Positions 1 to 51,557 of a stretch of 51,557 bases of DNA are shown here, piece by piece (within the stretch, counting starts at the first letter, position 1; the number at the start of each line of letters is the position of its first letter). Both the position numbers and the translations under genes were made by a program. The notes beneath the pieces are model-generated. The model saw only the letters and a program-made list of their open reading frames with translations, did not search any database and had not been told where the DNA came from. The DNA is from Gammaproteobacteria bacterium (GTDB lineage Bacteria; Pseudomonadota; Gammaproteobacteria; Magnimaribacterales; D2472), in assembly GCA_008080945.1 (NCBI GenBank), contig VMDH01000027.1, forward strand, positions 1 to 51,557, written 5' to 3'.

Positions 1-693
1 AAGTTTGGAGAGTTGCAAGGCCATCCTCACATCAATAATCCCAATATTAAGCATCCAAAGATTTTTGAGTTGGCCGCATCATCTGGAGGGATTGCAGATG
101 AGTGGCATACTGACCTAACCTTCCAAGAGCAACCCGCGCTTTTATCGATCCTACATATGGTAGAAGTTCCATCCGTTGGAGGGGATACTATGTGGACCGA
201 TTTAGTTGCTGCCTTTAAGGCATTATCAAAACCCATTCAGGACATGTGCATCGGACTTTCAGCCTTGCACGACGCTGCGCCTCATTTGCATCCTGAAAAA
301 ATGACTATACATCCCGTAGTTAGAAAACATCCGGATACCAATGAACCAGTGCTCTACGTTAATGAGCACTTTACTAGGAGAATAGTCGAGCTTGGGCACG
401 AGGAAAGTGAGCATCTCTTAAGTTTCCTAACTTCGTGGGTTCAAAAACCTGAGTTTTTAGTCAGATATAAGTGGCAAAAGAATACTATTGCCATGTGGGA
501 TAACCGAGCTACCCAACATTATGTAGTCAATAATTTTGAGGGCGAAAGAATTATTCAAAGAGTTACAGTAACAGGAGATAAGGTCGAGCCGTTTGGTAAA
601 TTGGACTACGATGCTTGGAATGCTGAGGGAAAGTTTTCTGCTAAAAGCAGATACGATTTCCAGTTAATGGGTTACTTAGATTCTCAAAAATAG
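1..693 (+). CDS. TauD/TfdA-family Fe(II)/2-oxoglutarate dioxygenase (5'-truncated by the window edge)
   Basis: Frame is open from base 1 (KFGELQGHP...). Has WHTDLTF (HxD), GGDT, HPVVRKHPDT and WDNRATQH motifs. Confidence 0.88.
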   Translation, partial: KFGELQGHPHINNPNIKHPKIFELAASSGGIADEWHTDLTFQEQPALLSILHMVEVPSVGGDTMWTDLVAAFKALSKPIQDMCIGLSALHDAAPHLHPEKMTIHPVVRKHPDTNEPVLYVNEHFTRRIVELGHEESEHLLSFLTSWVQKPEFLVRYKWQKNTIAMWDNRATQHYVVNNFEGERIIQRVTVTGDKVEPFGKLDYDAWNAEGKFSAKSRYDFQLMGYLDSQK

Positions 694-791
694 AATAATC
701 GTAGTATGAATATATTGCCCACTAGCAATTCTTTTCTATCTCCTTAATATAACTTCAGTCGTAATTAGAAAATTTAATTTAAGGATAAAGC

Positions 792-2090
792 ATGATTCAA
801 TCCTCCTTCACTCTTCCCTGCGGACAAACTATTAAAAATAGGGTCTGCAAAGCTGCCATGACCGAAAGAATTGCTAAAGGCGATAACCTTGCGCATCAAG
901 GACACATCAATTTATACAACACTTGGGCAGATGGTGATGTAGGTATTTTGTTAACTGGGAATGTTCAAGTTGATCGTCGCAACATCGAAGGCCCTGCCAA
1001 TGTAGTGATTGATCAATCAAATTATCATCTGCAAATGGACACTCTCAAACAATGGGCTGCGGCAGGAACCAAGGACAATACTCAGCTGTGGATGCAAATT
1101 TCGCACGCTGGCAGACAAACTCCTGGTGAAATTAATTCCACCCCACAGGCTCCTTCAGATATTGGATTAAAAATTCCTGGCAGAAATTTTGGTAAACCTA
1201 AGCCCATGACTGAGGAGGAAATTCTAGAACTTATTGATCGCTTTGTTTTTACAGCAACTGTGGCAAGAGATGCTGGATTTACAGGAGTTCAATTCCATTC
1301 CGCTCATGGTTATCTGCTATCAGAGTTTTTATCTCCTGATATTAATACTAGAACAGATGCCTGGGGAGGTTCTTTAGAGAATAGAACTAGGATTCATTTA
1401 GAAATCATTAAAAAATGCAGAGAGGTGGTGGGTTCAGATTTCCCAATTTCCATCAAATTAAATTCTGCGGATTTTCAAAAAGGTGGTTTTTCTGCTGAAG
1501 AAAGTATTCAAGTAGCAAAAATGTTTGAACAAGCAGGAGTTGATTTATTAGAAATATCTGGGGGCACCTACGAACAGCCTAAATTAATTGGTGCTGATAA
1601 CATCAGTATCAATCCTGATAGAAGTGAAGTTAGAAAAGATAGTACTATCGCTAGAGAGGCTTATTTCTTAGATTACGCTGCAAATATAAGAGCAGCTGTG
1701 GAAATGCCGTTGATGGTAACAGGCGGCTTTCGAACTCGAGAAGGGATGCAAAAAGCATTGGAGAGCGGAATCTGCCAGGTTGTGGGCATTGGCAGACCCA
1801 TGTGTGCAGACCCTCATTGTATGAAGAAGTTATTCAGTGGAGAAATCGATTCTCTTCCAAGCTTTGAAAAAACTCTCTCTCTAGGTCCTTGGATATTTTC
1901 TCCTAACAGTCCTTTTACGCTCATTCAGGCAATTAATGCTTTTGGAGCAATGGCTTGGTTTTATCAACAAATTAAAGAAATGTCTGCAGGAAGAATGCCA
2001 GATTTGGACAAAAAGCTTTTACAAGCATTTTTGGCTGACACTAAAGCTGACAAACTAGCAGTGCAAGATTATCTAAACCATCAAAGTTAG
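792..2090 (+). CDS. NADH:flavin oxidoreductase, Old Yellow Enzyme family
   Basis: QISHAGRQ, GVQFHSAHGYLLSEFLSP, WGGSLENR and GIGRP motifs. AAGGA RBS upstream. Confidence 0.9.
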   Translation: MIQSSFTLPCGQTIKNRVCKAAMTERIAKGDNLAHQGHINLYNTWADGDVGILLTGNVQVDRRNIEGPANVVIDQSNYHLQMDTLKQWAAAGTKDNTQLWMQISHAGRQTPGEINSTPQAPSDIGLKIPGRNFGKPKPMTEEEILELIDRFVFTATVARDAGFTGVQFHSAHGYLLSEFLSPDINTRTDAWGGSLENRTRIHLEIIKKCREVVGSDFPISIKLNSADFQKGGFSAEESIQVAKMFEQAGVDLLEISGGTYEQPKLIGADNISINPDRSEVRKDSTIAREAYFLDYAANIRAAVEMPLMVTGGFRTREGMQKALESGICQVVGIGRPMCADPHCMKKLFSGEIDSLPSFEKTLSLGPWIFSPNSPFTLIQAINAFGAMAWFYQQIKEMSAGRMPDLDKKLLQAFLADTKADKLAVQDYLNHQS

Positions 2091-2093
2091 CAA

Positions 2094-2834
2094 ATGACCG
2101 AATTAGAGATCATTGTTATTTTCTCATTGATCTCTTTCATTACTTCTTTCATCACATCGGTTGCAAGTGTTGGAGGCGGGATGATTATGCTCGCTAGTTT
2201 GGGGCAGTTTTTTTCTCCGAGCGTTTTAATTCCATTGCATGCATTGATCCAAGTTTCCAATAACTTGTCACGCGCTTATTTGTTCAGAAAACATATTATT
2301 GTTGGACTATTTAAAACAGTCGCTATTGGAAGCGCTATAGGCTCAGTTCTAGGAGTTTTATTTTTTTCTTTAGTTCCTGAAGAAATCATACTTGCATTAA
2401 TTGGCATATTTATTCTCTGGATGCTTTTTTTTAAAGCTTCCTTGAAAGCTGTCACCAATAATCTTTCCGATGCCTTTTGTGGTGTTCTTGCAGCTGCTGT
2501 TGGAATGGTCGTAGGTGCAAATGGGCCCGTAGTTTCCGCCTTTTTAGCTACCAAAGATATGGATTCTAAAGAGCTGATTGCTACTCATGGCGCCATTATG
2601 GTTTGCCAGCACTTATTTAAAATTATTGCCTTTATAACTGTTTTCCAATTCTTACTAGTAGATTTCCTATTATTAATAGTGTGCACCACGCTGACAGGAT
2701 TTTTGGGAGCCTGGGTTGCAAGATCGTTCTTAGACAAGATTCCTCAAAAAGTTTTTGATCTTGGTTTAAAAACTCTCTTATTTGCTTTGGCAGTCACTAT
2801 GATTATTAGAGGCGCTGGACTAGAACTCATTTAA
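2094..2834 (+). CDS. TauE/SafE-family (TSUP) membrane transporter, putative sulfite exporter
   Basis: 246 aa, multi-TM, with N-terminal SVGGG and internal GANGP motifs. Confidence 0.75.
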   Translation: MTELEIIVIFSLISFITSFITSVASVGGGMIMLASLGQFFSPSVLIPLHALIQVSNNLSRAYLFRKHIIVGLFKTVAIGSAIGSVLGVLFFSLVPEEIILALIGIFILWMLFFKASLKAVTNNLSDAFCGVLAAAVGMVVGANGPVVSAFLATKDMDSKELIATHGAIMVCQHLFKIIAFITVFQFLLVDFLLLIVCTTLTGFLGAWVARSFLDKIPQKVFDLGLKTLLFALAVTMIIRGAGLELI

Positions 2835-2840
2835 ATATAT

Positions 2841-3734
2841 TTATTTTCTAAAAGTATCTTTAAAAATATCTAGTAAAAGCATTACATTCTCATGGCCTGC
2901 ATAATTTTCTCTACAGATTAAAGCAATCTCTCTATGTGGACCGGGCTCATTGAGATGAGAAATATATAAATTTTTCTGATTACTTACTAAATCTTTAAGA
3001 GCCATTTGTGGAATAAGGGTTGTCCCCATTTTTCCTTTCACCAGTTGTATAAGAGTGTTCAGACTAGAAGCTTTTAATGAGTAACTTGTTTTGGAGGTTA
3101 TATTGCAGGCATCTAAGATATGATCTTTTAGACAATGTCCGTCTGCGAGGAGCATAAGCTTTGCATCCTCAAGCTCGGCTGCTTTAATTTCTGCCTTACC
3201 TGCATTGATATCTTTAGCATGAGAAACCCAGTAGAAATCTTCTTCCCAGAATTTATAACATTTTAGTTCACGAGTATCGTAGGGCAGGGCAAGTATTGCT
3301 ATATCTAGCTCCCCATCACTTACTTTCTGGACCAAGCTATTAGATTGGCTCTCTTCAATTTTGAGATTAATGGCTGGCAATTTTTTTTCTATCTTTGGTA
3401 GCATCAAAGGAAGAAAGTAAGGGCTGACAGTAGGAATGATCCCAAGAGAAATTGGCTGAGCATTAGAATAGCTTTGGGCTAAGTCATTGATACTATTGAC
3501 CTCTATTTTAATTAATTTTGCTTTTGCTAATATTTCTTTACCCAGGGTAGTGACAAGCACTTTTTTATTAGTTCGTTCAAAGATTTGGACGCCTAAGTGA
3601 CTTTCCAACTCAGTGATTGCGTTGCTTAGGGTTGAGGGAGAGATGAAGCACTCATCTGCAGCTTTCTTGAAGTGTAAATTTTTAGCAACCGCTAGAGCGT
3701 AGTCAATTTGTTTTAATGTAATCATATTGGCCAT
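2841..3734 (-). CDS. oxyR: OxyR, peroxide-sensing LysR regulator (start may be the ATG at 3725)
   Basis: LysR HTH. GHCLKDHILDAC has the C-x8-C redox pair. Divergent from katG. Confidence 0.88.
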   Translation of the reverse strand: MANMITLKQIDYALAVAKNLHFKKAADECFISPSTLSNAITELESHLGVQIFERTNKKVLVTTLGKEILAKAKLIKIEVNSINDLAQSYSNAQPISLGIIPTVSPYFLPLMLPKIEKKLPAINLKIEESQSNSLVQKVSDGELDIAILALPYDTRELKCYKFWEEDFYWVSHAKDINAGKAEIKAAELEDAKLMLLADGHCLKDHILDACNITSKTSYSLKASSLNTLIQLVKGKMGTTLIPQMALKDLVSNQKNLYISHLNEPGPHREIALICRENYAGHENVMLLLDIFKDTFRK

Positions 3735-3751
3735 TTTATCATTGATAAAAT
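3733..3751. promoter_or_regulatory. Perfect 9-1-9 palindrome ATTTTATCA-T-TGATAAAAT, probable OxyR/LysR site
   Basis: Inverted repeat containing a T-N11-A core at the oxyR start, in the oxyR-katG spacer. Confidence 0.55.
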
Positions 3752-3803
3752 CGAATATAACATTCTAAATTATTATATTTACCAAAACATATAAAATTTG
3801 TAA

Positions 3804-5975
<2,172 letters not shown>

Positions 5976-5998
5976 AAACTAAAGTTTCTAACTTTTAT

Positions 5999-6027
5999 AT
6001 AAGGGCCCATCTGGGCCCTTATTTTTT
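5999..6027 (+). terminator. Intrinsic terminator after katG
   Basis: ATAAGGGCCC-ATCT-GGGCCCTTAT hairpin followed by a T-run. Confidence 0.85.
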
Positions 6028-6068
6028 GCCAACTTTGATGAAATGACATTGTCTTGTATTATGCAATT

Positions 6069-6548
6069 ATGAAGATCGCAATTTATCCTGGTTCATTTGA
6101 TCCGCTGACATTTGGTCATATAGATATTCTTGAGAGAGCAGCATCTCTATTTGATAAAGTGATTGTCGGAGTTGCAGAGAGCAAAGCAAAGAAACCTCTT
6201 TTCACAGTTGATGAGAGGCTGGCCTTGATTGATGAAATGTTTGCAGATAATGACAAGATTGAAAGTTTAGGCTATTCAGAAAAGCTCACCGTAGATCTTG
6301 CTAGAGAAAATAATGCTATTGCCATCATAAGAGGGTTGAGAGCTGTTGCTGATTTTGAGTATGAATTTCAGTTAGCAACTATGAATAGATCTCTTGCACC
6401 GGATATTGAAAGTATATTCTTTACACCTAAAGATACTTTAATTTATGTTTCTTCAAGCTTGGTAAAAGAGATCGCACAATTCGGAGGCGATGTTACCCGA
6501 TTTGTTCCCAAGCATGTCGTTAGCGCCTTAGAGAAGAAATTTACCTAA
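6069..6548 (+). CDS. coaD: Phosphopantetheine adenylyltransferase
   Basis: YPGSFDPLTFGH, RGLR and SSSLVKE motifs. ATG at 6069 preferred over the TTG at 6054. Confidence 0.95.
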   Translation: MKIAIYPGSFDPLTFGHIDILERAASLFDKVIVGVAESKAKKPLFTVDERLALIDEMFADNDKIESLGYSEKLTVDLARENNAIAIIRGLRAVADFEYEFQLATMNRSLAPDIESIFFTPKDTLIYVSSSLVKEIAQFGGDVTRFVPKHVVSALEKKFT

Positions 6549-7356
6549 GTTTTTGGCATTTGTTGCATAGAAAGCTTGCTCTTTGCCCAACCACTATTCT
6601 ACTAATTGAGTTTGCACAGTTAGGACAAGGCTGATTATCATTTCCATAAACTTTGAGCTTAATTTTAAAATACCCTTTATTACCTTCTGGACTATAAAAG
6701 TCCTTTAATGTGGTGCCCCCCAAGGCTATGGCTTTCTTTAATACTTGTTTAATGGCTTTCACTAGTTTATCTATCTCAGTATTTTTTAACTTATTGCCTG
6801 ATGTCATCGGATGAACATTTGAGATAAACAGAGCTTCATTAGCATAAATATTCCCAACGCCAACAACCACGTGTTGGTTCATGATTAAATTTTTAATGGC
6901 TGCATTAGATTTAGAGATTTTTTCTTGTAAGTAGCTTGCACTAAAATTAGTTGATAAAGGTTCTGGACCAAGTTGTCTATCAAAATCTCTATAGGCTTCT
7001 TTGCTTAAGATTTTAAAATAACCAAACTTCCGAGTATCGTTAAATACGATGCTCTTGTCTTGGAAATGAAAGACTATATGGTCATGTTTTTCTATCCTAT
7101 TGCTGCTTGCTTCTTGGATGCGTAATGTCCCGGTCATACCTAAATGCAACAAATGAAAGAAATCTGAAAATTCTAGGACAATACATTTTGCTCTCCTAAA
7201 TATCTTTTCAACTACAAGGTTCTCTAATGCATGAATATTTTTAGTATCTAATTTCCAACGTAAGTGGGGGTTGGTAACTGAAATATTTTTTAGGATCTTG
7301 CCTTCAAAACCCTTTAAAGCTCTAACAGAAGTTTCTACTTCTGGAAGCTCAGGCAT
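6541..7356 (-). CDS. mutM: Formamidopyrimidine-DNA glycosylase
   Basis: N-terminal PELPEVE, HLGMTG, GVGNIYANE, and C-terminal CPNC...CNKC zinc finger. Confidence 0.95.
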   Translation of the reverse strand: MPELPEVETSVRALKGFEGKILKNISVTNPHLRWKLDTKNIHALENLVVEKIFRRAKCIVLEFSDFFHLLHLGMTGTLRIQEASSNRIEKHDHIVFHFQDKSIVFNDTRKFGYFKILSKEAYRDFDRQLGPEPLSTNFSASYLQEKISKSNAAIKNLIMNQHVVVGVGNIYANEALFISNVHPMTSGNKLKNTEIDKLVKAIKQVLKKAIALGGTTLKDFYSPEGNKGYFKIKLKVYGNDNQPCPNCANSISRIVVGQRASFLCNKCQKLR

Positions 7357-8687
7357 TATCCTAGAAGATTGTTTATTTCTACAAGATTTTGGGGTTGCAA
7401 GGTTCCTGCAGCTAAGTGAAGTCTGAGGATAGATAACAAATAATCATACTTAGCATTGGCAAGGTTCTTTTCTGCAGAATAAAGGCTTTTTTCTGCTTGC
7501 AAAAGGTCCACAATATTTCTGGTGCCAACCTCGTAACCTACTCTGGTTGCCTCTAAGGCAGTGGTCGCTGAAATGACTGCTTGTTTTTGGGCTTTGAGAT
7601 TAGCCACCAATGTGACCACGTTTGAATACTGGGATCTAGTTTCTTGGATTACAGATCTTTCTGCAAACACGGCATCTTGTTCTGCTTGATTAAAACTTGC
7701 GTAGGCTTGTTTTCTTCTGGAATTAACAGCTCCACCTTGAAATATCGGAACGCTCCATTGCAATGCATAATTTTCTCTTTGTGTGACATCTGGAACTGTT
7801 ATTTGGAAGCTCCCTGTATTTAGCCCATCAAAGGAATATTGATTTGTTTCAGATTCTGATTTACTGGCAACAATATCTATTTTGGGTAAGTGATTGGAAG
7901 CTGCGCCGCGTGCTGCATTTTTTGCTGCTAACTTTCGCATTTGTGCTGCTTGGAGTCTAAAATTATTTTCCAGAGCTTTGCTGACCCATTCATCCTTATC
8001 TGCGGGCACTGGATTTTGGACATTTAACTCATTAACTAAACCATCAATAGAGAAAATCTCTCTACCAACAATGGCATTCAATGCCTCTCTGGCAGTATAG
8101 ATTGCTCCCTCAGCTCTTATTTTTGCTGCAAGGCTTAAATCATATGCCAGTTGAGCTTCTTGGACCTCTGTTACTGCAGATAAGCCAACTTCATATCTTT
8201 GTTTAGTTTGTTCTAGTTGCCTTTGTATGGCTTTTTCTTCTGACAATGCTGCACTTAAGTTATCTATAGAACGTAATACATTAAAGTAGGCCTCAGCTGT
8301 TCTTACAATTAGGGACTGCTGATTAAAGGCAAAATCTGCTTCAGATGCATCGGTTAAAAGTTTAGAGCGCTTATACCCAAACCATGTATCTAGTCGAAAA
8401 AGTGGTTGAGATAGTCTGGCCTGCGAAGAAAAATTATTGTATTCGTTTTGCAAGACATCATCTTCGTAGTATTCGTTCCAATTTGTTTGTCCTGAAAGTT
8501 GGATATTAGGAAGTAATTGAGCCCTGCCTTGAACTGCTATTTCTTTGTCAGCAAGGAATGAGTACTCAGCAGCTTTATACTGAGCATCATTTTCTAATGC
8601 TTCGTTATAGATATCTAGCAGGTTTTCAGCATGCAGACTGCTGACCAGAGAAAATAAGAATAGAAATTTTAACGACTGTATTTTCAA
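7356..8687 (-). CDS. tolC: TolC-family outer-membrane channel
   Basis: Signal peptide then ENLLDIY. GYEVGTRNIVDLL motif. Divergent from thiC as in other gammaproteobacteria. Confidence 0.9.
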   Translation of the reverse strand: MKIQSLKFLFLFSLVSSLHAENLLDIYNEALENDAQYKAAEYSFLADKEIAVQGRAQLLPNIQLSGQTNWNEYYEDDVLQNEYNNFSSQARLSQPLFRLDTWFGYKRSKLLTDASEADFAFNQQSLIVRTAEAYFNVLRSIDNLSAALSEEKAIQRQLEQTKQRYEVGLSAVTEVQEAQLAYDLSLAAKIRAEGAIYTAREALNAIVGREIFSIDGLVNELNVQNPVPADKDEWVSKALENNFRLQAAQMRKLAAKNAARGAASNHLPKIDIVASKSESETNQYSFDGLNTGSFQITVPDVTQRENYALQWSVPIFQGGAVNSRRKQAYASFNQAEQDAVFAERSVIQETRSQYSNVVTLVANLKAQKQAVISATTALEATRVGYEVGTRNIVDLLQAEKSLYSAEKNLANAKYDYLLSILRLHLAAGTLQPQNLVEINNLLG

Positions 8688-8691
8688 ACAA

Positions 8692-8811
8692 TTACACCTT
8701 AGTTAACTGAAAAAATATCACTAATACCATGTTAAACGATAACAGGATTGAACTAAATAAAACCAGTTCTTTATTTTTAGTAGACAATTTTTTGCTGATA
8801 AAGTTTTTCAT
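8692..8811 (-). CDS. Unannotated 39-aa single-pass membrane microprotein (MKNFISKKLSTKNKELVLFSSILLSFNMVLVIFFQLTKV)
   Basis: Hand-translated from ATG at 8811 to TAA at 8692. GGA lies 6 nt upstream of the ATG. Fills the space between the promoter and tolC. Lys-rich N-terminus plus a 19-aa hydrophobic run. Below the ORF-track size cutoff. Confidence 0.65.
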   Translation of the reverse strand: MKNFISKKLSTKNKELVLFSSILLSFNMVLVIFFQLTKV

Positions 8812-8830
8812 ATTTGATCCAAAGATGAGC

Positions 8831-8858
8831 ATCATATCTTAAATGTTTACACTGTCAA
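8831..8858 (-). promoter_or_regulatory. Sigma70 promoter TTGACA-N16-TATGAT pointing to microprotein-tolC
   Basis: Consensus -35 at 8858-8853 and near-consensus -10 at 8836-8831 on the minus strand. Confidence 0.7.
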
Positions 8859-8861
8859 CAT
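8843..8861. promoter_or_regulatory. TetR-type operator ATGTTTACA-C-TGTCAACAT overlapping the -35
   Basis: 19-bp near-perfect palindrome. Its reverse complement differs from 46280-46298 only at the central base. Confidence 0.75.
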
Positions 8862-8933
8862 CTGAATACAAACTTTACCCTTTTTAAATAGATAAATAGC
8901 CAATAGTAAGATCAAGAATGAGCTATAATTTGA

Positions 8934-10609
<1,676 letters not shown>

Positions 10610-10610
<1 letters not shown>

Positions 10611-12502
10611 TGGCAGCTGGAAACTACGATTCAAAATCTATTGAGGTTTTATCAGGGCTAGATCCGGTCAGAAAAAGACCGGGGATGTACACCGATACAT
10701 CAACTCCCAATCATTTGGTCCAAGAGGTTCTAGATAACTCAGTTGATGAAGCCTTAGCAGGCCATTGTTCCACTATAAAAATTAATCTTTTTAAGGATGG
10801 ATCCATAGAGGTTTCTGATGACGGCAGAGGCATGCCCACTGACATCCACCCTGAGCATCAAGTGTCAGGGGTGGAACTAATATTGTGCAAATTACATGCA
10901 GGAGCAAAATTTTCTGGAGAAGACTATAACTTTTCAGGCGGCTTACATGGTGTTGGGGTATCGGTAGTTAACGCGCTATCCAAAAGCCTTATAGTCACTG
11001 TAAAAAGAAATGCACAGGAACTTCAGATGGAGTTTGCTGGTGGTGAAAAAACCAAAGATTTAGTTGAAATTGGAACAGTTGGAGCGAGAAATACTGGAAC
11101 AAAAATATTATTTATTCCTGATGAGCAGTACTTTGAATCAACCAAGTTAAAAATAGCTGCTTTAAAGCATCTTCTTAAGGCCAAAGCAGTGCTATGCCCA
11201 GGTCTCAAGATCCAGTTCTTTGATGAACAGAAAGGTGAGAAAATTGAATGGGAATTTGAAAATGGTTTGGCTTCTTACTTAGCTGAATCTGAAGAATCAG
11301 ATAGCTTTCTTTTAAAAGAATCTGTGCATTGCTCCAAATTGGATAAAGAGAGCGGTCTAGATTTTATTATCAATTGGTCAGACACCAGTGTGAAAAATCC
11401 TATCAATGAAACTTACGTAAATCTAATTCCAACTGCCCAAGGCGGATCGCACCTGAGTGGGTTTAAAGCAGGCTTGCTTGATGCCTTAAAAGAATTTTGT
11501 GAATTTAGGAATTTGTTACCTAAGGGAGTCAAGTTAACCTCTGATGATACGATTGCAAATGCAAGCTTTGTAGTTTCATCTAAGCTAAAGAATCCTCAAT
11601 TTGCAGGACAAACTAAAGAACGTTTGGACTCGAAAGATCATCAATCTTTTGTTTCTGCAAGCGCTAAAGATTTCTTCAGCATTTGGTTGAATAAACACAC
11701 GGAAGAAGGAGAGTTAATTGCAGGCATTGCGATTAAGGCTGCTCAATCTAGATCTAAGGACTCCAAACAAGTTGAACGAAAAAAAGCTTATCAGGGGCCT
11801 GCCTTACCAGGAAAATTAGCAGACTGTAATAGCAATGAGTTAGATAAAACGGAATTGTTTTTAGTGGAGGGTGATTCTGCAGGAGGCTCTGCAAAGCAAG
11901 CAAGGGAGAGATCATTCCAAGCCATCATGCCTCTGAGAGGTAAAATCCTAAACACATGGGATCTTGAGAGCGATGAAATTTTGAAATCCCAAGAAATTAA
12001 AGATTTGGCCACTGCCATTGGGGTCAATCCAGGAAGCAACGAAATCAATAATCTACGCTATGGAAAAATATGCATCTTGGCTGATGCCGATTCAGATGGA
12101 TTGCATATCGCTACGCTTTTATGCGCTTTATTTTTAAGGCACTATCGCCCTTTGGTGGAAGCAGGACGCATTTATGTAGCTATGCCACCGCTTTATAGAA
12201 TAGATTGCGGTAAAGAAAAATTTTATGCACTGGACGAAAAAGAAAAGGATAGCCTGATTGATGAATTCAAGAAGAAGCAGGGCAAACCAAAAATAGATAT
12301 TCAGAGATTTAAAGGCCTTGGCGAGATGAACCCTAATCAACTTAGAGAAACTGTCATGGATAAAGCTACCCGAAGACTTGTGCAATTAACGATACAAGCC
12401 AAAGATAATGTTAATTCAACTATGGACTTACTTTTATCCAAAAAAAGAGCATCCGATAGGAAAACTTGGCTTGAGAAAAAAGGAAAAATAGCAACCCTGT
12501 GA
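10610..12502 (+). CDS. parE: DNA topoisomerase IV subunit B
   Basis: [20 protein letters not shown] (ParE type), [16 protein letters not shown] and DADSDG. Followed by parC. Confidence 0.95.
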
Positions 12503-12503
12503 T

Positions 12504-14756
12504 ATGAGTGATAAAAGCTTAGAGAGTATTAGCCTAAAGGATTACGCTGAAGAGTCCTATCTGAATTATTCAATGTATGTAATTCTCGATCGGGCGCTGC
12601 CTCATTTAGGTGATGGAATGAAGCCCGTGCAAAGGCGTATTCTTTATGCCATGAGTGAGCTTGGCTTAAATGCAGCCTCAAAATACAAAAAGTCAGCCAG
12701 AACAGTGGGAGATGTGATTGGTAAATTCCATCCTCACGGAGATAGTGCAGCTTATGAGGCAATGGTGCTAATGGCTCAGAACTTTTCTTTTAGATATCCC
12801 TTGGTAGATGGTCAAGGAAATTGGGGTACTCAAGATGATCCAAAATCTTTTGCCGCAATGCGTTATACCGAATCGAAACTTACAAGCTTTGCTAATCTTT
12901 TGCTAGATGAATTAAAGCTTGGCACAGTAGATTGGCAACTCAATTTTGATGGTTCGCTACTTGAACCAAAAATATTGCCTGCAAAGATACCAAGTATCCT
13001 CCTCAATGGAACAACTGGCATTGCCGTGGGTATGGCAACAGACATCCCATCTCATAATTTATCCGAAGTCATTGATGCCTTAATGTATTTGTTAGATAAC
13101 CCCAAAGCATCGGTTAAAGATTTAATGAAGTTCATTAAAGGTCCAGACTTTAGCAACCATTCTCCAATCATAGCCTCACAAGAAGAGTTGCTCGAAATGT
13201 ATGAAACGGGCAGGGGTGGTTTCAAAATGAGGGCTGCATGGGAAAAAGAAGGCACGGATATTATTATCGGCGCTCTGCCATACCAAACCTCTGGTGCAAA
13301 AGTCTTAGAGCAAGTTGCAGATCAGATGAATAAAAAGAAGGTTCCTATGATTGTTGATATTCGCGATGAAGGCGATCATGAATATCCCACTAGGATAGTA
13401 ATATCACTTAAATCTAACCGTGTTGATGCAGAAGAGGTGATGAACCATCTTTATGCAACCACTGATCTTCAGAAAAATTTTCGAGCAAATTTCAATGTTA
13501 TCAATCTTGAGGGTTCTCCAAAAGTTTATGCCCTTAATGAATTACTCAAAGAGTGGTTGCAGTTTAGGCAAACCACTGTTTTGCGTAAATTGGAGCACAG
13601 ACTAGACCAAGTAGCTGACAGATTGCATATCTTAGAGGGACTGCTGTTAGTTTTTGCCGATATTGACGAAGTTATAAAAATTATTAGAAACAGCGATGAG
13701 CCAAAAAAGGATCTTATTAAGAGATTTAAGATTTCAGAAATCCAAGCTACTGCAATTCTTGAAATAAGATTAAGACAGTTGGCAAAGCTAGAAGAAATTA
13801 AATTAAAAGAAGAACAAGCCACTCTTTCTGCAGAATTTGATGAGCTTGAAAAAATAATTAAATCTAAAGCAAAGCTTAAAAATTACATTAAAAGTGAACT
13901 GAAAGAAATTCTGTCTGATTTTGGCGATGCTAGATGCTCTCCTATCGAATCAGAATCTCAAGCAAAAGCTTTTTCAGAGGAAGATATTTTAACTTCTGAA
14001 CCCATTACTGTTGTGCTCTCAAAAGCTGGATGGATCAGAGCTGCTAAAGGTCATGATATCGATGCAACATCGCTTAACTACAGGGGCGAGGATTCTTTGC
14101 AGGACTTTGCTAGAGGTAAAAATAATCAACAAAGTATATTTTTTGCCAGTAATGGGAAAAGCTTTTCACTTGCAGCCCATACTCTTCCTTCGGCGCGCGG
14201 CCTCGGTGAACCCTTAACCGGTAAAGTGAATTTAGATTCAGGGGAGAGCTTTGTTGCAACCACTATTGGCAAAGACGAAGATAAATTCTTAATTGCCAGC
14301 GATGCTGGTTATGGCTTTATTGCCCAATTGTCTGATGCTATCAGTGGCACCAAAAGCGGCAAAAATTTCATGAAGTTATCCAAGGGATCTTCTGTCTTAG
14401 GGGTGCGCTCCATAAAAAATCATCATACTTATATAGCAGCCATTTCAAATATTGGCAGAATGCTCATCTTTGGAATTGAAGAGCTGCCTCAACTTAGTAA
14501 AGGTAAAGGCAATAAAATCATAAACATACCCACACCCAAATTTGAATCTGGTGAAGAAAAAATGGTTGCAGTGTGTTTGTTAGGTGATATTTCGGAGCTT
14601 CGAATACACAGCGGAAAACAATTCATGAAAGTTGGTATAAAAGATTTGGAAAATTACTTTGCTGCAAGAGCCAAAAGAGGACTTATGCTTCCTCAGGGTT
14701 ACAGAAAAGTAGATGCCTTAGAAGAAGTAGTAATTAATCAAGAAGCTTCAGAATAG
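12504..14756 (+). CDS. parC: DNA topoisomerase IV subunit A
   Basis: [21 protein letters not shown] and AAMRYTE (catalytic Tyr). 750 aa. Confidence 0.95.
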
Positions 14757-15933
14757 ATTTCTTAAGCCTAGCTAAACCTTCATCAATCACCTTATCTTCA
14801 ATGATAAGGCTGGGTGCAATCCTGATCGTATTATTGTTAGCTTTTAAGATCATCAATCTATTTGCGTAGGCTTCCTTCATGAGATTATCCAAGTTAAGTT
14901 TTGCCTGAACTTTAAGTTTGCATCCTATCCATAGGCCTGCGGATCTTATCTCGTCAAAACAATTTAATTCCTTATTGATAGCAGTTAATCCTTTAAGAAA
15001 TCTTTGTTCTTTTTTCTGAACGCCATTAAGAACAGATTTTTTTGAGATCTTATTGATAACCTCGTGGGCAACTGCGCATGCAAGTGGGTTGCCTCCATAG
15101 GTTGAACCATGAGCACCTGGTTGCATATATTTACCCACTCTTTCTGTAGTTAGCATTGCGCCAATTGGCATGCCATTACCCAATGCTTTAGCTGAGCACA
15201 CAATATCTGGTTGTATTTTATATTTCTCATGGGCAAACAAATAACCAGTTCTCCCAACACCGGATTGAACCTCATCGATAATAATGAGAGCTTTATGTTT
15301 TTTGCATAATTTTTTTATCGCGTTAACAAAATTTTGTTTGGCCGGAATAATTCCTGCTTCCCCTTGAACAAGCTCAAGAATAACCGCAGCAGTTTTATCA
15401 TTGATACATTTCTCAAGACCTTCTATTTGGTTGTATGGATGTTGGGTAATACCTTTTGGAAGAGGCTCAAAACCTTCAGTCATTCTTTTGGAGCCGTTGA
15501 GAGCAATGGTAAGGAGAGTTCTGCCGTGAAAAGCATCATCGAAGGCAACGATGTTTGATTTGCCTTTACCAAATTCGCTGTAAGCAAATTTTCTTGCAGT
15601 TTTTACAGCGGCTTCTACAGCTTCTGCACCTGAATTTGAAAGAAAGACTTTTTCAGCAAAAGTCTTTTGGCATAAAATTTTAGCCAGTTTTATAGCTGGC
15701 TCGGTGGTGAGGTAGTTGGAAAGATGCCACAATTTTTTTGACTGGCTATTGAGAATTCTTACCAGCTCAGGATGACAGTGACCCAATGAAGAAACTGCAA
15801 TACCAGATGCAAAATCTAAGTATTTGTGGTTTTTTTGATCCCAAATGAAGGAACCTTTACCTCTTGTTGGTATAAAATCTCCAGGGTTGTAAACTGGAAG
15901 AAAATATTTCGTAAATTCATTTCTTGTAACCAT
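14734..15933 (-). CDS. argD: Acetylornithine/succinylornithine aminotransferase (class III)
   Basis: [33 protein letters not shown] and [12 protein letters not shown] at 15933 preferred. Confidence 0.85.
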
Positions 15934-15934
15934 C

Positions 15935-16426
15935 TTGATAGACCTCAAAGAACTTTCTCAGAACAATTATCGCATAGAATTAAAACCAAACTATTCTCTT
16001 GTTGGGTTTCCAAGAGTACTTTTTTTTGCAGTACTTATCACTACTTGTCTAAGTATCGCAGCTTTCTTCTGGTACCTTGGCGCAAAATTAATTTTACCTT
16101 TTGCAGGATTGGAGCTTGCGCTAGTAGGACTTGGATTTTATTTGAATTTTAGGTGGAGTTCGCAAAGAGAAATCATTTTGATAAATCCTAACAAGGTCAG
16201 AATTGAAAAGGGGAGAGTGTTTAAAGATTTTTCTTATGAAGAATATCGCTCTTTTGCTCGATTTCAATCCAAGATTAAATCTAATGGTGATATGGAATTA
16301 TTCTTAAGTTCAAAGGGACAAAGTATTGGGATTGGATCTTTTTTAGTGCAAGAGGAGCTGCTAGAGCTAAAAGAGCATTTAACCAAACTAGTAGCAGAGT
16401 TAAACCTTTTACCTCCAGGCGGGTAA
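15935..16426 (+). CDS. DUF2244-like membrane protein
   Basis: LKPNYSL, two TM helices with ILPFAGLEL, C-terminal IGSFL...E. TTG start is uncertain. Confidence 0.75.
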   Translation: MIDLKELSQNNYRIELKPNYSLVGFPRVLFFAVLITTCLSIAAFFWYLGAKLILPFAGLELALVGLGFYLNFRWSSQREIILINPNKVRIEKGRVFKDFSYEEYRSFARFQSKIKSNGDMELFLSSKGQSIGIGSFLVQEELLELKEHLTKLVAELNLLPPGG

Positions 16427-17653
16427 TTTCTTCTTGACCATGACAGACTTGGGCTGTTGATAGAATTTATTTTGCTTAATCGATTGATTTTCACCAGCGA
16501 TCAGTGGCCTAAAATATTTTTTTCCCCGCTCGGTAATTCCAAAGCCATCTTTGGTTATAAACGATTTGGGAAGAGTCTTTTCAACATTTGCTATTTGCTT
16601 TAATGGAGCTGGCTCTACTTTCCATTTATAAGGATGATCTTGCACTCTTTTAATAACAGGCATCACAGATGATTTCCCCTGCACTGCATATCTCACAGCT
16701 TCTCTGCCTACTTTAATAGCTTGCTTTCGATCAGTTTCAGAAGCCAGGTGACTAGCACTTCTTTGAAGATAATCTGCCACTGCCCAATGATTTTTTAATT
16801 TTATTTTGCTGGTAACTAAGTTGGCTAAATATGGAGCAACCCCACCCAATTGACTATGCCCAAAAGCATCTTTTAGGCCGCTTTCACTTACAAAATTACC
16901 GGATGCATTTTTTATGCCTTCTGAGGCAACAATTACACAAAACCCTTTTTGAGCAACAACTTCTTTGACTCTTCTAAGGAACTGGGTTTGTTTGAATGGA
17001 ACTTCAGGAAGCAGTATGAGGTCCGGTGCTTGAGGATAGCTTTCTTGAGCAATGGAGCTAGATGCAGCAATCCAGCCAGCATGTCTTCCCATAACCTCTA
17101 GGATAAATACTTTGGTTGAGGTTTCTGCCATGGATTCAACGTCCAGGGCTGCTTCAATCGTTGAGGTTACAACATACTTTGCAACCGATCCAAAACCAGG
17201 ACAATTATCTGTGATGGCCAAGTCATTATCGACTGTCTTGGGAATAGCTATACAAGAGAGTGGATAACCTAACGTTTTGCTTATCTGCGATACTTTGTAT
17301 GCTGTATCTGCAGAGTCATTCCCTCCGTTATAAAAGAAGTAACCAATGTTATGTGCTTTGAATACTTCAACAAGTCTTAGGTACTCTTTTTTACTAGCCT
17401 CAAAATCTTTCAGTTTATATCTGCAGGAGCCGAATACTCCTCCGGGCCTAAATTGCAAACTAGTAATAAATGCTTTGCTTTCTTTTGAGGTGTCTATCAG
17501 ATTTTCTCTAAGTGCACCTAAAATACCATTCTTACCAGCGTATATTTTTCCTATCTGGCTGCTTTTACTTGCCTCATCTATGACTCCATATGCGGTGGCA
17601 TTGATTACCGAAGTAACTCCACCGGATTGAGCATAGAAAGCATTTTTTTTCAT
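16409..17653 (-). CDS. 6-phosphofructokinase, probably pyrophosphate-dependent
   Basis: QSGG, NGGNDS, PKTVDND and EVMGRHAGW motifs. Confidence 0.9.
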   Translation of the reverse strand: MKKNAFYAQSGGVTSVINATAYGVIDEASKSSQIGKIYAGKNGILGALRENLIDTSKESKAFITSLQFRPGGVFGSCRYKLKDFEASKKEYLRLVEVFKAHNIGYFFYNGGNDSADTAYKVSQISKTLGYPLSCIAIPKTVDNDLAITDNCPGFGSVAKYVVTSTIEAALDVESMAETSTKVFILEVMGRHAGWIAASSSIAQESYPQAPDLILLPEVPFKQTQFLRRVKEVVAQKGFCVIVASEGIKNASGNFVSESGLKDAFGHSQLGGVAPYLANLVTSKIKLKNHWAVADYLQRSASHLASETDRKQAIKVGREAVRYAVQGKSSVMPVIKRVQDHPYKWKVEPAPLKQIANVEKTLPKSFITKDGFGITERGKKYFRPLIAGENQSIKQNKFYQQPKSVMVKKKLPAWR

Positions 17654-17708
17654 GACTTTATTTATTGCTAATTTTCATCTATGTTAGCAGGAAGGATATA
17701 TAAAGAAA

Positions 17709-19004
17709 GTGAAGATTCATATCTTAGGTATTTGCGGCACATTCATGGGTGGCCTTGCCAGGATCTTGATTCAAGAAGGCCATACTATTACTGGGTCTGA
17801 CAAAGCATTTTATCCTCCCATGTCAGATCAATTGCAAGAGCTTAAGATAGAAGTTTTTGAGGGTTATGAGGGTGATCTTCCGGCTGCCGATCTTTATGTA
17901 ATAGGCAATGCGCTCTCTCGAGGTAACCCCTGGGTTGAGGAAATCCTAAGAAATCATTATCCCTATACTTCGGGACCAGAAATCCTTGGCTCTATTTTAA
18001 AGAAAAGGAGAGTTATCGCAGTTGCTGGAACTCATGGTAAGACCAGTACAAGTTATATGATCAAACACATACTCTCTTTTAATAATATGCCTGTAGATTA
18101 TTTAATTGGAGGAATAAGTAGCTCTTCAGGACATTCTGCAGACAATCAAAATGCTGAAATATTTGTAATAGAGGCAGATGAATATGATTCAGCCTTTTTT
18201 GATAAACGCTCCAAGTTTGTTCACTATCATCCTGATATTTTTGTAATCAATAATATTGAATTTGATCATGCAGACATCTTTGATTCCATAGATGATATTA
18301 AAAAACAGTTTCACCATGCGGTAAGAATAGTTCCAAGCAATGGCTTCATTGTTTATCAAAAAGAAGATTTGAATATTAAAGATTTGCTGGAATTAGGCTC
18401 CTGGTCAAATACAGTTCCTGTTAACGACCCTAGCTCCATTGATTTATCAAGCGATGAAGCAATTATCACAATTCAAGAAGAAGAATTTGCCACGAGTGAG
18501 TTCCCATTTGTTGGTAGACACAATTTTCTAAATGCCATGATGGCTATGCAGGCAGCTAAGCTGGTTGGAGTAAGCTACAAACAATCATTTGAAGCATTGA
18601 AGCAATTTGGAGGAGTCAAAAGGCGCTTAGAGATTGTGCATAAAAGCCCAACCCATATCATTTACGATGATTTTGCGCATCATCCAACTGCAATTAGGGC
18701 AACTACTCAGGCCTTGTTAAAAAAACATCACAATAAAAAAATTGGAGCTATCATTGAGCTTGCCTCAAATACAATGTCTTCGGGATATCACGATCAAAAT
18801 CTCTTAGATGCACCCGTTGGACTGCATGAAATTTTTTGGATAGATCCCAACAACGTTCTAGAAACAGAGAAAGCATTTCCAACGATAGAAATCGCAACCA
18901 AGGAATTGAAAAAAATAATTATGGCACTAGATATAGTTGTAATCATGACAAATAAAAATAGCAAATTGATTAAAGATTCTCTCCTAGAGGCATTTGATGC
19001 TTAA
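17709..19004 (+). CDS. mpl: Murein peptide ligase
   Basis: IHILGICGTFMGGLA, GTHGKTST, EADEYDSAFFDKRSKF and DDFAHHPTAI. Confidence 0.92.
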   Translation: MKIHILGICGTFMGGLARILIQEGHTITGSDKAFYPPMSDQLQELKIEVFEGYEGDLPAADLYVIGNALSRGNPWVEEILRNHYPYTSGPEILGSILKKRRVIAVAGTHGKTSTSYMIKHILSFNNMPVDYLIGGISSSSGHSADNQNAEIFVIEADEYDSAFFDKRSKFVHYHPDIFVINNIEFDHADIFDSIDDIKKQFHHAVRIVPSNGFIVYQKEDLNIKDLLELGSWSNTVPVNDPSSIDLSSDEAIITIQEEEFATSEFPFVGRHNFLNAMMAMQAAKLVGVSYKQSFEALKQFGGVKRRLEIVHKSPTHIIYDDFAHHPTAIRATTQALLKKHHNKKIGAIIELASNTMSSGYHDQNLLDAPVGLHEIFWIDPNNVLETEKAFPTIEIATKELKKIIMALDIVVIMTNKNSKLIKDSLLEAFDA

Positions 19005-19587
19005 GTCGCTTCCCATATTTCCTTTAGGCATTGTTGTTTTGCCAGGCAATATCCAGTCTCTTCAAATTTTTGAACCTAGATATATTGAAATGGTTAAAGA
19101 ATGCATGAAAACTAATTCTGGTTTTGTCATTGTCCTTCAAAAGGATGCTATGGATGATCAACTTTCTATTTCTGACCAAGGTACATATGTTGAGATTATT
19201 GATTTTAATACTTTGCCTAATGGTCTACTTGGAATTACTGTTAAGGGCATGCATCGAACCAAAATTAAGACTATGGAGCAAAGGCAATCAGGGCTCAATA
19301 TTGGAAAGGTAGAAAATATTCAAGATCCTGAAGTTGATGATCAAGCCTTGCTAGCAAAGTATCCTGACTTATTACAGATTCTTTCTCAACTGAAACAACA
19401 TCCCCAAATAAGATCTATGCCTCTTGAAATAAACTTAGACTCAGCAGATTCTGTAAGTTATCACTTGGCAGGATTGATACCTCTTGCACCCAAAGATAAG
19501 CAAAAGATACTCGAAGCTTTTGATGCAGGGCAGAGACTTAATTTTTTATCAAAGTACTTTGATCAAATCGCAGGCAGTAAAAACTAA
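18994..19587 (+). CDS. Stand-alone LON peptidase substrate-binding domain protein
   Basis: LPIFPL...LQIFEPRY motif. No ATPase or protease domain. Confidence 0.85.
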   Translation: MMLKSLPIFPLGIVVLPGNIQSLQIFEPRYIEMVKECMKTNSGFVIVLQKDAMDDQLSISDQGTYVEIIDFNTLPNGLLGITVKGMHRTKIKTMEQRQSGLNIGKVENIQDPEVDDQALLAKYPDLLQILSQLKQHPQIRSMPLEINLDSADSVSYHLAGLIPLAPKDKQKILEAFDAGQRLNFLSKYFDQIAGSKN

Positions 19588-20585
19588 AGTTTTAGCATTT
19601 GTTTGCCGAAATTTTCTCCGGTAAATAACCTATTTAGAGTTTGCGGACAATTTTCTAAGCCTTCTTGAATGTCCTCAAGATGTTTAATTTTTCCTTCCAT
19701 TACCAAGCCTGCAAGTTTTTCTACTGCCTCCTGAGATTTGGGTAAGTAATCAAGCACTAAAAAGCCTTGCATGGTAGCCCTTTGCACAACTAGATTCAGA
19801 ATATTCCTAGGACCTGGTTGAGGCTCTGTTGCGTTATAGCCAGATATCCCTCCGCAAAGCATAACTCTTGCATTGATATTAATGAGAAATAACACGGTTT
19901 CTAAAAGGGGACCCCCAACATTATCAAAATAAATATCTATTCCATTGGGAGCAGCTTTAAATAGCTCTTCATGGACATTGCTATTTTTATAATCTATGAC
20001 GGTATCTAACCCGCAATCCTTAAGCCAATTACACTTTTCTGCTCCTCCTGCGATCCCGATTACATGACAACCAGCTTCCTTTGCTAACTGGGCTGCTACA
20101 GATCCTGTGGCTCCTGCAGCACCTGATACAAGCACTACTTCTCCAGCTTTTGGTTTTGCAAGCTCTAGTAGTCCGTAGTAGGCGGTAATCCCAGTTGTTC
20201 CTAGGACATTTAGCATGGTTGGTATAGGAAGCAATTCAGGAATGAGTCTAAATCTATCTTCTTCTTTGGCATCGGTAATCAGATGGGTTTGCCAGCCAAC
20301 CATTCCAAATATTAAATCGCCTTCTTTATATTTAGGGTTTTTGCTTTCTAATACTCTACCCATCCCACCAGCTCTGACTACTTCATCTATTTGCACGGGC
20401 GGCAAGTATCCTGGTAAATCTGTCAGCCACATTCTTTGCGTAGGATCAAATGACAGATATTCATTTTTAATGAGGATCTCACCTTCCTGAATTTCGCCCA
20501 ATTCCTCGGTAATGAGTTCAAAGTCACTATCTTTTACTAAACCCTCGGGCCTATTTTTTAAAATCCATTTCTTATTAGTTGTCAT
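19584..20585 (-). CDS. NADP-dependent oxidoreductase (MDR, prostaglandin reductase/CurA-like)
   Basis: YLSFDP, TAYYGL, VSGAAGATGS and YFDNVGG. Confidence 0.9.
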   Translation of the reverse strand: MTTNKKWILKNRPEGLVKDSDFELITEELGEIQEGEILIKNEYLSFDPTQRMWLTDLPGYLPPVQIDEVVRAGGMGRVLESKNPKYKEGDLIFGMVGWQTHLITDAKEEDRFRLIPELLPIPTMLNVLGTTGITAYYGLLELAKPKAGEVVLVSGAAGATGSVAAQLAKEAGCHVIGIAGGAEKCNWLKDCGLDTVIDYKNSNVHEELFKAAPNGIDIYFDNVGGPLLETVLFLININARVMLCGGISGYNATEPQPGPRNILNLVVQRATMQGFLVLDYLPKSQEAVEKLAGLVMEGKIKHLEDIQEGLENCPQTLNRLFTGENFGKQMLKL

Positions 20586-21144
20586 TTCTCTCCCTTAAAA
20601 ATTTTATTAAAAACCAAATTGTAAATACGAGTATAAATAAATAAATCGACACATAAATTATTTGCTGATATTTTTCACCAACTTCGCTTGTGTAGACGCC
20701 TGCATAATAGCTAGGAATGCTTGCTACCAAGGCCCACACAAGTGTTCCGACTGATGTTGCAAGGATATATTTATATTTTGGGTAATTCGTCATAGCAGCA
20801 ATTAAGGGAAGCAAGCCCCTAATGGGACCAAAGCTTTTTCCAAACACAATGCCAAATACTCCATATTTATTCATTGCCCAGGTCGTCTTTTCCTGCGCAT
20901 TCTTAAGCTTAAGATTATTAAGGTCGATTCTTTTATAAATAAATTTCGCAAGCGCCCAGCTAGATAGGTCGCCAATCATTCCCCCAATAAAAATCATTAT
21001 GAGCACATATGAAATTGGAACACCAGCTATGCCTGCTGCCATGACTGCAGCCCATAAAGGACCCATGCCTGGAAGAAAAATACCTACAATCATTGCGCAT
21101 TCCAATATTGCAAAGCCAAAAATAATTAATAGATTTATTTCCAT
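20575..21144 (-). CDS. DedA-family membrane protein
   Basis: ECAMIVGIFLPG, GDLSSW and FGPIRGLLP DedA-like motifs. Hydrophobic. Confidence 0.8.
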   Translation of the reverse strand: MEINLLIIFGFAILECAMIVGIFLPGMGPLWAAVMAAGIAGVPISYVLIMIFIGGMIGDLSSWALAKFIYKRIDLNNLKLKNAQEKTTWAMNKYGVFGIVFGKSFGPIRGLLPLIAAMTNYPKYKYILATSVGTLVWALVASIPSYYAGVYTSEVGEKYQQIIYVSIYLFILVFTIWFLIKFLRERNDN

Positions 21145-21211
21145 AAGTTTTATATTCTAAGTAGAAATCAAATGCTTAGATTTCTCAAGTTTATCACCCA
21201 ATTATCCAGCT

Positions 21212-21541
21212 ATGGCAACTGAAAAAAATACCCTCAAAATCTGTCTTTCTGCATTAGAAGATTTAAAAGCTCAAGATATTCGCAGTCTCGATATTAGCAA
21301 AACATCTAACTTTGCAGATTGGCTAATAGTTGCAACTGCTACTTCTAATACTCATGCTAAGGCTGTATCTGATAAGGTCATCGAAGCTATTAAAGAGAAT
21401 AACCAATCCATTATGGGGATTGAGGGAAAAGAAAATGCTGAATGGGTTTTGATAGATGGAGGAGAGGTGGTCGTCAACATTATGCTGTCAGAAACCAGAG
21501 AATTCTATGACTTGGAAGGTTTATGGGGAGCATATTCTTAG
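21212..21541 (+). CDS. rsfS: Ribosome silencing factor
   Basis: EDLKAQDI, WVLID and REFYDLEGLW. Confidence 0.93.
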   Translation: MATEKNTLKICLSALEDLKAQDIRSLDISKTSNFADWLIVATATSNTHAKAVSDKVIEAIKENNQSIMGIEGKENAEWVLIDGGEVVVNIMLSETREFYDLEGLWGAYS

Positions 21542-21544
21542 AAT

Positions 21545-22012
21545 ATGCACTTTAGGATTATCTCCATCCATAATAAATCTCAAACCTGGGAAAAAGAAGC
21601 GCTCGCTCAATACGTAAAGCAATTAGGTCCCGCTCATTCAATCAATTTTATAGATATTGCTTGCAAGCATCCTCAAAATGCAACAACAGAACAAATTCAA
21701 TTGAATGAGAGTAAGTCTATTCTCAATAAATTAAATTATGATGCTCTCACTATTGCTTGGGATGGGAGGAGAGGTAAAACAATATCATCAGAGGGCTTGG
21801 CTGAATTTTTTTCTAGTTCTGAGCTCATCACATCAAGTATGGATTTCATTATTGGTGGCTCACATGGGTTGGCAAAGGCATTATTGGATCAAGTAGATCA
21901 TATTTTTTCTGCCTCAAGCCTCACTTTTCCTCATCGATTATTTAAAATAATCTTGGTCGAACAAATTTTTAGAGCAATAAAAATTTTAGAAAATCATCCT
22001 TACCATAAATAA
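21545..22012 (+). CDS. rlmH: 23S rRNA pseudouridine-1915 methyltransferase
   Basis: FIIGGSHG, LTFPH, EQIFRA and HPYHK. Lies between rsfS and mrdA. Confidence 0.92.
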   Translation: MHFRIISIHNKSQTWEKEALAQYVKQLGPAHSINFIDIACKHPQNATTEQIQLNESKSILNKLNYDALTIAWDGRRGKTISSEGLAEFFSSSELITSSMDFIIGGSHGLAKALLDQVDHIFSASSLTFPHRLFKIILVEQIFRAIKILENHPYHK

Positions 22013-22014
22013 CC

Positions 22015-23835
22015 GTGCAGTTTGAAGAAAGGCAAAAAGAAAGAAATAGCTTCTCCAATAGGGCACTCGTTTCTTTTATTATTTTTACAGTTTTATTTCT
22101 TGCAGTCTTAGGTAGAATTTTTTATCTCCAAATTACTACCAACGAGACCTATCTAACAGCTGCAGAAAGCAATAGGACCTATACCGTTCCTGTACAAAGT
22201 CTTAGGGGCAAAATATTGGATAGAAACGGTAACGTGTTGGTTGGCAACAAAGCAACATTCGACCTGATTACAATCCCAGCAAAAATAGAAAATTTAGATG
22301 CATTCTTGGCAAACATTGCTGAATTTTTACCTATCTCAGATAAAGATCTAGAAACCTATAAAAAACTTTTTAATTCCAAGGCTATTTATAATAGAGAACT
22401 TGTCTTGCTTAAAGATCTAACCCAAGCACAAATTGCCTCATTTGAAGTACGTTCTTTTAGATTTCCAGGTGCCTTTGTTGGAAAAAGATACAGAAGAATA
22501 AGCGAGTATCCTGAGTTATTTTCTCATGCTCTCGGTTACACCAGCAGAGCCTCTGCCACTATTGCAAGTCTGCCAGGAATACCATCTAGGAATTGGAGAG
22601 ATGCAGAATTTGTCTATGCCTCAGGTTTAATAAGTGGTCAGCTTGGGCTAGAAAAAATCTATGATGACAGTTTATCTGGAAGTTATGGAAAGAAAATATA
22701 TGAAATTGATGCCAGGGGCAGACTTTATAATTTAATTAAATTTGAGGACGGTGCTCCAGGAGAGGACTTGTACACGTCTCTAGATCTTTTAGCTCAACAA
22801 GCTGCCCATGAAGCTATCGATGGCAAGAGGGGAGCAGTAGTTGCAATTCATCTTCCTACTGGGAGTCTAAATGTACTTTACAGTTCACCTAGTTTTTCTA
22901 TTAATGATTTTGCAAACGGCATTGATCAACAATCTTTTGATGCAATTATTCAAGATACTAATAAACCTTTATTTAATAGAGCTTTGAAGGGCAGGTATCC
23001 TCCAGCTTCATCTATCAAGCCAGCCATAGCACTTTATGGATTAAATGCCAATCTAACTTCTTGGGAGAGAACTATAGAGGATCCCGGGTTTTTTATATTG
23101 CCCGAGGATGGAAGAGTTTACAGAGGCTGGAGAGAAGGAGGTCATGGGTCTGTTGATTTAACTAAAGCTATTGTTCAAAGTTCAAATACGTATTTTTTTG
23201 ATTTAGCCTATCAATCTGATATTAATCAGCTAACAACTCATCTTGGAAATATGGGTTTTGGGAAGTCTTTGTGCATTGATTGTTTTGATGAAGATCCTGG
23301 GCTATTACCAACCCCTGAGTGGAAATATGCCCAATATAATCGAGGATGGTTTACTGGCGATACCGTCAATATGGGCGTTGGCCAAGGTTATATATTAGCC
23401 ACTCCCATTCAATTAGCTTACTACGCATCTTTGCTTGCAAATAAAGGCACGGCTAGGCTTCCTCACTTTGGCTCTGAGCCATCTCCAGAAATTGCAGCAA
23501 TTGAAACTTCAAATTTTAATTGGTCAAAATTACACAAAGCGCTTGAATTAGTTGTAGAGGGTCCATCGGGGACTGCAAGAAGGCTGAGTGAGCTCAAACC
23601 TTTTAAGGTTGCTGCCAAGACAGGAACTGCAGAACTTGTCAGTTTAGATTCTAAAGAAGCATATGCAGAGATAAGATCAGATGTTCTTCAAAGAGATCAT
23701 GCCATCATCATTGCATTTGGCCCCATTCCAAATCCAGAATATGCTGTAAGCGTAGTAATTGAAAATGGTGAAAGTGGCGGTTTAGTTGCTGGTCCTGTTG
23801 CAGTTGAAGTGCTTAAAAAATTAATTGAGAAATGA
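22015..23835 (+). CDS. mrdA: Penicillin-binding protein 2
   Basis: N-terminal TM. SxxK (SSIK), SxN (SSN) and KTG motifs. Synteny with rodA. Confidence 0.93.
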   Translation: MQFEERQKERNSFSNRALVSFIIFTVLFLAVLGRIFYLQITTNETYLTAAESNRTYTVPVQSLRGKILDRNGNVLVGNKATFDLITIPAKIENLDAFLANIAEFLPISDKDLETYKKLFNSKAIYNRELVLLKDLTQAQIASFEVRSFRFPGAFVGKRYRRISEYPELFSHALGYTSRASATIASLPGIPSRNWRDAEFVYASGLISGQLGLEKIYDDSLSGSYGKKIYEIDARGRLYNLIKFEDGAPGEDLYTSLDLLAQQAAHEAIDGKRGAVVAIHLPTGSLNVLYSSPSFSINDFANGIDQQSFDAIIQDTNKPLFNRALKGRYPPASSIKPAIALYGLNANLTSWERTIEDPGFFILPEDGRVYRGWREGGHGSVDLTKAIVQSSNTYFFDLAYQSDINQLTTHLGNMGFGKSLCIDCFDEDPGLLPTPEWKYAQYNRGWFTGDTVNMGVGQGYILATPIQLAYYASLLANKGTARLPHFGSEPSPEIAAIETSNFNWSKLHKALELVVEGPSGTARRLSELKPFKVAAKTGTAELVSLDSKEAYAEIRSDVLQRDHAIIIAFGPIPNPEYAVSVVIENGESGGLVAGPVAVEVLKKLIEK

Positions 23836-24911
23836 AATTTAGAATTTACGGAGATTGGATAATCACATTATGCATCTTAATGTTAACCATATTTGGCTTG
23901 TTTTTTCTTTATAGTGCATCGGATGGAAATACAGACACTGTTATAAAACAGCTAGCATTTATTATTTTGGGCTTTATATTATTTTTCTTAATTGCTCAAC
24001 TGGATCCTGAAAACTTTCGTCGTCTTGCCTATTTTTCTTTAGCCGCATCATTTTTGTTGATGCTTATTACAGCGTTGTTTGGGCCTGAAATTAATGGAGC
24101 GCAAAGATGGATTCGTATCGCGGGACTTTCGTTTCAATCTTCAGAATTGTTTAAGATTTCTTTGCCTTTGACCATGGCAACTTTCTTACAATTTAAAAAA
24201 TTACCGATCAGCATGAAAGATACTTTCTTTTGTTTGTTTATTATTGGCATATCAGCTTTAACAGTTGTCATTCAGCCAGATTTAGGAACTTCCCTCTTGG
24301 TAGCACTTTCAGGATTATTCGTACTATTTTTGGCAGGATTAAGCTGGTCATTTATTGGAGTTACTTGCGGTTTATTAATAATCGCTTCTCCATTTATTTG
24401 GAATAATCTCTTGAGACCATTTCAAAAAGAAAGAATTTTAACTCTCTTTAACCCTGAGTCAGATCCCTTTGGATCAGGTTGGAATATTATTCAATCAAGA
24501 ATAGCCATCGGAAGTGGAGGAATCTCTGGAAAGGGTTACGGAGAGGGTTCTCAAACTCATTTTAATTTTCTACCAGAAACTGAAACAGATTTTATTTTTG
24601 CTGTTGCCGCTGAGGAATTTGGCTTTATTGGAGTTCTGATAATTCTCAGTCTATTTCTTATACTAAGCTTGAGAACGCTTTATTTTGCCTTGAATGCAAG
24701 GGATAGGTTTTGTAGGTTGGTTGTTGGGGGGCTGTTGCTCACTTTTTTATTTAACTTATTGGTAAATATAAGCATGGTAATTGGGTTGATACCTGTAGTA
24801 GGCATGCCTCTTCCCTTCTTGAGCAAGGGAGGGTCTTCCATGATCACATTGTTTATATTATTTGGGATTATAATGTCTATTGGAACCCATAAAACCTTGA
24901 TGCAAAGATAA
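23832..24911 (+). CDS. rodA: Rod shape-determining SEDS protein RodA
   Basis: GAQRWI, QPDLGT, FLPETETDFIF and LPFLSKGGSS. Confidence 0.93.
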   Translation: MKFRIYGDWIITLCILMLTIFGLFFLYSASDGNTDTVIKQLAFIILGFILFFLIAQLDPENFRRLAYFSLAASFLLMLITALFGPEINGAQRWIRIAGLSFQSSELFKISLPLTMATFLQFKKLPISMKDTFFCLFIIGISALTVVIQPDLGTSLLVALSGLFVLFLAGLSWSFIGVTCGLLIIASPFIWNNLLRPFQKERILTLFNPESDPFGSGWNIIQSRIAIGSGGISGKGYGEGSQTHFNFLPETETDFIFAVAAEEFGFIGVLIILSLFLILSLRTLYFALNARDRFCRLVVGGLLLTFLFNLLVNISMVIGLIPVVGMPLPFLSKGGSSMITLFILFGIIMSIGTHKTLMQR

Positions 24912-24915
24912 GCCA

Positions 24916-25884
24916 GTGAAGAAAAAACAATTCCTTATCATTTTATATCTTCTCAGCATTCATCCTGTGTTTTCTCTTGAATTAGATAATCCTGAAATAG
25001 ATGAATTTATAAATTACATGCACCAACAGCATGGTCTCGAGATTGATTATGTTACATCCGTTCTTAACGCTGCGGAGTACCAGCAATCAATTATTGATGC
25101 TATCTCATCTCCTGCTGAATTTACTTGGACTTGGGAAAAATACCGCAATTTATTTATTGAGGGAAGAAGAATTAATAATGGCAAGATCTTCTTAAATAAA
25201 CATAAAGCAGTATTTGATAGAGCTGAATCAGAATACGGTGTTCCTAAAGAAGTAGTGGCAGCGATTCTTGGGGTAGAAACAAGATACGGCAAAATTATGG
25301 GCAAATATAAAGTTATTGATGCCCTGGCTACTCTGGGTTTTTACTATCCTAGAAGACAAAAATTTTTTCGCAGTGAATTAGAAGAATTCCTTCTTTTAGT
25401 AAATGAGAACGAATTAGCATTAAATGAGATCAAAGGCTCCTATGCAGGAGCAATGGGCTTTGGCCAATTTATTTCCAGCAGCTATAGAAATTTTGCGGTA
25501 GATTTTGATAATGACGGCAGAGCAGATTTACTTAATTCACCAGAGGATGCCATTGGCAGTATTGCAAACTACTTAGTTAAGAATGGCTGGGTGAGGGGCT
25601 TGCCTATTTTATGGAATATAGAAAATAATTTTCTTAATCAAGATGACATTGGTTTCAACAAAGTCGGAACAAAGCTTTCACGCAATACCCTGAGAAAACA
25701 TATCTCAGAAACCCAAAATTTCTTGGGAAATAAATTTATGTTACTTGAATACGAAATCGATGGAGTGCAAAATTACTATGTTGGTTCAGAAAATTTTATT
25801 TCTATAACTACTTATAATCGAAGCCATTTTTATGCAAAGGTAGTTCAAGAACTTGCCACAAAATTAGGATACTCAGATGCTTAG
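24916..25884 (+). CDS. mltB: Lytic murein transglycosylase B
   Basis: ILGVETRYG, GSYAGAMGFGQF and AVDFDNDG. Confidence 0.92.
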   Translation: MKKKQFLIILYLLSIHPVFSLELDNPEIDEFINYMHQQHGLEIDYVTSVLNAAEYQQSIIDAISSPAEFTWTWEKYRNLFIEGRRINNGKIFLNKHKAVFDRAESEYGVPKEVVAAILGVETRYGKIMGKYKVIDALATLGFYYPRRQKFFRSELEEFLLLVNENELALNEIKGSYAGAMGFGQFISSSYRNFAVDFDNDGRADLLNSPEDAIGSIANYLVKNGWVRGLPILWNIENNFLNQDDIGFNKVGTKLSRNTLRKHISETQNFLGNKFMLLEYEIDGVQNYYVGSENFISITTYNRSHFYAKVVQELATKLGYSDA

Positions 25885-27025
25885 ACTCTCATTAACTGCT
25901 CTTTTACTTTTTACTAGTTTTTATTCAAATGCTCAAAACCTTCTTCCAAGGCCACCTCAAATAAATGTAACCAGTTATATTTTAGTAGAGCCTGTTACTG
26001 GAAAAGTTTTAGCTGAGTTCAATGCAGACGATCAGATAGAGCCAGCAAGTATGACCAAAGTAATGACCGGTTATATAGCAGCCGATCAATTACATCGCAA
26101 TCTTGTTAGAGCAGACGATGAAGTACTAATTAGCACCAAGGCTTGGAAGATGGAAGGCTCTAGAATGTTTATTGAAGCTGGAAAGAGGGTAAGTTTTGAA
26201 GATCTTTTGAAGGGCGTTGTAATTCAATCTGGTAACGATGCTTCGGTTGCTATAGCAGAATATCTAGGAGGCACTGAAGAAGGATTTGTAGATATTATGA
26301 ATGCTTATGCGCAAAGCCTAGGATTGAATAATACTCTTTTTGAAAACTCCACAGGTTTACCTTCCTCTAATCACTTTTCTTCTGCTAGAGATTTATCAAT
26401 TATTTCAGCCAATTTAATTAATAATTTTCCTGAGCACTATGCTCTTTATAAAGAAAAGAGTTTTACTTTTAATGATATCAGGCAGCTAAATAGAAATAGG
26501 TTGCTTTGGCGAGATGATTCGGTAGACGGCATCAAAACTGGACACACAGAATCTGCTGGCTTTTGTTTAATAAGCTCGGCGGCAAGAGGATCCATGCGCT
26601 TGATTGCAGTGGTTGCAGGTGCCAACTCAGAAGATGAAAGGTTTAATGCGTCTCAAAGATTGCTTGAGTATGGATTTAGATTTTTTGTTACTCAAAACCT
26701 TCTTGAAAGCAATGAGGAAGTAAGGTCTGCTGATGTTTGGGGTGGTAAAAAGGATAATGTCTCTCTTGGTCTTGCAAAAGATTTAATTGTTACTGTGCCA
26801 AGAGCAGAACTTCCCAGTCTTAAGATTGATTATACTTTTAATAATAATATTGAAGCTCCAATTTCCAAGGGCGATATTTTAGGGAGTCTTTCAGTAAAAT
26901 CAGGGGATACTGTGATTGCTAATGCCAATCTAGTTGCTTTGGAAGAAGTAGAGCCCAAAGGATTTTTTGGCAGACTTATCTCAAAAATCATTATGTGGTT
27001 TTTGAACCTTTTTAATCTGGGGTAG
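25877..27025 (+). CDS. D-Ala-D-Ala carboxypeptidase (PBP5/6, DacA/DacC type)
   Basis: PASMTK, SGNDA and KTGHT motifs, with an amphipathic C-terminus. Confidence 0.92.
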   Translation: MLRLSLTALLLFTSFYSNAQNLLPRPPQINVTSYILVEPVTGKVLAEFNADDQIEPASMTKVMTGYIAADQLHRNLVRADDEVLISTKAWKMEGSRMFIEAGKRVSFEDLLKGVVIQSGNDASVAIAEYLGGTEEGFVDIMNAYAQSLGLNNTLFENSTGLPSSNHFSSARDLSIISANLINNFPEHYALYKEKSFTFNDIRQLNRNRLLWRDDSVDGIKTGHTESAGFCLISSAARGSMRLIAVVAGANSEDERFNASQRLLEYGFRFFVTQNLLESNEEVRSADVWGGKKDNVSLGLAKDLIVTVPRAELPSLKIDYTFNNNIEAPISKGDILGSLSVKSGDTVIANANLVALEEVEPKGFFGRLISKIIMWFLNLFNLG

Positions 27026-27858
27026 TGGAAAGCTTATTGGGCGTTTTTAATGGGGAGTTTCTTCCTGTTAATGACATCAAAATCTCACCAATGTCACGAG
27101 CTTATACCTTTGCTGATGCTGTCTATGAAGTTGTTCCTTACATCAAAGGAAAAGCTATTGCTCTTGATCTGCACTTAAATAGGCTTAGGAGAAGTTGTGA
27201 AGCCATCCAATTAAATGTGGATATCAGCATTGTTGAAAAAGAAATCCAAGAATTAGCTTACCAGGTTTTAATGAATGATAATGGTTATATTTATTATCAA
27301 CTTTCCAGAGGAACTGATGCTGTTAGAAATCACCTTTATGCTAATGATCTCACTCCTGAGTCATTTGGCTATGCCACTCTAATAGGAAAGTCCAATAATC
27401 AGCAAATAGCAAAGATAGTGTCTGATATTCGCTGGGGAAGGTGCGATATTAAATCCACTGCTTTGCTTGCAAATGTAATGCTTATGAACCAAGCAAGTAT
27501 AGAAGGCTGCAATGAAATCATAATGCATAGAGATGGTTATATTACCGAGGCAGGATCCAGTAATATCTTTATTGTAAAAGATACCAAAATTCTCACTCCG
27601 CCAAAAGATTCTCGTATCCTTGCAGGCATAACCAGAGAGTTGTTATTACAGAACTTTTCGCAGTCTTTTAATATTTTAGAAGAGCCTTGTCATTTAGATC
27701 TTTTGACTGAAGCGGATGTTGTTTTCTTAACAAGTTCTACCAAAGGCATGCTCGTAATAGATGAAATTCAAAACAATGCTTACAGCTTTAATCAAAATAA
27801 TGACCTATTTACTCAGCTAAGGGCAGCATTTAATAATTTTTTAGAGACAGCTTTCTAA
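27025..27858 (+). CDS. Class IV PLP aminotransferase, D-amino acid aminotransferase-like
   Basis: FADAVYEV, RWGRCDIKST, EAGSSN and ILAGITR. Confidence 0.8.
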   Translation: MESLLGVFNGEFLPVNDIKISPMSRAYTFADAVYEVVPYIKGKAIALDLHLNRLRRSCEAIQLNVDISIVEKEIQELAYQVLMNDNGYIYYQLSRGTDAVRNHLYANDLTPESFGYATLIGKSNNQQIAKIVSDIRWGRCDIKSTALLANVMLMNQASIEGCNEIIMHRDGYITEAGSSNIFIVKDTKILTPPKDSRILAGITRELLLQNFSQSFNILEEPCHLDLLTEADVVFLTSSTKGMLVIDEIQNNAYSFNQNNDLFTQLRAAFNNFLETAF

Positions 27859-28815
27859 TTCTAAAAATATATCTTCAATAGCAATCCAATTATTCTTTTG
27901 TGACGCCCCTTTATTGGCTTTATCAACTATATGGGTTCTATCCAAGAAAGAATTAATTTTCTCTTGAGAAATATTTGCAAACAAAGCTCGATAAAGAGGT
28001 AATTTATTTGACCAAATTTTTAATTTTGCAATCTCTTTATTTAGATTTTTAGGATTCCCTTTAATTATTGAGCCCACTATAAATACTCTGTTTGCAATCC
28101 AGGTAATTGGAATAATTTCTTCAGGATGAAGGTTTTTTAACTTAGATAAATGTAAGAAAAGTTTTTTAAAATCCTGAGCCAATATAAGATCCTCGATAGC
28201 AAAAATGTCTATGTTGGAGCTGAAGTTTGTTTCTATTTCTTGATTGCTGCTATTGAGCTTGAGTAATTTAAGGATTTGAACTGCATTATCTTCGCTTTGG
28301 AGATTCCCTTCGTGATTCATAAAAATTTCTTTGCCATGGGTTGCCAATAATTCTTTTTCTAGGAAAGAAAGTTTCTTTTTTAATCTGATCTTTTCTTCAT
28401 AAGTATTCAGCTTTCCACAATTGATCTTCAAAAGGTATGGCTGCTTTAGCCAAGATTTGTTCTTCGGAAGTGATGCAGCGGTTTCTAGAATGATGCGGGC
28501 ATTGTTGAAGCTAGCCTCGGTAAGACTATCTAAAAATGAATTTAATGTTTCTGGAAACCTGCCTTCTAGATGTTGGATGATAAGAAGAATTTTATCTCCA
28601 AATAAAGAGCCACCAGATGAAGAGCTGATGAACTCCTCAAGCCTATCGAACTCCTCATTTTGAACAACATTAATTTTAAAATCTGCCAACTCATTAATTT
28701 CTTGTTTAAGTAAATCTTTTATTTCATTTCTTAGCTGGATTTCAGTTCCATGCAACACAAAGAGATGCTTTCCTATTGCTTGTTCAGGAGTAAATTTTTG
28801 ATAGTTAATATCCAA
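27841..28815 (-). CDS. holA: DNA polymerase III delta subunit (divergent)
   Basis: SLFGDK motif, size, and position after leuS/lptE. Confidence 0.78.
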   Translation of the reverse strand: MDINYQKFTPEQAIGKHLFVLHGTEIQLRNEIKDLLKQEINELADFKINVVQNEEFDRLEEFISSSSGGSLFGDKILLIIQHLEGRFPETLNSFLDSLTEASFNNARIILETAASLPKNKSWLKQPYLLKINCGKLNTYEEKIRLKKKLSFLEKELLATHGKEIFMNHEGNLQSEDNAVQILKLLKLNSSNQEIETNFSSNIDIFAIEDLILAQDFKKLFLHLSKLKNLHPEEIIPITWIANRVFIVGSIIKGNPKNLNKEIAKLKIWSNKLPLYRALFANISQEKINSFLDRTHIVDKANKGASQKNNWIAIEDIFLELESCL

Positions 28816-28816
28816 T

Positions 28817-29269
28817 TTATTTGCTTACTAAATTAAGATAAATTTTATCTAAGATTTCACGGTGCATTAAATCTTCGAAATCTCTTTCCAGCTGAGTATT
28901 TGCAACTGGATTGAATTGTGAAATAGGAATGCTCCTTTGAGAAATTACATTAAAGGATTTTAGTACCTCATTCTCTCTATTTTTTAAAATCACTGATGCT
29001 TCAATTTTTATGTATGCCTGATTAGGCTTTACTGAATTACTAGAATACGAAAAATTTTTAGGTTTATCTTGAATACTTATTTGCAGAATATTTTCGCTGG
29101 TAGGAGAAACTACAAAAAGTCTTTTTAAATATTGAGAGTTTTGTATGGAAATGTCTTTAGAAAATTCAATTTTCTGCACGGGTATTCTAGATAAATCGGT
29201 ATGCTGGAAGTTTGCACACGAACAAATAACTACAAAAGTAATAAAAAGAAGTAGATTACTGCGCAACAT
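28817..29269 (-). CDS. lptE: Putative LPS-assembly lipoprotein LptE (divergent)
   Basis: Lipoprotein-like signal (MLRSNLLLFITFVVICSC), about 150 aa, directly upstream of holA. Call rests mainly on synteny. Confidence 0.55.
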   Translation of the reverse strand: MLRSNLLLFITFVVICSCANFQHTDLSRIPVQKIEFSKDISIQNSQYLKRLFVVSPTSENILQISIQDKPKNFSYSSNSVKPNQAYIKIEASVILKNRENEVLKSFNVISQRSIPISQFNPVANTQLERDFEDLMHREILDKIYLNLVSK

Positions 29270-30380
29270 CAAAGAGATCCTTAAATCCAGAAGGGTCATG
29301 CCTCCCCACAGGTAGATTCTCTAGAGTACCAAAACCAGAATTTTCACCAAGTCTCGCTTTAGCAATTTGATGGACATGAAAGAAGGTAAAATCTTCAGGA
29401 TTAATAGATTCTAGATCCCAGACCTCATACCCAAAAGCTTCTTCGCCTTTCCAGATTCCATGGCCCCACTCAGGATGTTGATAGCCAATTCCTTTGCAAT
29501 AAAATTTAGGACCAAGAGTCTCTAGCTCAATACAAACTTCGCTTCCATTCTTGTCTTTTCCTAGGATCTTAGCTGCTTTCGACCATCTAGTTCCTTTTTG
29601 CCAAGTGACATGATGGGAAACATCATGAAGATCTTCAGATATAGCATCCTTGTCTTCAAAAGAGGAGTTGGAAAATAACGAAGTTTTGTGAGCAGAAATT
29701 TGAGTAGGTATACCATCTCGATCTTGAAAGGTTCCAAATAAAGTTGCAAAAGAGTCAAAATGAATGGGTGCCCAACACCAATACACTCCTGGCTCGTGAT
29801 AAGAAGAAGGTGGTGCACCCATTTCTGGCTCTCCAACAGGTCTAACTCCCCATGATTTATCTCTTGTCCCGAATATTTCATTGAGATTCAAAGCATGGCC
29901 ATCTATGCTGACATTGCCTGTCCATCTTCCCAGTTGAGTGAATCTGTGAGTATTTAAAATGATTCTGTTATCTTGCTTAAGGATTGATTGAGGTTCTAGT
30001 AGCGAGGCTGATCTTGCTGAAAAAGTTAGGTCGCAGCTTATAGGGTGATCATTATTTGCAATAGTGAACTGTATGCTTCTCATTGGCTCTTTAACACTTA
30101 ATTCAAGCGGTCCAATCTTCATAGGCATTCTTTGAGGATTAATGCGTGAGCTAGCATGAAAGGAATGTTGCTTGCCATCTACAGAAATACTGAAATGGGC
30201 ATCCATGATTTGTCTATTTGGATAAAAACCAAAGCCAATTCCAAACATAAGCTTTTGTTCTGGGCAAAATCCATTGAACCAGTAGCGCTCATAAAAATTT
30301 CTCTCTGGGCTAACAGGATTTAAGATTGGCTCGCTAGTCTGGTGAATAGGGTAGTCATCAAAAGGACTTAGAATTTGCAT
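29256..30380 (-). CDS. Hypothetical protein, possibly tocopherol cyclase/CrtC/AttH-like beta-barrel fold
   Basis: 374 aa, aromatic-rich, with DDYPIHQT, FYERYWFNG and GTRDKSWGVR motifs. Confidence 0.55.
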   Translation of the reverse strand: MQILSPFDDYPIHQTSEPILNPVSPERNFYERYWFNGFCPEQKLMFGIGFGFYPNRQIMDAHFSISVDGKQHSFHASSRINPQRMPMKIGPLELSVKEPMRSIQFTIANNDHPISCDLTFSARSASLLEPQSILKQDNRIILNTHRFTQLGRWTGNVSIDGHALNLNEIFGTRDKSWGVRPVGEPEMGAPPSSYHEPGVYWCWAPIHFDSFATLFGTFQDRDGIPTQISAHKTSLFSNSSFEDKDAISEDLHDVSHHVTWQKGTRWSKAAKILGKDKNGSEVCIELETLGPKFYCKGIGYQHPEWGHGIWKGEEAFGYEVWDLESINPEDFTFFHVHQIAKARLGENSGFGTLENLPVGRHDPSGFKDLFDVAQ

Positions 30381-30383
30381 AGA

Positions 30384-32945
30384 TTATTTCACAACCAAGT
30401 TAATTAATTTATTTTCTATATAGATTACTTTAACAAGATTTTTTGAATCAACAAATTTTGCTACGTTCTCATGCTTCAAGGCGAGTGGTTCTATATCTTG
30501 TTGCTTTAAGCCCGTCTTGCAAATCATTTTCCCTCTCACTTTTCCATTTACCTGGATAACAACTTCTGCCTCATCAAGGGTTAATAGGCTCTTTTTTAAT
30601 TCAGGCCATGAGAGGTTAAGCTTTTCATACTCTTTATCTTCAAATTTGCTCAATAATTCTAAAGTTACGTGAGGAATAAAAGGATGCAGCATTAACAATA
30701 CATATCTTATGAGCTCTTGAAATACAAATTGCTCATCTTCAGATGCATCCGGTGATTTAAAATTTTCTGGTATTGCATTGATTAATTCCATGATTGCAGC
30801 AATTGGTGTGTTGTAGGAGCCTCGCTCGCTTAAATCATGGGTTACTTTTTCAAGTGTTTTGTGGGTTTTATAGCGGAGCTCTTTTGCTTCTTTTTCAAGT
30901 TGTTTGGGCTCAGAAATATCTTTAGATTTTACTGAGACAATAAGATTCCACAGTCTTTTAATAAATCTTGCTGCACCTTCAATGGAGCTATCTGACCATT
31001 CTAAAGATTGTTCAGCAGGAGCTGCAAACATTGTATATAACCTAATAGTGTCGGCTCCATATTGTTGCATTAACTCTTCAGGATCAACTCCATTAAGTTT
31101 AGATTTGCTCATTTTGGACATACCATCTTTGACTACTGGATACCCATCTTTTGTAATAGGTCCATTGTCAGATTCTGAAATGTCAGATTTATTTACCCAA
31201 ACCGGATTGCCATCATCATTTAAGTAGTAATAGGCATCTGCTAAAACCATTCCCTGTGTTAGGAGTTTTGTGAAAGGCTCACTGTTTTCAATTAACCCAG
31301 CTTCCCGTAGTAACTTATTAAAAAATCTTGCATAAAGTAAGTGCAAAATAGCATGCTCTATACCTCCAATGTATTGATCTACTGGAAGCCAATATTTAGA
31401 TTCTTCAGAGAGCATGGCATCTTCACTTGGTCCTGCAAACCTTGCAAAGTACCAAGAACTTTCAAAGAAAGTATCAAAGGTATCTGTTTCACGTTCGGCT
31501 GGTTTGCTGCATTTTGGGCAAGTGGTTTCCTTCCAATCAGGAAAGCTATTCAAGTTAAGTCCCCGAGTGCTAATATTTTCAATTTTTGGAAGCTCTACAG
31601 GAAGATCAGATTCTGGAACCGTTACAATTCCACAGTCCTCACAATGGATCACTGGAATAGGGCATCCCCAATATCTCTGTCTTGAAATACCCCAATCTCT
31701 AAGTTTGAAGTTTGTTTCTACTTTGCCATTAGCATTTGCGTTTAAAATTTTACTAATTTCATCAAAGGCATTTTCAAAGTCTAATCCATCAAATTTTTCA
31801 CTGTTTATCAGAACCCCTTTTTCTTCAAATGCCGAACGTGAGATATCAATATCTTTAGATTCATCAGCAATAACTTGAGTAATTTTTAGGTTATATTTTG
31901 AAGCAAATTCCCAGTCTCTTTGATCGTGTCCTGGGACACACATAACTGCTCCTTCACCGTAATCCATCAAAATAAAGTTAGCTATCCATATGGGTAAAAG
32001 TTCTTTAGTGATAGGGTGGATAGCTCTTAACCCGGTATCAATCCCTTCTTTTTCTAGCTTTGCCAAAGAGGCAGCAGTCTTATCAAGGTTTTTTTGTGAG
32101 TCTATAAATGCAGCAATTGCAGGATTCTCTTTTGCTAGCTTCAGAGAAATTGGATGCTCGGGAGCCAGTGCACAATAGGTTGCTCCAAAGATAGTATCCG
32201 GTCGGGTGGTAAATACTCTAAAGCTTTCTTTATGCTCAGATATATTGAAATCAAAAGAGACCCCATTAGATTTGCCAATCCAATTTTCCTGCATTAGTTT
32301 TACTTGTGATGGCCAATGAGTTAAATCATCAAGGCTATCAAGTAAGTCATTGCAGTAATCCGTTATTTTAAGAAAGTATTGATCGATTTTTCTTTTTTCA
32401 ACAACGGCTCCTGATCTCCAGCCTTTACCATCTATTACTTGTTCATTTGCAAGCACGGTCTCATCTACAGGATCCCAATTTACTTCTGATTCTTTTCTAT
32501 AAACCAAACCCTTTTCAAAAAGCTGTGTAAAAAACCATTGCTCCCATTTAAAATAATTTGGATCAGAGGTATTTATCTCTCTATCCCAATCATAACCAAA
32601 GCCAAGTTTTTTGAATTGGTCCTTCATGTGGGAAATATTTTTTTCTGTCCACACATTAGGGGCGACATTATTTTCTATGGCAGCATTCTCTGCTGGTAGT
32701 CCAAATGCATCCCATCCCATAGGTTGAAGGACATTAAAACCATGCATGCGCTTAAATCTAGATAAGACATCCCCAATCGTGTAATTTCTTACATGCCCCA
32801 TATGTAATTTCCCGGAAGGATAGGGAAACATAGAAAGGCAGTAATATTTAGGCGAGCTATTGGGTTGAACTATATTAATCTGACTTTGCTCCCAAAAAGC
32901 TTGCGAGGATTTTTCTATTTCTTGAGGGTTGTATTCCTCAGTCAT
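30384..32945 (-). CDS. leuS: Leucyl-tRNA synthetase
   Basis: MFPYPSGKLHMGH (HIGH-like), KMSKS and FTTRPDT editing domain. Confidence 0.97.
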   Translation of the reverse strand: MTEEYNPQEIEKSSQAFWEQSQINIVQPNSSPKYYCLSMFPYPSGKLHMGHVRNYTIGDVLSRFKRMHGFNVLQPMGWDAFGLPAENAAIENNVAPNVWTEKNISHMKDQFKKLGFGYDWDREINTSDPNYFKWEQWFFTQLFEKGLVYRKESEVNWDPVDETVLANEQVIDGKGWRSGAVVEKRKIDQYFLKITDYCNDLLDSLDDLTHWPSQVKLMQENWIGKSNGVSFDFNISEHKESFRVFTTRPDTIFGATYCALAPEHPISLKLAKENPAIAAFIDSQKNLDKTAASLAKLEKEGIDTGLRAIHPITKELLPIWIANFILMDYGEGAVMCVPGHDQRDWEFASKYNLKITQVIADESKDIDISRSAFEEKGVLINSEKFDGLDFENAFDEISKILNANANGKVETNFKLRDWGISRQRYWGCPIPVIHCEDCGIVTVPESDLPVELPKIENISTRGLNLNSFPDWKETTCPKCSKPAERETDTFDTFFESSWYFARFAGPSEDAMLSEESKYWLPVDQYIGGIEHAILHLLYARFFNKLLREAGLIENSEPFTKLLTQGMVLADAYYYLNDDGNPVWVNKSDISESDNGPITKDGYPVVKDGMSKMSKSKLNGVDPEELMQQYGADTIRLYTMFAAPAEQSLEWSDSSIEGAARFIKRLWNLIVSVKSKDISEPKQLEKEAKELRYKTHKTLEKVTHDLSERGSYNTPIAAIMELINAIPENFKSPDASEDEQFVFQELIRYVLLMLHPFIPHVTLELLSKFEDKEYEKLNLSWPELKKSLLTLDEAEVVIQVNGKVRGKMICKTGLKQQDIEPLALKHENVAKFVDSKNLVKVIYIENKLINLVVK

Positions 32946-34293
32946 TGTTAAACTGCTTCATGAAGATATTTTCAAGATAATTGATGTCATGTTGGTTGTT
33001 GCAAAATACTTCATCTTCCATCAACAATAAATGCAGAGAATGATTGGTTTTTATCCCCTCTACAAAAAATTCATCGAGTGCATTTTTCATCCGTTTTATA
33101 CATGAAGACCTTTTATTAGTAGCTGTAATTATTTTTGCTAACAGAGAATCATAGTAGGGCGGGACTTTGTATCCAGAATAGATATGAGAATCAAAACGCA
33201 CACCAAAGCCCCCCGGAGGATGCATCTTTGTTATTAATCCAGGAGAGGGAACGAATGTAAAAGGATCTTCTGCATTAATTCTACATTCCATAGCATGACC
33301 CTTGAACGTTATGTTTGTTTGGTTCAATGTTATATCTAAATTGAGGGCTACTTTTAGTTGGGCTTTTACAAGGTCAAACATGGTTATCATCTCTGTAACC
33401 GGATGCTCTACTTGAATCCTTGTATTCATCTCAATAAAGAAGAACTCTTTATCTTTATAAAGAAACTCTATTGTACCAGCTCCCTCATATTTTAATTTTT
33501 TGCATAATTTCACGCAGGCATTTAAGACTAAATCAAGCGCATTTTCATCGATATCAATCGCTGGTGCTTCCTCAATGATTTTTTGATGACGTCGTTGTAG
33601 ACTGCAGTCTCTTGTACCTAAATGAATTGCTTCTCCTTTTCCATCTCCAAATACTTGGACTTCTATGTGTCTAGGATTTTCGATATATTTTTCTAAATAC
33701 AGTGTGTCATTTCCAAATGCATTCATTGCCTCTTGTTTTGTAATATTTATTCCATCAATAAATTCCTTAAAATTACGGGCAACTCTCATACCTCTGCCAC
33801 CACCTCCAGCAGTTGCTTTTATCATGATGGGGAAGCCAATCTTATTAGTAATTTTTAATAAATCTTCTTCGCTATCAGGTAGCGCATCTTTATAACCAGG
33901 AACAGTTGGAATTCCAGAATCTTCAGCAATAGTCTTAGCAGTGATTTTATCACCCATTTGTTTAATAACTTTCGAAGATGGACCAATGAATTTAAACCCA
34001 CTTACCTCACACTGTTCTGCAAATTCATAATCTTCTGCTAAGAATCCATAACCCGGATAGATAGCATCGGTGTTAGTTACTTCAGCAGCCGATAAGATAG
34101 AGGGCACATTCAGATAGCTTTCTAGCGGGCTAGCAGGACCAATACAAACAGTTTCATCAGCAAACCGAAGGTGTTTTAGATCCACGTCGCCATCAGAGTG
34201 AACAGCTACTGTTTTTAAACCTAGCTCTTTACAGGCTCTTAAAGCACGAAGTGCAATTTCGCCTCTATTGGCAATCAAGACTTTATGCGACAT
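32938..34293 (-). CDS. accC: Acetyl-CoA carboxylase biotin carboxylase
   Basis: IANRGEIA, GGGGRGM and EMNTRIQVEHPVTE. Confidence 0.96.
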   Translation of the reverse strand: MSHKVLIANRGEIALRALRACKELGLKTVAVHSDGDVDLKHLRFADETVCIGPASPLESYLNVPSILSAAEVTNTDAIYPGYGFLAEDYEFAEQCEVSGFKFIGPSSKVIKQMGDKITAKTIAEDSGIPTVPGYKDALPDSEEDLLKITNKIGFPIMIKATAGGGGRGMRVARNFKEFIDGINITKQEAMNAFGNDTLYLEKYIENPRHIEVQVFGDGKGEAIHLGTRDCSLQRRHQKIIEEAPAIDIDENALDLVLNACVKLCKKLKYEGAGTIEFLYKDKEFFFIEMNTRIQVEHPVTEMITMFDLVKAQLKVALNLDITLNQTNITFKGHAMECRINAEDPFTFVPSPGLITKMHPPGGFGVRFDSHIYSGYKVPPYYDSLLAKIITATNKRSSCIKRMKNALDEFFVEGIKTNHSLHLLLMEDEVFCNNQHDINYLENIFMKQFNND

Positions 34294-34736
34294 TAATCAA
34301 TAACTATTAAGATTTGGCCAAATTCTACCGGTGCTGCATCGTCAACTTCAATAGATTTAACGGTGCCTGAGAAATCAGATTTAATTTCATTCATCATTTT
34401 CATGGCTTCAACAATGCAAACAACATCGCCAGCTTTTACTTTATCCCCGATTTCAACAAATGCTGGTTTGTTGGGAGCCGGCTTCCTGTAGAAGGTTCCC
34501 ACAATTGGAGAGATAATATTGTTCCCTGATATAGATTGAGGCATTTCCTCAGCGGCTTCTGCAGCAGGAGAAGGATTAGCTTGTGTTGATGCTTGAACTG
34601 GAGCCTGAACTTGATAGTGCTCAATACTTCCTCCTCTAGCAATTCTTACCGACTCTTCACCTTCTTTAACTTCAATTTCTCTTAAATCAGACTCTTGAAG
34701 CATTTCAATTAGTTTTTTTATTTTTCTTATATCCAT
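34293..34736 (-). CDS. accB: Biotin carboxyl carrier protein
   Basis: MDIRKIKKLIE and EAMKM biotinylation site. Confidence 0.96.
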   Translation of the reverse strand: MDIRKIKKLIEMLQESDLREIEVKEGEESVRIARGGSIEHYQVQAPVQASTQANPSPAAEAAEEMPQSISGNNIISPIVGTFYRKPAPNKPAFVEIGDKVKAGDVVCIVEAMKMMNEIKSDFSGTVKSIEVDDAAPVEFGQILIVID

Positions 34737-34739
34737 TTC

Positions 34740-35165
34740 TTATCCTTTAATTCCATCTCTTATTGCCAATTCATAACCATGCGATCCACAACCACTAATT
34801 ACGCCAACTGCAATGTCAGAAAAATAAGATTTTTTTCTAAAATCTTCACGAGCAAAGACATTTGAAATATGTACTTCGTAAAAGGGAATAGCAACCGCAA
34901 GCATAGCATCTCTGATGGCAATGCTAGTGTGAGTAAATGCTCCAGGATTAAAAATAATTACATTAAACTCTCCCAGAGCTGATTGAACTTTATTTACAAT
35001 TTCATGTTCAGCGTTGCTTTGAAAGAATTCATAATCAAAATCAAGCTCATTAGAAAGTTTTTGTATATTTGCTTCAATATCTTGTAGACTTTCTTTGCCA
35101 TAAACACCTGGCTCTCTTACGCCTAGCATGTTTAGATTAGGACCATTTAATATTAAAATTTTCAT
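34740..35165 (-). CDS. aroQ: Type II 3-dehydroquinate dehydratase
   Basis: NGPNLNMLG.REP..YG, NPGAFTHTS and EVHISN. Confidence 0.96.
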   Translation of the reverse strand: MKILILNGPNLNMLGVREPGVYGKESLQDIEANIQKLSNELDFDYEFFQSNAEHEIVNKVQSALGEFNVIIFNPGAFTHTSIAIRDAMLAVAIPFYEVHISNVFAREDFRKKSYFSDIAVGVISGCGSHGYELAIRDGIKG

Positions 35166-35206
35166 TTCGAGGATTTTATCTGCTTTTTAGAAGAATTTAA
35201 ACGAAT

Positions 35207-35647
35207 TTAGGTGATTTCTTTTGAAATGATTGGATAACAATAAGTATCTTTCTTGCATCCCTGATAGTTAATTGTAAGTTTCTTGTTTTCATCGGTATTT
35301 TTAACTGGCAAATCAATTCTTAAATAATCCTTTGCTACACTTGTTTTGCCAAAAAATAAATCATCAATAACTAAGACATCGCCCTTTGTGATCTCGAACT
35401 CTATCTTCTCTTGTTGTTCATTTAGTACTTCAATGCTGTTTATATATAGAAAGTGATTTGCAGCAATTTCCCAAGAAATTTCAACCAGACTGTCTTGATG
35501 AAAAAAACTTACTTTAAATGCTTCATCCTCTTTAAGAGGGCTATAATTATTGTCACCAAATATAGATGCATTACCAATATTTGACACAAGGCATATATAA
35601 GCGATGACCAAGCTTTTTATGTTGAACTGCTTTGAAAAGTAAATCAC
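35207..35647 (-). CDS. Stand-alone DsbD N-terminal (alpha) domain protein
   Basis: Signal peptide, L..DEAF, W.IA..HFLY, DDLFFG and YQGCKKDTYCYP. Occupies the dsbD position upstream of aroQ. Confidence 0.8.
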   Translation of the reverse strand: MIYFSKQFNIKSLVIAYICLVSNIGNASIFGDNNYSPLKEDEAFKVSFFHQDSLVEISWEIAANHFLYINSIEVLNEQQEKIEFEITKGDVLVIDDLFFGKTSVAKDYLRIDLPVKNTDENKKLTINYQGCKKDTYCYPIISKEIT

Positions 35648-35688
35648 GTAAGAAGTTTACATGAATAAGCAAAGGCGGACGATACTCA

Positions 35689-36702
35689 GTGATTAATACT
35701 CTTTATACAATATTCTGCAAAACTCCAAACTGGCTGCTAAAGCTTTTTGTGTTTAAAAAACCTTCACTCATAAACGGACAAGTTTTGGATTTAAAATCTT
35801 CTATCATCATTAACTTCATTACAAAACAACTCCCAATGCTAAGCGAGGATACAAATATTGATAGCGCCAGGATTCAAAGGGAAGCTATTAAATTACAGTT
35901 ATCAAATAAACCAATATGTACAGTAAATTTTAAAGATGAATTTTTGGCTACTTCAGAGTCTGAGGTTTTATTACGAGAATATGTTCCTGATAATCTTGAG
36001 TACCAAAAATGCATGCTCTTCTTTCATGGAGGCGGTCATGTATTTGGAGGTAAAGAAACGCATCATGATTTTTTAATGTATTTTGCTTCGCTGTTAAAAA
36101 TTAAGGTCTATGCCCTTGATTATAGACTCGCACCTGAATTCCCATTTCCTGCGGATATTGAGGATGCAGAAATGGCCCTGAACTATTTGCACACAGAAAA
36201 ATCAATTCCAGTTGAAGATTTAGTTTTATGCGGTGATAGTGCTGGTGCAGGCGTGTCGGCAGGATTGACCGCGAGTTTAATTCTTAATAACAAACCCTAT
36301 CCAAGCCTTCAGTGCTTAATTTATCCAATGCTTGATCCAAGCTGCTCAAGTAAGACAATGCAAGATTATGCCGAAGGATACTATCTTACAGAGAAATCGA
36401 TGAAATTCTTTTGGGATAAATATTCTTCAAAAAGAGAAGATCACCAAGATCCTCGGTTCAATTTAATGCTCAGCGCCAAAGCTTTGGATAGCTATCCAAA
36501 GACACATATTGTAACTGCAGGATTTGATCCGCTTTGTGGCGAAGCAGAAGACTTTGCACTAGGTTTGTATAATAAAGGATTTGATATTACTCAATCCCAT
36601 TATCCCAATATGTTCCATGCTTTTATCAATTTTAATAAAATCCCTGCATGTGATATTGCATTAAAAGATTTAGCTGCATCCATTAGAGGTTGGTATGAGT
36701 AA
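35689..36702 (+). CDS. Hormone-sensitive-lipase family esterase (alpha/beta hydrolase)
   Basis: HGGG, DYRLAPE, GDSAG, FDPL and a C-terminal His. Confidence 0.9.
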   Translation: MINTLYTIFCKTPNWLLKLFVFKKPSLINGQVLDLKSSIIINFITKQLPMLSEDTNIDSARIQREAIKLQLSNKPICTVNFKDEFLATSESEVLLREYVPDNLEYQKCMLFFHGGGHVFGGKETHHDFLMYFASLLKIKVYALDYRLAPEFPFPADIEDAEMALNYLHTEKSIPVEDLVLCGDSAGAGVSAGLTASLILNNKPYPSLQCLIYPMLDPSCSSKTMQDYAEGYYLTEKSMKFFWDKYSSKREDHQDPRFNLMLSAKALDSYPKTHIVTAGFDPLCGEAEDFALGLYNKGFDITQSHYPNMFHAFINFNKIPACDIALKDLAASIRGWYE

Positions 36703-38293
36703 TTTACTTTCGATAAAAGATTTAACCATTCAATTCAAAACCAAGGAAGGCTTATTTACAGCTGTTGATAATATTTCTTTTGATTTGGAGGAAAATCAGA
36801 TCTTAGGATTAGTGGGAGAATCGGGTTCAGGTAAATCAGTAACAGCCATGTCCATTTGCCAACTCCTTCCAAAACATAGCACTACTATTTCAACATGCTC
36901 TTCTATCGAATTTAACGGCAGAAATTTGCTAGAACTAAGCTCTGCATCCATGCAGAAGATCAGAGGGAATGAGATTTGCATGATTTTCCAGGAGCCCATG
37001 ACCTCTTTAAATCCCTTTCATAAAGTTGGAGATCAGATTGCAGAAGCTATTTTGATTCATCAAGATCTCTCAAAAAAAGAAGCAAAAGATGAAGCCTTGC
37101 GCTTATTAAGGCTGGTTGAGATTCCTTCCGCAGAAGATAAATATCTTTCTTATCCTTTTGAACTATCTGGCGGGCAGCGTCAGAGGGTTATGATTGCTAT
37201 GGCATTAGCTAACAAGCCTAAACTCTTAATTGCAGATGAACCTACGACAGCATTAGATGTGACAATTCAAGCACAAATTTTAGATTTAATGAGCAGGTTG
37301 AAAGATGAAGTAAATGCATCCATTTTATTTATTACACATGATCTTGGATTGGTAAGGAAATTTAGTAATAAATTAGTTGTCATGCAAAATGGCAAGATTG
37401 TTGAGCAAGGTCTCACTGAAAATATCTTTGAGAATCCCCAACATGCTTATACTCTCAAGTTAATCAATTCAGAGCCATCACCCAAAGTTAAATCAATAGA
37501 GAGTGCTCAGCCTTTGTTGGAGGTTTCTAATCTAAGCGTTCATTATGATGTGCCTGGTAAATCATTTTTTAGCAAAGACAAATTTATTGCAGTAAATAAT
37601 GTTTCTTTTAAGTTAGAAGCAAAGAAAACCATTGGTGTGGTTGGAGAGTCTGGTTCTGGCAAATCAACTCTTGGTAAGGCAATTGTGAATCTATTACCAT
37701 ATAGTGGTGAGATCCTCTACCAAGGGCAAGATATTAGTTCCTTGAGTCCAAAAGAATTTAAGAAGCTTCGAAAAGATATTCAGATTATATTTCAAGATCC
37801 ATTTGGCTCGTTATCTCCCAGGATGACTGTTGGAGAAATTATTAAAGAGGGGATTAATATCCATTATCAAAATACTAAAGCAGAAAATAATGAGTTGGTA
37901 GATCATGCCATGGAAAAGGTTAGCCTTAATCCTAGGGATAAAAATAAATATCCCCACGAATTCTCAGGAGGTCAAAGACAGAGAATTGCAATAGCCCGAT
38001 CCATAATTTTGCAACCAAAATTATTAGTACTTGATGAGCCAACCTCTGCCTTAGATAGATCTATCCAAATTCAAGTATTGGATTTATTAAAGGACTTACA
38101 AACCGAGCTTGGGTTAACATATATTTTTATCAGTCATGATCTCAGAGTTATCAGATCTATTTCTGATGAAATTATTGTCATGAAAGATGGAAATATAATT
38201 GAGGCAGGTGATGCTCGTGATGTGTTTGAATCTCCTCAAAAACAATATACACAAGATCTAATGCAGGCCGCAGTTAGGTATTCAACTATTTAA
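36695..38293 (+). CDS. Duplicated-domain peptide ABC transporter ATPase (YejF/GsiA-like)
   Basis: Two GESGSGKS Walker A, two SGGQRQR and two DEPT motifs. Confidence 0.9.
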
Positions 38294-38294
38294 A

Positions 38295-39953
38295 ATGAGC
38301 AATAGGAAGTTTTCTAGTAAATTGGTCGATGGGCCTCATCAGGCAGCCTCCCGATCTATGCTTAGAGGGGTTGGGCTAACCGATGAAGATTTTAAAAAAC
38401 CCCTAGTAGGCATTGCTTCTATGGGCGCACAAGTTACACCATGCAATATGCATATTAATGGCCTTGCTGACATTGTTAATAAATCATTAGTCAAAGAAAA
38501 TCTCAAAGGAATGCTGTTCAACACTATTACTGTCTCAGATGGAATTTCAATGGGTACTACCGGAATGAAATACTCTCTTGTATCTCGAGAAGTCATTGCC
38601 GATTCCATTGAGACTGTTGTTGGTTGCCTGGGGTACGACGGAGTAATCACGATTGGTGGATGTGATAAGAATATGCCTGGTGCAATTATTGCCTTAGCAA
38701 GACTGAACCGTCCTGGTATCTTCATATATGGTGGATCCATTAGACCCAGTGAGCAAAATACAGATTACGTTACCGTATGCGAAAAAACTGGTGAATTTGC
38801 CAAAGGTAGTATTTCAGAGGAAGAGCTTATTGCTATAGAAAAGATTTCGGTCAAAGGGCCAGGCTCTTGTGGTGGAATGTATACAGCAAATACCATGGCT
38901 TCTGCGATCGAAGCCATGGGCATGTCACTTCCGGGTAGTAGCAGCCAGGATGCATTATCAGATGATAAAAAATATGACTGTGAGAAAGCAGCTAATGCTA
39001 TTAAAAATTTAATAGAAATGGATCTGAAACCTCGAGATATCATGACTAAAGAAGCCTTTGAAAATGCTATAACCACTGTCATAGCGTTGGGTGGCTCAAC
39101 AAACGCAGTGTTGCATTTAATCGCCATGGCTAAGGCAGCAAGTGTTGAGCTAAGTCTGGATGATTTTTCTCGAATAGGTGCCAACGTTCCAGTCATTGCT
39201 GACATTAAACCTTTTGGCAAGCATTATATGTCTGAGCTAAATCAAAGAGGGGGCATCCAGCCTTTAATGAAGTTGCTCTTAGATAAGGGAATGCTTCATG
39301 GAGATTGCCTTACTGTCACTGGTAAAACTCTTTCACAAAATTTACATGCTGTTGATAAGCAAGATCAGCAGCCTCTCATTAGAAGTTTTGATAATCCCAT
39401 CAAAAGCAGCAGTCATTTGCGAATACTTTATGGCAACTTGGCACCTGAAGGTGCAGTAGCAAAAATTACGGGTGCAGAAGGAACAAAGTTCAAAGGTAAA
39501 GCTAGAGTTTTTAATTCTGAAGAAGAGGGAAATGCTGCGATTCTTAATAAGACTATTGAAGCAGGGGATGTAGTTGTTATCAGATATGAGGGGCCAAAAG
39601 GTGGACCAGGTATGAGAGAGATGCTGAAACCAACCTCAGCAATTATGGGGCAGGGTCTTGGAGATAAAGTTGCCTTCATTACAGATGGAAGATTTTCTGG
39701 AGGAACTCATGGTTTTGTAGTTGGCCATATCTCCCCTGAAGCTGAGGATGGAGGACCAATTGCATTAATCGAAGATGGAGATAGTATTGAAATTGATGCA
39801 GAATCCAATACCATCAACATCCTAATTGATGAAATAACAATGAAACAAAGAAAAGATAATTGGATTAGACCTAATAAAGAGGAGCCAACCGGTGTGCTAG
39901 CAAAATATAAGAAATTAGTAACATCTGCCTCATTGGGCGCAACCACAGACTGA
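38295..39953 (+). CDS. ilvD: Dihydroxy-acid dehydratase
   Basis: [26 protein letters not shown] and TDGRFSGG. Confidence 0.95.
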
Positions 39954-39954
39954 T

Positions 39955-40953
39955 ATGGCATCAAACAGGACATTCCCAAATACAAGAATGAGAAGGTTGA
40001 GACAGTCAAAATCTGTCATCAATCTTGTCCAAGAATCGCATCTATCAACCAATGATTTAATCCAACCTTTATTTTTAGCAGATCAAAAGGATGAGGCTAT
40101 CGAGATTCCATCATTGCCTTCAGTCTATCGTTTTAATGAGACCGGATTGATGAAGGAAATTGAAAATTTATTAAAGCATGGTATTAATGCTGTTGCCTTA
40201 TTTCCGTCAATTGAAACGGGGTTAAAAGACTCTAAGGGAAGTTATGCTTTTAGCGAAGAGAATTTTCTTTACAAATCTTTAATGAAAATCAAACAGGAAT
40301 TTCCTGATTTAGTAACTATTGCTGATGTTGCTTTAGATCCTTATACAGATCATGGTCATGATGGGTTGCTTAAAGATGGAAAAGTGCTGAATGATGAAAC
40401 GATTGAGGCTCTTATTACCCAATCCCTTTGTTTGACTGAGGCAGGAGCTACTGTACTTGCACCATCTGACATGATGGATGGAAGAATAGGCGCTATAAGA
40501 CAGGCGTTAGAAAGCAATAATTTTAAAGAGACACTTATATTGTCATATGCTGCAAAATTCTGCTCTAAATTTTATGGTCCTTTTAGGGATGCAGTGGGCT
40601 CTAAATCTCAATTAGGCAATCAAGATAAATCATCTTATCAAATCAATCCGGCCAATCTTAACGAAGCCTTAGAGGAAGTAGCCTTGGATATCAACGAGGG
40701 CGCAGATATGGTCATGGTGAAACCTGGGATGCCTTACTTGGATGTGGTTTCAAAGGTCAAAGATACTTTTAAAGTTCCTACCTTTGTTTATCAAGTGAGT
40801 GGAGAGTATGCCATGCTCATAGCAGCTATACAGAAGGGCTGGCTTCCCAATGAGGTTATGCTAGAATCTCTTCAAAGTTTTAAACGCGCTGGTGCAGATG
40901 CAATTCTGTCATACGCATCCAAATCAATAGCACAGGAGTTATTACATGAGTAA
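39955..40953 (+). CDS. hemB: Porphobilinogen synthase
   Basis: DVALDPYTDHGHDG (Asp-rich, non-Zn type), SDMMDGR, MVKPG and YQVSGEY. Confidence 0.95.
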   Translation: MASNRTFPNTRMRRLRQSKSVINLVQESHLSTNDLIQPLFLADQKDEAIEIPSLPSVYRFNETGLMKEIENLLKHGINAVALFPSIETGLKDSKGSYAFSEENFLYKSLMKIKQEFPDLVTIADVALDPYTDHGHDGLLKDGKVLNDETIEALITQSLCLTEAGATVLAPSDMMDGRIGAIRQALESNNFKETLILSYAAKFCSKFYGPFRDAVGSKSQLGNQDKSSYQINPANLNEALEEVALDINEGADMVMVKPGMPYLDVVSKVKDTFKVPTFVYQVSGEYAMLIAAIQKGWLPNEVMLESLQSFKRAGADAILSYASKSIAQELLHE

Positions 40954-41269
40954 AGTCATTGAAGTTGATCAGAATAATTTTGAAACCGAGGTCATCCAAA
41001 GCGAAGTTCCTGTCCTAGTGGATTTTTGGGCTACCTGGTGTGGTCCCTGCAAACAAGTGGCGCCAGTAGTTGAAGATATTGCAAATGAAAAAGACGGTGC
41101 TATTAAAGTTTGTAAGATTGATGTAGATCAAAATCGAGATATCGCTGTGCAATATGGAGTAAGATCTATACCAACACTAGCTATATTTAAGGCTGGGGAA
41201 GTTGCTGGAATTCAAATCGGAGCATTAGATAAATCTCAGCTTACTGCTTTTGTTGACAGCGAAATTTAG
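40946..41269 (+). CDS. trxA: Thioredoxin
   Basis: WCGPC active site. Upstream of rho. Confidence 0.95.
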   Translation: MSKVIEVDQNNFETEVIQSEVPVLVDFWATWCGPCKQVAPVVEDIANEKDGAIKVCKIDVDQNRDIAVQYGVRSIPTLAIFKAGEVAGIQIGALDKSQLTAFVDSEI

Positions 41270-41270
41270 C

Positions 41271-41300
41271 TTTACATTAGGCTTATAAAGACATTATCAT
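41271..41300 (+). promoter_or_regulatory. Possible rho promoter TTTACA-N18-TATCAT
   Basis: Near-consensus hexamers directly after the trxA stop. Confidence 0.4.
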
Positions 41301-41362
41301 AGTTACGTCTCTTTCTAAGAGCGTTCAATAAATTACAAAAAAATTTCCAGGGGTTTAAATAA

Positions 41363-42640
41363 ATGGATCTATTTGAGATGAAAACCACAAGCATTAATGA
41401 GCTTGTAGATATGGCTACATCAATGGGTATTGAGGATGTCGGACGCCTCAAAAAGCAAGATATTATTTTCAGAATCGTAAAACAAAAGGCATCTGAAGGT
41501 GAGGATGTATTTGGAGGAGGTGTCCTAGAAATTTTAAATGATGGCTTTGGTTTTTTGAGATCTCCGGAAGGCTCATACTGCGCTGGACCAGACGATATTT
41601 ATGTTTCTCCAAGCCAAGTGAGAAAGTTTGGTCTCAGAAAGGGAGATCATGTAACTGGAAAGATTAGGCCTCCTAAACAAGAAAAGGAAAGATATTTTGC
41701 GCTTTTAGAAGTTGATGCCATCAACGGCGAGACCCCAGAGCAAGCTAAAAATAAAATTCTTTTCGAAAATTTAACTCCTCTTTTCCCGAATAAACGTTTG
41801 GTTCTTGAACAAGGCTCAGGCTCAAACGAGGATTTATCTTCAAGGATTATTGATCTAACCGCACCTATTGGAAAAGGACAGAGAGGGTTGATTGTTTCAC
41901 CTCCAAAAGCAGGTAAAACACTTATGCTTCAAAGCATTGCTCACTCTATTACTAAAAATAATCCTGAGGCAGAACTTATTGTCTTATTAATTGATGAGAG
42001 ACCCGAGGAGGTTACTGACATGATGAGAACTGTCAGAGGAGAAGTTGTTGCTAGTACCTTTGATGAGCCTCCTTCTAGACATGTTCAGGTCGCAGACATG
42101 GTTATAGAAAAGGCAAAAAGAATGGTAGAGCACAAAAAGGATGTTGTTATTTTGCTCGACTCAATTACTCGTCTAGGAAGAGCTTACAATGCAGTGGCCC
42201 CAGCTTCAGGAAAAATATTATCTGGAGGAGTTGACTCTAATGCTCTTGAAAGACCAAAGAGATTCTTTGGTGCTGCTAGAAATCTTGAAGAGGGCGGAAG
42301 TCTTACAATTCTGGCTACAGCTTTAATAGATACAGGTTCAAAAATGGATGAAGTTATTTATGAAGAGTTTAAAGGTACTGGAAATATGGAAATCCATTTA
42401 GAAAGGAAAATTGCTGAAAAAAGAATCTATCCTGCAATTAATATTAGGAGATCAGGTACTAGAAGAGACGATCTTTTAACTACAGATGAAGAGCTTCAAA
42501 GAATGCTTATTTTGAGAAAAATCCTAGATGAAATGGAAGATACGCAAGCAATTGAATTCCTAATTGAAAGGCTTAAGTCAACCAAGACCAACGATGAGTT
42601 TTTTGCTGCCATGAAGGGTGGCGGTAACGGAAAAAAATAA
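41363..42640 (+). CDS. rho: Transcription termination factor Rho
   Basis: [22 protein letters not shown] and [10 protein letters not shown]. Confidence 0.97.
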
Positions 42641-42641
42641 G

Positions 42642-43340
42642 TTACTGGGTTTCATTTAGCATGTCTTCATATGTTGGAGATTTTGCTACGAGAGTTTTTC
42701 CGCATTTTTTTGAATCTACATAATCTGCAATTCGTTGAGAAGCACAAATCCAAACAAAGTTTCTATCATTTAGATTTTCAAAATTCTGTTCAATTAATTT
42801 GAAAGTAGCCAAATTAAAAATTAAGAGCACGCTATTTTTCGGCAAACTTTTAAGTTTACCGATGTTGTACTCAAGAGGATTCATATTGTATGCCTCTAGT
42901 TTGGGAAGAATCTTATTAAAATGGCGCTCCAATAAGTTTTCATTATTAGTCCCGCAAACAAGCAAAATATTTTTCATCCCGTGTTTTGTAAGCAATTCAA
43001 ACATTCCTTTTGAATTAAACTCTTCGGGCATAAATGCTTCCAAACCATGTTCTTTTAGCTCATTCTTTGTTGCAGGCCCAATGGCAAATATTGAAGACTT
43101 TATATCAGCAATTTCCATAAAGTCTTGAATCTTTCTGAGACCATATTTACAAGCCGAGCTGCTCGTAAAGACAATACCATCGAATGATTCAATCTTAGTT
43201 AAATGTTCTATCTCCTCCTGAGAGAGTGCTTCCCTAATACTAATTTCTGTTAATGGGATATTCGTAAGCTCAATTTGATTTGATTGAGCAAAATAATTTA
43301 AGTCACGCGACAATTTTTCTGGTCTGGTATTAACGATCAT
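42642..43340 (-). CDS. hemD: Uroporphyrinogen-III synthase
   Basis: N-terminal TRP, VFTS and AIGPAT. Overlaps the hemC end. Confidence 0.85.
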   Translation of the reverse strand: MIVNTRPEKLSRDLNYFAQSNQIELTNIPLTEISIREALSQEEIEHLTKIESFDGIVFTSSSACKYGLRKIQDFMEIADIKSSIFAIGPATKNELKEHGLEAFMPEEFNSKGMFELLTKHGMKNILLVCGTNNENLLERHFNKILPKLEAYNMNPLEYNIGKLKSLPKNSVLLIFNLATFKLIEQNFENLNDRNFVWICASQRIADYVDSKKCGKTLVAKSPTYEDMLNETQ

Positions 43341-44229
43341 AGATTATTTTTTGTTTACCAGTTGCATAAAGCATATCAATTTCTTTTTCTAACCAGTTCT
43401 CAAAATCTGAGGTAGACAGCTTAATGGAATTTGAGACTTCTTGAGATCCATCTAAGCTTAATAATTGATAGGAAAATAAGACTTGATCATGTTCAATTTT
43501 ACAATAGCACCCAATTGGAGAATTACAGTCTCCCTGCATACTTGCAACAAATCTTCTTTCGATTTTTGTTTCTTCAAATGTATCTTTACAGTTAATGCTG
43601 CTCAAAATTTCTTCTACATCATAGGTAAAATTTGATTTAAGCACTTCAATTCCTATAGCTCCTTGGCTTGCAGAAGGCAGCATTTCAGAAACTTCTAAAA
43701 GATGGCCTGTATGTTGTATGCCCAGTCTCTTAATTGCAGCGCTTGCAATCATAATTCCATCTAGCGACTGTTTGGATATAGCCTCAATTCTAGTATTAAT
43801 ATTCCCTCTAATTGGGGCTATTGTATGGGCAGGGTTTTTATTTAGTAGTTGCGCTTTTCTTCTTGGGGAAGACGACCCTATTGTCATAGCTTTGTCATTG
43901 AGTGACGCTCCTTCCTTTGATAGAAAAACTTCTCTAGGATCTTCTCTTTTAAGGGTAGCTGCTATAACAAATTCATCGCTTAGTTCAGCTGGAACATCCT
44001 TCAGGCTATGCACAGCAATATCCGCTTGTTCAGTTTTTAAGGCATTTTCTAAACTGCCAATAAATAATCCTTTGCCACCATGGTCTTCTAAAGGCCCTTT
44101 AACCTCGTCTCCCTCTGAAGTCATTGGAACTAATATGCAATGAATGTCTTTTGAGTTGCTTTCAATCAATTCTTTAACTAAGTTAGCCTGATATAGAGCA
44201 AGCGGAGATCTTCGGGTCGCAATTTTCAT
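43330..44229 (-). CDS. hemC: Hydroxymethylbilane synthase
   Basis: IATRRSPLA, AVHSLKDVP, RGNINTR and GDCNSPIG (cofactor Cys). Confidence 0.95.
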   Translation of the reverse strand: MKIATRRSPLALYQANLVKELIESNSKDIHCILVPMTSEGDEVKGPLEDHGGKGLFIGSLENALKTEQADIAVHSLKDVPAELSDEFVIAATLKREDPREVFLSKEGASLNDKAMTIGSSSPRRKAQLLNKNPAHTIAPIRGNINTRIEAISKQSLDGIMIASAAIKRLGIQHTGHLLEVSEMLPSASQGAIGIEVLKSNFTYDVEEILSSINCKDTFEETKIERRFVASMQGDCNSPIGCYCKIEHDQVLFSYQLLSLDGSQEVSNSIKLSTSDFENWLEKEIDMLYATGKQKIIYDR

Positions 44230-44786
44230 TTATTTAGTTCTAGTAAGTAACTATACACTTGTCCTGTTTTTTGATGCTTAATGAGACAAAATGGGGATAT
44301 TTCTTCATCACTCAATTTCTTGTCATGTTCGTAGTAGATGAGCCCATTTTCACTCAGCAGTTTTTGTTTCTCTATAAGGGATAATGCTTCCTTATTAAGG
44401 TTTGTATCAAAAGGGGCATCAAGAAAAATAATGTCATATTTCTCTCTATTGCTTTTAAGATACTTCAAGCTATCCATAGCCACTATTTGAGTTTTCTTGT
44501 CTAAATCAAGTTGCTTGATTAGGGCATTAATAGCTTGTAACAAATGCTTATCTCTATCAACAAAAATTATTTCTTTAGCGCCTCTAGACAGTGCCTCAAA
44601 TCCTAAGTTTCCAGTACCAGCAAATAAATCTAAGCACCTAGAATCTTTGATATGTAATTGAAGCCAGTTAAATAAAGTCTCTTTAGTTCTCTGTGGGGTA
44701 GGTCTCAAGAGTTCAGATGGGCTAAAGGATATTTTCAAGCCTTTAAAGGTGCCGCTAATTACTCTCAATTTTGCTTTTTGTGCCAC
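44226..44786 (-). CDS. rsmD: 16S rRNA m2G966 methyltransferase
   Basis: LRVISG, LRPT, ETLFNWL and LDLFAGTG. The usual DPPF reads DAPF here. Confidence 0.9.
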   Translation of the reverse strand: MAQKAKLRVISGTFKGLKISFSPSELLRPTPQRTKETLFNWLQLHIKDSRCLDLFAGTGNLGFEALSRGAKEIIFVDRDKHLLQAINALIKQLDLDKKTQIVAMDSLKYLKSNREKYDIIFLDAPFDTNLNKEALSLIEKQKLLSENGLIYYEHDKKLSDEEISPFCLIKHQKTGQVYSYLLELNK

Positions 44787-44795
44787 AATATACTT

Positions 44796-45257
44796 ATGAA
44801 TATTAAAGATTTTTTAGAGTCCATGAGGAATCTTGCTGCCTCTGTAAGTATAGTCTCTGCTCAAGATCAGCAAAAGAAAAATTTTGCTATGACGGTAAGC
44901 TCTCTTACATCACTATCGATGGATCCTCCTGCCATTTTAGTATGCGTTAATAAAGAGGCTTCCATTCATAGCGTTCTTAAAGAGGGTGCAAGTTTCGCTG
45001 TTAATATTCTTACTAAAGCTCATACAGAAATTGCTAATGTATGTAGCTCTAAAGAAAAAGAAGACCAGAGATTTAATTTTGAACAATGGGTTTTAGATAA
45101 TCCTCCCATCATTCAAGATGCGCAAGCAATTATATTTTGTGAGGTCGATAAATTGGTAGATTATCATACGCATTCAATTGTGATTGGAAGTGTAAAAGGG
45201 GTTAAGAATAAAGAGGGTTTTAATACCCTGATGTATGCAAACGGAGGATATATTTAA
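44796..45257 (+). CDS. Flavin reductase family protein (HpaC/RutF-like)
   Basis: MTVSSLTSLSMDPP, FAVNIL and THSIVIG. ATG at 44796 preferred. Confidence 0.88.
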   Translation: MNIKDFLESMRNLAASVSIVSAQDQQKKNFAMTVSSLTSLSMDPPAILVCVNKEASIHSVLKEGASFAVNILTKAHTEIANVCSSKEKEDQRFNFEQWVLDNPPIIQDAQAIIFCEVDKLVDYHTHSIVIGSVKGVKNKEGFNTLMYANGGYI

Positions 45258-45655
45258 TGAAAATTAAATTACTCTTATTTTTAAATGTGTTCTTTCTCTC
45301 AGAAGCAGCATTAGCAAACTCACCAAAGGTTTATTTCATAGAACCAGCTAATGGAGCCTTTGTCCAAGAGACATTCAAGGTAAAATTTGGTCTTGAAAAT
45401 TTTGGGGTTGCACCAGCAGGTTACGATATTCCCAATACAGGCCATCATCATCTTTTAATAGACACAACTCTTACCGATCTAAAATCACCAATTCCAGCAG
45501 ATTCCAAGCATATTCATTTTGGGAAAGGGCAAACGGAATCATTGATAACTCTAGAAAAAGGAGAGCATCAATTGACCTTAGTCATGGGGAATTTTGCGCA
45601 TATCCCACACGATTCACCAATTATTTCAGAGACTATAACTGTAATTGTGAAATAA
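45257..45655 (+). CDS. DUF4399-like exported protein
   Basis: Signal peptide, VYFIEP..GA, TGHHHLLID and HFGKGQTE. Confidence 0.8.
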   Translation: MKIKLLLFLNVFFLSEAALANSPKVYFIEPANGAFVQETFKVKFGLENFGVAPAGYDIPNTGHHHLLIDTTLTDLKSPIPADSKHIHFGKGQTESLITLEKGEHQLTLVMGNFAHIPHDSPIISETITVIVK

Positions 45656-45666
45656 GAATTTAGAAT

Positions 45667-46275
45667 CTAGTCTAAAAAACTGCCTAGGAAGGCATCAAGA
45701 TCTTCATTAATCTTGTCCATAACTTTTATAGCAGTGCTTGATCCAGATTCTCTGGCTTTATCAGGGATAGATTTCCTTTTATTTAGGATCATGACTAGGC
45801 CATGAGCCATTGCCCATTGCTGCATACCTTTCAGTTCAGTTTGCTCTTCATTAAGATTAAAGGCCCTGGCTATGATTTTTTTTAGAGTTTGAAAACAGGT
45901 TTCAGCGGCTTCTTCTAAGCCAGAGAATTCTGAAAAATCTTTGATACTATCGCTAAACATAAGATTATAGGTATTAAGATTATTCAATCCAAATTCTATA
46001 TATGTTCTACCAGATGCTATATGCCGCTCTCTTTCAGAGTTAAATTCACCATCTAGAACTTTTAGAAGATCCTTGGTTAGATTCTTAAAACCTTCTTCGG
46101 CTATACAAGCAAGTAATTCTTGTTTGGTTGCAAAGTGCCGATAGGGAGCAGTTTGGGAAACCTTTGCTTTTTTTGCCAGGCCGCGAAGAGAAAGAGCATC
46201 TGCTCCTTCATTCTCGCAGGTCTCACAAGCACAATCTAGCAGTACTTGTTTGAGGTTTCCGTGGTGATATTTCAT
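45667..46275 (-). CDS. TetR/AcrR-family transcriptional regulator
   Basis: YHHGNL start, LSLRGLA..AKVSQTAPYRHF HTH, and WAMAHG. Confidence 0.92.
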   Translation of the reverse strand: MKYHHGNLKQVLLDCACETCENEGADALSLRGLAKKAKVSQTAPYRHFATKQELLACIAEEGFKNLTKDLLKVLDGEFNSERERHIASGRTYIEFGLNNLNTYNLMFSDSIKDFSEFSGLEEAAETCFQTLKKIIARAFNLNEEQTELKGMQQWAMAHGLVMILNKRKSIPDKARESGSSTAIKVMDKINEDLDAFLGSFLD

Positions 46276-46279
46276 AATA

Positions 46280-46298
46280 ATGTTGACACTGTAAACAT
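46280..46298. promoter_or_regulatory. TetR operator 1 ATGTTGACA-C-TGTAAACAT, overlapping a TTGACA -35 (TAATAT at 46305-46310)
   Basis: 19-bp near-perfect palindrome between tetR and the MFP gene. Confidence 0.8.
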
Positions 46299-46308
46299 TT
46301 AATATAAT

Positions 46309-46327
46309 ATGTTTACACTGAGTACAT
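46309..46327. promoter_or_regulatory. TetR operator 2 (degenerate) ATGTTTACA-C-TGAGTACAT
   Basis: Second copy starting 29 bp after operator 1. Confidence 0.65.
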
Positions 46328-46356
46328 TATACTTAAATAATATTAAAAATCCTTAA

Positions 46357-47379
46357 ATGAAAAGTTTATTACACACTCAACAATTCCTATCCATTTTTTT
46401 GTTAGCTAGCACCGCTATTTTTACAAATTCATTAAAGGCTTTACCAAGTTCGTTAGAGCTCTTAAATTTAAGCATCCAAGATAGTTATACCGTATCCAGG
46501 AGAATTTCTGGAAGAATGTTGCCTAAAAATCAATCCATGCTGTCTTTTGAAATTCAGGGAAGAATATTGTCTTTTCCTGCAGATATTGGAGATGCTGTAA
46601 AAGCTGGCGATGTTCTTGCATCACTAGATGCCAGCGAAATCCAGGCCAACTTTAATCAAGCTAAGGCCCAGCAAAAATTAACTAGCTTGGCTTTAGATAG
46701 ATTTAAGGATCTCAAGGAGGATGGCTTTGTATCTTCACAAGAATTGGACAGAGCTTTGGCTGAGTATGATATTGCTAGCTCTCAAGTAGAGTTTTTCTCT
46801 GTTAAATTACGTCAGTCTCAACTTATTGCTCCTTTTGATGGATTAGTGCAGCAAAGATTTTATGATCCTGGTTCAATGGTTAACCCAATGCAGCCGGTTC
46901 TTGAGCTGATTGATTCTAAGGGAGTTGAGGGGCATATTTCAGTGCCGCAAAAGTATCTAGCGTTGCTAGAGATTGGTGCAAGCTATGCATTTGATATTTC
47001 CGGTAAAACCATTAATGCAACCTTAGAACGACTTGCGCCTATGACAAATGTTGGTTCTGGGAATAGGCTGGCAATTTTTTCTTTTCCACAATTTATTGCT
47101 CCCGGGGAGGTAGTAAACCTTCTGCTTAAAACTCAAATCAAAACTATTGGAGCATGGGTTCCCCTAAGTGCACTTTCTCAAGGCAATCAAGGGCTATGGA
47201 ATATTTATACCCTTGTTGATAATCAAGATGGCAGTAAATCTGTTGCAAGAGAAATAGTTTCTTTGGAATACACAGACGGCACTTATGCCTTCATTTCAGG
47301 AACTATAAAGAGCGGGGATCAAGTTATCACTGGGGGAGCATCCAAGGTTATTGAGGGACAACGCTTCCTTAATCAATGA
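46357..47379 (+). CDS. RND efflux periplasmic adaptor (MFP)
   Basis: GD.VKAGDVLASLD lipoyl half-motif, alpha-hairpin and LIAPFDG. Confidence 0.9.
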   Translation: MKSLLHTQQFLSIFLLASTAIFTNSLKALPSSLELLNLSIQDSYTVSRRISGRMLPKNQSMLSFEIQGRILSFPADIGDAVKAGDVLASLDASEIQANFNQAKAQQKLTSLALDRFKDLKEDGFVSSQELDRALAEYDIASSQVEFFSVKLRQSQLIAPFDGLVQQRFYDPGSMVNPMQPVLELIDSKGVEGHISVPQKYLALLEIGASYAFDISGKTINATLERLAPMTNVGSGNRLAIFSFPQFIAPGEVVNLLLKTQIKTIGAWVPLSALSQGNQGLWNIYTLVDNQDGSKSVAREIVSLEYTDGTYAFISGTIKSGDQVITGGASKVIEGQRFLNQ

Positions 47380-50300
47380 AATTTTTAGACCTGCTTATTG
47401 ATCGTCCTAGAGTTTTTGCTTTGCTCTTGGCTTTTATATGTTTGGCTGGTTTTCTATCGCTAAATACTCTCCCAAGACAAGAAAATCCTGAGCTAGCCCA
47501 ACGCTGGTCAACAGTTCAATCCGTCTATCGGGGAGCATCACCCATTAGAATTAATACGCAGGTCTTAGATCCACTTGAGGCAAAACTTAGAGAAGTTCAA
47601 GAGATTAAAGAGATCCAGTCCGTTGCATCGGAAGGTTTTGCATCCACTGCAATTGAATTAAAGGATACTGTAGACCCAGAGCTTATTGAGCAAGTATGGT
47701 CGGAAGTACAAGATAAAATTGATCAGGCAAAATTCTTACTTCCTGCCGAAGTGGATCCCCAATTAATCAGATCCAGTGGTCCGCCAACCACATTGCTTTA
47801 TGCAATCAACTGGAATGGAGAGGGAGAAACCCCAATCATTTTATTATCACGAGTTGCAGAAGATCTAAAGAACAGACTGGCATATAGCGGTGCAACGGAT
47901 AAAACTTTTCTATACGGGGCTGCTAATGAAGAGGTGATTATTTCAATCGACAGCCAAAAGTTATCTTTGCTTGACTTAACCTTTACAGAGATAGCCAACA
48001 TTTTAAATTCATTTGATAACAAAAAACCCATCGGGATCAATACCTCTGGCTCATCCCAGATCTTAATAAAATCTCAAGATAATTTGGAATCATTGGACGA
48101 GATAAAGCAAATTCCAATCAAGACCATCTCAGGCTCCGAAATAATTAGACTTGAAGATATCGCATCATCTATTCAGCTCTTGCCTCAAACTCCATCTGAA
48201 GAAATTATCTTACATAATGGTAAGAGATCTGTTTTAGTTGATATTAGGGGTGCCTTTCGTCAGCGCATGGATTCTTATGCATCTCTTATAGAAGATACTG
48301 TTGAAGATTTTCGCTCAACGACCCCTCCAGAGATCAGTATTGTGAAAATCTACAATGAATCTCTCTTTTTAGAGAATAAATTCACAGACCTCTCGGTAAG
48401 CATATTTTTTGCTACTAACATTGTAATTTTGCTGAGTTATTTATTGCTGGGTCTGCGCTCAGCTTTAATTGTAGGGATCACGCTGCCTTTAACAATTTTT
48501 TTAGTTTTATTTGGATGCAAGGTCATTGGTTTGCCATTGCATCAAACATCCATGACTGGAATTATTATTGCGCTTGGTTTGTTGATTGATAACTCAATTA
48601 TTATGGTTGAGGATTATAAATTCAGAAGAAAATCTGGACATCCTCCTAGGGCATCTGCGCATCTGAGTTTGCAGCATCTTTGGATACCATTAGCAGCCGC
48701 TACTGCCACAACCGCATTTGCTTTCTTCCCCATAGTAGCTGGGAAGGGGCCCAGTGCAGAATTTGTCGGAGGCATGGGTATTACAGTTATCTTATCAATT
48801 ACTGCTTCATTCTTTCTTGCTTTATTTGTTGTTCCAGTCTTTCTTAATCTCATTGAAAAGGTATCTTTTTTTCAAGGCAAAGATCTTTTCAGTGAGGGAT
48901 ACTCCAATCCTGATTTAACCAATGCTTACCGAAACTTTCTCCAATGGTCTTTCAGTAAACCAAAAAGAGCAATTCTGATAGCATTCGTATTGCCAGGGCT
49001 TGGGTTTCTTGCATTCCCTTTTTTAAAACAAGATTTCTTTCCTGAGCTTGATAGGCCTATGTTTAAAGTTCTGGTTGAGCTTCCTGAAAATACTTCTGCG
49101 GAGGGTTCTGAGCAACGCCTGAAAGAACTCTCAAAAGATATTAATGAAACTCTTGGACTTGAAGTCCAGGATGAAGTTTGGTTCGTTGGCAGAAAAATGC
49201 CAAGAGTTTTATACAACGTTATTGGTGGTGATTCTCCCTTGGGATCCAATAATGTTGCCGAAGGTTTTTTTATGGTTAAGAGCTACACGGCTATGATGGA
49301 AAGAATTCCAAGTCTTGGAAGAGAGCTTGCTAAAAATAATCCTGACTTAAAAGTTATTACGGATAAGTTCGATTCAGGTCCCCCAGTCTTTGCAAGCATT
49401 GAATATAGGATTCTTGGCGATGATATTGAAATCTTAAGAGAGCTTGGTCAACAGTTTGAGTTGATTCTTTCAGATGCACCAGATGTTTTTTTAACGAAGT
49501 CAGATTTGTCTGCGATCACCACAAATTTTGAGTTTTCGTTTAATAATGAAAATATCAGCTTAAGCCCCATTGATGGATCGCTCATATTAAACGAATTATC
49601 TATCTCAAATGAGGGCCGCTATGTTGGAACCTTAATTCAAGGATCCAAAGAGATTCCAATAAAAATATTGAGTAATCAAAGCTCTAATCCTATTCAAGGC
49701 ATAGAGGATCTATCATTTCCAGGCTTATCCGAAACCCAAAATATTTCCTCTTTTGGCGATTTTAAAGTTACTAGCAGACCTAATTTCATAAACCGATTTC
49801 AAGGTATAAAGCAAAACGGAGTGAGGGCATGGATTTGGCCTGATAAGCTTGCCTCAGATACTGAAAAAATAATTCAAGAAGCTGTTACAAATTTTAGCAA
49901 TGATTTGCCTGAGGGCTATCAATTGGTATTGTCAGGAGAGGCTGATGCTCGTTCAAGATCTCAATCTAATTTATTCTCAACAGCTTTTTTATTTATTATT
50001 TTGATTATTGTATCTTTGGTTGCTGCATTGAATTCATTTAGGCAGGCCGGATTAATTTTAAGTGTAGCTATCTTATGCGTTGGCTTAGCTTTTGTTGGTC
50101 TAACAATCGGGCAAGCTAATTTTGGTTTCATTGGTCTAGTTGGAGCAGTAGGCTTAATTGGTCTTTCTATTAATGATTCAATTGTCGTGCTGTCTCACAT
50201 TAAAGAAGCAAACCAAAATAATAATCTGGACTTGAATGGTTTAGTTGAAGTAGTAATCCGTTCTACTCGACATGTTCTAACCACTACAGTGACAACTCTG

Positions 50301-50450
50301 GGAGGTTTTTTACCTCTTTTAATAACTAGCATCTTCTTTCAGCCGCTTGCATGGGCGATGAGTGGTGGAATTTTTGGAGCAACAATTATTGCCCTTCTTT
50401 ATATTCCTGGAGCTTATGTAGCATCTAAAGGACTCCATAAAACAGTCTAA
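47376..50450 (+). CDS. RND-family efflux permease
   Basis: 1024 aa with the RND two-repeat topology. ALGLLIDNSIIMVE (TM4) and RHVLTTTVTTLGGFLPL (TM11). Confidence 0.92.
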   Translation: MKFLDLLIDRPRVFALLLAFICLAGFLSLNTLPRQENPELAQRWSTVQSVYRGASPIRINTQVLDPLEAKLREVQEIKEIQSVASEGFASTAIELKDTVDPELIEQVWSEVQDKIDQAKFLLPAEVDPQLIRSSGPPTTLLYAINWNGEGETPIILLSRVAEDLKNRLAYSGATDKTFLYGAANEEVIISIDSQKLSLLDLTFTEIANILNSFDNKKPIGINTSGSSQILIKSQDNLESLDEIKQIPIKTISGSEIIRLEDIASSIQLLPQTPSEEIILHNGKRSVLVDIRGAFRQRMDSYASLIEDTVEDFRSTTPPEISIVKIYNESLFLENKFTDLSVSIFFATNIVILLSYLLLGLRSALIVGITLPLTIFLVLFGCKVIGLPLHQTSMTGIIIALGLLIDNSIIMVEDYKFRRKSGHPPRASAHLSLQHLWIPLAAATATTAFAFFPIVAGKGPSAEFVGGMGITVILSITASFFLALFVVPVFLNLIEKVSFFQGKDLFSEGYSNPDLTNAYRNFLQWSFSKPKRAILIAFVLPGLGFLAFPFLKQDFFPELDRPMFKVLVELPENTSAEGSEQRLKELSKDINETLGLEVQDEVWFVGRKMPRVLYNVIGGDSPLGSNNVAEGFFMVKSYTAMMERIPSLGRELAKNNPDLKVITDKFDSGPPVFASIEYRILGDDIEILRELGQQFELILSDAPDVFLTKSDLSAITTNFEFSFNNENISLSPIDGSLILNELSISNEGRYVGTLIQGSKEIPIKILSNQSSNPIQGIEDLSFPGLSETQNISSFGDFKVTSRPNFINRFQGIKQNGVRAWIWPDKLASDTEKIIQEAVTNFSNDLPEGYQLVLSGEADARSRSQSNLFSTAFLFIILIIVSLVAALNSFRQAGLILSVAILCVGLAFVGLTIGQANFGFIGLVGAVGLIGLSINDSIVVLSHIKEANQNNNLDLNGLVEVVIRSTRHVLTTTVTTLGGFLPLLITSIFFQPLAWAMSGGIFGATIIALLYIPGAYVASKGLHKTV

Positions 50451-50505
50451 ATCCTTGATTACTTAATTAAAGTAAGTAAGGATAAGAAATACATTGGAGA
50501 AAATA

Positions 50506-50928
50506 ATGAAATTTAAAGTTTTACTTTCAACTTCTTTTTTAGCATTAAGTTTTAATCTGCTTGCATTTAATGTAACTGGAGATAGCTTTAAGTCTAAATT
50601 TGAAATTACATCCATTACTGTTGGAGCTGATCACAGCACTATTAATGCAACTAGTGCAGCTGCAGGTCAGTACGGAAAGGTATATTTATCCTATACATTA
50701 ACCTCAAACGATACTGCAAGAAATCAGGGTACTTTTGAAGGACATGGAAGAGGAATCAGTCCAGAAGGCGACTTAGCTGCAGGAGTGCTCAAAGGCGTTT
50801 GGACAAGAGACGGAAAAGTAATTTCAATCAAGTCTTTAGATGATGTCACTGACGGAGTTAACTACATGCAGGGCGAGATTGATTTAATTTCAGGCGAGAT
50901 CAATATTGAAGTCTTCAAGGTAGACTGA
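50506..50928 (+). CDS. Hypothetical exported beta-rich protein
   Basis: GGAG RBS before ATG 50506. Sec signal (MKFKVLL...LLA). Gly/Thr/Ser-rich mature part. Confidence 0.7.
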   Translation: MKFKVLLSTSFLALSFNLLAFNVTGDSFKSKFEITSITVGADHSTINATSAAAGQYGKVYLSYTLTSNDTARNQGTFEGHGRGISPEGDLAAGVLKGVWTRDGKVISIKSLDDVTDGVNYMQGEIDLISGEINIEVFKVD

Positions 50929-50940
50929 GGGAATATAGCT

Positions 50941-51291
50941 ATGATTTCTATTGAAGCTAAAAATTTTGATAACCCTGATGAAGTTAATGAAAACTTCAAT
51001 AATGCAAAAATCGAATCTGTGAACATCAGAGGGCAGAGAGTAAATAAACTTACTTTGCAGCCTGCATGGAAATGGTCTGTAGATGTTCAACCCAACATTG
51101 GTACTGATTCATGTCAGGCAAGCCATCTTGGCTTAATGGTATCTGGTGCAATTTGTTGTGTGCATGATGATGGAACAGAGGTCACTTATAAGGCAGGAGA
51201 TGCATATTCTATTGCGCCAGGTCATGATGCATGGGTTGTCAGTGATGAGGTGGCTGTCGCCTACGAGTTTGCTGGAATGTGGGGTGAGTAA
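50941..51291 (+). CDS. Cupin-domain protein
   Basis: LQPAWKWS, CQASHLG and GDAYSIAPGHDAWVV. GAGG RBS. Confidence 0.82.
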   Translation: MISIEAKNFDNPDEVNENFNNAKIESVNIRGQRVNKLTLQPAWKWSVDVQPNIGTDSCQASHLGLMVSGAICCVHDDGTEVTYKAGDAYSIAPGHDAWVVSDEVAVAYEFAGMWGE

Positions 51292-51297
51292 AACTCT

Positions 51298-51557
51298 TTA
51301 GGATTTTGGAGCTGGGGTATTTTCTCTGCCAAACGGCCAGAAAGAGAACCCTTGCTCCTCTTCTTTTCTGGAAGGAGAAATATTAAAGTTCTCTGCGATT
51401 ATTAAATCGATATCCTTTTCAAGCTCTAGATAGTCGAGCTCTCTATAGCAAGTCTTCAAAATTTGCAGGGCTCTTAAGTTTTCACTGGAATTGGGTATGT
51501 TCTCAATAACATACTTTGCCCTTCTGATCGCAGCTACATATGCACCTCTTCTTACAT
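51298..51557 (-). CDS. bamD: Outer-membrane assembly factor BamD, C-terminal part (gene begins beyond the window)
   Basis: Hand translation VRRGAYVAAIRRAKYVIENIPNS...ALQILKTCYREL...PAPKS* resembles the BamD C-terminal TPRs. Absent from the ORF track. Confidence 0.75.
   Translation of the reverse strand, partial: VRRGAYVAAIRRAKYVIENIPNSSENLRALQILKTCYRELDYLELEKDIDLIIAENFNISPSRKEEEQGFSFWPFGRENTPAPKS

What the first reader, a model, noticed from the sequence alone, without database searches (positions are those of the whole stretch)
8692..8811. Hidden 39-aa membrane microprotein as first gene of the tolC transcript: candidate accessory subunit of a tripartite efflux pump
Seen: the apparent tolC leader is an open frame, MKNFISKKLSTKNKELVLFSSILLSFNMVLVIFFQLTKV. 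It starts 19 nt after the -10 box, has GGA 6 nt before its ATG, and stops 4 nt before the tolC TTG. Its last codons (AAGGTG) supply the likely tolC RBS. It has five Lys followed by one 19-residue hydrophobic segment, which suggests N-in single-pass topology. Its promoter carries the operator of the distant RND cassette. Known: E. coli AcrZ is a small TM protein encoded apart from acrAB that binds AcrB. Inference: this may be a functionally analogous pump modulator or anchor, or a leader ORF coupling tolC translation. I see no sequence similarity to AcrZ, and the predicted orientation is opposite.
Basis: partly seen in the sequence, partly recalled or inferred. Interest (0 to 1): 0.82.

Follow-up and report, generated by a model that had tools for sequence, protein, structure and literature searches.

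The report
Conserved membrane microprotein gene before tolC
The short open frame in front of tolC is a real, selected gene for a one-helix membrane peptide that travels with an efflux-pump regulon, sitting before tolC in one genus and before the pump genes in a sister genus, though what it does to the pump is still untested.

Summary
A 39-codon frame (8811..8692, minus strand) lies between a near-consensus sigma-70 promoter carrying a TetR-type operator and the tolC TTG start.

An open frame this long is not rare in AT-rich DNA. The comparative evidence is what makes it a gene:
- All three species of the genus keep it at 39 codons with no indel. dN/dS is 0.12-0.38, and the signal is weaker and inconsistent in the other frames.
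- A homologue of 35 codons (50% identical) is found in 7 of 9 genomes of a sister genus.
- In that genus it is the first cistron of the TetR-divergent MFP-RND operon, not of tolC. There, 13 synonymous against 9 non-synonymous changes give omega of about 0.18.
- No other match appeared in 266 genomes of the order, and no Pfam or NCBIfam family matches, AcrZ included.

It is predicted to be one long helix with a Lys-rich N-terminus. My best reading (0.5) is a single-pass inner-membrane microprotein made with the pump that acts on the MFP-RND complex. It would be an AcrZ analogue, not a homologue. The main rival (0.25) is a cis-acting leader ORF. Binding, translation and the transcription start remain unshown.

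The parts
8692..8811 (-). Microprotein gene: 39 codons plus TAA. Lys-rich N-terminus, one hydrophobic helix, conserved C-terminal FQLTK.
   Evidence: Translation. Kept at 39 codons without indel in 3 of 3 species of the genus. dN/dS is 0.12-0.38. A homologue exists in the sister genus. The model is a helix over residues 2-37 with pLDDT 84.9.
8831..8858 (-). Sigma-70-type promoter: TTGACA (8858-8853), 16-nt spacer, TATGAT (8836-8831). The start near 8824 is inferred, not mapped.
   Evidence: 11 of 12 positions. The stretch from -35 to the ATG is 86-90% identical among the three species, against 59-66% for the neighbouring intergenic DNA.
8844..8860 (.). TetR-type operator palindrome TGTTGACAGTGTAAACA, overlapping the -35 box.
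   Evidence: 0 of 100 shuffles reach the count. The exact site is conserved in G001 and G002.
8695..8700 (-). AAGGTG, the last two sense codons (Lys-Val) of the microprotein gene and the likely Shine-Dalgarno sequence of tolC.
   Evidence: Invariant in 3 of 3 species. The gap between the stop and the tolC TTG is 4, 2 and 5 nt.
7356..8687 (-). tolC-type outer-membrane factor, TTG start, 443 aa.
   Evidence: Pfam OEP, 2.3e-59. Found in 41 of 41 related genomes.
45667..46275 (-). TetR-family repressor, divergent from the MFP-RND operon.
   Evidence: Pfam TetR_N 3.4e-09 and TetR_C_33 1.5e-07.
46281..46326 (.). Two operator copies (46281-46297 and 46310-46326) in the MFP-RND promoter. No small ORF lies here in this genus.
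   Evidence: L058-L060.
46357..50450 (+). MFP (46357-47379) and RND transporter (47376-50450), the presumed working partners.
   Evidence: Pfam HlyD_3 2.6e-13 and ACR_tran 1.1e-113.

Best explanation
The frame 8811..8692 is a protein-coding gene for a 39-residue single-pass inner-membrane microprotein. It belongs to a TetR-controlled tripartite efflux regulon.

Shown:
- The frame is under purifying selection at the amino-acid level.
- It lies directly behind the operator-bearing promoter.
- It ends 2-5 nt before the next gene.
- Its homologue in a sister genus occupies the same position in front of the MFP-RND genes instead of tolC.

Predicted: one long helix. The Lys-rich end (net +4) would be in the cytoplasm and the short FQLTK(V) end at the periplasmic face.

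Inferred:
- When the repressor leaves the operator, the peptide is made together with the pump proteins, with tolC translation following closely on its stop codon.
- It inserts into the inner membrane.
- It packs against the transmembrane part of the MFP-RND complex through its invariant polar residues (Asn13, Ser25, Asn27, Gln35, Thr37, Lys38).
- There it tunes assembly, stability or substrate preference, as AcrZ does for AcrB.

Its place before tolC is a matter of co-regulation. A peptide with 3-4 periplasmic residues cannot reach TolC.
For: 1. Coding signature within the genus.
- Three species have saturated synonymous sites in tolC (pS 0.68-0.76) and a neighbouring intergenic identity of 59-66% with 2-15 gap columns. 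They keep the ORF at 80-82% nt identity with 0 gaps.
- NG86 omega is 0.21, 0.12 and 0.38, with Fisher p of 0.0013, 2e-5 and 0.074.
- The other two forward frames carry 3-8 stops. They lack the signal in 5 of 6 comparisons. The exception is frame +1 of the G002/G001 pair, omega 0.19, p 0.012.
- The ORF's pN (0.10-0.17) is lower than that of tolC's own signal peptide (0.25-0.41).

2. Second genus.
- Fourteen distinct nt sequences, taken from 7 genomes and 8 metagenome contigs, all keep 35 codons.
- They show 13 synonymous against 9 non-synonymous nt changes over 22 and 83 sites. Omega is about 0.18, binomial p 1.1e-4.
- Variable states by codon position are 4/4/14.

3. Homology between the genera.
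- Over 34 aligned codons, 16-17 residues are identical. Five to nine of those use different codons. Nt identity is only 0.53-0.59, and differences by codon position are for example 15/9/24.
- A profile built from the sister genus alone finds this ORF as the best six-frame hit of the whole genome in 3 of 3 genomes, at E 2.2e-4, 1.0e-3 and 0.052.

4. Link to the pump.
- Here the ORF follows the operator promoter of tolC.
- In the sister genus the order is TetR, then a double-operator promoter, then the ORF, 4 nt, MFP and RND.
- In 18 of 25 family loci an operator with 2 or fewer mismatches sits near tolC. Outside this genus it lies 31-68 nt upstream of tolC. In this genus it lies 170-176 nt upstream, and the ORF fills the difference.
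- The metagenome scan used the promoter 22-mer and was therefore blind to the ORF. Ten of its 26 loci were of the ORF-bearing promoter type, and 10 of 10 keep the frame.

5. Membrane character.
- The best 19-residue hydropathy window is 2.52. 18-residue maxima are 2.3-2.7 in all homologues.
- Overall hydrophobicity is kept although Ser and hydrophobic positions swap between the genera.
- The AF2 model is a helix over residues 2-37, pLDDT 84.9.

6. No attenuator.
- No terminator-like site was found.
- Leader folds are no better than shuffles, z -0.83 and +0.69.
Against: - No direct evidence of translation, membrane insertion or binding to any pump protein.
- No Shine-Dalgarno sequence before the ATG in 2 of 3 species or in the sister genus. 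The inferred 5' leader here is only about 12 nt. SD-like motifs are rare in this genome anyway, upstream of 6 of 29 long ORFs.
- Synonymous sites of the ORF are more conserved than those of tolC (pS 0.36-0.51 against 0.68-0.76).
- In the sister genus, 20 of 22 nt changes fall in the first 60 nt and 2 in the last 45. Part of the constraint therefore acts on the nucleotide sequence, as expected for a translation-initiation region of the next gene. That also fits a cis-acting role.
- One wrong-frame control also gave a low omega: frame +1 of the G002/G001 pair, 0.19, p 0.012. That pair's true-frame test was only p 0.074.
- The peptide is missing from 256 of 266 genomes of the order. These include relatives with orthologous TetR, MFP, RND and TolC genes. 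The pump does not need it.
- MFP N-termini look alike with and without the ORF. No compensating change in a partner was seen.
- The 39 residues would barely leave the ribosome tunnel before termination, so insertion would have to be post-translational. This rests on general knowledge and was not tested.
Confidence: 0.5

Rival explanations
1. Cis-acting leader ORF. The product matters little or only inside the ribosome. Translation of the short frame delivers ribosomes to the next start (termination-reinitiation 2-5 nt downstream). Alternatively, a conserved C-terminal FQLTK motif stalls the ribosome in response to a drug or metabolite, and this sets translation of tolC (here) or of MFP-RND (sister genus).
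For: - The stop lies 2-5 nt before the next start in both genera, and the ORF's last codons contain the next gene's SD-like sequence.
- tolC starts with the weak codon TTG in 3 of 3 species.
- The strongest conservation, including reduced synonymous change, is at the 3' end next to the downstream start.
- The whole peptide is about the length of the ribosome exit tunnel (general knowledge).
- Leader peptides tied to efflux regulation are in print. I saw only the search listing and abstracts for peTrpL (PMC7298713) and for MexXY regulation (PMC12057347).
Against: - No terminator and no significant leader structure that could be switched.
- tolC has its own good AAGGTG SD.
- Selection preserves a Lys-rich end followed by a roughly 20-residue hydrophobic helix with invariant Asn and Ser across two genera. 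Simple coupling does not require this, and known arrest peptides (recalled) do not show it.
- Orthologous tolC and MFP genes in 8 other genera are expressed from the same kind of operator promoter without any leader ORF.
Confidence: 0.25
2. A real membrane microprotein whose job is not on the pump. It might, for example, protect or sense the membrane under the same stress that induces the regulon, or act on another inner-membrane protein. In that case it shares only the TetR control.
For: - The coding and membrane evidence is the same as for the best explanation.
- The regulon includes at least one non-pump gene. A third operator, with 1 mismatch, lies before an AurF-like di-iron protein elsewhere in the genome.
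- The nearest language-model look-alikes are unrelated small membrane proteins (YkgR and YniD-like, score 0.78). These are leads only.
Against: In both genera the gene is the first cistron of a pump transcription unit and abuts a pump gene within 2-5 nt. It is not beside the AurF-like gene or on its own.
Confidence: 0.12
3. Not a gene. The frame is open by chance in an AT-rich leader, and its conservation reflects DNA or RNA signals such as an extra operator, a promoter or an mRNA stability element.
For: - Open frames of this size are common here.
- T-rich DNA gives hydrophobic translations.
- Synonymous sites are somewhat conserved.
Against: - Third-position excess and omega of 0.1-0.4 in two independent genera.
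- No indel in any of 17 distinct sequences, while flanking non-coding stretches have indels.
- Between the genera the protein is 50% identical at 53-59% nt identity, with 5-9 identical residues encoded by different codons.
- No RNA family match and no significant fold.
Confidence: 0.04

Closest known systems
AcrZ (YbhT) of Escherichia coli, Pfam PF10766
   Same: A small one-helix inner-membrane protein that is co-regulated with a tripartite RND pump. AcrZ binds the transmembrane part of AcrB and alters resistance to a subset of substrates (PMC7267776 abstract and passages; PMC4462101 passages). The peptide here is also small, is predicted to be one helix, and is controlled by the pump's regulator.
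   Different: - No sequence relation. PF10766 gives no match to the peptide at E up to 10. It gives no match in six frames of 5 genomes at E up to 1, while the E. coli control passes the cut-off.
[quoted passage not shown] Here the charge distribution predicts the opposite orientation.
- acrZ is a lone gene away from acrAB (PMC4462101). This gene is the first cistron of a pump operon.
- Binding is not shown here.
Leader peptides that control efflux genes (peTrpL with smeAB of Sinorhizobium; the leader peptide in MexXY regulation of Pseudomonas)
   Same: A short ORF in a regulatory position tied to an RND pump.
   Different: I saw these only as a search listing and abstracts. peTrpL belongs to a tryptophan attenuator and acts in trans. 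The MexXY case acts through an anti-repressor gene (recalled). Neither is a hydrophobic peptide placed as first cistron of the pump operon. No attenuator structure is present here.
TetR-repressed RND efflux regulons with a separately encoded, co-regulated outer-membrane factor
   Same: A TetR gene divergent from MFP-RND. Palindromic operators overlap the promoters of both MFP-RND and tolC.
   Different: The extra microprotein cistron appears only in two genera, and it sits in different transcription units of the regulon in each.

Membership tests
AcrZ family (PF10766) | Sequence match to the family profile | tested here: not met
   No Pfam hit at E up to 10 for the window peptide or the sister-genus peptide. 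PF10766 found nothing in six frames of G000, G001, G002, G017 and G024 at E up to 1, while the E. coli control was over the cut-off.
AcrZ family (PF10766) | Small protein with a single transmembrane helix | tested here: met
   39 aa. The best 19-residue hydropathy window is 2.52. The AF2 model is a helix over residues 2-37, pLDDT 84.9. This is a prediction only.
AcrZ family (PF10766) | N-terminus periplasmic, C-terminus cytoplasmic (PMC7267776) | tested here: not met
   Five Lys and one Glu lie before the helix and one Lys after it. In the sister genus three Lys lie before and one after. The positive-inside rule therefore predicts N-in. This is an inference from charge, not an experiment.
AcrZ family (PF10766) | Co-regulation with the pump genes | tested here: met
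   The same operator sits in the promoters of this ORF with tolC and of MFP-RND. In the sister genus the ORF lies inside the MFP-RND operon. Regulation itself is inferred from sequence.
AcrZ family (PF10766) | Physical binding to the RND transmembrane domain and an effect on substrate range | not testable with these tools
   Needs co-purification, a structure and efflux assays.
Ribosome-dependent attenuator or arrest leader peptides | Short ORF in the 5' leader directly upstream of the regulated gene | tested here: met
   The stop lies 2-5 nt before tolC, and 4 nt before the MFP gene in the sister genus.
Ribosome-dependent attenuator or arrest leader peptides | Alternative RNA structures (terminator/antiterminator or a start-site-masking hairpin) overlapping the ORF | tested here: not met
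   0 terminator-like sites. MFE z-scores are -0.83 and +0.69 against shuffles. No Rfam match at E up to 1.
Ribosome-dependent attenuator or arrest leader peptides | Conserved arrest motif at the C-terminus with ligand-dependent stalling | tested here: inconclusive
   FQLTK is invariant in both genera.
TetR-controlled tripartite RND efflux regulon | TetR repressor, palindromic operator in the promoters, and MFP, RND and outer-membrane factor genes | tested here: met
   Pfam assignments. Operators. Operator-like sites with 2 or fewer mismatches lie upstream of tolC in 18 of 25 family loci.

The most novel reading that the evidence does not exclude
This is the founding member of a second family of RND-pump microproteins, unrelated to AcrZ. 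It would be inserted in the opposite orientation (N-in) and so bind a different face or partner of the inner-membrane complex. It arose recently in a clade of genome-streamlined marine gammaproteobacteria. It has moved between the outer-membrane-factor unit and the MFP-RND unit of one TetR regulon, perhaps by recombination between their near-identical operator promoters. Small pump-tuning subunits would then have evolved more than once, and they could be found by looking for selected first cistrons behind pump operators.
Probability: 0.4. Interest if true: 0.72.

Novelty: new variant of a known kind. Interest (0 to 1): 0.6.

Why it matters
To my knowledge (recalled, not searched), AcrZ is the only well-studied small protein that binds and tunes an RND multidrug pump, and it is confined to enterobacteria. 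A second, unrelated, selected microprotein wired into an RND/TolC regulon would suggest that small pump-associated subunits are a recurrent solution.

It also gives a clean comparative system. Sister lineages carry the gene in two different operon positions, or not at all. That allows a test of whether such first cistrons act as proteins in trans or as translational leaders in cis.

No gene caller appears to have recorded the gene. There were 0 hits among 1.84 billion representative proteins. The case shows how promoter-anchored comparison can recover hidden small genes in uncultured bacteria.

Tried and rejected
Protein databases. The 47-aa form of the same window ORF found no protein sharing words. 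The profile A1 found 0 hits at E up to 0.001 in 1.84 billion representatives. Such short genes are rarely called, so this says little about distribution.

Genome-contig scan with A1. 285 pattern matches were found and 2 were confirmed, both congeners. The sister-genus copies were not confirmed by this route, so its reach is short.

Protein atlas. The best score was 0.82 to unnamed clusters, and 0.78 to YkgR and YniD-like small membrane proteins. All are below the level that means anything.

NCBIfam and Pfam at E up to 10. There was only one chance-level row (TIGR02599, E 0.53).

Weak profile hits outside the two genera. All had E above 1e-3. G263 has 2 stops inside the match. The G026 hit lies antisense inside a 256-aa gene. 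I took both as chance. The other weak rows were not inspected one by one.

Complex prediction. I tested the peptide (alignment A1) against the transmembrane parts of the RND protein, given as three from-to pieces (1-45, 325-560, 855-1024). The verdict was no answer, score 0.00, and the controls were not run. This is no evidence either way. The design (fragments, no alignments for the RND pieces) was far from the tool's calibration.

RNA libraries. Fourteen metatranscriptome runs hold 73-84% of the sampled words of 7356-9400. All are kept as contigs, which cannot show starts, ends, strand or level.
- Four runs were laid.
- In X1 one contig (2476 nt) runs from 8038 beyond the end of the laid stretch at 9400. 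It crosses the ORF, the promoter and thiC, so it may be DNA or read-through.
- In X2 a contig covers 8038-8737 and then continues into adaptor-like letters.
- In X3 a contig covers 7557-8713 and then has a loose end.
- In X12 nothing was laid on 8667-8942, although tolC contigs are present.
- Short low-depth contigs of a related strain cover 8589-8807 in X1, X2 and X3.
- The contigs stop at different places and have loose ends, so no start can be read from them. A thiC contig in X12 likewise begins 3 nt inside the thiC frame behind adaptor-like letters, which shows that such ends are not reliable starts.
- I draw no conclusion. A second, constitutive start inside the ORF would be compatible with a repressed operator promoter.

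Split-gene idea. I asked whether the ORF could be a severed N-terminal anchor of the MFP. It is rejected. MFPs of all 24 loci, with or without the ORF, have their own signal-peptide-like N-terminus and no lipobox. The profile also finds nothing at other MFP N-termini.

Extra-operator idea. I asked whether the ORF's 3' end could be a degenerate extra operator. I considered this by eye only. The palindrome is poor and is not shared between the genera, so I did not pursue it.

Supplements of papers were not consulted.

Full report
WHAT IS THERE. On the minus strand, a near-consensus sigma-70 promoter (TTGACA, 16 nt, TATGAT; 8858..8831; 11 of 12) is followed 19 nt later by ATG at 8811. The frame runs for 39 codons to TAA at 8694-8692 and reads MKNFISKKLSTKNKELVLFSSILLSFNMVLVIFFQLTKV. 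Four nt further on is the TTG start of a 443-aa OEP-family outer-membrane factor, tolC (7356..8687; Pfam 2.3e-59). thiC diverges on the other strand from 8943.

The -35 box lies inside a 17-nt palindrome, TGTTGACAGTGTAAACA (8844-8860). The palindrome recurs at 46281-46297 (1 mismatch) and 46310-46326 (3 mismatches). Those sites lie between a TetR-family gene (45667-46275) and an MFP (46357-47379) with its RND transporter (47376-50450). Five matches were found against 0.08 expected by shuffling.

An open 39-codon frame is not remarkable in this 37% G+C DNA. One search lists 48 ORFs of 30 aa or more in 6 kb. The question had to be settled by comparison.

THE FRAME IS UNDER SELECTION AS A PROTEIN. 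I fetched the tolC locus from 40 related genomes and read the upstream regions.

The two other species of the same genus (tolC 91-93% identical at protein level) both have the frame, at exactly 39 codons. These species are far apart:
- Synonymous sites of tolC are saturated (pS 0.68-0.76).
- The unconstrained intergenic DNA next to the promoter is 59-66% identical, with 2-15 gap columns.
- The ORF is 80-82% identical with no gap.

Nei-Gojobori omega for the three pairs is 0.21, 0.12 and 0.38 (Fisher p 0.0013, 2e-5, 0.074). The other forward frames carry 3-8 stops and show no consistent signal. One of those six comparisons does reach omega 0.19 (p 0.012), in frame +1 of the G002/G001 pair. The antisense frame that shares wobble positions partly mimics the signal, as expected. 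The peptide's non-synonymous divergence (0.10-0.17) is lower than that of tolC's own signal peptide (0.25-0.41).

A HOMOLOGUE IN ANOTHER OPERON OF THE SAME REGULON. I scanned metagenome contigs with the 22-nt promoter and operator core, a query blind to the ORF. It returned 26 loci, sorted as follows:
- Two are the tolC promoter of this genus, and both have the ORF intact.
- One is the MFP-RND promoter of this genus.
- Eight form a second group. There a TetR gene diverges from a double-operator promoter, followed by a 35-codon frame (MKKLIYKNQTLVAFLISVSSLNIILITMFQLTKIG), then 4 nt, then an MFP (329 aa, with its own signal peptide) and an RND transporter (1020 aa).
- The remaining 15 are unrelated contexts.

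The second group corresponds to a sister genus. Its tolC is 76% identical, the closest genus by that measure.

The two peptides align without internal gaps over 34 positions at 50% identity. Invariant residues are M1, K2, L9, N13, L16, F19, S25, N27, L30, F34, Q35, L36, T37 and K38.

At the DNA level the two genera are only 53-59% identical. Five to nine of the 16-17 identical residues use different codons, and differences pile up at third positions, for example 15/9/24.

A profile built only from the sister genus finds the window's ORF as the top six-frame hit of the whole genome. The same holds in both congeners, at E 2.2e-4, 1.0e-3 and 0.052.

Within the sister genus, 14 distinct nucleotide versions (7 genomes and 8 contigs) all keep 35 codons. 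They show 13 synonymous against 9 non-synonymous changes (omega about 0.18, binomial p 1.1e-4; codon positions 4/4/14).

DISTRIBUTION. The combined profile was searched in six frames.
- In 139 genomes of the family and 266 of the order, it gives strong matches (E 2e-16 or better) only in 3 of 3 genomes of this genus and 7 of 9 of the sister genus.
- Everything else is at chance level. I inspected two of those hits and rejected them.
- In this genus no small ORF precedes the MFP. In the sister genus none precedes tolC.
- An operator with 2 or fewer mismatches lies near tolC in 18 of 25 family loci. Outside this genus it lies 31-68 nt upstream. In this genus it lies 170-176 nt upstream, and the ORF fills the difference.
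- The regulon (TetR, MFP-RND, tolC) is therefore old, and the microprotein cistron is a later addition that sits in one unit or the other.
- The ORF-bearing lineages also share thiC as tolC's divergent neighbour. One further genus (g3, L016) shares that neighbour but carries no ORF. In 19 other loci parE is the neighbour. This fits a single origin in their common ancestor, but I did not build a tree.

WHAT KIND OF PRODUCT. The peptide has five Lys and one Glu before a hydrophobic stretch of about 21 residues, and one Lys after it.
- The hydropathy maximum is 2.52.
- The AlphaFold2 model is one helix over residues 2-37, mean pLDDT 84.9.
- Between the genera, Ser and hydrophobic positions swap, but overall hydrophobicity, the Lys-rich start, two polar helix residues (Ser25, Asn27) and the FQLTK end are kept.
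- By the positive-inside rule the N-terminus is cytoplasmic. This is the opposite of AcrZ (PMC7267776, passages).
- No Pfam or NCBIfam family matches at E up to 10.
- The AcrZ profile finds nothing in six frames of five of these genomes, while the E. coli control passes.

HOW IT MOST LIKELY WORKS.
- Shown: a selected coding frame, operator-promoter control shared with the pump genes, and immediate juxtaposition to tolC or to the MFP gene.
- Predicted: a single N-in helix.
- Inferred: on derepression the peptide is made with the pump, enters the inner membrane and packs against the MFP-RND transmembrane region through its invariant polar residues, tuning assembly, stability or specificity. It would be an analogue of AcrZ.
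- Its position before tolC reflects co-regulation only.
- I put 0.5 on this.

THE MAIN RIVAL. The main rival (0.25) is a cis-acting leader.
- For it: the stop codon abuts the next start, the last codons carry the next gene's SD-like sequence, tolC starts with TTG, and the 3' half is constrained even at synonymous sites (20 of 22 changes fall in the first 60 nt in the sister genus).
- Against it: there is no terminator and no significant fold, tolC has its own SD, and a helix-plus-charge pattern is preserved that coupling alone would not need.
- The two readings are not exclusive.
- A pump-independent membrane role (0.12) and a non-coding explanation (0.04) are less likely.

WHAT REMAINS OPEN. 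Translation, the transcription start and binding are all untested. RNA-library contigs gave no usable answer, and the complex prediction gave no verdict (see Tried and rejected). The GGA before the ATG is not conserved. SD-like motifs are uncommon in this genome (6 of 29 long ORFs), so initiation must rely on the A/U-rich short leader.

NOVELTY. The kind of thing, a small membrane protein co-regulated with an RND pump, is known from AcrZ. This family is unrelated in sequence, is predicted to be inverted in topology and is operon-encoded. It is found in alternative transcription units of one regulon, in uncultured small-genome gammaproteobacteria (record titles). No predicted protein resembles it in the databases searched. 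I did not search the literature for this peptide. The two searches I ran were on AcrZ and small membrane proteins and on leader peptides of efflux genes, and I did not read their listings for such a first-cistron microprotein, so nothing here shows that it is not in print. I rate it a new variant of a known kind, interest 0.6.

Noticed in passing
window 8836-8942: thiC (8943-10610) has no TPP riboswitch. No Rfam family matches 8000-9600 at E up to 1, although thiC is often preceded by one (recalled).
   Followed up: no
L004, L005, L016 against L006-L025: thiC is the divergent neighbour of tolC only in this genus, in two genomes of the sister genus and in one further genus. In 19 other family loci parE sits there directly. 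The third sister-genus genome at hand (G010), which lacks the microprotein gene, also lacks thiC at this place.
   Followed up: partly
G000 contig C5:5796-5812 (L122 1501-1517): A third copy of the operator (1 mismatch) lies just upstream of a 367-aa AurF-like di-iron protein (Pfam PF11583, 2.1e-13). The TetR regulon probably reaches beyond the pump.
   Followed up: partly
L032, L033, L036, L038-L042, L048, L049, L051, L057: Twelve metagenome contigs carry the identical 22-nt promoter/operator core in a quite different, more G+C-rich and mutually conserved context with no efflux genes in view. I do not know what they are.
   Followed up: no
L035, L053, L054: The same palindrome pair occurs next to other genes in contigs that share nothing else with the window downstream of the 22-mer. 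One of them is labelled activated sludge.
   Followed up: no
L034, L043, L052: In three metagenome contigs of the sister genus the MFP frame is shortened or broken (258 aa; 50 plus 164 aa; 250 aa, against 329 aa), while the small ORF in front is intact. These may be assembly errors or real decay.
   Followed up: no
L004, L005, L021-L023: The tolC operator is degenerate (4-5 mismatches) in the sister-genus genomes that carry the ORF before the MFP, and in one further genus. tolC may have left the regulon there.
   Followed up: no
whole window: Only 6 of 29 ORFs of 200 aa or more (taking the first ATG as start) have a 4-mer Shine-Dalgarno-like motif in the 15 nt upstream. Translation initiation in this organism seems largely SD-independent.
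   Followed up: partly
window 8737 and 8946: Contigs from RNA libraries end in adaptor-like letters at 8737 (run X2, inside the small ORF) and at 8946 (run X12, 3 nt inside thiC). They might mark abundant fragment ends, but contigs cannot show this.
   Followed up: no

Follow-up and report, generated by a model that had tools for sequence, protein, structure and literature searches.

TetR-controlled efflux systems and the SAR86 locus

The divergent tetR/tetA region of transposon Tn10 carries two tandem operators, tetO1 and tetO2, and the TetR protein of Tn10 controls this one locus only. MexL of Pseudomonas aeruginosa, the TetR-family repressor of the MexJK pump, binds other promoters as well according to the available text of PMC11865548. 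In Escherichia coli, the unlinked acrAB, tolC and acrZ genes of the mar/sox/rob regulon are placed under the site of a single regulator in the accessible portions of PMC11762307 and PMC7267776. The mechanism considered here, a TetR repressor acting at palindromic operators, is a textbook one. When the literature on SAR86 efflux (by title) and on TetR together with tolC was searched, no report that places a TetR operator at an unlinked tolC gene was found, a result that is no proof of absence in print.

The window analyzed here is the whole of contig VMDH01000027.1 (51,557 nt; positions are 1-based and refer to the forward strand), which belongs to the draft genome of an uncultured marine SAR86 bacterium (892,612 bp in 82 contigs, 70% complete, 37% G+C). 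A minus-strand gene at 45667-46275 encodes a 202-aa protein that is a TetR family member by both size (~200 aa) and domains: it combines a TetR_N helix-turn-helix (PF00440, 36.8 bits; cut-off 24) with a WHG-type TetR_C_33 domain (PF13305, 32.4 bits; cut-off 26.8), and residues W154, H158 and G159 are kept in the TetR alignment (A1). When its profile was compared with structures, the nearest solved relatives were 3on2 (3.4e-25) and 3cjd (2.2e-17), both of which are uncharacterised. The tetR gene is divergent from a gene encoding a periplasmic adaptor (MFP), with two operators (O1 and O2) between the two genes, and it thus has the setting of the local regulator of an RND operon.

The adaptor gene (46357-47379, plus strand) encodes HlyD_3 and HlyD_D23 domains and scores 163 bits with TIGR01730 (cut-off 95). 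It is followed by the gene for an RND inner-membrane transporter of the MexK/TriC type (47376-50450, plus strand; ACR_tran, 1.1e-113), whose place in the RND family is indicated by a PF00873 match of 381 bits over residues 4-1016. The best solved relatives of this protein are MexK (5.8e-73) and 6vej (5.3e-64), and its scores with the RND equivalog models of named pumps are far under their cut-offs. The initial annotation described this cassette as having no gene for an outer-membrane factor, and this is borne out by the ORFs that come next, which encode a 144-aa protein without a family and a protein with a weak cupin match.

The channel gene, tolC, is found at 7356-8687 on the minus strand, starts with TTG and has fpg downstream and thiC divergent from it. 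Its product belongs to the TolC family (Pfam OEP, 2.3e-59, with PF02321 matched in two stretches; TIGR01844, 305.4 bits, above the cut-off of 225). It was the sole Pfam OEP match in the source genome, at 70% completeness, and a single OEP gene (tolC) was also found in the related genomes G002, G003, G006 and G010. Each of these four genomes and the source genome has two full-length RND genes; the second RND gene of the source genome (contig C15, 4399-7455) has no operator nearby. As a single OEP gene accompanies two RND pumps, TolC must serve more than the TetR-linked pump, and because tolC is also needed by the second RND pump, repression at tolC would probably be partial. TetR control of tolC, with one operator compared with two at the pump, is probably a modulation over a basal level.

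Compared with Tn10, the tetR/MFP-RND region is similar in having two 19-bp palindromes a few turns apart over divergent promoters, an arrangement that would combine autoregulation with control of an export gene, and different in that extra operator copies are found at the unlinked tolC gene and at other operons and in that the ligand domain at the C-terminus differs in type (TetR_C_33). With mexJK it shares a divergent TetR gene, an MFP-RND operon lacking its own channel (MexJK borrows the unlinked OprM or OpmH) and a regulator with putative further promoters, and among solved structures MexK is the one nearest to the RND protein. However, the MexL motif given in the available text of PMC11865548 is TGTAATTT, whereas the operator consensus here is ATGTTKACAnTGTMAACAT, so the regulator does not have the motif of a MexL ortholog; the same text mentions no MexL site at oprM or opmH. 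The likeness to the mar/sox/rob system is that a pump, a channel and a small membrane protein are (here putatively) raised jointly. In the accessible portions of PMC11762307 and PMC7267776, MarA, SoxS and Rob are AraC-type activators with a marbox, in contrast to the local TetR repressor predicted here, and AcrR, the E. coli TetR repressor, is described as a repressor of acrAB only. A further difference is that the SAR86 small membrane protein has no detectable similarity to AcrZ.

Operators and their distribution among relatives

The initial annotation proposed that a single type of operator-promoter module is shared by tolC and the tetR/MFP-RND control region, based on 31 bp of the minus strand (8861-8831) and 31 bp of the plus strand (46280-46310). 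Both stretches read letter for letter as quoted, and a count of identical positions gives the claimed 27/31, with differences at positions 10, 24, 28 and 29. The 19-bp palindrome said to cover TTGACA is present at 8843-8861 and 46280-46298, in an imperfect form in which 8/9 arm positions pair, and a promoter scan recovered the claimed TTGACA-16-TAnnnT elements, which read TATGAT at tolC and TAATAT at MFP-RND. The operator at 8843-8861 is of the O1 type, matches the pattern of the initial annotation exactly and lies over the -35 hexamer of a sigma-70-like promoter, TTGACA-16-TATGAT (8831-8858, minus strand, 11/12 matches). This promoter precedes both a microprotein ORF and tolC and is the sole promoter-like site found by the scan in 8600-9000.

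At the pump, O1 (46280-46298) lies over the -35 of another sigma-70-like promoter, TTGACA-16-TAATAT (46283-46310, plus strand, 10/12 matches), and is 4 bp from the tetR start codon; it is conserved in all 25 relatives' loci. A second, weaker operator, O2 (46309-46327), is absent from the initial annotation and has 3 mismatches to its pattern, and it matches the degenerate family pattern, ATGTTNACNNTGNNNACAT, exactly. O2 lies just past the pump -10, with its centre 29 bp from the O1 centre. No tetR promoter scored above the threshold of the promoter scan; by eye, a TATAAT can be read under O2 on the tetR strand (46331-46326). In many genera (L007-L022), a conserved GTCAAAT or TCAAAT is found ~40 nt past O2, immediately ahead of the start codon that opens the pump operon, and this element is also found before the microprotein start here (8812-8818). 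It might serve as a translation signal or represent an operator half-site.

With up to 3 mismatches allowed, the pattern of the initial annotation has 3 matches in the window, a number that was reached by 0/100 dinucleotide shuffles (mean 0.03). A scan of the source genome identified three strong sites, namely the tolC site, O1 and a site on contig C5 (5795-5813) before a di-iron gene, with O2 as the next best, and these four were the only intergenic matches at ≤ 3 mismatches. All remaining matches in the genome had at least 3 mismatches and were intragenic; two such matches with 3 mismatches (C36:5916 and C59:2846) were dismissed as chance. The degenerate pattern ATGTTNACNNTGNNNACAT has 4 exact matches in the source genome, at the same four sites, with 7 matches at ≤ 1 mismatch and 27 at ≤ 2, and a reversed control pattern gave 1 match across 41 genomes. 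The initial annotation had raised the prospect of a global regulator should the motif occur at many unrelated promoters. At most about 5 loci per genome were found, and so few sites argue against a global regulator.

The co-occurrence of motif and regulator was surveyed in 41 genomes (the source genome and 40 relatives from families f1-f4), and the motif was found to travel with TetR across these families, as would be expected from the initial annotation. A TetR ortholog was identified in 22/24 genomes of f1 (the family of the source genome, which is not counted here), 0/6 of f2, 2/5 of f3 and 0/5 of f4. The exact motif was present in 24/24 f1 genomes, as one stray match in f2, once in f3, where it adjoins the TetR gene of G032, and in none of the 5 f4 genomes. 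Two f1 genomes, G012 (91% complete) and G015 (87% complete), have a tolC site, yet a search for the TetR ortholog came up empty in both. Since the sister genomes carry tetR on another contig or at the end of one, we infer that the missing genes of G012 and G015 reflect assembly gaps.

In 25/25 relatives' loci, tandem palindromes are found immediately upstream of the gene for the TetR ortholog, with a conserved spacing of 27-32 bp. When species-representative loci from named records were tallied (80 loci; ≤ 2 mismatches in the 250 bp ahead of tetR), at least one site was present in 76/80 and at least two in 75/80. The loci with sites include those of Porticoccaceae, Oceanobacter and Bacterioplanoides, and 73/80 loci have an MFP homolog on the divergent side of tetR. 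Judging from these sequence comparisons, the 19-bp palindrome is likely to be the operator of the WHG-type TetR encoded at 45667-46275, which would bind it, act there as a repressor and presumably respond to a ligand.

An exact operator was found ≤ 400 bp upstream of tolC, on either strand, in 20/25 f1 genomes. The site is kept in every genome of g1 (3/3), g2 (1/1), g3 (1/1), g4 (3/3), g5 (3/3), g6 (3/3), g7 (3/3) and g10 (2/2). The five genomes without it are all 3 of g8 (0/3) and two of g9 (G017 and G024, leaving 1/3), so the tolC palindrome is retained in 9/10 f1 genera. As a control, the coding sequence of tolC and the DNA downstream of it were scanned in the same 30 loci (84,096 bp in total), with 0 matches at ≤ 1 mismatch. 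In f2, a sister family without this TetR, no site was found upstream of tolC in 5/5 loci at ≤ 1 mismatch. Among the f3 genomes, TetR-positive G026 has a 1-mismatch site at -46 of tolC, TetR-positive G032 has a doubtful site only, and the three TetR-less genomes have no tolC site at ≤ 3 mismatches. Neither Oceanobacter nor Bacterioplanoides has a site near tolC at ≤ 1 mismatch, so this TetR family is not linked to tolC in all its members.

The position of the tolC site varies. Outside g1, sites are found between -26 and -64 relative to the start and mostly belong to the ATGTTTACA type, and in the promoters read there (e.g., L034) the operator sits past the -10, between the -10 and the start codon. 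Only in g1, the genus with the arrangement seen in the window, is the site found at -171 to -177, where, as a TTGACA (O1) type operator, it provides the -35, with the microprotein gene between it and tolC. All 19 bp are identical at tolC in 3/3 g1 genomes, and the neighbouring microprotein gene shows differences of 36-51% at its synonymous sites. Comparative genomics thus supports the proposal of the initial annotation that the TetR also represses the microprotein and tolC, with both binding and repression being predicted from sequence.

Other features were observed in the tolC upstream regions. In G017 and G024 (L032 and L033), an apparent decayed operator was noticed by eye, with its left half nearly intact and its right half gone. 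In f2, a different palindrome, AGGTGTTATA...ACTAATACACCT, is found just before tolC in 5/5 loci (L054-L058). A second conserved inverted repeat, TGTAAAGTTTACTTTACA, is found in tolC promoters of g3, g7, g8 and g10 (L034, L035, L037, L041, L045 and L049-L052). As its occurrence includes g8, where tolC has no TetR operator, this repeat may be the site of another regulator.

In every SAR86 genome with tolC and tetR on one contig, the two genes are separated by 31-39 kb (37 kb here). SAR92 clade bacterium H231 has them in one cluster, with the gene order RND, MFP, two operators, tetR, tolC. Clusters of this kind, with tolC directly after tetR, were found in 4/80 loci, all of them Porticoccaceae-like. 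The split regulon of SAR86 may be such a cluster that was broken up and retained its operator, with cluster first and split second being the presumed order of events.

The small membrane protein ahead of tolC

The ORF between the operator and tolC (8692-8811, minus strand, stop codon included) was read from the sequence as encoding a 39-aa single-pass small membrane protein with a lysine-rich N-terminus and one hydrophobic helix. It ends 4 nt ahead of the tolC TTG start, a gap that suggests translational coupling. Homologs were found in only two settings, always behind an operator: before tolC in 3/3 g1 genomes and, in 7/80 species loci that represent a g9-type lineage, between the O1/O2 operators and the MFP gene, where the ORF is 35 aa long. 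The g9 genomes G017 and G024, whose microprotein gene is part of the RND operon, have a tolC gene without an operator. The microprotein alignment (A2) has 10 invariant residues, including N13, S25, N27 and Q35 within the helix, and dN/dS values of 0.08-0.38 in 13/13 pairs indicate purifying selection. Together, the invariant residues and low dN/dS argue that the ORF is translated into a peptide under selection and did not arise by chance.

The microprotein has no Pfam family at E ≤ 0.01 and no named Protein Atlas cluster above 0.82, and it is possibly a new small protein. By sequence it is not a member of the AcrZ family, and its likeness to AcrZ is one of functional analogy only. A complex prediction for the microprotein (A2) and residues 330-1024 of the RND protein (A3) gave a score of 0.01 relative to a mark of 0.32, a result that speaks neither for nor against an interaction. 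We infer that the tolC control region of g1, the only genus with thiC between tolC and parE, was rebuilt, possibly from a g9-type RND-operon leader.

In other SAR86 genera, parE, not thiC, is divergent from tolC. In the window, ~80 bp (8862-8942) lie between the operator and the start codon of thiC (8943-10610). Searched with Rfam, 8400-9300 matched no family, nor did a TPP riboswitch turn up ahead of thiC at E ≤ 1.

Metatranscriptome contigs from 4 runs were compared with the region 6000-11000. They cover tolC, and contigs of this kind give neither transcript starts nor transcript levels. Among the 32 contig pieces listed (there are 292 further pieces), none spans tolC, the microprotein ORF and the predicted start. 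In runs X3 and X5, contigs leave the window sequence at 8736/8737, within the microprotein ORF, and continue into adapter sequence; those of runs X1 and X2 start at 8946, again with adapter sequence adjoining. The contig ends at 8736/8737 and 8946 may be RNA ends or artefacts, and as hints of RNA ends they are weak at best. Those at 8736/8737 may reflect a second 5' end within the microprotein ORF.

Predicted regulon, alternative explanations and significance

The operator on contig C5 (5795-5813) starts 3 nt past the -10 of a TTGCCT-17-TATAAT promoter. The gene behind it encodes a 367-aa AurF-like di-iron protein, identified by Pfam (PF11583, 2.1e-13) and by Protein Atlas clusters as well, and a di-iron gene with an operator is found in 10 genomes from 5 genera. 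Based on the positions of the sites, the source genome probably has a small regulon of three promoters, those of tetR/MFP-RND, microprotein-tolC and the di-iron operon. According to the initial annotation, one ligand would induce all pump parts. The operator shared by the pump and tolC agrees with this, while the regulon turns out to be wider than the pump parts, and the ligand is a presumed one.

In certain relatives the motif is found at a further locus. G003, G004, G005, G014 and G019 have one or two operators before genes encoding a ~95-aa secreted PAN-domain protein and a patatin-like phospholipase, and G010 and G011 have a single operator before the PAN protein. The PAN/patatin locus sits behind genes for a GMC oxidoreductase and a rhodanese, and in G004 (L089, the only locus for which this stretch was read) the ORF after it by eye appears to encode a TonB-dependent-receptor-like protein. 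It was not found in the source genome, and the two sister genomes in the genus lack a fourth site; the locus may be absent from this genus or may lie within the missing 30% of the genome. A patatin/rhodanese/flavin-oxidoreductase locus near a TonB receptor is described by Dupont et al. 2011 in the available text of PMC3358033, and the PAN/patatin locus of the relatives matches it. From this match, a lipid-type ligand for the TetR can be suggested, as a speculation.

We propose that ligand-free TetR dimers would sit on the operators and exclude RNA polymerase. In the pump control region, two operators would be occupied, one over the -35 and one over the -10/+1, and at the tolC promoter a single operator over the -35. 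A hydrophobic ligand, probably a substrate of the pump and possibly a lipid breakdown product, would free the TetR, upon which the adaptor, transporter, channel and small membrane protein would rise together. Taken as a whole, the observations are best explained by a TetR regulon with an unlinked tolC gene, an explanation that we regard as likely to be correct.

It is conceivable that the palindrome is bound by another regulator and that its adjacency to tetR is incidental, given that binding of the operator by TetR is deduced from sequence and that G012 and G015 have motif sites and no TetR ortholog was found in them. These two genomes are incomplete, however, and their sisters have tetR on other contigs or at a contig end. 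Tandem sites upstream of the TetR ortholog in 25/25 loci, and at least one site in 76/80 loci from several families, make an incidental association very improbable, as does the distribution of the motif in families lacking this TetR, where it is absent genome-wide in 5/5 f4 genomes and absent from tolC in 5/5 f2 loci. The g1 copy at tolC could, in turn, be the by-product of the copying of a strong promoter, with no regulatory function, as its module resembles the pump O1 promoter (27/31) and the region has been rearranged, with thiC between tolC and parE in g1 only. Such an origin would not account for the retention of the palindrome at tolC in 9/10 f1 genera at differing promoter positions, from which it follows that the operator, not the promoter, is conserved. 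It is also at odds with the identity of the 19 bp in 3/3 g1 genomes despite 36-51% synonymous divergence nearby, and we consider it extremely improbable.

Operators over the -35 or past the -10 normally exclude RNA polymerase, as in repression of the TetR and LacI types. The site covers the -35 here and lies between the -10 and the start codon in other genera, and this placement makes it quite improbable that the TetR is an activator or dual regulator at tolC, as MexL is at phz promoters. Activation would fit with the continued expression of tolC that the second RND pump must have, and MexL activates other promoters with a site upstream of the -10 according to the available text of PMC11865548. 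Repression of both the pump operon and the unlinked tolC by one TetR is the reading that we retain.

A more far-reaching joint reading can be offered, tentatively, as one that we think is rather unlikely in its entirety. The 35-39-aa protein would be a new AcrZ-like (sequence-unrelated) pump subunit, its gene would have moved together with the O1-type operator-promoter from the RND operon to tolC, and the regulon would be a lipid/fatty-acid-responsive circuit. Members of this circuit would be the RND pump, the sole TolC and the di-iron oxygenase, joined in relatives by the PAN protein and the patatin lipase beside a TonB-dependent receptor. If this is true, SAR86 could feed on algal lipids while exporting toxic products.

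Few uncultured bacteria of the surface ocean are as abundant as those of SAR86, and, to our knowledge, almost nothing is known of their gene regulation. A compact TetR regulon of the kind predicted here would provide a culture-free handle on regulation in SAR86. In a streamlined genome with two RND pumps, it would tie the sole outer-membrane channel to one of them, and its link in relatives to a patatin/TonB-receptor lipid locus suggests what the purpose of the pump may be.
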